A DNA stretch of 64,000 nucleotides from Escherichia coli. GTDB lineage: Bacteria > Pseudomonadota > Gammaproteobacteria > Enterobacterales > Enterobacteriaceae. The notes beneath the pieces were generated by a model, which was not told the DNA's origin, searched no databases, and worked only from the letters and a program-made list of their open reading frames with translations. Positions 1-64,000 of the stretch are shown piece after piece; within the stretch, counting starts at the first letter, position 1; each line of letters opens with the position of its first letter. The stretch lies in the NCBI RefSeq assembly GCF_024223415.1, contig NZ_CP100500.1; one strand, written 5' to 3'. Position numbers and translations under genes: made by a program.

Positions 1-989
1 AATTCCTGATCGCGGAAGACGGTTAAACCTTCTTTCAGGCTGAGCTGGAACCAGTCGCGGCAGGTCACTCGGTTACCGGTCCAGTTATGGAAATATTCAT
101 GGCCGATAACGCGTTCAATATCGAGGTAATCTTTGTCGGTGGCGGTGTCGGTGCGGGCCAGCACATATTTGGAGTTAAAGATATTCAGACCCTTATTCTC
201 CATTGCGCCCATATTGAAGAAATCCACCGCGACGATCATATAGATGTCGAGGTCATACTCCAGGCCAAAGCGTTCTTCATCCCATTTCATGGAGTTTTTC
301 AGCGAGGTCATCGCCCACGGCGCGCGATCAAGGTTGCCGCGATCGACGTACAGCTCCAGTGCTACTTCGCGACCAGAACGCGTGGTAAAGGTATCGCGCA
401 GTACATCAAAGTCGCCTGCCACCAGCGCAAACAGGTAGCACGGTTTCGGGAACGGGTCCTGCCACTGTACCCAATGGCGTCCGTTTTCCAGTTCGCCTTG
501 CGCAACGCGGTTACCATTGGAAAGCAGGAAGGGATATTTGATTTTATCGGCAATAATTTTGGTGGTAAAACGCGCCAGCACGTCCGGGCGGTCGAGATAA
601 TACGTAATATGGCGGAAACCTTCGGCTTCACACTGGGTGCAAAGCGCATCGCCTGACTGATAAAGCCCTTCCAGCGCCGTATTCGCCGCCGGGCTTATTT
701 CATTAATGATCTTAAGCGTAAAACGCTCCGGCAAATTACTGATGACCAGTGCGCCCTCTTCTTCTTTCCAGGCGGTCCACGGCTCATCATTAATATGAAC
801 AGAAACCAGTTTGAGGTCTTCGCCGTTGAGACGAAGCGGAGCATCTGATGCACCATGACGGACAGCCTGGCTGACCGCGGTAACGACCGTCTTTTGCGCG
901 TCGAGGTCAAAGGTCAAGTCAATATCAGTAATCTGGTAATCCGGCGCACGATAATCGTGACGGTATTTGGCTTGTGGCTGTTGAGTCAT
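1..989 (-). CDS. pepN: Aminopeptidase N, N-terminal part (3' end cut by window edge)
   Basis: Reverse-strand reading from ATG at 987-989 gives MTQQPQAKYRHDYRAPDYQITDID...; zinc motif HEYFHNWTGN present; divergent from pncB as in E. coli. Confidence 0.9.
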   Translation of the reverse strand, partial: MTQQPQAKYRHDYRAPDYQITDIDLTFDLDAQKTVVTAVSQAVRHGASDAPLRLNGEDLKLVSVHINDEPWTAWKEEEGALVISNLPERFTLKIINEISPAANTALEGLYQSGDALCTQCEAEGFRHITYYLDRPDVLARFTTKIIADKIKYPFLLSNGNRVAQGELENGRHWVQWQDPFPKPCYLFALVAGDFDVLRDTFTTRSGREVALELYVDRGNLDRAPWAMTSLKNSMKWDEERFGLEYDLDIYMIVAVDFFNMGAMENKGLNIFNSKYVLARTDTATDKDYLDIERVIGHEYFHNWTGNRVTCRDWFQLSLKEGLTVFRDQE

Positions 990-1254
990 AAATAACCTTT
1001 AGCATCTTTTATAGAGTCTGGTGTTCAGTCTATTCCTGTTGCGTAAATCGCGCTATGCAGAATCTTCATCTTTTCAGGCACAAACGCCTTTATTGCTACA
1101 TTTTTATAACATACACCGCGTAATGCCATCGACCAGAAAGGTGGCATATGGTGTGATCGGGGTTCAATAAATTGCGAAACAAGGTATACTCCAGCAGTTC
1201 CTGAAGATGTTTATTGTACTAAACGCTCCTGTACGAGGACGCTACTGCGCACCT

Positions 1255-2457
1255 ATGACACAATTCGCTTCTCCTGTTCTGCACTCGTTGCTGGATACAG
1301 ATGCTTATAAGTTGCATATGCAGCAAGCCGTGTTTCATCACTATTACGATGTGCATGTCGCGGCGGAGTTTCGTTGCCGAGGTGACGATCTGCTGGGTAT
1401 TTATGCCGATGCTATTCGTGAACAGGTTCAGGCGATGCAGCACCTGCGCCTGCAGGATGATGAATATCAGTGGCTTTCTGCCCTGCCTTTCTTTAAGGCC
1501 GACTATCTTAACTGGCTACGCGAGTTCCGCTTTAACCCGGAACAAGTCACCGTGTCCAACGATAATGGCAAGCTGGATATTCGTTTAAGCGGCCCGTGGC
1601 GTGAAGTCATCCTCTGGGAAGTTCCTTTGCTGGCGGTTATCAGTGAAATGGTACATCGCTATCGCTCACCGCAGGCCGACGTTGCGCAAGCCCTCGACAC
1701 GCTGGAAAGCAAATTAGTCGACTTCTCGGCGTTAACCGCCGGTCTTGATATGTCGCGCTTCCATCTGATGGATTTTGGCACCCGCCGCCGTTTTTCTCGC
1801 GAAGTACAAGAAACCATCGTTAAGCGTCTGCAACAGGAATCCTGGTTCGTGGGCACCAGCAACTACGATCTGGCGCGTCGGCTTTCCCTCACGCCGATGG
1901 GAACACAGGCACACGAATGGTTCCAGGCACATCAGCAAATCAGCCCGGATCTAGCCAACAGCCAGCGAGCTGCACTTGCTGCCTGGCTGGAAGAGTATCC
2001 CGACCAACTTGGCATTGCATTAACCGACTGCATCACTATGGATGCTTTCCTGCGTGATTTCGGTGTCGAGTTCGCTAGTCGGTATCAGGGCCTGCGTCAT
2101 GACTCTGGCGACCCGGTTGAATGGGGTGAAAAAGCCATTGCACATTATGAAAAGCTGGGAATTGATCCACAGAGTAAAACGCTGGTTTTCTCTGACAATC
2201 TGGATTTACGCAAAGCGGTTGAGCTATACCGCCACTTCTCTTCCCGCGTGCAATTAAGTTTTGGTATTGGGACTCGCCTGACCTGCGATATCCCCCAGGT
2301 AAAACCCCTGAATATTGTGATTAAGTTGGTAGAGTGTAACGGTAAACCGGTGGCGAAACTTTCTGACAGCCCTGGCAAAACTATCTGCCATGATAAAGCG
2401 TTTGTTCGGGCGCTGCGCAAAGCGTTCGACCTTCCGCATATTAAAAAAGCCAGTTAA
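1255..2457 (+). CDS. pncB: Nicotinate phosphoribosyltransferase
   Basis: ORF track 1207..2457; start moved to internal Met ([25 protein letters not shown]...) giving 400 aa. Confidence 0.93.
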
Positions 2458-2463
2458 TATCAT

Positions 2464-2490
2464 CAGGGAGCTAATCGGCTCCCTTTTTTT
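2464..2490 (+). terminator. Rho-independent terminator after pncB
   Basis: GC hairpin GGGAGCtaatcGGCTCCC followed by T7 run. Confidence 0.7.
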
Positions 2491-2626
2491 ACCTTTAATT
2501 CCGAAATCTTTCGCTGCATTTGCGAATTCTGCTTGTCTGATTGCAGATGCCAGGTAACATAGGTATCCCCCCCATTTACGGGTGGACAAGTGTTTATTTT
2601 TTTCGACTATTAACAGAGAGAATATT

Positions 2627-4027
2627 ATGAGCGTTGTGCCTGTAGCCGACGTACTCCAGGGCCGCGTAGCCGTTGACAGCGAAGTCACCGTACGCGGATG
2701 GGTACGTACCCGCCGAGATTCAAAAGCTGGCATCTCCTTCCTCGCCGTTTATGACGGTTCCTGCTTTGATCCTGTACAGGCTGTCATCAATAATTCTCTG
2801 CCCAATTACAATGAAGACGTCCTGCGTCTGACCACCGGTTGCTCGGTCATTGTGACGGGTAAAGTCGTGGCGTCGCCGGGCCAGGGGCAACAATTTGAAA
2901 TTCAGGCCAGCAAGGTTGAAGTTGCTGGTTGGGTTGAAGATCCAGACACTTACCCGATGGCGGCAAAACGCCACAGCATTGAGTATCTGCGTGAAGTCGC
3001 TCACCTGCGTCCGCGCACAAACCTGATTGGTGCCGTCGCGCGCGTTCGCCATACGCTGGCGCAGGCGCTGCATCGCTTCTTTAACGAGCAGGGATTCTTC
3101 TGGGTTTCAACGCCACTGATTACTGCGTCTGATACCGAAGGGGCTGGCGAAATGTTCCGCGTTTCTACGCTGGATCTGGAAAATCTGCCGCGTAACGATC
3201 AGGGCAAAGTGGATTTCGACAAAGACTTCTTTGGTAAAGAGTCTTTCCTGACCGTATCTGGCCAGTTGAACGGCGAAACCTACGCTTGCGCATTATCCAA
3301 AATTTATACCTTCGGCCCGACTTTCCGTGCTGAAAACTCCAACACCAGCCGTCACCTGGCGGAATTCTGGATGCTGGAGCCGGAAATGGCGTTTGCTAAC
3401 CTGAACGATATCGCAGGTCTGGCTGAAGCCATGCTGAAATATGTCTTCAAAGCGGTTCTCGAAGAACGCGCTGACGACATGAAATTCTTCTCTGAACGCG
3501 TAGATAAAGATGCCGTTTCACGTCTGGAACGCTTCATTGAAGCCGATTTTGCGCAGGTGGATTACACCGACGCAGTGACCATTCTCGAAAACTGCGGCAG
3601 GAAGTTTGAAAACCCGGTTTACTGGGGCGTTGATCTCTCTTCTGAGCATGAGCGTTATCTGGCGGAAGAACACTTTAAAGCACCGGTAGTGGTTAAAAAC
3701 TATCCGAAAGATATTAAAGCGTTCTATATGCGCCTTAACGAAGACGGTAAAACCGTTGCGGCTATGGACGTTCTGGCTCCGGGCATCGGTGAGATCATTG
3801 GTGGCTCCCAGCGTGAAGAACGTCTGGACGTGCTGGACGAGCGTATGCTGGAAATGGGCCTGAATAAAGAAGATTACTGGTGGTATCGCGATCTGCGTCG
3901 CTACGGTACCGTTCCGCATTCAGGTTTCGGTCTTGGTTTTGAACGCCTGATTGCTTACGTAACTGGTGTGCAAAACGTGCGTGATGTGATTCCGTTCCCA
4001 CGTACTCCGCGTAACGCCAGCTTCTAA
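2627..4027 (+). CDS. asnS: Asparaginyl-tRNA synthetase
   Basis: ORF track 2582..4027; start moved to [16 protein letters not shown]... (466 aa); class II aaRS motifs. Confidence 0.95.
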
Positions 4028-4040
4028 TTTAGCGTCTTCA

Positions 4041-4069
4041 AGAGCCAGCACCCGCTGGCTCTTTTTTTA
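4041..4069 (+). terminator. Rho-independent terminator after asnS
   Basis: Hairpin AGAGCCAGCacccGCTGGCTCT followed by T7 run. Confidence 0.75.
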
Positions 4070-4418
4070 TCCTTTCTGTCAAGTTATCTGTTTGTTAAGT
4101 CAAGCAATCTATTTGCAACCCCGCCATAACGATCATCCTGTTACGGAATATTACATTGCAACATTTACGCACAAAAAATAACCCGCATTCTTATTGCGGA
4201 TTAGTTTTTTCTTAGCTAATAGCACAATTTTCATACTATTTTTTGGCATTCTGGATGTCTGAAAGAGGATTTTGGGCCAGGTCGATAAAGTTTCCATCAG
4301 AAACAAAATTTCCGTTTAGTTAATTTAAATATAAGGAAATCATATAAATAGATAAAAATTGCTGTAAATATCATCACGCCTCTATGGAAATATGACGGTG
4401 TTCACAAAGTTCCTTAAT

Positions 4419-4480
4419 TTTTACTTTTAGTTACATATTTTTTCTTTTTGAAACTAAATCTTTATCTTTGTAGCACTTTC
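4419..4480 (+). promoter_or_regulatory. ompF promoter-proximal OmpR-binding region
   Basis: AT-rich tract TTTTACTTTTAGTTACATATTTTTTCTTTTTGAAACTAAATCTTTATCTTTGTAGCAC about 150 bp upstream of ompF ATG; matches the OmpR F1-F3 region as I recall it. Confidence 0.6.
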
Positions 4481-4629
4481 ACGGTAGCGAAACGTTAGTT
4501 TGAATGGAAAGTTGCCTGCAGACACATAAAGACACCAAACTCTCATCAATAGTTCCGTAAATTTTTATTGACAGAACTTATTGACGGCAGTGGCAGGTGT
4601 CATAAAAAAAACCATGAGGGTAATAAATA

Positions 4630-5700
4630 ATGATGAAGCGCAATATTCTGGCAGTGATCGTCCCTGCTCTGTTAGTAGCAGGTACTGCAAACGCTGCAGA
4701 AATCTATAACAAAGATGGCAACAAAGTAGATCTGTACGGTAAAGCTGTCGGTCTGCATTATTTCTCCAAGGGTAACGGTGAAAACAGTTACGGTGGCAAT
4801 GGCGACATGACCTATGCCCGTCTTGGTTTTAAAGGGGAAACTCAAATCAATTCCGATCTGACCGGTTATGGTCAGTGGGAATATAACTTCCAGGGTAACA
4901 ACTCTGAAGGCACTGACGCTCAAACTGGTAACAAAACGCGTCTGGCATTCGCGGGTCTTAAATACGCTGACGTTGGTTCTTTCGATTACGGCCGTAACTA
5001 CGGTGTGGTTTATGATGCACTGGGTTACACCGATATGCTGCCAGAATTTGGTGGTGATACTGCATACAGCGATGACTTCTTCGTTGGTCGTGTTGGCGGC
5101 GTTGCTACCTATCGTAACTCCAACTTCTTCGGTCTGGTTGACGGCCTGAACTTCGCTGTTCAGTACCTGGGTAAAAACGAGCGTGACACTGCACGCCGCT
5201 CTAACGGCGACGGTGTTGGCGGTTCTATCAGCTATGAATACGAAGGCTTTGGTATCGTTGGTGCTTATGGTGCAGCTGACCGTACCAACCTGCAAGAAGC
5301 TCAACCTCTTGGCAAAGGCAAAAAAGCTGAACAGTGGGCAACTGGTCTGAAGTATGACGCGAACAACATCTACCTGGCAGCGAACTACGGTGAAACCCGT
5401 AACGCTACGCCAATTGATGGCGGCTTCGCCAACAAAACGCAAGACGTTCTGTTAGTTGCGCAATACCAGTTCGATTTCGGTCTGCGTCCGTCCATCGCTT
5501 ACACCAAATCTAAAGCGAAAGACGTAGAAGGTATCGGTGATGTTGATCTGGTGAACTACTTTGAAGTGGGCGCAACCTACTACTTCAACAAAAACATGTC
5601 CACCTATGTTGACTACATCATCAACCAGATCGATTCTGACAACAAACTGGGCGTAGGTTCTGACGACACCGTTGCTGTGGGTATCGTTTACCAGTTCTAA
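4630..5700 (+). CDS. ompF: Outer membrane porin OmpF (356 aa; loop variant relative to my memory of K-12)
   Basis: Signal peptide [38 protein letters not shown]..., C-terminal ...VGIVYQF. Confidence 0.95.
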
Positions 5701-5724
5701 TAGCACACCTCTTTGTTAAATGCC

Positions 5725-5756
5725 GAAAAAACAGGACTTTGGTCCTGTTTTTTTTA
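5725..5756 (+). terminator. Rho-independent terminator after ompF
   Basis: AAAAAACAGGACtttgGTCCTGTTTTTTTT. Confidence 0.75.
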
Positions 5757-5884
5757 TGCCTTCCAGAGCAATCTCACGTCTTGCAAAAACAGCCTGCGTT
5801 TTCATCAGTAATAGTTGGAATTTTGTAAATCTCCCGTTACCCTGATAGCGGACTTCCCTTCTGTAACCATAATGGAACCTCGTC

Positions 5885-7075
5885 ATGTTTGAGAACATTA
5901 CCGCCGCTCCTGCCGACCCGATTCTGGGCCTGGCCGATCTGTTTCGTGCCGATGAACGTCCCGGCAAAATTAACCTCGGGATTGGTGTCTATAAAGATGA
6001 GACGGGCAAAACCCCGGTACTGACCAGCGTGAAAAAGGCTGAACAGTATCTGCTCGAAAATGAAACCACCAAAAATTACCTCGGCATTGACGGCATCCCT
6101 GAATTTGGTCGCTGCACTCAGGAACTGCTATTTGGTAAAGGTAGCGCCCTGATCAATGACAAACGTGCTCGCACGGCACAGACTCCGGGGGGCACTGGCG
6201 CACTACGCGTAGCTGCCGATTTCCTGGCAAAAAATACCAGCGTTAAGCGTGTGTGGGTGAGCAACCCAAGCTGGCCGAACCATAAGAGCGTCTTTAACTC
6301 TGCAGGTCTGGAAGTTCGTGAATACGCTTATTATGACGCGGAAAATCACACCCTTGACTTCGATGCACTGATTAACAGTCTGAACGAAGCTCAGGCTGGC
6401 GATGTAGTGCTGTTCCATGGCTGCTGCCATAACCCAACCGGTATCGACCCTACGCTGGAACAATGGCAGACACTGGCACAACTCTCCGTTGAGAAAGGCT
6501 GGTTACCGCTGTTTGACTTCGCTTACCAGGGGTTTGCCCGTGGTCTGGAAGAAGATGCTGAAGGACTGCGCGCTTTCGCAGCTATGCATAAAGAGCTGAT
6601 TGTTGCCAGTTCCTACTCTAAAAACTTTGGCCTGTACAACGAGCGTGTTGGCGCTTGTACTCTGGTTGCTGTTGACAGTGAAACCGTTGATCGCGCATTC
6701 AGCCAAATGAAAGCGGCGATTCGCGCTAACTACTCTAACCCACCAGCACACGGCGCTTCTGTTGTTGCCACCATCCTGAGCAACGATGCGTTACGTGCGA
6801 TTTGGGAACAAGAGTTGACTGATATGCGCCAGCGTATTCAGCGTATGCGTCAGTTGTTCGTCAATACGCTGCAGGAAAAAGGGGCAAACCGCGACTTCAG
6901 CTTTATCATCAAACAGAACGGCATGTTCTCCTTCAGTGGCCTGACAAAAGAACAAGTGCTGCGTCTGCGCGAAGAGTTTGGCGTGTATGCTGTTGCTTCT
7001 GGTCGCGTAAACGTGGCCGGGATGACACCAGATAATATGGCTCTGCTGTGCGAAGCGATTGTGGCAGTGCTGTAA
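5885..7075 (+). CDS. aspC: Aspartate aminotransferase
   Basis: 396 aa, [36 protein letters not shown]... Confidence 0.95.
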
Positions 7076-7080
7076 GCGTT

Positions 7081-7117
7081 AAAAACAATGAAGCCCGCTG
7101 AAAAGCGGGCTTTTTTA
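7081..7117. terminator. Bidirectional terminator between convergent aspC and ycbL
   Basis: A5-GCCCGCTgaaaAGCGGGC-T6. Confidence 0.75.
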
Positions 7118-7124
7118 TGCGCCT

Positions 7125-7772
7125 TTACCAGACGGGCATTTCGTCTTGCAGGAAGGGATTATGCAGGCGCTCATAACCAAGTGTGGATAATGGTCCGTGA
7201 CCCGGAATAAATGTCACGTCATCCCCCAGTGGCAGCAACTTATCTTTGATTGAAGAAATCAGTTGATTATGATCGCCACGCGGGAAGTCACTGCGCCCTA
7301 CTCCGCCTTTGAAAATAACATCGCCAGAAATCAGCAGCTTTGCCCGATCATCAAAAAACACGACATGACCCGGCGTATGCCCAGGGCAATGTAACACCTG
7401 TAAAGTCACATTCCCTATGCTGATGGTATCGCCTTCGTTCAGCCAACGATCTGGCGTCAGCGGCTGGCACTCTTCCAGACCAAACATACGACTTTGCGCA
7501 GGCAAGCCTTGCAGCCAGAACTCATCTTCTTTTTCCGGACCAAAAACCGGCACGCCGTAATGTTGCGCCAGTTCCGCCGCTGCGCCAACGTGGTCCAGAT
7601 GACCATGCGTCAGCAGGATCTGCATCAGTGTCAGGCCGCTGTCATCAACTTCCTGTTTGATTTTTTCCGCATCGCCGCCAGGATCGACCAGTGCGGCCAG
7701 GCGGGTTTGTTCACACCAGATCAATGAACAGTTCTGGGAGAATGCGGTGACCGGAATAATACGATAGTTCAT
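7125..7772 (-). CDS. ycbL: Metallo-beta-lactamase-fold hydrolase (glyoxalase II family)
   Basis: 215 aa; THGHLDH metal-binding motif. Confidence 0.85.
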
Positions 7773-7798
7773 ACTGCCCCTGTTTCGTTAAGCAATTA

Positions 7799-8347
7799 CT
7801 ACCAGTGCCGTGCTGGCCCGGTATCAATATGCACAAAGTTACTACGTGGGTAATATCCTACACCACCTGCGCGCATAGATAACGCGGCTTTGCGAATATT
7901 GCTTAACGCGATACCTTCAATATGGAAATCCATCGCCTGGCCTTTAGTGTGATAGCTTTTCTTCGCTACTCCACGGCTGCGGGCGCGTAGTTCATTGTTG
8001 GTATCAATGGAACGATAACCGGAAATGAGTTGCACCGGTTTGCGCGTGCCTAATAACCCTTGCAGGCGATACAACTGGTCGAATAATCCTGGGTCGATGG
8101 ACTTTATTTTGTTCGCGCGGTAATCGCGGAAAAAATGGTTAAGTTTTGCCAATTCTTCCTGAATATAGCCTCTGCCATCGAAAAACTCCGCTTTGATTGA
8201 CTCTCCGGTATGAAGATTATTGAGTGTCAAAATGCGCGGGCGTGGGGTAGAGAGTGTTGCAAACGCAGGGGTCGGCAGGATGGCGGCACCGAGTGCAACG
8301 CCACCAAGCGCCAGCAATTTGCGGCGATTAGCGTCGAATTTGTCCAT
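7799..8347 (-). CDS. mepK: Peptidoglycan L,D-endopeptidase MepK (YcbK), Tat signal
   Basis: ORF track 7799..8356; start moved to MDKFDANRRKLLALGG (twin-arginine motif), 182 aa. Confidence 0.85.
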   Translation of the reverse strand: MDKFDANRRKLLALGGVALGAAILPTPAFATLSTPRPRILTLNNLHTGESIKAEFFDGRGYIQEELAKLNHFFRDYRANKIKSIDPGLFDQLYRLQGLLGTRKPVQLISGYRSIDTNNELRARSRGVAKKSYHTKGQAMDFHIEGIALSNIRKAALSMRAGGVGYYPRSNFVHIDTGPARHW

Positions 8348-8527
8348 GATAATCAAGTCTACAGGTCAATGTTATCGTTTATATGCACTTCTGGCGCACA
8401 AGAGGCACCTTAACCGCCCGTAAAGCAGACGTCAAGATGACTCAACCCCAGCAGTGACGGGGGCTGCAGAGAACCACCCCCAATCATGCTAATTATTACG
8501 ACAACTGATTTCCCCGAACTACTTCAT

Positions 8528-10375
8528 TTACCTGATTAATTGTTCCGCTTTCGATACGATTTGCGAGCTGGATCGCGCAGGCAGATCATAATTGTAAATA
8601 TCTGTACGATACTGGGTACGACCATCTGCACCAACAAAGGCCGTCAGGTAGTAGAGATTCACCGGAATCGACTGCCGAATATTGACGTAACGTGTATCAC
8701 CCTGCTTCAGCGCATCAGAAATACGTTTGTCATTCCAGCCTGCATCCTGCAACAGCATATTCGCCAGATCGGAAGCTTTATTCACTCGTACACAGCCTGA
8801 GCTCAATGCGCGTGTATCACGCTTGAACAGATTGTGGTTCGGCGTGTCATGCAAATAAATGGCCTCTGAACTCGGCATATTGAATTTATAGCGCCCCAGC
8901 GAGTTCCGTGGGCCTGGAGCCTGCTGGAAGCGAAACGGTAAATTCGAGGCCGTGATTGTAGACCAGTCAACCTGCCATGGGTCAATCGCTTCTCTGCTGT
9001 TCCAGCCGCGCATCACCGTATAGCCATGGCTTTCGAGATATCCCGGATCGTTGCGCACTTTCGGCAGAATATCTTTGCGTGCCAGAGTTGGTGGTACGTT
9101 CCACGGCGGGTTTACCACTACGTTGTTAAGTGCACTGCTCATCATCGGCGTTTTGCGATCGGGGCGACCGACAATGACTCGCGAATCCAGCACCTGATTG
9201 CCGTTCTGATAGTAGACCAGCGAATAGGCCGGAATGTTAACCATGATCCCGGTAGAAAGCTCTGTTGGCAGCAAGCGCAATCGCTGGATGTTGAGTGCCA
9301 ACACGCCAGCACGCTGGGCGGGCGTTACGTTTAACCAGTCCCGCGTTGCCGGGCCAATAGCACCATCTGCCCCCAATCCTTGCCATGCCTGAAAACGTTT
9401 AACTGCTTCCACCAGTTCATTATCGTAGGCGGCACGAACGGCAGGCGCAGGTTTACTACGAGACGTCGTTTGCTTGTCCATCGGCTTAGTTTCTGCTGTT
9501 TCAACAGTAACAGCGGATGGGCTGACTACCGCGTCAGTTGGCGTGTCATCGCCAGGTAGAGTAATTTTCGGCCCCCCGTCCAACATGCCTGTGCGTTGCA
9601 ATATTTCACGCAACGCCGGTACGTCGTTACTCCACTGCCCTGGGCGCAACGTTGCTTTGCCGGTCAGTTGGGGCCACGGTTTGGTGTCACTGAGTAAGGC
9701 CAGTAACGATTCATGCATCGCCGCATATTGCGGATGCTGCGGTGCCAGTCCTGCAACAAACGTAGGCAATTGACCTTTATCCAGCGCTAGCTGCCATTGG
9801 TTAATCACCGAAAGCGGCGGCGTTGAAAGCGCATAAGGTTTACTGCTATATAGCCAGCGAGTGCCTTTGACCGGAATATTTGCAATGAAATGGAGATAGC
9901 CCATCATCGCATCAGAGAGCACCACGTCACGTGCCATCCCGTTAACACCAGGATCGGTCAGTAACTCTACCCATTTATTAAACTGCGGCTGGAAACCAGC
10001 AATCGCCACCTCTGCCAGCTGTTGCTGGAAGGCTTTAACAGCATCACGGTTTTCCCACATGGGTTGCATATCGCGTGCGGCATACAACAGTTGAAGCTGG
10101 TTAAGATAAACCGGCTTGTAACCTGCGGGTAATTGAGATTCGATTTGCGTGCGGGCTTTTTCTGCCGCACCTTCAGGCAATGGCTGGATCCCCGCCATTA
10201 TTGCCGTGGCTTGCGCCTGCGGCAGTGCCTCGCCCTGTTCACTGACAGCCACCGGGCTGTCGCCAGGGATTACTTCAGGCTCATCGGCCTGCGCATTGAA
10301 CAGTGGAGCGAATGTTACGGCCAGGCACAAACTGATTGCCGACAGCCGACGACCACACATCATATTAAGCAACAT
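8528..10375 (-). CDS. ldtD: L,D-transpeptidase LdtD (YcbB)
   Basis: 615 aa, N-terminal signal peptide, C-terminal YkuD-like catalytic region. Confidence 0.85.
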
Positions 10376-10635
10376 CCCTTGCCCCCTGTTTTTATCATAC
10401 TCTGAATAGCCAGGCTGTTATTTTACGACTTGCCTGTACAACGCCAATACTCACGAAAGTATGACGAGCAAGCCTGTTACTCATCAGGCTTATCTTCAGT
10501 ATATAAACGCCGATACGTTTTTACATAACCTAATGTAAAGAAGTTTAAAGAAAAGCGCGCCGTAATGTGCCACTTTTTTAGTGCAGAAACGGAGTTTTCG
10601 GAAAAAGAAAAGGCGGCATTGCTGCCGCCTTAATT

Positions 10636-13600
10636 TTAACTCGCCTGAGAAGGCGCTTCGTCACTTCCTGGAAGCGTTTCAGGGAGTTGCGGCGCAAATC
10701 CTCGCAGGCCGACGACGTGAACGTGTTCGGTATTCTGGAAGACTTTACGCACCAGTTTATAGGTGGTGCCTTTCTCCGGGCTGATATTTTCCGGCGCTGC
10801 GATGATGAGCTGCATTTGCAAACGTTCACACAATTCAAACAGCGTGGCGATAGAACGAGCATCCAGTCGCGCTGCTTCATCGAGGAACAGCAGGCGGCAA
10901 GGAGAGATATCTTTACCGCGCAGGCGGCGAGATTCATCTTCCCAGCTTTGTACCACCATCACCAGAATCGACATACCGGTACCAATCGCCTCACCGGTCG
11001 ACAATGCACCAGACTCTGCGCGCAACCAGCCATCGGAACCACGGTTAACCTCAACTTCCATTTCCAGATAGTTGCGGTAATCCAGCAGTTCTTCGCCAAT
11101 GGTCTGCGGCGTGCGCTGCCCCATATCAATCTGCGGATTAAGACGCTGATACAATTTCGCCAGCGCTTCCGAGAAGGTCAGACGGTTGCTGTTAAACAGA
11201 TCCTGATGCTGCTCATGCTGTTCAGAGAGCACATCCAGCAGCATGGCGTGTGTTTCACGCACATTCACGTTGAGGCGCACGCTGTTCACCTGACCAAACG
11301 ATACGTTCTGCAACCCCTGGTTGAGCATACGGATACGGTTCTGCTCGCGCTGAATGGTTTTGCGAATGATGTTCGCCACGCTGCGGGAACTGATCGCCAG
11401 TTTCTGTTCACGGGAGGTTAATTCTTCGGTCAGACGGCTAAGTTCGATCTCCATCTGTTCGATAGCTTCCACCGGATCATCGGTACGAATAATATCCTGA
11501 CGAATACGTTCACGCAGATGCTGATAAACCGCCACGAAGAACTGAATTTTACGCTCCGGACGTTTCGGATCTTCCGACATGCGCAGCACGTCGCGCAGAT
11601 GTTCGTTATCCGCCACCGCCAGACGCAGCGCACCTAACGCCTTATCCGACATGGAACGCAAATCATCAGCGGAGAGATAAGCCAGCTCACGACGGTGTAA
11701 GCGGCGCTCAACGCCGTTATCTTTCACCATGCGCATGACTGCACACCAGCCCGCTTTGGCGGTCACTACCTGCTCGCGCATCTCAAAGTAATCACGCTCC
11801 AGCTTGCGCAGTTTGCGGGTCAGGTTGTCCATCTCCGCTTCGCAGAAGGTGAGCGCTTTTTCCAGTTGATTGCGGCGCGAACGGTTATTGCTCAGTTGTG
11901 CATGCAGCTCGTCACGGCGAATACGTGCCCGCTCTTCTGCCCCGCTATCAGCACGCACGCCGATATCCTGCAATTCACGTTGCAGATCGTTGAGTAGCTC
12001 TTTTTTGGTGTCGTAAGAACTTTTCAGCGAAGCCAGCACCTGGTTGTACTGACTCAACTGCGCTGCGTGACCGCGCAACGCTTCGCGAGCGCGGGTACGC
12101 TCCGCTTCCGCCTGTTCCAGACGTTCACGCAGTTTTTCGTTGAGATCGTTGTTACCGCTAAGCATTTCTGCCGAGTCAGAATAGCTAAAGTGCGCACGAC
12201 GCTGCACCACTTCCGTCAGGGCAAACGCCTGCTGACGGGCATCGCGCTGCATCTGCTGAGAGTACGCGTAATCTTCTTTTAACTGTTCGAACTGTTCCGG
12301 GTCGCTCTGCAATACCGAAACGATCGGTTCCAGTTTCGCCAGTTGATTGCCAAACTGCTGAACAAAACGCGCGGCTTCCTGGGCTTCATCCAGACGTTCG
12401 CGGATTTCATCGACGCGATCCGCCAGGCTGTCATCAGCCAACAGGTTGAGACGCGGCAGAATGCGGTTCAGCGCCGTAACGCCTTCTTTCGCCTGCTCAA
12501 ACTGAATACGCTGCTGCTGGTTATCATTTTCATGATTACTCAACGCCCGCTCCAGTTCGACGCGACGGCTGTTCAGTTGACGGATTTCTGCTTCCGGGTC
12601 AGACTCAAACGCCACCGCCAGATGACTGCCGATAAAGCGGCTGAACGCCTGATGCAGACGCTGGGTTTTCTGTACATCAAAGGAGAGCGTGGCGAAGCGT
12701 TCGGAAAGCACTTCACGCTCGGCATGGAGGCTTTCAATACGGCTTTCACGCGCAGCACGACCAAACAGCGGCACTTCCGGGAAACGTGAATAACGCCACT
12801 GACGATCGGCGATTTTCACCACTACCGCTTTTTCCAGCTCATCAACGCTGAACACGCTGTCATCGAATGACTGCGGATCCCCTTCGATCAAATAGAGATC
12901 TTCCGGGCAATCGGTCAAACCTTCCAGGTGTTCGGTTACCTGTGACAGATCTGGCACCACGATGGCGTGGCGTGACGGGCCATACAGCGCTGAGAAGTAC
13001 GGCGCATCTTCCAGGCTAACGTCGTCATAAATTTCTGACAGCAGCACACCACCAAAACGCTCCGCCAGCGCGTTCAGACGCTGATCTTCAGAGCCGCCAG
13101 GCTGGCTTAAACGTTCGATCTCTTCATCGACGGCGTTTTTGCGCGCGCCTACTTCATCGCGTTCAACAATCGCCTCGCGCTCACGCTCCAGCAACTGTTG
13201 CAGATATTCAGTGACGTCCTGGCTGGAGGAGAACTCTTCGCCGCACTGTTCACTCAACTGGTTGAGACTGTTTTGCGCTGCCAGCCAAACCGGTGCACGC
13301 TGCATCAAACTCTGAATGCGAGACTGCAGCTGTTCCTGCTCCTGACGCAGTGCCATACGCTCTTCGCGGGCGTTAGAAACGCTGTCGGAAAGAGAGGCAA
13401 TGCGCGCTTCCAGCTCCTGATGCAGGGCTTCCAGTTCGTCGATATCAAAATTCTTGCCCTGACGTTTGCAGAAATCTGCCAGCAGGCGTTCGGCTTCTTG
13501 CTGCTCGCGCAGACGCTGTTCCAGTTCACTTAAGCGCATCCGCAACGGTTGAACCTGCTCTGCCAGGTGACGCTGATCGACCCCTTCGCGCAATAGTTCG

Positions 13601-15096
13601 CGAGCGACATCCCACGCCTCGTTACGCGCCAGCGGGCCGTTGATTGCCACCACCAGCTGATAAGCCTGCTCAAACTGGCTGTGCGCGGTTTGCGCCATGC
13701 TCATTTTCTGCTCAAGAGAGAGCATTTTTTCAGTCGCTTCCAGCTCTTTCGCCTGGAAGGTTTCCAGCCATTCGGCGGCGCTGTCGGCGGTTAAGTCCGG
13801 CAGATGGCACAGTTCTTTGGCACGATTAAGCGCAGCAATCGCCTGGTTGTACTGGATCGCGCGCGTTTGCTGGACGTCCAGCGCCTGCTGGTAGTCAGCA
13901 AGCTGGCTTTTCAGCTCGTCCACTTCCAGTTCGGCAGCTTCCGCGCGAGCCTCGTTCTCTTCCTGGCGTTCGATGGCTTCTGCCACCACTTCGTTTTGCT
14001 CTTCCAGACGGATCTGCAGCTCATCGAGATCCGCTTCGTAGCGTTCGATCTTCTCCTGCTGACGCAGTGCGGTTTGCACCAGGTTCAGGTGATCGCTGGC
14101 CGCCTGATAATCCGCTTCCAGATCGCCTTCGGCACCGTTGTGCTCTGCCAGCTCACGCGCCATATCGACGTGTTTGTACTGCTCCGCCGCCAGTTGCTGA
14201 CGCGAAGTATGTAGTTCGCGACGAAACTCTAGGGCCTTATCGAGATGGACACGGCGCTCGTTGGCGTGACGCATGTAGTCCGCCGCCACGTAGTTGGTGG
14301 CTTCGCTAATCAGATGCTTAAACAGGTCGCGGTCCGACTGGGTGACACGAATCGCTTCCAGCGTCATGCGGTTTTCACGCAGCGCCGCTTCCATGTCCTG
14401 GAACGCTTTACGCACGCCGCTGTTTTCCGGCAACAGGTAGTCGCGCAGAGAACGGGTAATGGCACTGGAGATCCCGCCATACAGCGAAGCTTCGATCAGA
14501 CGATAGAATTTGCTACGGTCAGATGCGGAGCGCAGACGACGCGCGATGATGCCCAGATCGAACATCAGCGAGTGGTAATCGGTAATGGAGTTGAACTGTT
14601 TAAACTGCACGCCTTCCATCGCCTCGAGCTTGTCTTTCAGCTCGTTAAGCGGCAGCACGCGCGCCTGGCGTTCGTTCAGAGTTTCAGTCACCAGCTGTGT
14701 CGGCTGCACCGACATCGGCAGTCCCTGAATGGCAAATGGTTTGATATCCACTTTACGATCGCGTCCGGCAACCTGTTGCAGACGCACACCGACCACCACG
14801 CGCTGGTGGCGCGAGTTAATGGTGTCGAGCATCGAATAACAGACACCCGCTTTCAGCTTACCGTGCAGACCTTTATCGCGCGAACCGCTGGTGGCCCCGG
14901 CTTCCGTAGTGTTACGGAAATGCAGCAGGGTCAGGTCGGGGATCAGCGCCGTAACGAACGCCGCCATGGTGGTGGATTTACCCGCCCCGTTACCGCCAGA
15001 AAGCGTCGTGACCAGCTCGTCAAGGTCAAAAGTTCGGGCAAAAAAGCCGTTCCAGTTAATCAGCGTCAGTGAGCGAAATTTACCGCGTTCAATCAT
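10636..15096 (-). CDS. mukB: Chromosome partition protein MukB (SMC-like)
   Basis: 1486 aa; Walker [10 protein letters not shown] near N-terminus, long coiled coils, C-terminal head. Confidence 0.95.
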
Positions 15097-15800
15097 TATT
15101 CTTCCTCTCCGCTATCTGGCTGATTCTCTTCGGTTTCATCGTTGAGTTGCAGATGATTTTCAATCGGCATTGCTTCGCCATCACGAATCAGGCGACGCTG
15201 TGCTTCACGGGGATCGTCGCCAGCACGCACATCGGCTCCGAAGCGGAACACCGATTCGGTAATGCGGAACTTGCTGCTGTCGTGGCCCATAAACCACACC
15301 ATGCCTAAACGACGCAGACGGTTGAGCGAAGAACGTACTTTTTCCTGCAACTTCTGACGGTCAACGTCTGAACCGGTTGAACGGTTGTTCACCAGTTTCA
15401 GCAGTTTCGCTTCATCGGCCAGGGTGAGCAGTTCGTCGTACAGTTCCTGTTGAGTAAAAATCCCCTCATTCGCCAGCCGTTCCGGGCTGAGATAGAGATA
15501 ACAGAGGATTTTCCCGACCATCATATCCAGTTCCGACAAGACGGAACGAGGGATAATAGTGGTGGAACGTGGACGTAAATAGAAGAACCCTTCCGGTGCA
15601 CGAATAAGCTCAACGTTATAACGCGCGTAAAACTCTTCCAGATATTCCTGAAAATCCATCAGGAATGCATGATTATCCAGTTCGTCGAGGCCAATATGGC
15701 GGCCTGAACGTAAGGCGCTGTCCAGCGCCGGAAATAACGGATTCGCCAGCGCCTGCGCCAGCTTAACCGGCATCACTTGTTCAATATTTGTCGATGACAT
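15096..15800 (-). CDS. mukE: Chromosome partition protein MukE
   Basis: ORF track 15096..15827; start moved to [16 protein letters not shown] (234 aa); overlaps mukF 3' end. Confidence 0.9.
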
Positions 15801-17103
15801 GCGCCTGTACCTTGGCTCCGTAATCATTAATCGGCTGCCATTTCGCTGGCAGTCCGGTGAAATCTGCTTGCGCTACGCCAAGACGTACCGCCTGATCAAT
15901 AACAATGCGCGCAACGTCAAAGTGACGTGCACGCGGATACTGTGACAGATATTCGCGTACCACCAGACCAAGATCCAGCGGCACTTGTCTGGTTTTGTAC
16001 ACGGCGAGTTGTTCTTCGATGATCGCCGCCAGCTGTTCGCGGATCTCGTTAAACTCTTCGTACTCCAGATCCTCAGGAAGTTCTCCAGTCACTTCTTCAT
16101 CGCGCAGTGCCATCTCTTCGTCACGCATATCCAGCAGACGATCGGCATTGGCATAAGTTAGCGCCCACGGCTCATCAAAATAGGTTTGTACCGACTGACG
16201 TAACCGCTGAGCAAAGACGCGGTTTTTATCCATATCGATTGCGGTACGGATAAATTTGTGTACGTGGCGGTCGTAGCCAATCCACAAGTCTATGGATTGC
16301 TGGCCCCAACTGATAATACGGTCGAGTTTGCTCTGCAGATCGAACACCAGACGATCGACAAAATGCAGATCGTCATGGGTCATCGTCGCATCCTGAATGC
16401 GCAACAGATTAGCCTGCAATTTGTCGCCTGCCGCTTCCAGCGTATCCTGCAATTCACGCAGCGTTCCGGAAGTTTCCGAAAGCAACAATTCACAGCTGGA
16501 AATCGCCGCCCGCCAGTCTTTGTTCAGCAACTGGGCGATATCGTCCTTCACCTGCTGCTGCTGTTCGTCCATCAGACGTTGCGTCAGGTCGATACTGTCG
16601 AAAATTTCTGCTACCGAATATTTCAGTGGCGCATAAACATTACGGTGCCAGTGAAATTCATCACCGCCCTCTTCGGCGGCATCTGCTGCGCGTTTGAGCT
16701 CACCCGCCACAATCGACAACTGCATAGAGAGGCGCAGCGTAGAAAACTCGCGCTGACGGATGTAATAGTCAGTAATGCCGATGCCGAGCGGCGTCAGACG
16801 GTAAATTGCGTTCCCTTCTGCCTGCTCGCTGGTAAAGCGGTTCAGCAGACGTTGACGCACCATGTCGTTGATCGCGTTATTGGCGCGCACGCCGATGGTT
16901 TCGCTGGTTTGCTCAAACGCATCACTCACATGGCGGAATGCATCCACCAGCTCGCCTTCACTCATCTCACCATCCAGACGCTCGCCGTTCAGCGTGGCAA
17001 CCGCCAGCAGAAAAGAGAGTCGGTCTACCGGCAGCGAAATGGAGAAGTCATTTTTTCTGGCCCAGGCAACCAGTTCGGGGACTGTCTGGGAAAATTCACT
17101 CAT
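15781..17103 (-). CDS. mukF: Chromosome partition protein MukF (kleisin)
   Basis: 440 aa, [26 protein letters not shown]... Confidence 0.93.
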
Positions 17104-17885
17104 ACTTTATCCTTGCTCTGCGGTTTGCGCGCGGTGACATGAATATAACGCCCCAGGGTAATATACGGTTCCTTACGGCAATAACGCGTTTCTAATTCAA
17201 GTAATGCTTCATAGCAGTCGCGCTGCTGGTGCTTCTCGCGCAGATAATCATGAAACACGCGAACGCCTGTCTTACCCATAATTTGCCAACCAGCTTCTTC
17301 CAGCCACAGATAAACCTGCGCCGGGTCGCGTGGATAATCTGGCGAAAGCGTCCGTTTTTTCTTTTTCGGCATTCCCGCCTGCACGTAATCAAAATTCCCG
17401 GCGACCATGTTATGCATCAACAAACCATGCGCATTGTAGAACATTAACGACAACACGCCGCCTGGATGCAACACTGACCACAGGGTCTGCAATACGCTGC
17501 GGGGATCAGCCACCCACTCGAGCACCGCATGGAACAATATCAGATCAACGGGCGTTTCCAAATGCGAAGCAACATCCTGAGCGGCGCAATGTATAAATTG
17601 CATGTTGTCGCTCACACCTTTTGCTTCTGCCGCCTGTTTTGCGCGGTCGATCATCTGCGCAGAAAGATCGCATAAAATAACCTGATGCCCACGCTCGGCC
17701 ATTTTGATTGCAGTCTGCCCTTCTCCACCGCCCGCATCCAGCACACGCAGTTTTTGCGGACCCATTTCCGCCAGCACGCGATCGAGATCCTGCCACAGAA
17801 TAGCCTGTCGAAGCTGCCCTTTGGTGGTGCCGTAAATGTTACGGGAAAACTTTTCCGCAATATCATCAAAATTGCGATCCTGCAT
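17100..17885 (-). CDS. cmoM: SAM-dependent methyltransferase CmoM (SmtA)
   Basis: ORF track 17100..17897; start moved to [13 protein letters not shown] (261 aa); SAM motif VLDAGGGEG; overlaps mukF start. Confidence 0.88.
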
Positions 17886-18020
17886 TGCTTTCTCCACCGG
17901 TTGGCTAAGACGTTTTCTGATAAAGACGCTATTTTGTCACAGCCACGGCGAGAATGAACCCGTCTGGTGTAATATCGCTGGCGATCCCTTGCTATATGGT
18001 TAAAAAAGGAACCAGAAAGG

Positions 18021-18800
18021 ATGCTTTTTACACTGAAAAAAGTGATTGGCAATATGTTGCTGCCACTTCCGCTGATGTTGTTAATTATTGGCGCTGGCCT
18101 GGCGCTGCTGTGGTTTAGCCGTTTTCAAAAAACCGGGAAGATTTTTATTAGCATTGGGTGGCTGTCACTCTTGTTATTGAGTTTGCAACCGGTAGCCGAC
18201 CGCCTGCTGCGTCCCATCGAAAGCACCTATCCGACATGGAATAATTCGCAAAAAGTGGACTATATCGTGGTGCTCGGAGGTGGTTATACCTGGAACCCGC
18301 AGTGGGCACCGAGCTCTAATTTAATCAATAACAGTCTGCCACGCCTGAATGAGGGTATCCGTTTATGGCGCGAAAATCCGGGTTCAAAACTGATCTTCAC
18401 GGGAGGCGTAGCAAAAACCAATACGGTGAGTACAGCGGAAGTAGGTGCCAGAGTTGCGCAATCGCTGGGCGTACCGCGCGAGCAAATTATCACCCTGGAT
18501 TTGCCAAAAGATACCGAAGAAGAAGCTGCGGCAGTGAAACAGGCGATTGGTGACGCCCCTTTCCTGCTGGTGACCTCCGCATCACATCTGCCGCGGGCGA
18601 TGATCTTTTTTCAGCAGGAAGGGTTAAATCCGCTACCAGCCCCGGCGAATCAGTTGGCCATCGACTCGCCGCTTAATCCGTGGGAACGGGCAATCCCTTC
18701 TCCGGTCTGGCTGATGCATAGCGATCGTGTTGGCTATGAAACGCTTGGCCGCATCTGGCAGTGGCTGAAAGGTCCGTCAGGCGAGCCACGGCAAGAGTGA
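18021..18800 (+). CDS. elyC: Envelope biogenesis factor ElyC (YcbC), DUF218
   Basis: 259 aa, N-terminal TM segments. Confidence 0.85.
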   Translation: MLFTLKKVIGNMLLPLPLMLLIIGAGLALLWFSRFQKTGKIFISIGWLSLLLLSLQPVADRLLRPIESTYPTWNNSQKVDYIVVLGGGYTWNPQWAPSSNLINNSLPRLNEGIRLWRENPGSKLIFTGGVAKTNTVSTAEVGARVAQSLGVPREQIITLDLPKDTEEEAAAVKQAIGDAPFLLVTSASHLPRAMIFFQQEGLNPLPAPANQLAIDSPLNPWERAIPSPVWLMHSDRVGYETLGRIWQWLKGPSGEPRQE

Positions 18801-19670
18801 TTTTGATGCCAGATCGAAGTTGCGCCGACTAAATCGTCCGGTATTAACCAGTTGCGCGACTTCATCCCATAACACATACAACCAACGCCGCCAGATGAAC
18901 GACTCCGCCACTGGCGCGCGTTGCAGGTAACTCCAGAGCAAATCTTCCGCCAGAGAATTATCCATTAGTCGGAACAGTTCGTATTCTCGCGGTGCCCAAA
19001 GCATTAGTCCCGGCCCGACCATCGCCAGTAACTGATCGCTGCGCGAATCTTTCAGCATGCTGCGTAAACAGAAGTTACCGTGAATCAGCACACAATTGTC
19101 GTTAAAACCTTCAAATAATGCCGGGAGACATTCGCGAGTGCGAAACAGGATCCGCTTATCCTGCATCGTCAGACCGGTGTTATTGAACTGATTGAGCGTG
19201 GTCCATAGCACTTCAACATGTTGCCGGTACCATGAGGGCCAGAAATTTTCCTGAGTATTGTCGACCGCGCCGACGCAACCGCGACTGTCCTGACGGTGCC
19301 AGGCCAGTAAGGCTTCAACGATTTGGTCTTTGAGCTGTTCCCAGCGTTCTGGTGTTCGGGCTGGTGCCTCCACCGAAACACCACGCATCCGCTCCAGTAG
19401 CAGGACATCAGGGCCGGGGTGTTCTTCATGCGTCATCACACCATAAATAGTCGGCATACGGACAGTCCCACTTCTTGCCAGCATGGTGGTTTTCCATGCC
19501 AGTTGTCGGGCTTTTCCGGGCGTACTAAAGCTTCTTGCCATTAACGGCATTGGGTTTCCCTGGCTGTCATACAAAGCCCACAACGCCGTATCCGCTTTTT
19601 CATTGACGCACTCAATACGACTGAGTTTTTCGCCCAGTAAATGGCTTAATTCGGCACGCAGCTGTTCCAT
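18777..19670 (-). CDS. ycbJ: Putative phosphotransferase/kinase-like protein YcbJ
   Basis: 297 aa; 3' end overlaps elyC convergently. Confidence 0.8.
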   Translation of the reverse strand: MEQLRAELSHLLGEKLSRIECVNEKADTALWALYDSQGNPMPLMARSFSTPGKARQLAWKTTMLARSGTVRMPTIYGVMTHEEHPGPDVLLLERMRGVSVEAPARTPERWEQLKDQIVEALLAWHRQDSRGCVGAVDNTQENFWPSWYRQHVEVLWTTLNQFNNTGLTMQDKRILFRTRECLPALFEGFNDNCVLIHGNFCLRSMLKDSRSDQLLAMVGPGLMLWAPREYELFRLMDNSLAEDLLWSYLQRAPVAESFIWRRWLYVLWDEVAQLVNTGRFSRRNFDLASKSLLPWLA

Positions 19671-19823
19671 TCAGATTACCCTCATAAAAGCTACTGCTTT
19701 CATAATGAGCGCCAATATAAAAGATGTCACCTGAATGAGATCAATTGTTGAAAAGAAAAATTGAGGAAAATCGTAACGGTACGACACTCCTCCCAAAATT
19801 GGCTGGAGTGTCGTGAAGTGAAA

Positions 19824-20749
<926 letters not shown>

Positions 20750-20800
20750 AGTTCCTCCAGATGGATCGGGTTATGAATGCATAAATCTTATCATAATCAT

Positions 20801-22033
20801 TTATGCGACGGGGTCTATTTCCCAGCCGGTGCGGCAATCCGTAAAGAGACCTTGCGGGCAGTGTCCTAATGTCACCCGCGTTGCCTGCTGCCAGTTAGCG
20901 AAATCAGTAATCGCCTGACGTAACCCTTTTTGCAGCGTTGTCGTTGGTTTAATACCTTCCTGTAACCACAGAGAGATAACTTCAAGGATGCCTGTCTGGC
21001 GATGCATTTTGGCATCCATTCGCCCAACTAATTGCCCACGATGTAATAACGGCAGAACAAAATAGCCATACTGGCGTTTCGGCGCTGGGGTATAGCACTC
21101 CAGCCGGTAGCTAAAATCAAAAAGCTGCTCTGCGCGTTTGCGATCCCAGACAACAGGATCAAAAGGCGAAAGTACCGCGCTGTGCGTTGCAGTGAGCTTT
21201 CCGGCCAGCGCTCGCTCGAGTAGCGGCAGCAAATCAGCATGCAGCCAAAGATTGCCCAATTTTTCAACATGCACAGCAATGATTTGCCGCTGTTCAGCCC
21301 TCGCTTCGCGCCACGCTGCCAGTGCCGGACGTTTCAGCCGATAGTAATCTGCCAGCCACTGTTCGCGGAATATTCCCAGGCTACGCGCACTGTTATCCAG
21401 CATGATGATTTCTGCTTCTGTTTGCGAAACGAGATCGCGCTCATCATCCCAGTCAGGCATGACACGGTGGGTTAAATCATAAACGCGCTGGAAGTTGCGC
21501 CGTTCAATCACCATTACCTTTCCGGCAGTAAATAAACCTTCCAGATGCCGTTTATGCGGCTTCCATTCCCACCAGCCGCTTGCACCTTTACGAGGATGCT
21601 CAAAATCGGCTGAACGTACCGGCCCCTTATCATGAATATGCTGAATTAACTGTGCAATTTCCGCCTCATGTTCCTGCATCCAGGCGTCTTTGTATTTCCA
21701 GCCCATTTTTTCAGGTGCCAGCATGCGGTGGCGAATAAGACGAAAGTCGCTGCGTGGCATAAAGCAGGCTTCATGCGCCCAGTATTCCATTAATTCGCCA
21801 CGCGCCAGAGACTCATCCAGCCACTGGGCAGGATAATTTCCCAGACGACTGAAAAGCACCAGATATGGGCTACGGGCAACAATATTGATGGTATCGATTT
21901 GCAGCAAGGACATGCGGGAGATCGTTGCCGGAATATCCTCCAACGACGCTCGACGGCGGGGTTTGTTTAACAGGCCTTGCGCGGCAAGGTGAAGATTACG
22001 CGCATCAGCAAGGGAGAGGTGCGGCAGCGACAT
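20801..22033 (-). CDS. ycaQ: Winged-helix DNA-binding protein YcaQ
   Basis: 410 aa; conserved position between ycaR and lpxK. Confidence 0.85.
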   Translation of the reverse strand: MSLPHLSLADARNLHLAAQGLLNKPRRRASLEDIPATISRMSLLQIDTINIVARSPYLVLFSRLGNYPAQWLDESLARGELMEYWAHEACFMPRSDFRLIRHRMLAPEKMGWKYKDAWMQEHEAEIAQLIQHIHDKGPVRSADFEHPRKGASGWWEWKPHKRHLEGLFTAGKVMVIERRNFQRVYDLTHRVMPDWDDERDLVSQTEAEIIMLDNSARSLGIFREQWLADYYRLKRPALAAWREARAEQRQIIAVHVEKLGNLWLHADLLPLLERALAGKLTATHSAVLSPFDPVVWDRKRAEQLFDFSYRLECYTPAPKRQYGYFVLPLLHRGQLVGRMDAKMHRQTGILEVISLWLQEGIKPTTTLQKGLRQAITDFANWQQATRVTLGHCPQGLFTDCRTGWEIDPVA

Positions 22034-22069
22034 TCATGACTCCATCAATCGAACGCTGCCGCGGCGTAA

Positions 22070-23056
22070 CTAGTTGCCAGAAGCCAGCGAGGTTAGTTGC
22101 GCAAGCAGTTTCGCTGGTTCATCACCTGAAAGCTGTGCGTCAACGGGCAAATACCACCAATTTTCTTCTGCAAAGGCCCGGCATTTCACCGCATCTTTTT
22201 CAGTCATTACCAGCGTTTGCCCGGTGCTTACCAACGCGCTGACATCCGCATGGTTCAAAGACTGATGATCGGCCAGCGGTACACATTTTTCCGGTTGTAC
22301 GCCGCACATCTTCAGCGTGGCAAAAAAGCGCGGCGGATGCCCAATCCCTGCCATCGCCACCACATGTTCAAGCTGAGCAACGTCACAACGCGTACCGGTA
22401 CGTAAATTCACCGCCTGACCCGGCAGCAGATGCATGGGGATTTCACCGCTGCGGGGGACACCGCCGTTGACGATTACCGCATCAACTGACTTTAAGCGCC
22501 CCGCTCGCTCACGCATTGGCCCCGCCGGCAACCACCAGCCATTGCCAAAGCGACGCACACCATCAATAACGACAATTTCCACATCACGCGCCAGACGGTA
22601 ATGCTGTAAACCGTCGTCGGTTACGATGATCTGCACATCAGGGTGTTGCGCCAGAATGGCTTTTACCGCATCAGAACGAACGGGAGAAACCGCAACAGGC
22701 GCATCAGTGCGTTGATAAATCAACACAGGTTCATCACCCGCCTGTGCTGTGGTGGTATCTGCCGACAATAACAGCGGATAAGATTCAGCCTTACCACCAT
22801 ATCCCCGCGATACGACCCCCACGCGAATACCGCGCTGTTGCAACTGTTCCACCAGCCAGACAACGACCGGGGTTTTTCCGTTGCCGCCTGCGGTGAGATT
22901 ACCAACCACGACAACCGGTACGGGGGCACGCCAGGCGCGCTTCAGTTTTAGTTTATAGCAAAGACGGATCGCGCCACTCACCAGGCCATACAACCAGGAG
23001 AGTGGCAGCAATAGCCGCCACAAAGGGGATTCACCAGACCAGATTTTTTCGATCAT
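22070..23056 (-). CDS. lpxK: Tetraacyldisaccharide 4'-kinase
   Basis: 328 aa; P-loop [12 protein letters not shown]. Confidence 0.93.
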
Positions 23057-24801
23057 TGGCCAAACTGCATTTTGTGAAGTTGCGCGTAAACGCCGCGGTG
23101 CTCAAGCAAATCGTTATGCGTACCGCGTTCCACAATGACACCATCCTCAACGACCACGATTTCGTCTGCCTTTTCAATGGTAGACAAGCGGTGGGCAATC
23201 ACTAGAGAGGTACGGTTTTTCTGCAACTCATCCAGTGCCGCCTGAATCGCACGTTCGGATTCGGTATCCAGAGCCGAGGTAGCTTCATCCAGAATCAGAA
23301 TCGGGCTATCACGCAGCAAGGCTCGAGCGATAGCAATACGCTGACGCTGACCGCCAGAGAGCAGCACGCCGTTTTCACCAATCACTGTATCGAGACCGTT
23401 ATCCATCTTATTGATGAAGTCCATGGCGTAGGCCATACGCGCCGCTTCTTCAATTTGCTCACGGCTGTACTGTTCAGTCCGTGCGTAAGCAATGTTGTTA
23501 GCAACCGTATCGTTAAACAGATGGACATTCTGCGACACCAGAGCAACCTGGTTACGTAACGACGCCAGGGTATACTCGCGCAGATCGTGACCATCCATCA
23601 GGATTTCGCCTTCATCAATATCGTAAAAACGCGTGATCAGGCTGGCGATGGTTGATTTACCTGAACCAGAGCGTCCAACCAGAGCAACCGTCTTCCCTGC
23701 CGGAATTTTCAGGTTGATGTTACGCAATGCGGGTACGTCACGTCCCGGATAAGTAAAGGTGACGTTGCGGAATTCCACGTCGCCAGTCGCACGCTCGATC
23801 ACGCGCTTACCTTCGTCTTTCTCCTGCTCACTGTCCAGAATGGTAAACAGCGTCTGACAAGCCGCCATACCGCGCTGGAACTGGGCGTTAACGTTAGTCA
23901 GCGATTTCAGCGGACGCATCAGTGCAATCATTGAAGAGAAAACAACGGTAATCGTACCGGCAGTCAGGCTATCCATGACACTTGGGAAGCTCGCCGCATA
24001 CAGAACAAACGCCAGCGCCAAAGAGGCGATCAGCTGAATGATCGGATCAGAGATGGAAGAGGCTGAAACCATTTTCATCCCCTGAAGACGCATTCGGTTG
24101 CTGACTTTATCGAAGCGTTTCGTTTCCACTTCCTGACCACCGAAAATCAATACTTCTTTATGGCCTTTCAGCATTTGTTCAGCGCTGGTGGTCACCTGCC
24201 CCATGGTGTTCTGCATGTTTTTACTGATGTTGCGAAAACGCTTCGATACTACGCGAATCGCAATCGAAACAATCGGTGCCAGCACAATCAAAATGATCGA
24301 CAATTGCCAACTGTAATAGAACATCATGATGAACAGGCCGATGATCGACGCACCTTCACGCACAACAGTAATCAGTGCGCCGGAAGAGGAAGAAGCAACC
24401 TGTTCGGAATCGTAGGTGATACGTGACAACAGCGTACCCGTTGACTGTTTGTCAAAGAATGAAACCGGCATTCCCATCATGTGACCAAACAGGCGGCGAC
24501 GCATGGTCATTACCACCTTTCCTGATACCCAGGAGATACAGTAGCTGGAGACATAGCTGGTGATACCACGCAAAATCATCAGCCCGATCACCACCAGCGG
24601 CATCCACACCAGCACGGAGCGATCTGTTTTACCAAAGCCATCATCAAGAAGTGGCTTAAGGAGCGATAACATGAAGGTATCGCTGGCTGCGTTGAGGATT
24701 AACGCTACGCCCGCCACGATCAGACCCGCTTTAAAAGGCGCAATGGTTGGCCACAGTCGGCGGAATGTCTGCCACGTAGAGAGATCTTTGTCGTTATGCA
24801 T
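23053..24801 (-). CDS. msbA: Lipid A export ABC transporter MsbA
   Basis: 582 aa; Walker [13 protein letters not shown] signature LSGGQRQR; overlaps lpxK start. Confidence 0.95.
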
Positions 24802-24837
24802 TCAAAAAACCAGCATTTGTTGAAATAGCCGCATATT

Positions 24838-27102
24838 CTACCCGTTATCCACTGGCACGCCAAACCACTGATGATACCAACGAGGTAAAATTTGCTCCCT
24901 GAGGCTGCTAATCCGCCAGCCTTGCGCTGAAAAATCGACCGTTACTTGCCCCTGATGAGGAGTATCAAGCCACGTATAACCTTGTTGTTGATAGCGATGC
25001 TTAACTTTGTTAGAGGGCAGTCGCCATGCGTTATAGCGCGATGCCGATGCGAGTGCCACTTTTCCATTCACTCGCTGAATTAATGGCAACGATGATGAGG
25101 TATTACTGCCATGGTGAGGTACCTGAAGCAATGTTGCCTGCACTTGCTGCCAGTAACGGCTTAGCATCTTTTGTTCAGCTGGGGCTTCAATATCACCGGT
25201 TAGAAGAATGCTATTCGTCCCGTCATCAACCTTAACCACACAGGAATGGTTATTTCCTTTATCGTTGCTACCTTGTAAAGGCCAGTGCGCGCTGAAACGC
25301 AATCCTTGCCATTGCCACGCTTCGCCACGCACACAGGGCTGATGATGTTCCCAGTTTAACGAACTTCTGATCCATAACATCGGCCATATATGCAATATTG
25401 AATCCAGCCCTCCCCGGTGATCCAGATGTTCATGGCTCAGAATAACGCCTTCCGGTTCAAGATTATGCCAGTGGAGCCAGGGGATAATCAGTTGTTGCCC
25501 ACTATCCCCTTCGGGCCAGGCCAGTCCCGTGTCATAGAGAATCGCTTTGCCGTTTCTGGCTATCACCATTGCCAGCCCTTGCCCGACATCAAGCATGTAC
25601 ACTTGCCACTCGTCAGGTCGAGGTTTTTGCCACAGCGGCCAGCACATCAGCAAGCCTACAGCCACACACATTGCTGGCAACGTTCGCCAGGCGTTTAATC
25701 GCCATACCACCAGTAAGAACCATGGGGAAAATGATAGCCATTGCCAACGTTCAGCAATGTTGATCCACCCTTCTGGCAAACTCTTTAACCCCCAGAAAAG
25801 TAAAGCCAAAGACCGGTCGGCAAGAAACCATAACCCTTGCTCCAGGATTAACGGCACGCTTAAATGCACAACCATCGCGGCGAGGATCAACGGAACTGTG
25901 ATAAATGTCACCAAGGGAATTGCTAATAGATTTGCAATAAACGAGGTCAGACTAATGCCATGAAATATGACGATTTGCACGGGCATAAGCAGAAGTGTGA
26001 TTCCCAGTTGCAGATGGATGAGGGAAACAACTGCACGCAATACCGGCGGCAGTTGCCACTCAGGACAGGGAAACCACTGATACCAAAATATCAATGCCGC
26101 GACCGCAGCGGCAGAGAGCCATAAACTTTGCGAGAGAATGGCAACAGGATCCATCAGCAAAATTGCCGCCAGACAACATATCCATACATCCCAGCCACTC
26201 CACTGTCGCCCACTTAACTTAAGCATTCCCCACGTAGCAAGCGCCACGACGGTACGCAATGCAGGAGGTTGCATTCCCGTCAGCCAGGCATAAAAAGCAG
26301 CACAGCAGATTCCGCCAATTAATGGCATTTGCCAGTGGATCCAGCGCCCAGGCAGAAAAATTTGTCCACTGCGAATGAGTCCGGCAGCCAGCAACGCCGC
26401 AAAAGCGATGTGCAATCCCGATATCGCCATTAAATGCGCCGTTCCAGTATCACGCATGATATTTTTGATTTCTTTAGGGACGGATAACCGTTCCCCCATA
26501 CCTAAACCAAGAATAACCGCATTCCACATATAGGGTTGCAGCGTTGTTTGTAGTGACGCCAGATACTGTGCACGCAGGCTACAATTCGGTTCAATAACAC
26601 TTGCCTGCAGAAAGCGGCCGGTGAGCGGCTGATGCTGGGCAATGGCATAACGCTGGCTATCAAAACCGCCATCATTAAGTTGACCATGAACGGCACGAAC
26701 TTTGAGTTTCATTGACCACAGTTGTCCGGCACAAACCGCTTGCGGAAGATATTCGCCATACAGCACAAGGCCTGGCGCAGGGAATATACGTTGACCTTGT
26801 AGATAAGTAATTTGACCGTAATGAGTGGTCATGCCGTCAGTAGCAGTGATCTCAACAATTGCATCCTGCGTCGCGCCAGTTAAGGTTTCTCCTGCCAACA
26901 AAATTTGCTTTGCTGATAATATGCCCCAAACGAAAAACAGCAACGTCAGCGCGATATAACGGACGGTTTTTACAGGGATAAATGCCAGTACGCAGGCGAA
27001 GAGAGTCAGAAACGCAAGGGTTAATGTCCCAGGCAATTGGGGCAAAATCAGCAACGGAAAAATTCCGCAAATTATGCATACGCCGACTGTCGTTATTTTC
27101 AT
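24838..27102 (-). CDS. ycaI: ComEC/Rec2-family inner-membrane protein YcaI
   Basis: ORF track 24838..27180; start moved to MKITTVGVCIICG (754 aa); polytopic, C-terminal MBL-like HxHxDH. Confidence 0.85.
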   Translation of the reverse strand: MKITTVGVCIICGIFPLLILPQLPGTLTLAFLTLFACVLAFIPVKTVRYIALTLLFFVWGILSAKQILLAGETLTGATQDAIVEITATDGMTTHYGQITYLQGQRIFPAPGLVLYGEYLPQAVCAGQLWSMKLKVRAVHGQLNDGGFDSQRYAIAQHQPLTGRFLQASVIEPNCSLRAQYLASLQTTLQPYMWNAVILGLGMGERLSVPKEIKNIMRDTGTAHLMAISGLHIAFAALLAAGLIRSGQIFLPGRWIHWQMPLIGGICCAAFYAWLTGMQPPALRTVVALATWGMLKLSGRQWSGWDVWICCLAAILLMDPVAILSQSLWLSAAAVAALIFWYQWFPCPEWQLPPVLRAVVSLIHLQLGITLLLMPVQIVIFHGISLTSFIANLLAIPLVTFITVPLILAAMVVHLSVPLILEQGLWFLADRSLALLFWGLKSLPEGWINIAERWQWLSFSPWFLLVVWRLNAWRTLPAMCVAVGLLMCWPLWQKPRPDEWQVYMLDVGQGLAMVIARNGKAILYDTGLAWPEGDSGQQLIIPWLHWHNLEPEGVILSHEHLDHRGGLDSILHIWPMLWIRSSLNWEHHQPCVRGEAWQWQGLRFSAHWPLQGSNDKGNNHSCVVKVDDGTNSILLTGDIEAPAEQKMLSRYWQQVQATLLQVPHHGSNTSSSLPLIQRVNGKVALASASRYNAWRLPSNKVKHRYQQQGYTWLDTPHQGQVTVDFSAQGWRISSLREQILPRWYHQWFGVPVDNG

Positions 27103-27308
27103 GCACCCCTCCCTGTTTATGGAAAGTGTGCAACTTTGTTGAGCGGTTGTCTGGTGGGAATTTTGCGTTCCCCGAGGCACATTCAGAAGAATTTAACGAA
27201 AGGGTGAAAACTGCTCAAAACTCTGCGAGGCAGCTTCCAGTTCCAGATTAGATAAATGAAAAAAGCACCCGACAGGTGCTTTTCTCTCGTTCAAGTTTGA
27301 GTAAAAAC

Positions 27309-27593
27309 TTAACCGTAAATATTGGCGCGATCGCGCAGTTCTTTACCAGGTTTAAAGTGAGGAACGTATTTTCCTTCCAGTTCTACTTTATCGCCAGTCT
27401 TCGGATTACGTCCGGTACGTGGTGCGCGGTAGTGCAAAGAGAAACTGCCGAAACCGCGGATTTCAATACGCTCGCCCTGCGCAAGAGTCGAGGCCATATG
27501 CTCCAGCATCTCTTTTACTGCATCTTCAACCGTCTTGGCGGGAATGTGCGATTGCTGGGTGGCAAGTCTTTCTATCAATTCTGACTTGGTCAT
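27309..27593 (-). CDS. ihfB: Integration host factor beta subunit
   Basis: 94 aa, [30 protein letters not shown]... Confidence 0.95.
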
Positions 27594-27752
27594 GATTCCT
27601 CCGGTTCCTTAAAGGCAAATTAAGCGGCTGCTGTTGCTGCATTGATTAAGGGCGGCCGTAGCCGCCCTTAGTGCTTGATTACAGGACGAAACCTGCAATC
27701 TGTCAAGTAAACTCAACAAACTTCGGAATAAAAATCCCGAAGAGTCAGAGAA

Positions 27753-29426
27753 TTACTCGCCTTTAGCTGCTTTGAAAGCTTCAGCCATTGCGTTGTTGGA
27801 GAAGTTTGCATCTTCCTGTTTGTTAACAGTTGCGATTGCATCTTTCTCGTCAGCTTCGTCTTTCGCACGAACAGACAGGCTGATTGCACGGTTTTTACGA
27901 TCAACGCCGGTGAATTTAGCTTCAACTTCGTCGCCAACGCTCAGAACCAGGGTAGCGTCTTCAACGCGGTCACGGGATGCTTCAGAAGCACGCAGGTAAC
28001 CTTCAACGCCGTCAGCCAGTTCTACGGTTGCGCCTTTAGCGTCAACTGCAGTTACTTTACCGGTTACGATAGCGCCTTTCTTGTTCAGAGCAACCCAGTT
28101 GTTGAACGGATCTTCTGCGAGCTGTTTAACGCCCAGGGAGATACGTTCACGTTCTGCGTCAACCTGCAGAACAACTGCAGCGATTTCGTCGCCTTTTTTG
28201 TATTCACGAACTGCTTCTTCGCCTGCAACGTTCCAGGAGATGTCAGACAGGTGAACCAGGCCGTCGATGCCGCCGTCCAGGCCGATGAAGATACCGAAGT
28301 CAGTGATAGACTTGATTTTACCTTCAACACGGTCGCCCTTGTTGTGGGTTTCCGCGAACTGCTGCCACGGGTTAGCTTTGCACTGTTTCAGACCCAGGGA
28401 GATACGACGACGTTCTTCGTCGATATCCAGAACCATAACTTCCACTACATCGCCAACGTTAACAACTTTGGACGGGTGGATGTTTTTGTTGGTCCAATCC
28501 ATTTCGGAAACGTGTACCAGGCCTTCAACGCCTTCTTCGATTTCAACGAAGCAGCCGTAGTCGGTCAGGTTGGTCACGCGACCAGTCAGTTTGGTACCTT
28601 CCGGATAACGTTTAGCGATAGCTACCCACGGATCTTCGCCCAGCTGTTTCAGGCCCAGGGATACACGGGTACGTTCGCGGTCGAACTTCAGCACTTTAAC
28701 AGTGATTTCGTCGCCCACGTTGACGATTTCGCTCGGATGCTTAACGCGTTTCCAGGCCATGTCAGTGATGTGCAGCAGGCCGTCAACGCCGCCCAGATCA
28801 ACGAATGCACCGTAGTCAGTGAGGTTCTTAACGATACCTTTAACTTCCATGCCTTCCTGCAGGTTTTCCAGCAGCTGATCGCGCTCTGCGCTGTTTTCGG
28901 ATTCGATAACGGCACGACGAGAAACAACAACGTTGTTGCGCTTCTGATCCAGCTTGATTACTTTAAATTCAAGCTCTTTGCCTTCCAGGTGCAGAGTGTC
29001 ACGCACCGGACGAACGTCTACCAGAGAACCTGGCAGGAACGCACGAATACCGTTCAGCTCAACAGTGAAGCCGCCCTTAACTTTGCCGTTGATAACACCG
29101 GTAACAGTTTCAGCATCTTCGTAAGCTTTTTCCAGCGTGATCCAGGCTTCGTGACGTTTAGCTTTCTCACGGGACAGCAGAGTTTCACCGAAGCCGTCTT
29201 CTACTGCGTCCAGAGCAACGTCAACTTCGTCACCTACCTGGATTTCCAGCTCGCCCTGGGCGTTTTTGAACTGCTCAGCCGGGATGGCGGACTCAGATTT
29301 CAGACCAGCGTCAACCAGTACTACATCTTTGTCGATAGCAACAACAACGCCACGAACGATAGAACCCGGGCGGGTTTCGATTTCTTTTAAGGACTCTTCA
29401 AAGAGTTGAGCAAAAGATTCAGTCAT
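27753..29426 (-). CDS. rpsA: 30S ribosomal protein S1
   Basis: 557 aa, [26 protein letters not shown]..., repeated S1 domains. Confidence 0.97.
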
Positions 29427-29536
29427 GTTTAATCTTCAGGTTTATATTTAACGTCCACCTGGCTCCATGCCGGATGGGGTTGTTTAACATACCCGCTGTC
29501 ATTCCATTGCAACGGGGGTACTGCAAATTCGGTCGC

Positions 29537-30220
29537 TTATGCGAGAGCCAATTTCTGGCGCGCGTATTGTAGCGCTTTTTCAATCACTTGCTCAATGCTT
29601 AAGGTGGTGGAATCCAACACTAAAGCATCGGCTGCCGGAACCAGTGGCGCTACCGCTCGGTTACGATCGCGGTCGTCGCGTTCTTTGATCTCGGCCAAAA
29701 GGCGCTCAAAGTTAACACTAAAGCCCTTCTCCTGCAACTGTAGCATGCGGCGATGCGCACGTTCTTCCGAGGAGGCGTCAAGGAAAATTTTCACTGGCGC
29801 ATCAGGGAATACCACCGTTCCCATGTCGCGGCCATCGGCAATCAGGCCTGGTAATTCGCGAAACGCGCGTTGGCGACGCAATAATGCTTCACGAACGCGT
29901 GGGAATGCCGCGACTTGTGAAGCAGCATTCGCCACTTCCTGAGTACGAATTTCGCCGCTGACATCTTCCCCTTCGAGGATCACTTCCAGATTGCCATTGG
30001 TCGACACAAAACGTACATCCAGATGGGATGCCAGCGGCACCAGCGCATCTTCCGAAGCAACATCAACATGGTGATGTAATGCCGCTAGTGCCAGTACGCG
30101 ATAAATTGCACCCGAGTCCAGCAGATGCCATTGCAACGCTTCCGCCATAGCCTTACACAAGGTGCCTTTCCCTGCACCGCTTGGGCCATCAATGGTAATA
30201 ACCGGGGCAATTGCCGTCAT
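29537..30220 (-). CDS. cmk: Cytidylate kinase
   Basis: 227 aa; P-loop GPSGAGKGT. Confidence 0.95.
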
Positions 30221-30392
30221 CTTTATCTCCTTAAAACAGGCGTACCGTTAACATAACCGCGCGCATTATACGCGCCGACGCCACAAATCGTTAACGTTGT
30301 GTGCAAAAACCAGTTTTGTCTGTATTCAGATGGGGATTTATTGCGCAATTATAGCGGGCTGGCAGAAGACCAGCCCGAAAGATGACAATGAT

Positions 30393-31157
30393 TTACTTAC
30401 CAGAGGCGATACGATCACGGATGTGTTGCGCACGCTCTGTTGATGGTGGGTGAGAGTCAAACATGGACTGAGTGCGACCGCCATCCAGGCTGGCCAGTTT
30501 TTCAAAGCTACCGACCAGCCCCTGGGTGCTGATGCCACGTTTCTTCAACAGATCAAAGGAGAAATCATCTGCTTCGGACTCTTTATCGCGGGAGTATTTC
30601 GCATTGATAGCGCCTTCTGCGATATCACCCAATTGTGAGCGGGAAAGCTGGGAAGCCACACCGCTGGTAGCTGAAATGGCATCGCGTGCGGCAACGATCG
30701 CATAAGAAGCTTTCATTTCAGCCAGCGAGTGACCCAACGCGACGTGGCCCAGTTCATGGCCCAGAACGCCTTCAATTTCGTTATCGTTCATCATGTCCAT
30801 CAGGCCACTGTAAACACGAACACAGCCGTTCGCCATCGCCCATGCGTTGACGTCGCTGGTCATATAAACCTTATAGTTGACCGGCGTGCCATTAATATTG
30901 TTACCCAATGCTTTGGCGATTTTTGCCAGACGTTTACCGTACTTGCTGGATTTACTTGCGACTTGATTGCCGCTGTCCATTTCGGCACAGCCCTGATTGG
31001 CAATCGCTTTTGCATCGGCATCGCTTAACGTTGCTGCTTTATAGGCATTTAAACCGGAGCTGATAGCCATATTGGTATCAATACCGTGGGTATTTTGACA
31101 CCCTGTCAGTAATGCTGCAGAGGTCGCAATCGCCAGCAGTAATTTAGTATTCTTCAT
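30393..31157 (-). CDS. ycaL: M48-family metalloprotease lipoprotein YcaL
   Basis: ORF track 30393..31181; start moved to MKNTKLLLAIATSAALLTGC (lipobox), 254 aa; HELGHVALGH motif. Confidence 0.88.
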   Translation of the reverse strand: MKNTKLLLAIATSAALLTGCQNTHGIDTNMAISSGLNAYKAATLSDADAKAIANQGCAEMDSGNQVASKSSKYGKRLAKIAKALGNNINGTPVNYKVYMTSDVNAWAMANGCVRVYSGLMDMMNDNEIEGVLGHELGHVALGHSLAEMKASYAIVAARDAISATSGVASQLSRSQLGDIAEGAINAKYSRDKESEADDFSFDLLKKRGISTQGLVGSFEKLASLDGGRTQSMFDSHPPSTERAQHIRDRIASGK

Positions 31158-31325
31158 GTGAATCATCCGTTGATTAATCATATATAAATATTATGTATCA
31201 ACAACTTACATTGACAAGCGACGCTACCATTAATCAAAATGACTCACAAGGTCCGAAAAAAAACGCCGGCAATGTGCCGGCGTGTTGATAAAGAAAGATT
31301 TGGCTATTTATTGCCCGTTGCTCAT

Positions 31326-32609
31326 TCAGGCTGCCTGGCTAATCCGCGCCAGCTGCTCGAAATAATCCGGAAATGTTTTGCCCGTACATTTGGGATCAAG
31401 AATCGTCACTGGTGTATCTGACAACGCCACCAGCGAAAAACACATCGCCATCCGGTGATCATTGTATGTCGCGATCTCGGCAAAGTTCAGTTTTTCCGGT
31501 GGAGTGATACGAATGTAATCGTGCCCCTCTTCTACTTCCGCACCGACTTTACGCAGTTCTGTTGCCATCGCAAACAGGCGATCGGTCTCTTTAACACGCC
31601 AGTTATAGATATTGCGCAGCGTGGTGGTGCCTTTTGCAAATAACGCCGCGGTGGCAATGGTCATCGCCGCATCGGGAATATGGTTCATATCCATATCAAT
31701 AGCGTTCAGTTCACCACGCGTACAGGAAATATAATCATCGCCCCAGCAAATGGTCGCGCCCATTTTTTCCAGCACATCAGCAAAGCGAATATCACCCTGC
31801 ATACTGTTACGTCCAATACCGGTCACTTTTACAGTGCCGCCTTTGATTGCTGCTGCTGCCAGAAAGTAAGAAGCCGAAGATGCATCGCCTTCGACCAAAT
31901 AAGTACCCGGAGACTGATAAGACTGCCCGCCTTTTACGACAAATTGTTGATAGTGCTGATTTTCAATTTCAACACCAAACGTCTTCATCAGATTGAGTGT
32001 GATGTCGATATAAGGTTTAGAAACCAGATCGCCTTTAATACGAATCACCGTATCTTTCGGCGCAAGAGGCGCAGTCATTAACAGTGCGGTGAGGAATTGG
32101 CTGGAAACGGAGCCATCAACGTCAACGTTGCCGCCAGTAAAGCCGCCCTGTAAACGCAACGGCGGATAATTTTCTTGTTCCAGGTAAGTGATCTTCGCCC
32201 CGCCAAGGCGCAGCGCATCCACCAGATGACCAATCGGGCGCTCTTTCATACGCGGCTCACCGGTCAGCACAATATCATTGCTACCCAGACAAAGAGCTGC
32301 CGCCAGCGGACGCATTGCCGTTCCGGCGTTACCGAGGAACAACTCCAGGGCACCTTCTGCGTGTAATGGACCGCCGTTACCGATAATTTCGCAACGTGTA
32401 CGATCGGCTGAAAGCGTATAGCTTACCCCTAACGCTGTTAATGCATTCAGCATATGGCGCACGTCATCGCTATCCAGCAGATTGGTTAATACTGTTTTGC
32501 CGTGTGCTAATGCCGCCAGCAATAAAGCGCGGTTAGAAACGCTCTTGGAACCGGGCAGATTAATAGTGCCATCGACACGAGCGATGGGTTGTAACGTCAG
32601 GGATTCCAT
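31326..32609 (-). CDS. aroA: 3-phosphoshikimate 1-carboxyvinyltransferase (EPSP synthase)
   Basis: 427 aa, [35 protein letters not shown]... Confidence 0.97.
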
Positions 32610-32679
32610 GAACTCAACTCTCTACAACAGAAATAAAAACCCCACAGGCTGGCTGTGGGGATTAAGCAAAATTTCGGCA

Positions 32680-33768
32680 TTAACCGTGACGGCGTTCGAA
32701 CTCAACCATGAAGTCTGTCAGCGCTTTAACGCCTTCCAGCGGCATGGCATTATAAATAGACGCGCGCATTCCGCCGACCACACGGTGACCTTTCAGTGCA
32801 TGAAGGCCTGCAGCAAAAGACTCTTCAAGGAACAATTTGTCAAGCGCACTGTCCGCCAACTGGAACGGCACGTTCATCCGCGAACGGTTAGCTTTCGCCA
32901 CGTCATTGCGGTAGAAATCGCTGTTATCAATCACCCCATATAGCAGTTCTGCTTTTTGCTGATTGATTTTATCCATTTCAGCTACACCGCCGTTCGCTTT
33001 CAGCCATTTAAAGACCAGACCAGACAGATACCAGGCAAATGTCGGCGGCGTGTTAAACATGGAGCCATTATCGTTGAGGATGGAATAATCCAGAATCGAC
33101 GGACACGCGACATTCGCTTTGCCCAGCAAATCTTCACGGACGATGACGATTGTCAGGCCTGCCGGGCCGATATTTTTCTGCGCGCCAGCGTAAATCACGC
33201 CATAACGGCTGACGTCAATCGGACGGGAAAGAATGGTTGAAGAGAAGTCGGCGGCAACCACCACATCTTTGCCGAAGTCTGGCGTTTCGTCGATGGCGAT
33301 ACCGTCGATGGTTTCATTCGGGCAGTAATGCATATAAGCAGCATTATCAGAGAGTTGCCATTCACGCATTGGCTTAACCGCGCGCAGACCATCAACAGTC
33401 ACTTTGGCGTCAAAGACATTAGGCGTGCAGTATTTTTTCGCTTCTTTAATGGCACTTGCCGCCCAGTAACCGGCATCAACATAATCTGCGGTGGTTTTAT
33501 CACCGAGAATATTCAGCGGAACAGCAGCAAACTGACCGCGACCGCCGCCATGGCAGAACAATACCTTGTAGTTGGAGGGGACATTAAGAAGATCGCGAAA
33601 ATCCTTCTCGGCTTCCTCTGCAACCTGAATGAACTCTTTGCCACGGTGACTCACTTCCATCACCGACGTACCAAGACCGTTCCAGTCACGCAGTTCCTGT
33701 TGAGCCTGTTTAAGCACCTCTGCCGGTAGCATTGCCGGACCAGAACTAAAATTGAAGATTTGAGCCAT
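32680..33768 (-). CDS. serC: Phosphoserine aminotransferase
   Basis: 362 aa, [26 protein letters not shown]... Confidence 0.97.
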
Positions 33769-33966
33769 TTCCCCTCACCACGTTGCGTTGCCATTAACCC
33801 CCAGTCAATCGATTGCGACCGCGGGTAATATGTTATTCCTGTGGCTATCGGTTTTATCATTCAGTGACACGCATCGCAATGGGTAAAACCGTTGAGGGCA
33901 AAAATGCGGCACGCGTCACACAACAGAATCTCTCGGATTATTACCAAAAAACCGATATTTTTGCTG

Positions 33967-34659
33967 TCAGGTCACCCGTTTAGCCCGACTTGCCTTCGTC
34001 CATTCTGGATTTGCACAGCGCGGACATAATTGTTTTTCCCCCGCGTTCATATGAATGATTTCACTACAACGGATGCAGGCATAGTCCGCCGACTCCGGCA
34101 CCACTTTGTAACGCTGAGTACAATCACTGGGTAAAATAAGTAAACCTGGTTTCACCTTGTCATCTTCAAAGAAATAGACACTGATTTGCCCGTTGGTTTC
34201 GAGAATCGCCAGACGTACTTGCCCCAACTGCTCTACACCGCGCAATCGTAGCTCCATAAAGAACTCAAATTCCGTCATGTTGGAGTTATTGAGTTTCGAC
34301 CAGGCCAGCTCGCCATCTTCAATAATGACAACCGGCTTACCTTCCAGAAGATCTTCCAGTTTTTCACTGTGTGCCATCAACCACATTACCAGGCGGTATA
34401 ACAACGCCAGAGTGATAAAGACGATAAGTACCGGGACCATCGGCACATCATCATAAAACGCCACATCTCCCGCCGCTGACCCCAGCGTCAGAATGATTAA
34501 CACTTCAAACAGCGACATCTGCCGCACTCCGCGTCTTCCGGTCATTTTGAGGAACAAAAAAACCAGTACAAAGGTATACAGACTACGTAGTGCAACTTCG
34601 CCAAGGAAATCAAAAGGCACTTTATCAAATGCCATACGGTGGAGATCGAACGCCTTCAT
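33967..34659 (-). CDS. ycaP: DUF421-family membrane protein YcaP
   Basis: 230 aa, N-terminal TM helices. Confidence 0.8.
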   Translation of the reverse strand: MKAFDLHRMAFDKVPFDFLGEVALRSLYTFVLVFLFLKMTGRRGVRQMSLFEVLIILTLGSAAGDVAFYDDVPMVPVLIVFITLALLYRLVMWLMAHSEKLEDLLEGKPVVIIEDGELAWSKLNNSNMTEFEFFMELRLRGVEQLGQVRLAILETNGQISVYFFEDDKVKPGLLILPSDCTQRYKVVPESADYACIRCSEIIHMNAGEKQLCPRCANPEWTKASRAKRVT

Positions 34660-34788
34660 TTTTATGCTCTTAACGTGGTTTATCCGCTAAAAGCATAGTC
34701 AACAGTTCATCGGCATGGCGGCGGTGATAGCGCCTTTGAGATAAAACCCGTATTATTGCGCGCTTTCCGTACGACTAAAGTGATTTTC

Positions 34789-36549
34789 ATGACGCAAACA
34801 TTTATCCCCGGCAAAGATGCCGCACTGGAAGATTCCATCGCTCGCTTCCAGCAAAAACTTTCAGACCTCGGCTTTCAGATTGAAGAGGCCTCCTGGCTGA
34901 ATCCCGTGCCTAACGTCTGGTCTGTACATATTCGCGACAAAGAGTGCGCACTGTGTTTTACCAACGGTAAAGGCGCAACCAAGAAAGCGGCGCTGGCTTC
35001 TGCACTCGGTGAATATTTCGAGCGTCTCTCAACCAACTACTTTTTTGCTGATTTCTGGCTGGGCGAAACCATCGCCAACGGTCCATTTGTGCATTATCCC
35101 AACGAAAAATGGTTCCCACTGACCGAAAATGACGATGTGCCAGAAGGGCTGCTCGATGACCGTCTGCGCGCATTTTACGATCCGGAGAATGAATTGACCG
35201 GCAGTATGCTGATTGACCTACAATCCGGTAACGAAGATCGTGGTATTTGCGGTCTGCCGTTTACGCGTCAGTCCGACAATCAGACCGTTTATATTCCGAT
35301 GAATATCATTGGTAACCTGTACGTTTCTAACGGTATGTCTGCTGGCAATACCCGTAACGAAGCACGCGTTCAGGGGTTGTCCGAAGTTTTCGAACGCTAC
35401 GTGAAAAACCGCATTATTGCTGAAAGCATCAGCTTGCCGGAAATCCCGGCAGACGTGCTGGCACGTTATCCAGCAGTAGTTGAAGCGATCGAAACGCTGG
35501 AAGCGGAAGGTTTCCCGATCTTCGCTTATGACGGTTCGCTTGGCGGCCAGTATCCGGTGATTTGCGTGGTACTGTTTAATCCTGCTAACGGCACCTGCTT
35601 TGCCTCTTTCGGTGCGCATCCTGATTTTGGCGTAGCACTGGAACGTACCGTGACCGAGCTGCTGCAAGGTCGTGGCCTGAAAGATTTGGATGTGTTTACT
35701 CCGCCAACCTTCGATGATGAAGAAGTCGCTGAACATACCAACCTCGAAACGCACTTTATCGATTCCAGCGGTTTAATCTCCTGGGACCTGTTCAAGCAGG
35801 ATGCCGATTATCCGTTTGTGGACTGGAATTTCTCCGGCACCACGGAAGAAGAGTTTGCCACGCTGATGGCTATCTTCAACAAAGAAGATAAAGAAGTTTA
35901 TATTGCCGATTACGAGCATCTGGGCGTTTATGCTTGCCGTATTATCGTGCCTGGCATGTCCGATATTTATCCGGCTGAAGATCTGTGGCTCGCGAATAAC
36001 AGTATGGGCAGCCATTTACGTGAAACGATTCTTTCGCTACCAGGCAGCGAGTGGGAAAAAGAAGATTACCTGAACCTCATCGAGCAACTGGATGAAGAAG
36101 GTTTTGATGACTTTACCCGCGTGCGTGAGCTGTTGGGTCTGGCGACCGGGTCGGATAACGGTTGGTACACCCTGCGTATTGGTGAATTAAAAGCCATGCT
36201 GGCGCTGGCTGGTGGCGATCTGGAACAGGCTCTGGTCTGGACCGAATGGACGATGGAGTTTAACTCATCGGTATTCAGCCCGGAACGCGCCAACTATTAT
36301 CGCTGCCTGCAAACGTTGTTATTACTGGCGCAGGAAGAAGATCGCCAGCCGCTGCAATATCTGAATGCGTTTGTTCGCATGTACGGCGCAGATGCCGTGG
36401 AAGCCGCTAGTGCGGCAATGAGCGGCGAAGCGGCGTTTTATGGCTTGCAACCAGTAGATAGCGATCTGCACGCGTTTGCTGCACATCAGTCGCTGTTGAA
36501 GGCCTACGAAAAGCTGCAGCGCGCCAAAGCAGCATTCTGGGCAAAATAA
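34789..36549 (+). CDS. ycaO: YcaO-family protein
   Basis: ORF track 34756..36549; start moved to MTQTFIPGKDAALEDSIARFQQKL (586 aa). Confidence 0.9.
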   Translation: MTQTFIPGKDAALEDSIARFQQKLSDLGFQIEEASWLNPVPNVWSVHIRDKECALCFTNGKGATKKAALASALGEYFERLSTNYFFADFWLGETIANGPFVHYPNEKWFPLTENDDVPEGLLDDRLRAFYDPENELTGSMLIDLQSGNEDRGICGLPFTRQSDNQTVYIPMNIIGNLYVSNGMSAGNTRNEARVQGLSEVFERYVKNRIIAESISLPEIPADVLARYPAVVEAIETLEAEGFPIFAYDGSLGGQYPVICVVLFNPANGTCFASFGAHPDFGVALERTVTELLQGRGLKDLDVFTPPTFDDEEVAEHTNLETHFIDSSGLISWDLFKQDADYPFVDWNFSGTTEEEFATLMAIFNKEDKEVYIADYEHLGVYACRIIVPGMSDIYPAEDLWLANNSMGSHLRETILSLPGSEWEKEDYLNLIEQLDEEGFDDFTRVRELLGLATGSDNGWYTLRIGELKAMLALAGGDLEQALVWTEWTMEFNSSVFSPERANYYRCLQTLLLLAQEEDRQPLQYLNAFVRMYGADAVEAASAAMSGEAAFYGLQPVDSDLHAFAAHQSLLKAYEKLQRAKAAFWAK

Positions 36550-36954
36550 AATCAAATAGCCTACGCAATGTAGGCTTAATGATTCGTCTGAGTTATATTA
36601 CGGGGCGTTTTTTTAATGCCCCGCTTTACATATATTTGCATTAATAAAATAATTGTAATTATAAGGTTAAATATCGGTAATTTGTATTTAATAAATACGA
36701 TCGATATTGTTACTTTATTCGCCTGGTGCTCCCTTTTAATTAACTGTTTTAGCGGAGGATGCGGAAAAAATTCAACTCATTTGTTAATTTTTAAAATTTA
36801 TTTTTATTTGGATAATCAAATATTTACTCCGTATTTGCATAAAAACCATGCGAGTTACGGGCCTATAAGCCAGGCGAGATATGATCTATATCAATTTCTC
36901 ATCTATAATGCTTTGTTAGTATCTCGTCGCCGACTTAATAAAGAGAGAGTTAGT
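36550..36954 (+). promoter_or_regulatory. focA-pflB upstream regulatory region
   Basis: ~400-bp AT-rich non-coding stretch upstream of the focA GTG start; hairpins AGCCTACgcaatGTAGGCT and GGGGCgtttttttaatGCCCC at its 5' side. Confidence 0.6.
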
Positions 36955-37812
36955 GTGAAAGCTGACAACCCTTTTGATCTTTTACTTCCTGCTGCAATGG
37001 CCAAAGTGGCCGAAGAGGCGGGTGTCTATAAAGCAACGAAACATCCGCTTAAGACTTTCTATCTGGCGATTACCGCCGGTGTTTTCATCTCAATCGCATT
37101 CGTCTTCTATATCACAGCAACCACTGGCACAGGCACAATGCCCTTCGGCATGGCAAAACTGGTTGGCGGCATTTGCTTCTCTCTGGGGCTGATTCTTTGT
37201 GTTGTCTGCGGAGCCGATCTCTTTACTTCCACAGTGTTGATTGTTGTTGCTAAGGCGAGTGGGCGCATAACCTGGGGTCAGTTGGCTAAAAACTGGCTAA
37301 ATGTCTATTTTGGCAACCTGGTCGGCGCACTGCTGTTTGTACTTTTAATGTGGCTTTCCGGCGAGTATATGACCGCAAATGGTCAATGGGGACTAAACGT
37401 CCTACAAACCGCCGACCACAAAGTGCACCATACTTTTATTGAGGCCGTCTGCCTTGGTATCCTGGCAAACCTGATGGTATGTCTGGCAGTATGGATGAGT
37501 TATTCTGGCCGCAGCCTGATGGACAAAGCGTTTATCATGGTGCTGCCGGTCGCGATGTTTGTTGCCAGCGGTTTTGAGCACAGTATCGCAAACATGTTTA
37601 TGATCCCGATGGGTATTGTAATCCGCGACTTCGCATCTCCGGAATTCTGGACCGCTGTCGGTTCTGCACCGGAAAATTTTTCTCACCTGACCGTGATGAA
37701 CTTCATCACTGATAACCTGATTCCGGTTACGATCGGTAATATTATCGGCGGTGGTTTGTTGGTTGGGTTGACATACTGGGTCATTTACCTGCGTGAAAAC
37801 GATCACCATTAA
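36955..37812 (+). CDS. focA: Formate channel FocA
   Basis: ORF track 36616..37812 is over-extended; true start is GTG preceded by AGAGAG, giving (M)KADNPFDLLLPAAMAKVAEEAG... (285 aa). Confidence 0.9.
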   Translation: MKADNPFDLLLPAAMAKVAEEAGVYKATKHPLKTFYLAITAGVFISIAFVFYITATTGTGTMPFGMAKLVGGICFSLGLILCVVCGADLFTSTVLIVVAKASGRITWGQLAKNWLNVYFGNLVGALLFVLLMWLSGEYMTANGQWGLNVLQTADHKVHHTFIEAVCLGILANLMVCLAVWMSYSGRSLMDKAFIMVLPVAMFVASGFEHSIANMFMIPMGIVIRDFASPEFWTAVGSAPENFSHLTVMNFITDNLIPVTIGNIIGGGLLVGLTYWVIYLRENDHH

Positions 37813-37866
37813 TGGTTGTCGAAGTACGCAGTAAATAAAAAATCCACTTAAGAAGGTAGGTGTTAC

Positions 37867-40149
<2,283 letters not shown>

Positions 40150-40191
40150 TTAGATTTGACTGAAATCGTACAGTAAAAAGCGTACAATAAA

Positions 40192-40218
40192 GGCTCCACG
40201 AAAGTGGGGCCTTTTTTA
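40192..40218 (+). terminator. Rho-independent terminator after pflB
   Basis: GGCTCCACgaaaGTGGGGCC + T6. Confidence 0.7.
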
Positions 40219-40340
40219 GCACGAGAGCCTTTTTTGTCAGCTATCTATACTTTAAGGTGACTGCCAAAACAGACTCGACGTAGCCTTCGAGCTGCGCACC
40301 AACACGGCCTCAGATGGGCCACATCTGGAGAAACACCGCA

Positions 40341-41081
40341 ATGTCAGTTATTGGTCGCATTCACTCCTTTGAATCCTGTGGAACCGTAGACGGCCCGGGT
40401 ATTCGCTTTATCACCTTTTTCCAGGGCTGCCTGATGCGCTGCCTGTATTGTCATAACCGCGACACCTGGGACACGCATGGCGGTAAAGAAGTTACCGTTG
40501 AAGATTTGATGAAGGAAGTGGTGACCTATCGCCACTTTATGAACGCTTCCGGCGGCGGCGTTACCGCATCCGGCGGTGAGGCAATCCTGCAAGCTGAGTT
40601 TGTTCGTGACTGGTTCCGCGCCTGCAAAAAAGAAGGCATTCATACCTGTCTGGACACCAACGGTTTTGTTCGTCGTTACGATCCGGTGATTGATGAACTG
40701 CTGGAAGTAACCGACCTGGTAATGCTCGATCTCAAACAGATGAACGACGATATCCACCAAAATCTGGTTGGAGTTTCCAACCACCGCACGCTGGAGTTCG
40801 CCAAATATCTGGCGAATAAAAATGTGAAGGTGTGGATCCGCTACGTTGTTGTCCCAGGCTGGTCTGACGATGACGATTCAGCGCATCGCCTCGGTGAATT
40901 TACCCGTGATATGGGTAACGTTGAGAAAATCGAACTTCTCCCCTACCACGAACTGGGCAAACACAAATGGGTGGCGATGGGTGAAGAATACAAACTCGAT
41001 GGTGTTAAACCACCGAAGAAAGAAACTATGGAACGCGTGAAAGGCATTCTTGAGCAGTACGGTCATAAGGTAATGTTCTAA
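40341..41081 (+). CDS. pflA: Pyruvate formate-lyase activating enzyme (radical SAM)
   Basis: ORF track 40314..41081; start moved to [20 protein letters not shown] (246 aa); CxxxCxxC cluster motif [10 protein letters not shown]. Confidence 0.95.
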
Positions 41082-41091
41082 TTTCCCCGTA

Positions 41092-41126
41092 AAGCGGCAA
41101 CTTTATTGAGTTGCCGCTTTTTTATT
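41092..41126. terminator. Bidirectional terminator between convergent pflA and ycaM
   Basis: AAGCGGCAACtttattgaGTTGCCGCTT + T5. Confidence 0.7.
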
Positions 41127-41290
41127 CCGCGCTGCATAAATAATTCAGAGCTCTATTTCTAACGCCCTTACAGCACAGCTTCCAAATGTATTACCCAAAC
41201 CGCCAGTATATGTCCTTCGGCTTGCGCGCATTTCTCGATTATGTAAAAACGGGTCAGATCTGCCAGAGTCAGCGTCACCGACCACAATAA

Positions 41291-42721
41291 TTATTTACTA
41301 TTCGCTTTACGCGCCAGCAGCGGGAATATCAGTCCTAATCCTACCAGCACAAACGGCGTTGCAACATTCAGCGCCAACTGGAAGGTCCACTCTGCAGTGA
41401 AGGCTTCCATTTTCGGGAAGATCCCCGTCAAACAGGCAAAGGCAGTAAAGGCAAAACACCAAATCCCGACGGTCATTGCCAGAGGCTTATTACGAATAAA
41501 GACATACTCTGGTTTATATTTCTGCGCCAGGCGAACGACTGCAATAAATGCAACAAATACCCATAAATAACGCAGCGGCATCACTACCGAGTTAAGATTC
41601 AACAGCCATTTATAGAGATTGTTCATATCACCGATGCCGAGAGTCGGCAGCATAATCAGAATTGCCACCAGCACCAGGGTCAGAAAATAGCCATTAACGG
41701 GCGTACCAGAAGCGTTGGTACGACATAAACTGGCTGGAATATATTTGCTGTCAGCATCACCTAATAGCACTTTAAGCGGGGCATCAATCGAGAATACCAG
41801 CGCAGCTACTTGTCCCAGGGTATTCGCAATGGCGTAAATCACCATTAAAGTATTACCAATGTTGTAATACTCGCCCAGCTTCTGAAAGGCGTAATACTGA
41901 CCGTTAGTCATTAAGTCATCCGGGATATTACGCGAGTCAAACATCATCCCCATCGCCAGTGAGCCCAGAATGGCACAAACCGCAACCATCACCGCCAGGC
42001 ATAACATCCCTTTTGGAAATTCTTTTCCTGGGTTGCGCGTTTGATTAACGTAAGGAGAAATCTTCTCTGCTCCGCCAACCGCGAAAACCAGCATTGAAAT
42101 AGTGGTAATGTAGGTAAAGTCGATATGAGGAATGAACGTTTCCCAGGTAATGTTTGTGGTCGCAATATGCACTTCAGTAATCGCAGGCGCGGTTACCGCC
42201 ATCGCCACATACAGGAGCGACATAACAAACATCGCAATCCCTGCCACAGAACCGACGATTTTCAGCGATTTCATACCGCGTGAAGCAACCCACATAAAGA
42301 AGATAAACAGCACCAGCGTTAACCCCTGTAACGCTACGACTGAATATTCTTTGATTAGCGAACCGTCGCCTTTCATCGCCCAACCGAGCGCAATCAGTAT
42401 TGCCTGGGGTTTTTGTGCCAGATAGGGAATATGCACCACCCAGTAGGTCCACGCGGCGAGGTAAGCCAGTCCGGGTCCCATCGTGTGTTTAATCCAGGTA
42501 CTGACCCCGCCTTTCCCATCTTTGAAGGTCGAGCCTAACTGACCAACAATTAGCGCATAAGGTGTGAAATAGAGCGCAAAGATAAACACCCATGAAAAAA
42601 CAACCACCAGCCCCTGGTTGGCATAGTTATTAACAACGTTGCCAAAACCCCAGACAGTGATAAAAGACATCAGCGCAATGTTGTACCATCGCAGCTGTTT
42701 TTCCTGAACATTCCCAGCCAT
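41291..42721 (-). CDS. ycaM: APC-family amino acid transporter YcaM
   Basis: ORF track 41291..42913; start moved to internal Met MAGNVQEKQLRWYNIALMSF with AAGGA upstream (476 aa); polytopic. Confidence 0.85.
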   Translation of the reverse strand: MAGNVQEKQLRWYNIALMSFITVWGFGNVVNNYANQGLVVVFSWVFIFALYFTPYALIVGQLGSTFKDGKGGVSTWIKHTMGPGLAYLAAWTYWVVHIPYLAQKPQAILIALGWAMKGDGSLIKEYSVVALQGLTLVLFIFFMWVASRGMKSLKIVGSVAGIAMFVMSLLYVAMAVTAPAITEVHIATTNITWETFIPHIDFTYITTISMLVFAVGGAEKISPYVNQTRNPGKEFPKGMLCLAVMVAVCAILGSLAMGMMFDSRNIPDDLMTNGQYYAFQKLGEYYNIGNTLMVIYAIANTLGQVAALVFSIDAPLKVLLGDADSKYIPASLCRTNASGTPVNGYFLTLVLVAILIMLPTLGIGDMNNLYKWLLNLNSVVMPLRYLWVFVAFIAVVRLAQKYKPEYVFIRNKPLAMTVGIWCFAFTAFACLTGIFPKMEAFTAEWTFQLALNVATPFVLVGLGLIFPLLARKANSK

Positions 42722-42930
42722 AGACAAATCCTTCGCCAAAATTAAAGGGGCATCTGTAAAACGAGGGATTATGCGCGGCAAATAAGAAGTGCGGAAATAG
42801 CGAAATGCAAAATTATAACCTGCTGCACATTTTATTTTTAAACGAATAAAATTTGGAAAAAAGCAAGTCAGATAGAAGAAACAAAAAAGCAGAGTGTGAA
42901 ACAGTAAGTTCACACTCTGCTTGAATTCAT

Positions 42931-44079
42931 TTACACGTGAGCAACGGGTTTCGGCGTATGACCGGCGTTGCGAAGCAGCATCAGCAAATAGATAAACGAT
43001 ACGCTGGCGATCATGATAAACAATAAATTATCGGAGAAATTCTGCATTAGCATAGCGGTAAATGACGGGCCAAGCAGACTTCCCACGGTATAGCTCAACA
43101 GTAAGGCCTGGTTCATCGCCACCAGTTGATGATGTTCAACTTTCTCGCAAGCCCAGGCCATCGCCACCGGATATAGCGTAAAGCCAGCGGCACCGAGGAT
43201 GAATAACGCTGGGGCCATCGCCGCCTGGCTAAGCATCGCGATACTGCCGAGAATGACGACAAAGACCTGAACACGCAACACCAGCAGTCGACCAAACTTA
43301 TCCGCCAGACGTCCGATCGGCCATTGTCCGAGGATACCCGCACTGACCAGTACCGCCATCCAGAAACCAATGCTGGCATTGCTCACCCCTTTGTGATTGA
43401 GGTACAGCGGCATCAGGCCATATAGCGATCCCAGAACGATTCCTGAGATAATGCAGCCATTCACGCCAAGCCGCGCCTGACGGAGTTTTAGCATTGACGT
43501 AATTGACGTCGAATCATGGTTTTCAGCCTGCTGATTCAGGACACGCGTAAACAACAGCGGTAAGATCCCTGCCAACGTCAAACCTGTAACCCACGGCAAT
43601 ACGCTCATCAGCTCGGTTGAGACTTTGCTGACCAGTAACTGGCCTAAAAACATTCCCACGTAATAAACCATCATATACGCAGCAAGCAAACGCCCACGGT
43701 TACGTGACGTCCCACTGCACATCAGCGCGCTCTCAACGACTACCCAAATCATGGCACAGCCGACGCCCGCGACAAAACGCCACGCCAACCAGCTCCAGAA
43801 ACCAATCATCAGGCCAAGGCCGGCACAGCCAGCGGCAAAAATGAAGGAGGCCAGATAATAGCTGCGGTTAAAGCCAATGCGTTTAATGACATACCCTGTC
43901 AGCAATGTACCGACAAGGTTGCCGGTAAAATAGGATGAGCTGACAACGCCTACCTGCCATGTGGACATGTGTTCCTGGGCGAGCCAAAGCGGCACGAGTG
44001 TATTTAACACCGCGATCGCCAGAGTCAACAAAAGCAGGCCAGACAGCAAAAGCATGACAGGCCGGGTATACGTGGACAT
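42931..44079 (-). CDS. ycaD: MFS transporter YcaD
   Basis: 382 aa, 12-TM pattern. Confidence 0.88.
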
Positions 44080-44393
44080 GAATTAAAACCGTGAGGAAGT
44101 TCAAATTTCATGCGCATCATGCCACCGCCAAAAACATTGTCAATGGGTGAAAATACGCGCATATCGCAGCGGCGGTATTATCGATTTATATTACTCATTC
44201 ATAACGCTAATGCTGAAGAGATGATTAATCTCATCTGATTGTTTTTATTGATCTAACACAAATTTCATACGCTTCGTTCAGTCGAAAAATTTCATGGTCA
44301 CAGCAAACTCATATTTCCCGTCTATGCTTTCAGAGCAATGCATCGCGTCTGACCGATTTCAGACGTACCACTGACTCTCGAAAGGAGAAGAGG

Positions 44394-45020
44394 ATGACCA
44401 AACCGTATGTTCGTCTTGATAAAAATGATGCTGCCGTTTTGCTTGTTGATCACCAGGCTGGTTTACTTTCCCTTGTACGGGATATAGAACCCGATAAGTT
44501 TAAAAATAACGTGCTGGCGCTGGGTGACCTGGCTAAGTATTTCAACTTACCAACTATTCTTACCACCAGTTTTGAAACCGGTCCTAACGGCCCATTAGTT
44601 CCAGAACTGAAAGCACAATTCCCCGATGCACCTTACATTGCTCGCCCGGGCAATATTAACGCCTGGGATAACGAAGATTTTGTAAAAGCAGTCAAAGCGA
44701 CAGGTAAAAAACAGTTAATTATTGCCGGTGTGGTAACCGAAGTTTGCGTGGCATTCCCGGCGCTTTCAGCCATTGAAGAAGGGTTTGATGTCTTTGTTGT
44801 GACTGACGCGTCAGGGACCTTTAATGAAATTACCCGGCATTCGGCATGGGATCGCATGTCGCAGGCAGGAGCTCAGTTGATGACGTGGTTCGGCGTGGCT
44901 TGCGAGCTGCACCGCGACTGGCGTAATGATATTGAAGGACTGGCGACGTTGTTCTCTAACCATATTCCTGATTATCGTAATTTGATGACCAGTTATGACA
45001 CGTTAACGAAGCAGAAATAA
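44394..45020 (+). CDS. ycaC: Isochorismatase-family hydrolase YcaC
   Basis: 208 aa, MTKPYVRLDKNDAAVLLVDHQAGL... Confidence 0.9.
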   Translation: MTKPYVRLDKNDAAVLLVDHQAGLLSLVRDIEPDKFKNNVLALGDLAKYFNLPTILTTSFETGPNGPLVPELKAQFPDAPYIARPGNINAWDNEDFVKAVKATGKKQLIIAGVVTEVCVAFPALSAIEEGFDVFVVTDASGTFNEITRHSAWDRMSQAGAQLMTWFGVACELHRDWRNDIEGLATLFSNHIPDYRNLMTSYDTLTKQK

Positions 45021-45024
45021 AAGA

Positions 45025-45050
45025 GAACCGGGGCCGAAACCCCGGTTGTT
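45025..45050. terminator. Bidirectional terminator between convergent ycaC and dmsC
   Basis: AACCGGGGCcgaaaCCCCGGTT. Confidence 0.7.
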
Positions 45051-45055
45051 ACTGA

Positions 45056-45919
45056 TTAGCTTGCGACGGCCATCCCCACGGTCATATGCAAACCATAGAA
45101 TACGCCGCGACCGATTAATTCCCCTGCCAGAAGCAGAATGAATGAGACAGATAGTAGCGGAACCGCAGGCTGATAACCTTTTAGCTGTGGTGCAATCCAC
45201 AAGCACAGGGCAACGGCCAAAAGCACGATCCGCCAGGACATCAGCGCACCATAGTCCGGCACCAGCGCTGCGGCCTGCTGCACAGAACTATGAATAGTCG
45301 CCAGCTCTGCGCCCTGCATCACTGACATCACGCCACTCACTACCAGTGCAAGTACAGAAATGGCTGGCAGCAGACGCATCGCCCAGCCATCGACGCCAGC
45401 CAGACTCAGCAACAGGTAACCCAGTAACGGGCCGCCCATAAACATTGTCAGGAAGAAGCCCATCGGCGTCCAGATGCTGTACCAGGTCGGAACGGTATCA
45501 ATGCTGTTATAGACACGCACCATCATCCAGACAAAGACTACGCCAAGAACCATCGTCACTACCAGCCACAGCGTACGCAATGCCGGTGACAGCTTTTTCA
45601 GCATTGCCAGCAACCAGCCGATGCCGCCTACAGCAAAAAAGATCGAACCGCTGGCGATTTCGTTACTGAGTGCTGAAGCCCCTACCCGGTTGAGCGAGTT
45701 AAAGGCGCGCATCGGTGAACCAAGATGGAGCATAGAGGCGATAAAGCCAATGCCCATCATCACCCATAAGCCAAACATGCAGGCGATAACACGCTGCTGG
45801 GTTTCTGCTCGCAGGTCGCCTTTGAGCAGCGCCAAAGCCAGAACGATAAAACCACCCGCCACACATTGCCCGAAGACCGTGAAGATCATCAGCGGCCATT
45901 CATGCCATCCACTTCCCAT
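45056..45919 (-). CDS. dmsC: DMSO reductase membrane anchor subunit
   Basis: ORF track 45056..45982; start moved to MGSGWHEWPLMIFTVFGQ (287 aa) just downstream of dmsB stop. Confidence 0.9.
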   Translation of the reverse strand: MGSGWHEWPLMIFTVFGQCVAGGFIVLALALLKGDLRAETQQRVIACMFGLWVMMGIGFIASMLHLGSPMRAFNSLNRVGASALSNEIASGSIFFAVGGIGWLLAMLKKLSPALRTLWLVVTMVLGVVFVWMMVRVYNSIDTVPTWYSIWTPMGFFLTMFMGGPLLGYLLLSLAGVDGWAMRLLPAISVLALVVSGVMSVMQGAELATIHSSVQQAAALVPDYGALMSWRIVLLAVALCLWIAPQLKGYQPAVPLLSVSFILLLAGELIGRGVFYGLHMTVGMAVAS

Positions 45920-45920
45920 C

Positions 45921-46538
45921 TCACACCTCCTTCGGGTTTGCCAGATAGCCAGTGGTATCCCCGGTCGGGCGGCTATTGGCATTGGGTTTGATCACAATAT
46001 TCGGTTTGGTAAAGTGAGCTCGCGGCAACGGCGCAACGGCCGCCAGATCGCCATGTTTTTTACGCAGCTCGTCGATAGGGCCGAAATCCAGCGCCCGCAG
46101 CGGACAAGATTCAACACAGATCGGCTTTTTACCCTCCGCAACACGGTCATAACAACCATCGCATTTGGTCATATGGCCTTTCGTTTCGTTATATTGCGGT
46201 GCGCCATACGGGCAAGCCATATGGCAGTAGCGGCAGCCAATGCACACATCTTCATCGACCACAACAAAACCATCTTCACGTTTATGCATCGCACCGCTCG
46301 GGCAGACTTTAGTACAAGCCGGATCTTCGCAGTGGTTGCACGAAATCGACAGATAGTAGGCAAACACGTTCTGGTGCCAGACACCGTCATCTTCCTGCCA
46401 GTCGCCACCAGCATATTCATAAATGCGGCGGAAGCTGACTTCTGGCGTCAAATCTTTGTAGTCTTTACAAGCCAGCTCGCAGGTTTTGCAACCGGTGCAA
46501 CGGCTGGAATCAATAAAAAATCCATACTGGGTTGTCAT
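45921..46538 (-). CDS. dmsB: DMSO reductase iron-sulfur subunit
   Basis: 205 aa; four Cys clusters (CTGCKTCELACK, CNHCEDPAC, CIGCRYCHMACP, CDGC...). Confidence 0.95.
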   Translation of the reverse strand: MTTQYGFFIDSSRCTGCKTCELACKDYKDLTPEVSFRRIYEYAGGDWQEDDGVWHQNVFAYYLSISCNHCEDPACTKVCPSGAMHKREDGFVVVDEDVCIGCRYCHMACPYGAPQYNETKGHMTKCDGCYDRVAEGKKPICVESCPLRALDFGPIDELRKKHGDLAAVAPLPRAHFTKPNIVIKPNANSRPTGDTTGYLANPKEV

Positions 46539-46548
46539 CGGTTACTCC

Positions 46549-48993
46549 TTACACCTTTTCAACCTGAACAAGGTTTGTATGTGACGGATTCCCCTTAGCG
46601 AGAGGAGACGGACGTTGAGTGGTCAGTACGTTAATACAACCACCCTTATCGACACGTTTTGTATCCGGGTCATACCAGGCACCTTCACCCAGTGCGACCA
46701 CACCCGGCATCATTCGTGGCGTCACTTTCGCCTCAATATGAACCTCACCACGATCGTTAAAGATCCTGACTTTATCGCCGTTGTGGATACCGCGTTTTTG
46801 GGCATCAAGCGGGTTGATCCACATTTCCTGACGGCAAGCCGCTTTCAGCACATCAACGTTGCCGTAAGTTGAGTGAACGCGAGATTTATAGTGGAAACCC
46901 GTAAGCTGCAGCGGATACTGTTTGTTCAGCGGATCCTGATAACTTTCAAAGCCCGGCGTATAGATCGGCAGTGGATCGATCACATCGCCTTCTGGCAATT
47001 CCCAGGTAGCGGCAATGTCAGCCAGCGCCTGCGAATAAATCTCAATTTTACCCGATGGCGTGGTCAGTGGATTTGCCTGCGGATCTTCACGGAAGGCTTT
47101 ATAAGCAACGTGATGCCCTTGTGGGTCGCGCTTTTTAAAGATCCCCTGCTTGCGGAACTCTTCAAACGTTGGCAGTTCAGGAATCGCTTCCCGCGACTGG
47201 GCATACAGATGCCGCATCCACTCTTCCTGGGTACGGCCTTCAGTAAACTGTTGCTCAACGCCAAGACGTTTTGCCAGTTCGCTGGTCATTTCATAGATGG
47301 TCTTACATTCAAAGCGCGGTTTAATCACCTGATCGTTGAAAATCACGTAAGACATATTCCCGCAGGATGCATCCAGTGCAAAGTCCATCTGTTCGGAAGC
47401 GGTGCAGTCAGGCAGCAGGATGTCAGCATATTTCGCCGATGAGGTCATGTGGCAGTCGATAACCACAATCAGCTCGCACTTCTTATCATCCTGGAGGATT
47501 TCATGGGTACGGTTGATTTCAGAATGCTGGTTAATCAGGCAGTTACCGGCATAGTTCCAGATCATTTTGATCGGCACATCCAGCTTATCTTTCCCGCGCA
47601 CACCATCACGCAGCGCCGTCATTTCCGGGCCACGTTCAATGGCATCGGTCCACATAAACATCGAAATGCTGGTCTGGATCGGGTTTTCCAAGGTCGGCAT
47701 ACGGACAAACGGTAAGCTGTATGAACCTTCACGCGCGCCGCTGTTCCCTCCATTAATACCAACGTTACCGGTCAGAATCGCCAGCATCGAGATAGCACGG
47801 GTTGCGATTTCACCGTTAGCGTGACGCTGCGGGCCCCATCCCTGGCTGATAAACGCCGGTTTGGTACTGCCGATTTCACGAGCCAGTTTGATGATTTTGT
47901 CTGCCGGAACACCGGTGATTTGCGAGGCCCATTCCGGTGATTTAGCCACGCCATCTGGCCCTTCACCCAGAATATAAGCTTTATAGTGGCCATTTTTCGG
48001 CGCACTGGCTGGCAGGGTTTTCTCATCGTAGCCAACGCAATATTTATCGAGGAATGCCTGATCCACCAGGTTTTCAGTGATCATGACGTACGCCAGACCG
48101 TTAACCAGTGCGGCATCTGTTCCCGGACGAATAGGGATCCACTCATCTTCGCGCCCGGCACCGGTGTCGGTATAGCGCGGATCGATGATGATCATGCGGG
48201 CATTAGATTTCTGGCGTGCCTGTTCAAGATAGTAAGTCACCCCACCGCCACTCATTCGCGTTTCGCCAGGGTTATTACCAAACAGCACTACCAGCTTACT
48301 GTTTTCGATATCCGACGGGCTGTTGCCATCTGCCCAGCCGCCGTAGGTATAGTTCAGACCTTCCGCAATTTGCGCGGAAGAGTAGTCACCGTAATGGTTC
48401 AGATAACCGCCGCAGCAGTTCATCAGGCGCGCGACCAGGGTATTTCCCGGCGGCCAGGAGCGGGTCATGGTGCCACCCAGCGTACCGGTGCCATAGTTCA
48501 GATAGATGGATTCGTTGCCGTACTCTTTGATCAGGCGCTGCATATTGGTCGCGATGATGTCGTAGGCTTCTTCCCAGCTAATGCGCTCGAATTTGCCTTC
48601 ACCGCGCGCCCCGACTCGTTTCATCGGATATTTCAGGCGGTCCGGATTATAGACACGGCGACGCATGGAACGCCCACGCAGGCAGGCGCGAACCTGGTGC
48701 AGGCCGTCGTAATTGTCATCGCCGGTATTGTCCGTTTCGACATATTTGATTTCACCGTCCACGACGTGCATACGTAGCGGGCAGCGACTACCACAGTTAA
48801 CTGTACAGGCGCTCCAGATAACCTTTTCGTCTGATTTTGTTGGAATAGCGCTATCGACAGCGTGCGCAATCCGACTAAAAGGTAATGTTAATGCGCTGCT
48901 GGCCATTGCCAGGCCGCCGATCGCTGTCGTTTTTACCAAACCACGGCGACTCACCTCAGCAGCCAATACCGCATCAGGGATTTTCGTTTTCAT
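46549..48993 (-). CDS. dmsA: DMSO reductase catalytic subunit (molybdopterin), Tat signal
   Basis: 814 aa; twin-arginine leader SRRGLVKTTAIGGLAMASSA. Confidence 0.95.
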   Translation of the reverse strand: MKTKIPDAVLAAEVSRRGLVKTTAIGGLAMASSALTLPFSRIAHAVDSAIPTKSDEKVIWSACTVNCGSRCPLRMHVVDGEIKYVETDNTGDDNYDGLHQVRACLRGRSMRRRVYNPDRLKYPMKRVGARGEGKFERISWEEAYDIIATNMQRLIKEYGNESIYLNYGTGTLGGTMTRSWPPGNTLVARLMNCCGGYLNHYGDYSSAQIAEGLNYTYGGWADGNSPSDIENSKLVVLFGNNPGETRMSGGGVTYYLEQARQKSNARMIIIDPRYTDTGAGREDEWIPIRPGTDAALVNGLAYVMITENLVDQAFLDKYCVGYDEKTLPASAPKNGHYKAYILGEGPDGVAKSPEWASQITGVPADKIIKLAREIGSTKPAFISQGWGPQRHANGEIATRAISMLAILTGNVGINGGNSGAREGSYSLPFVRMPTLENPIQTSISMFMWTDAIERGPEMTALRDGVRGKDKLDVPIKMIWNYAGNCLINQHSEINRTHEILQDDKKCELIVVIDCHMTSSAKYADILLPDCTASEQMDFALDASCGNMSYVIFNDQVIKPRFECKTIYEMTSELAKRLGVEQQFTEGRTQEEWMRHLYAQSREAIPELPTFEEFRKQGIFKKRDPQGHHVAYKAFREDPQANPLTTPSGKIEIYSQALADIAATWELPEGDVIDPLPIYTPGFESYQDPLNKQYPLQLTGFHYKSRVHSTYGNVDVLKAACRQEMWINPLDAQKRGIHNGDKVRIFNDRGEVHIEAKVTPRMMPGVVALGEGAWYDPDTKRVDKGGCINVLTTQRPSPLAKGNPSHTNLVQVEKV

Positions 48994-49163
48994 AATGGCT
49001 CACTCAAGCTTGCTCACGATTGATTCCAGTAACAAACCGTATTGTGTAATTATTTCTATAGCAGATCGCTATATAGGCTTGTATACATCGAATAATTTGA
49101 AAATCAAAGAGATAGGTAGATTTTCACTCGAAAGTAGTATTACGTGTAAGTGAGGAGTAATTA

Positions 49164-49177
49164 TTGTTCGGTATCAA
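49164..49177 (-). promoter_or_regulatory. FNR-type half-site pair in dmsA promoter
   Basis: TTGTT-CGGT-ATCAA (consensus TTGAT-N4-ATCAA) ~170 bp upstream of dmsA ATG. Confidence 0.5.
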
Positions 49178-49289
49178 AGGGAGACAAAAAAAGCGCCCGC
49201 AGGAGATTTAACGGTACTTACTCCTCTTGCTGATTTCCTTATTTTTCAATAAGTAAACAAAAACAAGGGGAGCAAATTATCACAAATAA

Positions 49290-50285
49290 TTACTGGTCGA
49301 TGGACAGTTTATGGACACTTTCAGCCAGCGGATTAAAGCTGATCGCATCCTGTAAAAAGTCCGGTGAAAAATGCGCATACGTCATCGTTTGCTGAATCGT
49401 GGCGTGACCCAGGATCCTCTGCAACGTGACGATGTTCCCGCCGTTCATCATGAAATGCGTGGCGAACGTGTGCCGCATGACATGCGTGGCCTGCCCTTTG
49501 GGTAAGTCGGGCTTCACCTCCTGAAGGATCTCCCTGAAACTGAGATAATCAACCTGATATAACAGGCCGGTCCGGCGGGTTTTAATTAACGGCACAACGG
49601 AATCAGCTACAGGAACCGAGCGCGATTTCCCGTTCTTTGTGTTAAAGAACGTCACCCTGTTACCCACGATGTGTTCCCCGCGAAGCGTTGACGCCTCTTT
49701 CCATCTGGCCCCGGTCGAAAGGCACAGAATGGCAATGCGTCGTGCATCACCCTCAAGCCGTTTCAGAAGGCGATCAATCTCGTCATCTGAAAGAAAGGCC
49801 ATTTCTGTATTCTGAACCTTGAGTTTACGTATTCCGCGCACAGGGTTTTCGTTATGATAAACCTCCGCGTCAATTAACAACGAAAACATCGCAGATAAGG
49901 CGCACAGGTCGCGATTGATACTGGACGGCATCAGTCCCGCCTGCAACTTATCCGAGCGATACTCAATCATGAATTTTCGTGTCATCTGGCTGGCGCGCGG
50001 GTCCCCCATTTCACGTATCACCTTCTCCAGTCTGGTTCTGTAGGTATCACCATATGCCTGATTACGACCATCAAGCATCCACCACACCTCAATCAGTTCT
50101 GATAACCGCCGTTGATCGGCGGGCCTTGCCTGCCACGGGTTATTGTGGAAATTCTGAAGAACGTATCTTTCGAATTCCTGCGCCTTTGATTTCAGGGTGA
50201 AAATCTTACGAATCCGCCTTCCTCCCGCCCCCTGAGGCCTTACATCAACCTGATAACGTCCGTCTTTGAGTTGCTTAATCGACAT
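49290..50285 (-). CDS. int: P2-family tyrosine integrase
   Basis: ORF track 49290..50294; likely start MSIKQLKDGRY behind GGAGG; catalytic region HVMRHTFATHFMMNGGNI...ILGHATIQQTMTYAHF resembles P2 Int. Confidence 0.9.
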   Translation of the reverse strand: MSIKQLKDGRYQVDVRPQGAGGRRIRKIFTLKSKAQEFERYVLQNFHNNPWQARPADQRRLSELIEVWWMLDGRNQAYGDTYRTRLEKVIREMGDPRASQMTRKFMIEYRSDKLQAGLMPSSINRDLCALSAMFSLLIDAEVYHNENPVRGIRKLKVQNTEMAFLSDDEIDRLLKRLEGDARRIAILCLSTGARWKEASTLRGEHIVGNRVTFFNTKNGKSRSVPVADSVVPLIKTRRTGLLYQVDYLSFREILQEVKPDLPKGQATHVMRHTFATHFMMNGGNIVTLQRILGHATIQQTMTYAHFSPDFLQDAISFNPLAESVHKLSIDQ

Positions 50286-50354
50286 GATCAGCACCTCCGA
50301 CGGATAAACCTGTTAACCCCTGCTTACTGAACGCCGCCCGTTCAATATACAGCG

Positions 50355-50696
50355 TCAGCCAGCATTGCGGCCTGATTGGGGTGATTTTTGGGTATTGCGG
50401 GTTGAAACCTGATCGTCCTCCGACTGCGTGGAGCCATCAAGAGAGAGAGCCGGGGCGATCTGACCGGCAACAGGTAGCGTCTTATCTTTGATTAACCAGA
50501 ACATATATTTTTCAAACCGATCCACTTGAAGGACGGCCTCAACAATCTTTGCTCTGGCGATCTTTTGCCCTGACTCATAATTCCTGACAGTTGCCAGAGA
50601 TAACCCTGTAATATCAGCAAATTGCTTTTGAGTTAGCCCTTCCGTCTTGCGTATCAAACGCAACTTTTTCGCATAGTCTATTGACAAGATACTCAT
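50355..50696 (-). CDS. C: P2 C-type immunity repressor (HTH)
   Basis: 113 aa; HTH LTQKQFADITGLSLATVRNYESG; C-terminal GQIAPAL...SPQSG resembles my recollection of P2 C. Confidence 0.8.
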   Translation of the reverse strand: MSILSIDYAKKLRLIRKTEGLTQKQFADITGLSLATVRNYESGQKIARAKIVEAVLQVDRFEKYMFWLIKDKTLPVAGQIAPALSLDGSTQSEDDQVSTRNTQKSPQSGRNAG

Positions 50697-50799
50697 TTGG
50701 GGATTAATCTCCTACAAAAGATAACCGTACGGTTATCTTTACAAGTCATCAAAAATCATCAAAAGGCGCAACAAGCGCACCAATGCAAGAGGATAACAA
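50697..50799. promoter_or_regulatory. Divergent Pc/Pe switch region with operator-like repeats
   Basis: Perfect 18-bp palindrome GATAACCGTACGGTTATC (~50720-50737) and tandem 10-bp direct repeats TCATCAAAAA/TCATCAAAAG (~50746-50765) between C and cox-like starts. Confidence 0.6.
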
Positions 50800-51321
50800 A
50801 TGCGGGAGATTATTGCCGACAAAGAGTTATCTGGCGCTCAACCGGTTCAGGATGATGGCGCGGACAATGAATTCATTGAAGCTGCCAACGACAACGAACA
50901 CCTGGAAACCAAAACCAGACCGTCCTACAAAAAGGGCGCAACCCTACGACTGGACGGCCCAGTCGCAGGACTTGTGTCACTGGAAAAAGGGGCTGCCTAT
51001 CTGGGGGTAACAAAATCTGCGCTACGCGCCGCCATTCAGCGCGGGCAGATGCCGGGTCACAAAACGCGCTCAAATCCCGAAGATGAAAAGTCAGACGGTA
51101 CATGGTGGTTTAACGCCAAAGCCTGGGACGAACTAGCCGACGAACTACTGGAGTGCGAACCGCCAGAGTGGCACAACTGGAAAAGCTACTGGACGTACGA
51201 CCGCAAGAAAAGAAAGTTTTCACCGGCAAACAAGGAGGACTGCCAGACCGTTAAAGGTAAGCAGGTTTACTCCCCCAGAGTTTCAAAACTGGAGCAACTC
51301 AAAAACAACCAGCCCGGCTAA
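50800..51321 (+). CDS. cox: Cox-like excisionase/regulator with N-terminal extension
   Basis: 173 aa, RBS AGAGGA; central HTH LEKGAAYLGVTKSALRAAIQRGQMP and GTWWFNAKAWDELADELLE resemble P2 Cox, which is ~91 aa. Confidence 0.65.
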   Translation: MREIIADKELSGAQPVQDDGADNEFIEAANDNEHLETKTRPSYKKGATLRLDGPVAGLVSLEKGAAYLGVTKSALRAAIQRGQMPGHKTRSNPEDEKSDGTWWFNAKAWDELADELLECEPPEWHNWKSYWTYDRKKRKFSPANKEDCQTVKGKQVYSPRVSKLEQLKNNQPG

Positions 51322-51329
51322 ACACGAAA

Positions 51330-51536
51330 ATGACCAGCAATATCATCAGCGCCATTCTGACACTTGTTTTTATTGAGATAGGCGTAATAGCGATCTATTT
51401 GTTTCGTAAGTTAACGGGACATGAAGAACGCTTTATTGAACTCAGCATTGAATATATCGCCGCTTATACCAAAGGACTTTTCCCGGCAGCTATTGGGGCG
51501 ATGTTTATAGCGTTTGTTATCTGGTTTATCGGGTGA
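51330..51536 (+). CDS. Small hypothetical membrane protein (2 predicted TM)
   Basis: 68 aa, hydrophobic segments ISAILTLVFIEIGVIAIYLF and AAIGAMFIAFVIWFIG. Confidence 0.45.
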   Translation: MTSNIISAILTLVFIEIGVIAIYLFRKLTGHEERFIELSIEYIAAYTKGLFPAAIGAMFIAFVIWFIG

Positions 51537-51787
51537 GAAACCTGATAAACCACAACTACTGCAATGAGGGTAATTATGTGTGGCATGGACAAATTGGACC
51601 TTATGTTAATTGTAATACTATCAATTAACTTCGGTTACCTCTTAAGCGGCGTAATTCTCATGTGCGGAGGCAAACGAAAATGAACCAGCAGTCCGCAAAA
51701 CGTGAACACAATGCGATGCGATTTAATCGCAAATATTTTGAGTTCGCCGCTATGCCGGAATAATTAAATCTGTACAGAGTCTTTAAC

Positions 51788-52126
51788 ATGAAACAGCAAC
51801 GTAATTCACGCTTTCGTAATGGTGCTGAACGTCACGCTAACCGTTTCGCTACCAGTGCATCACGTAGTAACTCCCGCTACAGCCTGAGCGAGACACACGC
51901 AACACCGGGCGGTCATGCTGTAAAACAGACTGGTCAACACACCTGGCTGATTGAGCAGGCCGGACTCGTGATCCACAGATGCCACCGCAATCCGTTTACC
52001 GGAAACCGCATTTTTGCACTGAGCAGCGGCGACAATCAGTTCGGACAGGATTTCACACTGCACGAAGCCTTGCGAACTGCCGACCGCTTAATCGAGGGGC
52101 GCAGCTTTCAGCATACCGACTACTAA
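51788..52126 (+). CDS. Hypothetical early-operon protein
   Basis: 112 aa ORF co-oriented with early operon. Confidence 0.5.
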   Translation: MKQQRNSRFRNGAERHANRFATSASRSNSRYSLSETHATPGGHAVKQTGQHTWLIEQAGLVIHRCHRNPFTGNRIFALSSGDNQFGQDFTLHEALRTADRLIEGRSFQHTDY

Positions 52127-52164
52127 GGCAAAAGGAGTCTTAATAAGACAGAAGAGGCAGCAAG

Positions 52165-52407
52165 ATGAAAAGAGCCTATAAAGAACTCATTAACCACGCG
52201 CTTCAGAATTACCATTACGGACTTACAAGCCGTGGCACTAACGGTGACGCTGTTTCACTTGCAGCACTGACTACAGCAATCAAGGGCCTGACCTGTTGCG
52301 CCTTTGGTTCCGGAGATAATGAAGCTCTGACGGAATTACAGGCCATTAATAAAGACCTGTCTGAAGGAAACGTAATAACCCCCTTTGTAATTCAGGAGGA
52401 AGCATGA
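52165..52407 (+). CDS. Hypothetical early-operon protein
   Basis: 80 aa, RBS-like GGCAGCAAG upstream. Confidence 0.5.
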   Translation: MKRAYKELINHALQNYHYGLTSRGTNGDAVSLAALTTAIKGLTCCAFGSGDNEALTELQAINKDLSEGNVITPFVIQEEA

Positions 52408-52529
52408 GCGTATTTATGTCATGGTTAATTCTTATCCTTGCCATTATTTGCGCTGTGGGGATTATGCGGGTAATTAACAGCATTAACACCATTGAATCGT
52501 TATTTACTGGCGATAAGCGCCGTAAATAA
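52404..52529 (+). CDS. Small hydrophobic peptide (41 aa, 1 TM), hypothetical
   Basis: ATGA overlap with preceding stop, strong RBS AGGAGG; MSVFMSWLILILAIICAVGIMRVINSINTIESLFTGDKRRK; below ORF-track size cutoff. Confidence 0.4.
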   Translation: MSVFMSWLILILAIICAVGIMRVINSINTIESLFTGDKRRK

Positions 52530-52609
52530 ACAGGCGTTTAACACCAGAAACAACCAGAAACATCCGCTCACGCGGAGGGGTTGACCCGCTCAAAAAGGAG
52601 AAATCAGGA

Positions 52610-52903
52610 ATGCTTAATAATAAAAAAAACCGAATCATTGATAACAGTGAACAGGTCAACAAAATAATCGAAGGCACAAACAAATTAATTAAGAAAAAAA
52701 ACAAACTAAGCCGTGAATTAATGGAACATCCGGAAGAAATATTATTAGCCATGATGCACCAGACAGAAGCGATAGCCATCGCCCTTGCCGTGCAGGCGCT
52801 TTCTGAGTTCCGGGAAGAAAACATCAGGCTGGCTCAGGAGCTGAAAAACCTCAGACGTCAGCTTCAGAGCACTGAGGCTGGCACGTCATCACGAATGCAC
52901 TGA
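52610..52903 (+). CDS. Hypothetical protein, Lys-rich N-terminus then helical C-terminus
   Basis: 97 aa, RBS AAAGGAG; 5' half markedly AT-rich compared with neighbours. Confidence 0.55.
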   Translation: MLNNKKNRIIDNSEQVNKIIEGTNKLIKKKNKLSRELMEHPEEILLAMMHQTEAIAIALAVQALSEFREENIRLAQELKNLRRQLQSTEAGTSSRMH

Positions 52904-52913
52904 GGGCCACACC

Positions 52914-53123
52914 ATGACTGCAATTCTGAGAAGACGCAATAAAACGCTTTTTACCGATACATCCGGGATGGAATACGAAGTGGAAAGCAGTGTCATAGCC
53001 ACCACCACCCGATGCCCGGCAGGTGACGAACTGATTTACGTCCACCTGACGGACGGGTCACAGATAACCGTCCTGACAGAGTCATGGCGCGAACTCGAGA
53101 TAATAAGCGAGGTAAGAACATGA
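52914..53123 (+). CDS. Hypothetical early-operon protein
   Basis: 69 aa. Confidence 0.45.
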   Translation: MTAILRRRNKTLFTDTSGMEYEVESSVIATTTRCPAGDELIYVHLTDGSQITVLTESWRELEIISEVRT

Positions 53124-53332
53124 GCAGCAAACACGATACCAACGCACGCAGACCAGGCAAAGAGGCGCGTCACCATATCGCCGTAATGCGCAACCTGCTT
53201 ATGAGTGAAATCGACGATTTTGTGGCAGGCCTGGGGCAACCGGGCGAACCAGCAACACCAGGCCAGATACACAGGGAATTACGCCGCCGCGTGGAAAACG
53301 TCGTGGATTACGTCATAAACCCGAACGACTGA
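53120..53332 (+). CDS. Hypothetical early-operon protein
   Basis: ORF track 53084..53332; preferred start MSSKHDTNARRPGK with ATGA overlap and GAGG RBS. Confidence 0.45.
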   Translation: MSSKHDTNARRPGKEARHHIAVMRNLLMSEIDDFVAGLGQPGEPATPGQIHRELRRRVENVVDYVINPND

Positions 53333-53371
53333 CGGGAACATGGCGAGCGTCAGATGACACACGCAGGGCAC

Positions 53372-53854
53372 TTATCGGGACAAACCGATCGTAATCGCAG
53401 CCATCATCTTTTCAGCGAAAGAGAGAGATTCACGATGACTGATATTCAGAGACATACAGGCTTTGTTGTACGCCACATTTTCCATGCATTCCAGGACAGG
53501 AGAGTCATGCATCTCAAGCTCTGGAAGGCGTGCCAGCAGAGCTTCCGTACTGAGGAGGGCGCTTTTGGTAATCAACTCATTGTAGCGATGGGCATGCTCA
53601 CTCGCCGCCTGCGCACGTTGCCCGAAACGACATATGAAATTACAGGCTCCGAGAACCACCACCACTGCCCCCAGCACCCAGCCGAAATGCCAGCCGGCTA
53701 CGATGAACGCACCCGCCGCAAGGATCAAAATGTTGATGATCGCATCAAGGCGACGATTGAACACCGCCGCGATGCGCTCCAGCCAGTAGCTGTACCAGAG
53801 ACGGAACATGACCTCATCCCGTTCTCTCGATTTTTTACGTTGGTTGTTTTGCAT
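53372..53854 (-). CDS. Membrane protein encoded antisense to the early operon (candidate moron)
   Basis: 160 aa, RBS GAGGG; two clear TM helices (AIINILILAAGAFIVAGW, GWVLGAVVVVLGACNFI); the overlapping + strand ORF 53354..53989 is low-complexity. Confidence 0.55.
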   Translation of the reverse strand: MQNNQRKKSRERDEVMFRLWYSYWLERIAAVFNRRLDAIINILILAAGAFIVAGWHFGWVLGAVVVVLGACNFICRFGQRAQAASEHAHRYNELITKSALLSTEALLARLPELEMHDSPVLECMENVAYNKACMSLNISHRESLSFAEKMMAAITIGLSR

Positions 53855-54088
53855 GGTGTTTTATCCCTCATCGTCATCGCTCTGCCCCTAATCAGCGCAG
53901 AGTGCAGGGTAACCTGGCTCGTGGAATTTTTGCAGCCAGACATCTTTACCCCCGGGCGTGTTGAACAAAGTGTCCGCCAGATCCACTGAACGGCGGATTC
54001 ATCAATGCTAACACGCCCTTCTTTTCCGGTTGAAGGCGAAAAAACCGGACCATTACCCCGACACAAAACAGAACAACGGAGAACAACT

Positions 54089-54643
54089 ATGCCCGCACTT
54101 AAACCTATGGGTGTATCAGGTGTACCACCGAAGCATGTCAGAGCCTGGACACAACAGGAAGATGCTCTACTGGTCGGTTTATACCCCTCCCACACCGTAC
54201 CAGAACTGACAAAACACTTTCAGAGAACCGGGCCAGCAATACGAAGCCGCATCCGTCTTTTGCTCTCTCAGGGGGTTATCCACACCAAACAACCCCCCCT
54301 GAATACAAAAGAACTCAACACGCTCATCAGGAATCGCCACACAAAAACCATCCGGGAACTCGCGAATGAACTGGGGCGCTCGACATCCACGGTGGGACTG
54401 AACCTGAGAAAAAGAGGGTACCGGTTCAGGAAATACGGGGAACTCCACCACAGAGCCAGATACAGCGATCACCTGGTGGAGTTGGTAACTGAACTGCGCG
54501 ATGAACAGGGGATGACATTCAGCGAAATCAGAAAGTACATCCGGGACACGACCGGGATATCCCTTAAAAGATGGGTCCTCGCCCGGCTTTACGCACGATA
54601 TACCGCCGCTGACACCGTGCTTTGCGAACTGCTACCGGACTGA
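54089..54643 (+). CDS. Putative DNA-binding protein with three HTH-like repeats
   Basis: ORF track 54005..54643; start moved to MPALKPMGVSG behind GGAGAA; repeated helix-turn-helix-like segments (..TVPELTKHFQRTGPAIRSRIRLL.., ..TIRELANELGRSTSTVGLNLRKRG.., ..TFSEIRKYIRDTTGISLKRW..). Confidence 0.55.
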   Translation: MPALKPMGVSGVPPKHVRAWTQQEDALLVGLYPSHTVPELTKHFQRTGPAIRSRIRLLLSQGVIHTKQPPLNTKELNTLIRNRHTKTIRELANELGRSTSTVGLNLRKRGYRFRKYGELHHRARYSDHLVELVTELRDEQGMTFSEIRKYIRDTTGISLKRWVLARLYARYTAADTVLCELLPD

Positions 54644-54966
54644 GTAACCACTATGCACACACAAAAAAACCGCTTGCCATGCCGCAATCAGTCAGGTTAC
54701 ATTTCCGCTGCACCTCATAAAACGGGTGCCGGGATTGCAACCCCCGCTGACAAACGAAGCGCACAACCGCGCCAGCGGTTTTTTTGTGCGTACCGTATCG
54801 CCACGTCTTTTTCGCACCAGAATTATGGTGGGGCGTACGGGGCCGACTTCGGTCGGGCCGGTTTCTTCGTTTGCCGGTGGTTGCAACCCTGTACGTCTCG
54901 CCACCCAGAATTGCAACCTCTGGATGGTGAGTATCCAAAAACTCACAAACGAAGAGGCCAAACACC

Positions 54967-55194
54967 ATGGCAAACCGCAAACAACAGCGCGCATACGCTG
55001 CGCGTCGTCACATCCAGACTGAAATCAACCGCAGACTTTCCCGCGCATTCCGCGTCGCGCATATCATGCACATCAATATGCTGCATGAGCGCAGCCACGC
55101 ACTGTCAAACATGTATTCCGCCGCTGTATTCAGCTACCTGGCGGATGACCTGCGCAAGCTGCAGGACCTCATTAACCAGCACTACCACCACTAA
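54967..55194 (+). CDS. Hypothetical early-operon protein
   Basis: 75 aa, basic, RBS GAAGAGG. Confidence 0.5.
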   Translation: MANRKQQRAYAARRHIQTEINRRLSRAFRVAHIMHINMLHERSHALSNMYSAAVFSYLADDLRKLQDLINQHYHH

Positions 55195-55262
55195 TCAACA
55201 TCCCGGAGCCATCCCGCCCCCGTACGCGGGAGGCTTCCGCACGTCCGTTTCCGGAGGTTCTC

Positions 55263-55676
55263 ATGAAGAGCGTTAAGGGACTTTCAGATATTCAGGATTT
55301 TTTTAACTGGATGTGGGCGGTGGATCCACGCCTCGCTTCCCGTCTCAATGACCTGCATGACTATTACCGCCGCGCCTGTAAACAGGCCGCCAGCAGCGCC
55401 ACCACATACGGGAATTTTTCCTTCACCGTTGATGACCGTTACCGCGTGGATGTCAGAGACCAGAACCACAGCATGGTGCTGGGCCTGTTCCACATCAACG
55501 GGTGCGACAGCAGCGTTATCAGCTGGTCATCGTCAGAAATGGTGCTCGTTCTGGAAATGACCACCCACAGCGTGGTCGTGAAAGGGATTAAAACAGCAGA
55601 AGACTTTATCGCTGAATACCAGCGCCTTCTTGTGCTGTACCGGGCTGCATTTGAGAAGGCAACAGCAGGGGAGTAA
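55263..55676 (+). CDS. Hypothetical protein immediately upstream of A
   Basis: 137 aa, RBS GGAGG. Confidence 0.55.
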   Translation: MKSVKGLSDIQDFFNWMWAVDPRLASRLNDLHDYYRRACKQAASSATTYGNFSFTVDDRYRVDVRDQNHSMVLGLFHINGCDSSVISWSSSEMVLVLEMTTHSVVVKGIKTAEDFIAEYQRLLVLYRAAFEKATAGE

Positions 55677-55681
55677 GCGGA

Positions 55682-58192
55682 ATGAGCCATCACCACACGC
55701 ACCTGGCGTACCCGTGGAACGCCCCGCTGCCGGTTATTGATCCTGAGACATTCGGCAGAGCATTACCGCAGAAGCCAACCGCATTACAACGGGCAATCCG
55801 TGACTACCTCACCGAAGACATTCGCACTGAGGCCCGGCTGGATGAAGAAACCGTGGCCTTCCTGACAACCACGGACAAAGGTAAGCAAATTAATTCACAC
55901 CTTCACCGGGACGAAGAGCGGCAGATAAGGCTGGATAAGCTGGCACGACACAGACGCGAAAATCCGCCAACGGCGGTATCGGAGGCGATAGCCGAACTTC
56001 GCACCCTGCCCTCGTTTCTTGCCAGTGTGTTGATCCGTGATCTGGCACGACTGAACCGGAAACAGCAAAGTGCCCGCAGTGAAGGTGTAAAAAACAACAG
56101 CGCATACGTGGCCGATAATTTCGTTCGCCGTGGACTGCGTGCGCGCCTGAAACGTATTGAAAGGGTTAACGACCGCTTTGCAACGCCGGCATTCAAAACC
56201 ACCGTCGTGCGCCATCGCCTTGAAGAACTGCTCACACTGCCGCAACTCACCCGTGACGAAATCCAGCGCATCGCCACACTGACAGCCCAGGCATTCGCCG
56301 CAGAATTTGAACGCATATGTGATGAAGTTCTTGAACGGACAGGCAAGGATAATGACAGCCCGGTTATCTGGCTGCTGGCCTACCAGAAGGTGGCACGCAC
56401 AGCCTTAATTCTGGGCGTGGTCCCGCCATACTGGCCGGAACTCGAAATCAGGCACAACCGACGCACACCGCCGGACCCTGAACGGGTTCCGGGTGCGGTA
56501 CTGCGCATCACCTGCGCGACCTGGTGGAACAACCAGTTACGCCACGTCGCCGATCTCTGGCGGGAGGAGTTACTGCGCGCCGCCGGCAGAGTGTCACGTA
56601 AACAATCCCCCTATATCAGCCATGAGTCACTACTGGAGTTCCGCGAGAAGCGCCAGCGCACCCGTGACTTTCTCAAAAGCTGGGATATTGAAAACGAAGA
56701 CGGCGAGCGCCTGAGTCTGGAGGACGTGTACTGGGCTGGCCTGGGTAATCCACGCAACCGCCGCAATGAAATGATGGTCTGCGTCAGAGGGATGGAGATG
56801 GTGGCCGAATTACGGGCTGACGTCGCATTCTTCATCACAGTAACCACCCCTTCCCGCTTTCACAGCGTGAACGAGAACGGCAGCCTGAACCCGAAATACA
56901 ACGGTGCCACAGTACGAGATGCCAGTGATTATCTGGTTTACGACTTCTTCGCAGCCGTAAGAAAAAAAATAAAAAAAGAGGGGCTGGGCTGGTACGGCGT
57001 GCGAACCGCTGAGCCACACCATGACGGCACGCCACACTGGCATATGCTGGTATTCACTTCCCCGGAGAACGCAGAGCGCATCATCGAAATTATGCGCGAA
57101 GCAGCAATTAAATCAGATCGCCACGAACTGGGGGACGATATTTCACCGCGCTTTAAATGCGAGAAGATAGACCCGGAAAAAGGCACACCGGCAAGCTATA
57201 TCGCAACCTATATCGGTAAGAACCTGGACGCCAGCGCTTTCCACAACAATGATCCGAAAACCGGAAAACCTTACGTTGATGAGGAATCCGGGAAAACCAT
57301 GGCGGAAACCGTGGAGAACGCCATTGCCTGGGCAAGCCTTCACCGCATCCGTCAGTTCCAGTTTTTCGGCATTCCGCCCCGCCAGGTATGGCGTGAACTC
57401 CGCCGCCTTGCAAGCCAGATGGAGCGCAACCCGGCATCACCGAAGCACCTCGATCATGACGATATTGACGCCATTATGGCTGCCGCAGATGTGGGATGTT
57501 TTGCCACCTACATCATGAAACAGGGTGGTGTGCTCATTCCGCGCAACCAGTATCTGGTCCGCACCGCATACGAAACCGCAGACGAAGCCAACGACTACGG
57601 TGAATTCCCTCAACGTATCTACGGAATCTGCGCCCCGTCGCTCGGAGAGCGGTACACCATATGCACCCATCCGGACGAGTGGAAACTGGTTAAAAAAGAA
57701 ACAACACCAGACAACCGCACGGGCGAGGGTTTTGACCTTCAGGGCGACCCCGTCGCCCCTTGGACTCGTGGCAATAACTGTCCCCGGGATGAAAAAACAG
57801 ACAATCACGGACCAGAAAACAGGCAGGACCCCGGACGACTGACGCTTCCCGAAGAGAACCTGGAAAGCTGGCTGAATACGTTAAGCAGGGGCGATCGGAG
57901 AAAACTGCGTAATCAGATTAAAAATCAGCCGTCGGGCGCAAAAACCGGACAAAACGACACCACACCGGCATCTGACACCCCTGTAAGGGTGGGGATTGTC
58001 GTGCCTGCGGATACCGCGACGGACACGCAAATCGCCCGCGAACTTGATGCGCTGGGTGTGCAGTTGCCTGACGCGGCCATCATCTCCGTGCGTAACGGTG
58101 CCCGTGTGCGTCTGGATAACGGGGGAACAGCGTACTGGGATGAGTCAGCCCGTCACATCATCACAGAGCAGCCAGTGGAGGCGGGAGCATGA
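55682..58192 (+). CDS. A: P2 gpA-like rolling-circle replication initiator
   Basis: 836 aa; HUH-type motif TPHWHMLVF and paired tyrosines YIATYIGKN; larger than P2 A (~761 aa as I recall). Confidence 0.9.
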   Translation: MSHHHTHLAYPWNAPLPVIDPETFGRALPQKPTALQRAIRDYLTEDIRTEARLDEETVAFLTTTDKGKQINSHLHRDEERQIRLDKLARHRRENPPTAVSEAIAELRTLPSFLASVLIRDLARLNRKQQSARSEGVKNNSAYVADNFVRRGLRARLKRIERVNDRFATPAFKTTVVRHRLEELLTLPQLTRDEIQRIATLTAQAFAAEFERICDEVLERTGKDNDSPVIWLLAYQKVARTALILGVVPPYWPELEIRHNRRTPPDPERVPGAVLRITCATWWNNQLRHVADLWREELLRAAGRVSRKQSPYISHESLLEFREKRQRTRDFLKSWDIENEDGERLSLEDVYWAGLGNPRNRRNEMMVCVRGMEMVAELRADVAFFITVTTPSRFHSVNENGSLNPKYNGATVRDASDYLVYDFFAAVRKKIKKEGLGWYGVRTAEPHHDGTPHWHMLVFTSPENAERIIEIMREAAIKSDRHELGDDISPRFKCEKIDPEKGTPASYIATYIGKNLDASAFHNNDPKTGKPYVDEESGKTMAETVENAIAWASLHRIRQFQFFGIPPRQVWRELRRLASQMERNPASPKHLDHDDIDAIMAAADVGCFATYIMKQGGVLIPRNQYLVRTAYETADEANDYGEFPQRIYGICAPSLGERYTICTHPDEWKLVKKETTPDNRTGEGFDLQGDPVAPWTRGNNCPRDEKTDNHGPENRQDPGRLTLPEENLESWLNTLSRGDRRKLRNQIKNQPSGAKTGQNDTTPASDTPVRVGIVVPADTATDTQIARELDALGVQLPDAAIISVRNGARVRLDNGGTAYWDESARHIITEQPVEAGA

Positions 58193-64000: not shown

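Follow-up and report, generated by a model that had tools for sequence, protein, structure and literature searches.

A candidate translational bridge across a SLATT-like cassette set backwards in a P2-like prophage early operon

Within the early operon of a P2-like prophage of Escherichia coli, a leftward gene for a predicted SLATT-like membrane protein lies codon-on-codon opposite a rightward, operon-sense open reading frame (ORF), and comparison with diverged relatives indicates that this rightward frame is held open by selection in most P2-family lineages. Its amino acids appear to drift as freely as the synonymous sites of the membrane gene permit. With a confidence a little above even, we take the best explanation to be a SLATT-like accessory cassette combined with a rightward ORF that would serve as a translational bridge, carrying ribosomes across an insert that faces the wrong way.

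The window analysed here is a stretch of 64,000 nucleotides, and the P2-like prophage, which adjoins dmsA, occupies 49.2-64 kb of it (Table 1). A string of small rightward early genes runs between Cox and the replication endonuclease gpA, with portal and terminase beyond gpA on the far side of the prophage, and all early-operon neighbours of the membrane gene, from Cox (50800) to gpA, are on the plus strand. The conserved rightward genes on either side of the insert are separated by 756 bp (from the stop at 53332 to the start at 54089), in agreement with the gap of about 750 bp described in the initial annotation of this DNA. The D5-like gene that follows the insert has an alternative in-frame ATG upstream at 54005, about 15-16 nt past the stop of the rightward ORF; we set its start at 54089 because the homologue in Citrobacter phage Shae_phiSM has 183 aa.

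Table 1. Features of the prophage early region, in window coordinates
Feature	Position	Strand	Basis or remark
Integrase	49290-50294	-	
C-type repressor	50355-50696	-	
Cox	50800-51321	+	
phrog_4144 early gene, last conserved one before the insert	53084-53332	+	Stop precedes the ATG of the rightward ORF
Operon-sense (candidate bridge) ORF, 211 aa	53354-53989	+	Lies codon-on-codon opposite the membrane gene
SLATT-like two-TM membrane-protein gene, 160 aa, ATG start	53372-53854	-	phrog_6315, hydropathy, AlphaFold
Micro-ORF remnant, inactivated	53861-53943	-	Alignment with intact relatives
Shine-Dalgarno GAGGGA of the membrane gene	53864-53869	-	Read from the sequence, 8-9 nt before the ATG
TGTTAGCAT, candidate extended -10 element of the leftward cassette	54005-54013	-	Conserved TGnTAnnnT block
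D5-like DNA-binding/transcriptional-regulator gene, first conserved rightward gene past the insert	54089-54643	+	phrog_323, E 2e-27
Long operon-sense ORF, 207 aa, over isrK, C4 and the derepression gene	54653-55276	+	Resembles P4 eta
isrK	54710-54785		Rfam 61.9 bits, gathering score 50
C4 RNA	54821-54908		Rfam 79.3 bits, gathering score 45
Derepression gene	54967-55194		Frame differs from the 207-aa ORF
Replication endonuclease gpA	55682-58192	+	

The leftward cassette and its SLATT resemblance

Judged from its distribution, the cassette is an accessory element inserted backwards in a P2-like early operon. Copies of the gene are present in 31 of 5,426 complete E. coli genomes (26 nearly identical, 5 at 65-68% DNA identity), and Yersinia phage vB_YenM_42.18 is its only carrier among isolated phages. 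Homologues lie antisense in the early operons of further P2-like and 186-like prophages, and more are found in Mu-like and lambdoid prophages, with varying neighbour genes; a scan of species-representative genomes gave two loci, in Kosakonia and Serratia, from lineages already sampled. No empty site sharing the left flank (52600-53345) was found, that flank occurring solely in the 26 gene-carrying genomes, and the comparison was made instead through a right-flank relative, Citrobacter phage Shae_phiSM (Peduoviridae), in which a D5-like gene with 90% identity lies 14 nt after an ead/Ea22 gene and the cassette is absent. The initial annotation had proposed a moron-type insert and a comparison of presence and absence among related prophages; both proved apt, the gene being rare, variable in context, present in some relatives and missing from the equivalent Shae_phiSM junction.

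The gene encodes a predicted inner-membrane hairpin protein. Its ORF is matched over its full length by phrog_6315 (E 1.3e-65), for which PHROGs lists the function as unknown, and a profile search of 1.84 billion representatives yielded 162 homologue clusters at E<=1e-3, nearly all of 150-165 aa; a first alignment was too diverse for pattern search. Seven residues are nearly invariant in the family (E26, R35, G62, Y91, L94, D117 and A128), and the window protein retains every one of them. Kyte-Doolittle hydropathy places two transmembrane (TM) helices at about residues 36-56 (53749-53687) and 58-78 (53683-53621). The AlphaFold model made with the homologue alignment (pLDDT 95.6) has a helical hairpin at the same place, with a long N-terminal helix entering TM1, a tight turn, TM2 and then four helices (residues 2-52, 58-75, 77-99, 103-114, 123-135 and 146-155); by the positive-inside rule, the helical parts at the two ends of the protein are predicted to lie in the cytoplasm. 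PGAP calls the identical frame as a 146-aa "hypothetical protein" starting at Met16; we regard Met1 as the better start because the residues before Met16 are conserved in homologues. At the position equivalent to the Shine-Dalgarno sequence, GAGGA or GAGGG is kept in relatives. The phrog_6315 match, the Shine-Dalgarno sequence and the hydropathy thus uphold the initial annotation in its claim that a genuine 160-aa two-TM gene with its own ribosome-binding site lies antisense in the early operon. A Pfam search with the protein gave no match, nor did sequence and fold searches of the PDB; known defence families were considered and rejected, PADLOC returning only noise (LeoBC, E 0.018).

The family, prophage-borne proteins of 150-165 aa, is a distant structural and sequence relative of the SLATT two-TM effector domains. 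In a Foldseek search of AFDB50, the best matches (TM 0.80-0.93) were enterobacterial proteins of the same size, many of them named SLATT or DUF4231 and one "Fels-2 prophage protein", those with such names at TM 0.85-0.93. The NCBIfam profile SLATT_1 matches the window protein at E 0.006 with 16.5 bits, below its cut-off of 41, and such sub-threshold matches to SLATT_1 or SLATT_4 recur in the window protein and six relatives, the relatives scoring 15-21 bits (SLATT_4 up to 21) against cut-offs of 41-55. Among 80 relatives searched against Pfam, a single one has a match at E<=0.1, with SLATT_fungal. A SLATT domain places two neighbouring TM helices between N- and C-terminal helices within some 130-160 aa, a layout that the window protein shares. 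The two families are alike in a length of about 150 aa, in a tight two-TM hairpin between helices predicted here to be cytoplasmic, in their carriage by prophages, in these recurrent weak profile matches and in the names of their nearest predicted structures.

SLATT proteins are reportedly partners of CD-NTase, TIR and RT systems. No SMODS/CD-NTase, SLOG, TIR or RT partner was found in the window or in about 60 fetched loci, across which the sole constant neighbour of the membrane gene is a micro-ORF. Unlike SLATT proper, then, the window family scores under the curated thresholds, has no Pfam match, and stands alone or with proline-rich micro-ORFs, never beside a nucleotide-generating or RT partner. 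We call it "SLATT-like", and not a demonstrated family member, because the fold is similar but the curated profiles are weak and partner genes are absent. The protein probably works like a SLATT membrane effector. A SLATT-5 effector accompanies DRT10/UG17, and SLATT proteins, bona fide ones included, are predicted pore formers whose mode of activation is an open question (DRT10 preprint, 10.64898/2026.04.29.721553).

Aligning the regions upstream of the membrane gene uncovered a conserved micro-ORF of 27-40 aa in relatives, which ends 2-12 nt before the membrane-gene ATG both in the P2-like group and in a distant subfamily (MSDSDKFHVPRQPAPAPEKGQGRDDEEG and MKNYSDYEERHMSPFKRPEPPKPDDED, for example). 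Its marks are an invariant His, a Pro-x-Pro motif, an acidic tail and an AAGGAG-type Shine-Dalgarno sequence, and its substitutions are enriched at third codon positions. The micro-ORF may act as a regulator, an antitoxin or a stalling leader. The distant subfamily has an additional micro-ORF right after the membrane gene, M[IV]ERAGGHKPxxPRPPxPxKP. The comparison indicates an ancestral cassette of two genes, a proline-rich, acidic-tailed micro-ORF followed by the membrane gene, of which the first is broken in the window. Its remnant there retains the ancestral ATG (53943), a 1-nt deletion about 4 codons later, the KFHEP motif (53929-53915), an in-frame TAG (53890-53888) and the ancestral stop at about 53863-53861. 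The lesions are identical in loci L001 and L014-16 and common to all copies of the window lineage.

Condition and possible function of the cassette

The cassette appears, from this alignment, to be partly decayed in the window lineage, and the broken micro-ORF may mean that it is decaying there. A stronger version of this reading, in which the window cassette is a remnant, its membrane gene deprived of proper expression or regulation by the loss of the micro-ORF and maintained solely by the need for an open bridge frame, would account for two independent micro-ORF lesions fixed in all copies of the lineage, and for the out-of-frame reading that now runs from the old ATG across the start of the membrane gene (ORF 53725-54195, minus strand). 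Against it, the membrane ORF is intact with its seven nearly invariant residues, it has a good Shine-Dalgarno sequence of its own, and the L031/L076 lineage keeps the membrane gene though it lacks the micro-ORF. On these grounds we consider wholesale decay unlikely.

The membrane protein, if expressed from the prophage, would be a membrane-perturbing exclusion or abortive-infection effector, and a membrane-acting role of this kind is plausible and fits the distant SLATT resemblance. Early transcription may silence the gene during lytic growth, as the initial annotation proposed. P2 carries the morons old, tin and fun, and the small inner-membrane exclusion or abortive-infection proteins include P22 SieA, T4 Imm and lambda RexB. 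The window gene is like these in being an accessory, variably present gene of a temperate phage, and its product is a small membrane protein, as suits exclusion. It differs from them in having no sequence relation to any, in being known from sequence where they have phenotypes, and in lying antisense within the early operon, away from the cos-adjacent hotspot in which P2 carries defence genes (Rousset et al. 2022, PMC9122126).

The signals around the cassette were also surveyed. The candidate extended -10 element belongs to a TGnTAnnnT block that is conserved in the upstream alignment of 12 lineages, about 150 nt before the gene. A sigma-70 consensus scan of 52800-54400 found no site; terminator-like matches in the same interval were not convincingly above shuffles; past 53372 no terminator is evident; and no LexA box (CTGT-N8-ACAG) was found near the locus.

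The cassette might instead serve something other than defence, either as a toxin-antitoxin or addiction module or in a membrane function of the phage life cycle such as lysis timing or host physiology. A small gene followed at 2-12 nt by a larger one is the typical antitoxin-toxin layout, one subfamily carries its second proline-rich micro-ORF after the gene, PADLOC has no match, and the position lies outside the cos-proximal hotspot. Yet in 26 genomes the membrane gene is intact although the micro-ORF is broken, which is hard to square with an essential antitoxin; the two intact genes expected of a type II toxin-antitoxin pair are seen in relatives and not in the window. Furthermore, when the micro-ORF was fused to the membrane protein by a linker, AlphaFold gave no confident docking (peptide pLDDT 45-57), and an antisense, variable, prophage-borne pattern is typical of morons expressed by the lysogen. 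We therefore hold a role outside defence to be rather unlikely, and keep exclusion or abortive infection as the favoured candidate function.

A rightward reading frame kept free of stops

The rightward ORF begins 21 nt past the stop (53332) of the preceding early gene, extends over both the membrane gene and what is left of the micro-ORF, and ends just before the candidate promoter. Its frame is open only if the membrane gene avoids the codons TTA, CTA and TCA. The gene in the window has none of them among 18 Leu and 11 Ser codons, against 6.1 expected. As a control, 47 of 289 (16%) 160-codon segments of long ORFs in the window are likewise free of antisense stops. Judged from the window gene by itself, freedom from antisense stops is weak evidence and not decisive; the comparative data are much stronger.

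Across 11 diverged P2-like lineages, with 26-75% amino-acid identity and third positions near saturation, the whole membrane genes contain 6 TTA, CTA or TCA codons where the codon usage of neighbouring genes predicts 69.7, and all 6 lie at codon 142 or later, that is, upstream of the ATG of the rightward ORF. The depletion holds under a null drawn from each gene's own third-position use of A: in lineage L007, TTA makes up 0 of 12 TTR Leu codons, and L011 has 0 of the three codons against 6-10 expected at a GC3 of 0.36. A control subfamily of 17 loci from other prophage contexts has observed/expected ratios of 0.49-2.11, with stops throughout. The difference between the two groups (Mann-Whitney p = 5e-6) overstates independence in that the lineages are related, an overstatement limited because synonymous sites are near saturation. 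A further statistic, confined to the covered part of the gene (0 against 65.4 expected), was dropped as circular by construction in favour of the whole-gene counts.

Lineages added later gave 0 observed against 12-14 expected (L074/75, 186-like), 0 against 5.5 (L081) and 1 against 7-8 (L076/77). The frame is not open in two sets of embedded copies, L078/79 (P2/186-like; 5 against 7.9) and L080 (Mu-like; 11 against 3.1), and some copies located at the end of a prophage have an almost open frame (L072; 1 against 5.0). Lying within an operon is therefore not enough to make the frame open, nor is it strictly required.

The starts of the rightward ORF are similarly patterned. An ATG-started ORF of 175-455 aa is present in every P2-like lineage compared, and in 11 of the first 12 lineages its ATG lies 0-7 codons past the preceding in-frame stop. 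GGAGG-type Shine-Dalgarno sequences precede the ATG in several lineages, the one in the window being weak, and in L074 the ATG follows the stop of a cII-like gene by 2 nt. In all, the frame is both open and ATG-initiated in 14 of 15 P2-family lineages. The initial annotation had seen no convincing rightward gene in the gap and had treated this ORF as a rival to the minus-strand gene. The first view does not stand beside a frame so widely kept open with an ATG, and the second gives way to the comparative evidence, according to which both strands matter.

The protein read from this frame shows no comparable constraint. At conserved four-fold sites, third-position identity is 0.364 against 0.296 expected from composition, and controls give 0.330 against 0.258. 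The identity of the antisense proteins between lineages equals that of simulations in which the membrane protein was fixed and its synonymous codons were randomised (mean z 1.0). Past the membrane gene, the C-terminal extensions run for 15-278 codons and are not alignable. A sequence so free argues for selection on translatability and against true dual coding, in which the ORF would encode a functional protein overprinted on the membrane gene. Dual coding would explain why an ATG-started ORF is conserved as a frame, with Shine-Dalgarno sequences in several lineages, and why the GenBank annotators of Yersinia phage vB_YenM_42.18 placed gene 008 (221 aa) on this strand and passed over the membrane gene. 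It sits poorly with lineage identities at the random synonymous expectation, with third positions as free as those of controls, with extensions that differ in both length and sequence, with the lack of any PHROG or other family match to the antisense part, and with lengths and fusion partners that vary from 211 aa in the window to 455 aa in L002. We judge it improbable.

We find it very improbable that the ORF is a shadow cast by chance or by composition: opposite any gene, the codon-on-codon frame is the most open, needs only three codons to be absent (as they are from 16% of such segments) and may be helped by an A-rich plus strand that leaves the minus-strand gene poor in A-ending codons, with L078 and L080 as exceptions to openness, but 6 codons against about 70 in 11 lineages at near-saturated synonymous sites, a depletion that survives correction for the genes' own third-position A usage (L007, L011), an undepleted control subfamily, residual stops only before the ATG and ATGs clustered beside the preceding stop all speak against it.

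Translational bridging and termination control

In P4, translation through the nested genes eta and kil reportedly prevents Rho-dependent termination at timm, and CI RNA, a C4-type RNA said to control the left operon with seqA and seqC as targets, reportedly blocks translation and so allows termination. A related arrangement is seen in the window, where only about 15 and 9 nt separate the successive plus-strand ORFs 53354-53989, 54005-54643 and 54653-55276, and the last of them covers isrK, C4 RNA and the derepression gene, just downstream of the insert. In some relatives, the rightward ORF is fused with the ORF over C4 into one frame, of 455 aa in L002 and 370 aa in L031; PHROG matches fall over the C4 segment of the long ORF. 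The Rfam isrK and C4 models detect relatives of P4 seqA and CI (PMC10111431). As reviewed in PMC12360218, rut sites are protected from Rho while they are being translated, and Rho polarity, to which P2 operons are prone, is suppressed by P4 Psu. The openness of the 207-aa ORF was rejected as independent evidence for an open frame: the lineages hardly differ in this DNA (582 records matching at 99% or more), and the openness is for this reason read as inherited.

We read the rightward ORF as a translational bridge because its frame is open, its sequence is free, isrK and C4 lie next to it, P4 offers a precedent and P2 operons are subject to Rho polarity. During lytic growth, the replication genes, gpA included, would be reached only by early transcripts that pass through the insert. 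Ribosomes would translate the ORF only to stay coupled to RNA polymerase, and this coupling would keep the transcript from being cut short by Rho-dependent polarity or by C4/CI-type RNA-directed termination downstream. Two parts of this reading are held tentatively. The rightward ORF may be kept solely for ribosome escort, the inserted gene paying for it by avoiding TTA, CTA and TCA; we put this at somewhat under an even chance. Similarly, and with the same reserve, phage operons could tolerate backward genes by means of such a bridge ORF, which would have a start, no stops and an unconstrained product.

The likeness to P4 eta, kil and timm lies in the C4 RNA and seqA-like isrK just downstream, in a long ORF that runs from an upstream start through the regulated region, and in the proposed logic by which translation begun upstream would make the transcript resist termination. 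Unlike in P4, the translated stretch proposed for the window passes antisense through an entire foreign gene as well and is unconstrained in sequence, its host is a P2-like phage and not a satellite, and the terminator is known in P4 whereas none is mapped here. A second comparison is with antisense overlapping genes of E. coli (PMC9927249, PMC5960689), which reportedly likewise pair two long ORFs on opposite strands, the second apparently translated. In those cases a functional protein is the proposed product of the second ORF, whereas the rightward ORF described here would be under selection for translatability only, a pattern replicated over many diverged lineages.

If the rightward ORF is a bridge, some antisense "overlapping genes" or "shadow ORFs" may have been selected for being translated and not for their product, and a codon taboo in the gene on the opposite strand would be the mark of selection on translatability rather than on protein. 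Such taboos could reveal where transcription-translation coupling is needed on the other strand, so that Rho polarity in phage operons could be tested with sequence data. A natural experiment on overlapping reading frames is offered by the dozen or so diverged lineages in which the opposite strand is open while its protein drifts. The cassette of micro-ORF(s) and SLATT-like two-TM gene, for its part, is widespread in enterobacterial prophages, absent from PADLOC and without a listed function in PHROGs. This makes it a candidate module for exclusion or abortive infection by a single effector, and it could offer a simple system in which to ask how SLATT-type proteins are controlled, a question left open by the DRT10 work.

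The composition of the plus strand around the insert is suggestive with regard to Rho, and no more than suggestive, with C/G ratios of 2.1 at 53640-53719 and 3.4 at 54280-54359. Annotation of the locus is itself divided between the two strands, since gene callers pick different ones: the GenBank record of the Yersinia phage holds the bridge ORF, and PGAP holds the membrane gene with a shortened start.

Reading frames around the membrane gene

The minus-strand 156-aa open reading frame that spans the start of the antisense membrane gene exists only as a by-product of the frameshift in the micro-ORF, the short conserved gene that precedes the membrane gene in relatives. The frame opened by the ancestral micro-ORF ATG (53943) now crosses the membrane gene start out of phase and could disturb its translation.

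PGAP starts the rightward DNA-binding gene at 54005, giving 212 aa, but its homologues have 183-184 aa, a length that points to a start at 54089. The 28 additional in-frame codons open 16 nt past the stop of the bridge ORF, the operon-sense frame opposite the membrane gene, and the plus strand is thus almost continuously translatable. In Yersinia phage vB_YenM_42.18 (OM046624.1), GenBank annotates the operon-sense ORF (record 2950-3615) as vBYenM4218_008, of 221 aa, and carries no annotation of the conserved membrane gene on the opposite strand, whose 155-aa product is 41% identical to that of the window. Among P2/186-like lineages, L078 (CP053012.1) alone does not keep the bridge frame open; its locus 6460-7293 holds an Abi_alpha-domain gene, with further extra genes, between integrase and repressor.

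In a distant subfamily (L039-L057, L064, L067), a second conserved micro-ORF, for example MIERAGGHKPTQPRPPVQPSPRPQG, lies 4-9 nt past the membrane gene stop or overlaps it. Its PRPP core resembles ribosome-binding proline-rich antimicrobial peptides, an analogy that hints at control by ribosome stalling.

An RNA immunity module

Following the DNA-binding gene, isrK, the C4 antisense RNA and a 'derepression protein' gene, in that order, form an RNA immunity module of P4/P1 type within the P2-like prophage. The junk-like 207-aa ORF covering this module matches 'transcriptional regulator' PHROGs solely across the RNA segment.

Features in the window
Feature	Position	Strand	Match
STnc130	49084-49218	+	125.8 bits
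156-aa ORF	53725-54195	-	
28 extra codons	54005-54088	+	
207-aa ORF	54653-55276	+	
isrK + C4 antisense RNA	54710-54908	+	61.9 bits (isrK), 79.3 bits (C4)
'Derepression protein' gene, 75 aa	54967-55194		phrog_3688

Other elements in this and related prophages

At the left prophage end, the dmsA-integrase intergenic region contains a sequence that matches STnc130, an enterobacterial sRNA, over its full length. A TumE-family/HVO_A0114 pair, which is toxin-antitoxin-like, lies downstream of the replication endonuclease gene gpA in related prophage L002 (CP027323.1, locus 438-1186), and likewise in L013. In one copy of the window's prophage, in strain F11 (NZ_CP184143.1, hit H65), an IS5 transposase breaks into the early genes a short way upstream of the cassette of micro-ORF and membrane gene.

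Follow-up and report, generated by a model that had tools for sequence, protein, structure and literature searches.

What does the small, basic protein encoded at 54089-54643 in the early operon of a P2-like prophage do, and is it a counterpart of gpB, the helicase-loading replication protein whose gene likewise lies between cox and A in P2-type early operons? Temperate phages carry many accessory genes in their early regions that nobody has studied, and this gene, as one of them, will surprise no specialist. The window considered here (the whole 64,000-nucleotide stretch of Escherichia coli DNA that was analysed) contains a P88-type P2-like prophage (Xuanwuvirus, Peduoviridae) integrated beside dmsA. 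Its Cox-family gene is followed by small early genes without assigned function, by the gene of interest, referred to below as tri-HTH after its three predicted helix-turn-helix (HTH) domains, and then by a gpA-type gene. With such neighbours the gene belongs to the early lytic operon, as the original prediction had it. The setting is as follows:

49290-50294, reverse strand: integrase
50355-50696, reverse strand: C-type repressor
50800-51321, forward strand: Cox-family protein
54077-54080, forward strand: Shine-Dalgarno GGAG, 8 nt before the tri-HTH ATG, from direct sequence reading
54089-54643, forward strand: tri-HTH CDS (184 aa, 21.2 kDa, pI 10.3; WP_001111137.1; PHROG 323)
55682-58192, forward strand: gpA-type replication endonuclease

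The Cox-family protein has 173 aa, about twice the size of P2 Cox (276-nt gene, about 91 aa), and the Pfam Phage_Cox match covers only its residues 56-129, with N- and C-terminal extensions outside it.

The reading frame runs from an ATG at 54089 to a TGA at 54641-54643, as read from the sequence. RefSeq lists exactly the same CDS in E. coli DG341-1 (WP_001111137.1) under the label 'hypothetical protein'; in other strains, copies with almost no differences go by 'DNA-binding protein', and relatives carry either that name or 'SANT/Myb-like DNA-binding domain-containing protein'. The start is backed by the RefSeq annotation and by the N-termini of orthologues, and a longer 212-aa reading from 54005 is not borne out, as M-x-LKPMG is where every orthologue begins. 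Purifying selection acts on the gene, with a dN/dS of 0.31 against an 85%-identical copy in Citrobacter phage Shae_phiSM and of 0.23-0.34 against copies at 40-52% identity. Given the RefSeq CDS and this selection (dN/dS ~0.3), the reading frame is a real gene. Already known are the presence of the family in PHROGs and the RefSeq names 'DNA-binding' or 'SANT/Myb-like'; a literature search on the accession, the family, 'D5-like' regulators and phage GcrA-like tandem HTH proteins found no functional data.

Structure prediction bears out the HTH content that had been read from the sequence. Two AlphaFold2 runs, one on a 16-sequence alignment (pLDDT 82.3, pTM 0.53) and one on a more diverse 24-sequence alignment (pLDDT 91.4, pTM 0.67), give the same secondary structure: one three-helix bundle at residues 22-61, another at 73-108, a third at 127-169, and a closing helix at 173-181. 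The pTM of 0.67 hints that the three domains may stand in a fixed array. The chain can be divided into these segments, all on the forward strand:

54089-54139, residues 1-17: N-terminal arm, Pro/Gly-rich and conserved (LKPMGxPGxxPxH), predicted non-helical (pLDDT 50-75)
54140-54274, residues 18-62: HTH domain 1, a Myb/SANT-type (GcrA-DBD-like) three-helix unit with a WTxxED start
54299-54418, residues 71-110: HTH domain 2, the domain 1 unit again in a more divergent copy
54419-54460, residues 111-124: basic linker with an RKxGD/E motif
54461-54598, residues 125-170: HTH domain 3, a generic three-helix HTH (predicted helices 127-138, 144-155 and 161-169)
54599-54640, residues 171-184: acidic C-terminal helix and tail, conserved TAxDxxxxELLPD, net charge -3, helix 173-181

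Among the 24 orthologues compared (31-83% identity), domain 1 keeps W20, D25 and R46 invariant, the linker K115 and G117, and the start of domain 3 D127. The subfamily of the query carries a 6-residue insertion in the alignment, in the turn preceding helix 3 of domain 3. Positive charge is concentrated mostly in domain 2 and the linker (111-124), and the last 14 residues are acidic. The Myb/SANT feature of a three-helix bundle with the third helix as recognition helix is present in the AlphaFold2 models and, judged by fold, the protein is presumably DNA-binding. SANT-like three-helix bundles can bind proteins instead of DNA, as SANT does in CoREST.

The original prediction had spoken of three HTH-like repeats, of which the three HTH domains stand but the threefold repetition says too much, only domains 1 and 2 being demonstrably homologous. 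A 47-aa unit HMM, made solely from unrelated poly-repeat proteins, matches tri-HTH residues 19-58 (E 9e-15) and 74-102 (E 1e-7) and gives no match to domain 3. Similarly, hhalign aligns domain 1 with domain 2 in register (E 3.5e-4), and the alignment of neither domain with domain 3 is significant. Since both comparisons pair domains 1 and 2 and leave out domain 3, the true repeats, as far as sequence comparison can tell, are domains 1 and 2 only, and domain 3 is a distinct HTH with no detectable sequence kinship to them. In orthologues, domain 3 matches the Pfam Sigma70_r4, AsnC-type and MarR models, and in relatives it is sigma-70 region 4, AsnC or XRE-like. Its profile found generic HTHs only in the PDB, and gave no support to a suspected likeness to the 'AKLT'-type HTH of HNH endonucleases.

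A profile search of 1.84 billion representatives returned 4084 relatives of the tri-HTH protein, from bacteria and phages. About 25 of these are full-length proteins of ~180 aa, and most others consist of 4-12 tandem copies of the ~47-aa unit (consensus PWTxxEDxxLxxLYPxxxxxEIAxxLGRSxxAVxxRAxxLGL). The poly-repeat relatives (P0020, P0023, P0025 and P0046 among them) have strong Pfam Myb matches, and P0025 alone matches GcrA. In P0020 (807 aa) the unit array is fused to a ResIII/Helicase_C helicase. A search for a described function of this poly-repeat Myb/GcrA-DBD-like family found none. Only the 180-aa family has domain 3 and the tail, since the poly-repeat relatives align solely to tri-HTH positions ~14-114.

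Within phages, the query matches the PHROG 323 HMM ('transcriptional regulator, D5-like') at E 1.9e-27, residues 5-151 falling on profile positions 82-230 of 319, and a Mu-like orthologue matches it over its full length at E 6e-58. Among the members of PHROG 323 are phage Mu gp9/E8 and Listeria phage B025 gp44, and the family shares with the query the Myb-like unit and a gene position in the phage early region. However, Mu gp9 has only 99 aa and aligns weakly with the query over one unit (BLASTP E 0.028); what the 184-aa form has beyond it is a second unit, a third HTH of another kind and conserved termini. Mu gp13, whose gene fills the equivalent slot behind gp12, was rejected as a truncated relative, as it is a Cys-rich peptide with no similarity.

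The query reaches no Pfam gathering threshold, and its Pfam and NCBIfam matches are to generic HTHs below threshold, the best in Pfam being HTH_24 (20.3 bits vs a gathering cut-off of 21.9). Weak Pfam matches to domain 2 (residues 76-103) are to HTH_24, HTH_11 and MarR. Pfam Myb (PF00249/PF13921) gives no match to the query at E <= 10; 11-12 of the 24 orthologues match Myb models at E <= 0.01 (best 1e-7 to 3e-9), and 15 of the 24 match Sigma70_r4. Pfam GcrA (PF07750) does not match the query and is absent from the 25 families matched most often, out of 35 that match any of the 24 orthologues. GcrA, a Caulobacter cell-cycle regulator (PDB 5yiu/5yiv), has one DNA-binding domain, whereas the query has three HTH domains, and no GcrA-type C-terminal domain interacting with sigma-70 (region 2) was found, the C-terminal half of the query being the third HTH and the 14-residue tail. 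From Myb R2R3/SANT proteins the query differs in that its domain 3 is not Myb-like and it stays below the Pfam threshold; it comes from a bacterial virus, and nothing points to recent common descent with eukaryotic Myb factors.

Among solved structures, the family profile matches Cbp2 (2lvs, a CRISPR-repeat-binding protein with two HTHs) at E 9e-5 across two units and the Mos1 transposase weakly (E 0.009), while a PDB sequence search with the single protein gave chance matches to designed proteins only. Foldseek on the PDB places Tc3, Mos1, Cbp2 and Pax paired domains at the top (best E 0.054, Tc3), and no solved structure matches the whole chain at E < 0.001. On viral models it retrieves many uncharacterised multi-HTH phage proteins and HTH parts of endonucleases. 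Like the query, Tc3, Mos1, Pax and Cbp2 have at least two HTHs per chain and a basic linker; they read an extended asymmetric site, but have two domains where the query has three. Cbp1 has three HTH domains. The DDE/D catalytic domain of Tc1/mariner transposases is absent from the 184 aa, as is any CRISPR context. The PHROG matches to the HNH endonuclease families phrog_1891 (E 7.5e-6) and phrog_59 (E 0.014) concern HTH parts only, and Pfam detects no HNH nuclease domain in the query. The PADLOC-DB defence models give no match at E <= 0.01 to the tri-HTH protein or to three of its neighbours.

Variation within the family is distributed unevenly. Mean pairwise identity was taken from two family alignments, A1 (closer) and A2 (diverse), and is highest in the N-terminal arm (0.73 in A1, 0.49 in A2), with the C-terminal tail (its motif also written TAxDxxxRELLP) at 0.72 and 0.44. 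Conservation is lowest in the third helices of the HTHs, and the putative recognition helix of domain 2 is the most variable of all (helix 3 identity 0.19 in A2). As the recognition helices vary most and the termini least, the tri-HTH alleles probably differ in their DNA target, and the termini would form an unchanging interface, either to a partner or for self-regulation.

The distribution of the gene is that of an accessory element. Most of it is present in 61 of 5426 complete E. coli genomes. All 25 P88-type loci with the gene hold it in the same slot, just upstream of an RNA module (isrK-C4, described below) that starts 10-13 nt past the gene in 24 of them and behind a 1.1 kb insert in the remaining one. 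Phage P88 itself has the isrK-C4 module and lacks the tri-HTH gene. In another P2-like lineage (L009, 5045-10069) the order is Dam methylase, tri-HTH, a PAPS-reductase-like gene and gpA, without the RNA module; the orthologue there overlaps both neighbours by 4 nt (ATGA), which suggests translational coupling, and a DNA-modification context is possible for this locus. Mu-like prophages carry full-length orthologues at 34-36% identity (tblastn) in their early region, between a gp12-like gene and GemA/Mor. In Mu itself the weakly similar gp9 is the only counterpart. Across the P88-type loci no correlation was seen between tri-HTH alleles and integrase, cox or gpA alleles. Since the slot neighbours differ among the P88-type, L009 and Mu-like loci, and P88 does without the gene, tri-HTH is a mobile accessory, mosaic gene of phage early regions, bound to no single neighbour.

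Taken with the structural analogues, these observations make it likely that the product is a single-chain three-HTH accessory DNA-binding protein of the early operon, acting as an early regulator or adaptor that the phage can do without. On the model of Myb R2R3, Tc3/Mos1/Pax and Cbp2, one chain would set the third helices of its HTHs into successive major grooves, and so might read one extended asymmetric DNA site, probably of about 25-35 bp, with no requirement for dimerisation. Its effect would fall on transcription or on another DNA transaction, and its role would be neither the helicase loading of P2 gpB nor part of the core replication machinery. A 'hypothetical protein' gains in this way a defensible description, as an early-operon product with three HTHs, two of them Myb/SANT-like units, and with gpB identity excluded. 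Present in P2-like and Mu-like phages, and having variable recognition helices and fixed termini, the protein is also a reasonable candidate for a host-directed factor; occurrence in gpA-type and transposition-type phages is compatible with such a role and no proof of it.

The immediate neighbourhood offers possible targets for a protein of this kind. The features on either side of the gene are:

53372-53854, reverse strand: 2-TM gene (160 aa), lying against the direction of the forward early operon
53855-54088: spacer (234 bp)
54650-55194, forward strand: antisense-RNA control module, directly 3' of the tri-HTH gene
54674-54703: promoter-like site just before isrK
54710-54785: isrK (Rfam, 61.9 bits), ending in a hairpin and a T-run
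54821-54908: C4 antisense RNA (Rfam, 79.3 bits)
54967-55194: 75-aa 'derepression' ORF (PF25738)

By eye, the 2-TM protein appears to have two hydrophobic segments that may span the membrane; it matches phrog_6315, with no match in Pfam or PADLOC, and its gene looks like a moron cassette. Within the RNA module, C4 positions 54864-54880 are complementary to 54744-54759 in isrK and also to 54946-54955, where the GAGG ribosome site of the derepression ORF lies. Both isrK and C4 score above the Rfam gathering thresholds in four related loci as well (L002, L004, L008 and L016). We take the module to be of the kind known from phage P1 immI and P4 immunity. With the replication gene A lying downstream of the isrK-C4 gate, a P2-type C/Cox switch appears to be combined here with RNA-based control of an anti-repressor-like gene.

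One alternative is therefore that tri-HTH is a local regulator, whose target is the divergent 2-TM gene or the isrK-C4 promoter ~30 nt past the tri-HTH stop. In keeping with this, the 2-TM and tri-HTH genes are divergent neighbours both here and in L008, between which they have diverged together (62% identity for 2-TM, 49% for tri-HTH), and the spacer retains several blocks conserved with L008. The spacing of isrK-C4 behind the gene is nearly constant, and the promoter-like site stands just ahead of isrK at 54710. However, the 2-TM gene precedes tri-HTH only in the query lineage and L008, most loci having neither it nor the shared spacer; P88 keeps isrK-C4 without tri-HTH, and L009 and the Mu-like phages keep tri-HTH without the RNA module. 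Moreover, across P88-type loci the tri-HTH protein falls to 50% identity while the DNA of the RNA module stays 82-100% identical, which is unlike a specific protein-operator pair. Obligatory pairing of tri-HTH with either the 2-TM gene or the RNA module is rejected by these counter-example loci, and local regulation as a whole is an unlikely account. Three conserved TGAAC/TGAAG pentamers noticed by eye in the spacer were discarded as operators, being too short and lying in a spacer that belongs to the 2-TM cassette; a consensus scan of the 234 bp upstream of tri-HTH for a sigma-70 promoter of its own found none.

A second alternative returns to the question of gpB. The protein might be a replication accessory that binds the origin or recruits the host helicase for the gpA rolling-circle initiator, replacing gpB. 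Its gene precedes gpA in Peduoviridae with zero to three genes between them, in L009 as part of the overlapping string from Dam methylase to gpA, and no gpB homologue was detected among the ORFs of the early operon (50800-55680), nearly all of which fall in PHROGs without known function. The tri-HTH protein is not itself that homologue: alignment of the A2 family profile with P2 gpB by hhalign gave a probability of 0.2% (E 0.36), and the gene differs from P2 B in its operon position and in being dispensable in its lineage. The original prediction was right to separate it from the P2 B gene, and none of the known P2/186 replication accessory proteins has come up as a clear homologue. Apart from this want of kinship with gpB, phage P88 and most relatives replicate without tri-HTH, and its alleles do not track those of gpA. 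Orthologues occur in both P2-like and Mu-like phages, the latter replicating by transposition without gpA, which argues against a role tied to a gpA-type origin. We regard a replication function as improbable.

Equally improbable as it stands, if of wider consequence, is a GcrA-style hijacking of the host, in which an allele-specific tri-HTH array would sit on particular DNA sites, possibly marked by Dam methylation, and the termini would recruit or block a conserved host machine, with RNA polymerase sigma-70 or a replication or repair factor as candidates. Hints in this direction are that the two unrelated phage groups carrying the gene share only the host, that the termini are more conserved than the recognition helices, that a Dam methylase gene abuts the L009 orthologue, and that the unit is GcrA-DBD-like. 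If true, it would amount to an early host-takeover device common to temperate P2-like and Mu-like phages.

Finally, it is very hard to credit that the protein is a leftover, domesticated or in decay and functionless by itself, of the DNA-binding part of a homing endonuclease or transposase, for although its PHROG matches reach the DNA-binding parts of HNH families, its viral fold matches include endonucleases, its closest solved multi-domain analogues are the transposase DNA-binding domains of Tc3 and Mos1 and its distribution is patchy, the orthologues keep length, termini and synteny constant down to 31-39% identity, the gene is under purifying selection, no nuclease or transposase remnant adjoins it, and no frameshifted nuclease remnant is visible in the window.

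Two further features, one in the prophage and one next to it, deserve mention beside the accessory regulator or adaptor proposed here. A 207-aa ORF (54653-55276, forward strand) spans isrK, C4 and the derepression ORF in another frame and has no Pfam match; an equivalent 205-aa ORF is called as a gene in related loci (L004, 6547-7164), with a weak Pfam Phage_ASH match. The 207-aa ORF is probably spurious, a reading of RNA-coding DNA that is itself strongly conserved. Immediately beyond the prophage, at its integrase end, the Rfam sRNA STnc130 lies at 49084-49218 on the forward strand (125.8 bits) and, being situated between dmsA and the integrase gene, is near the attachment site.
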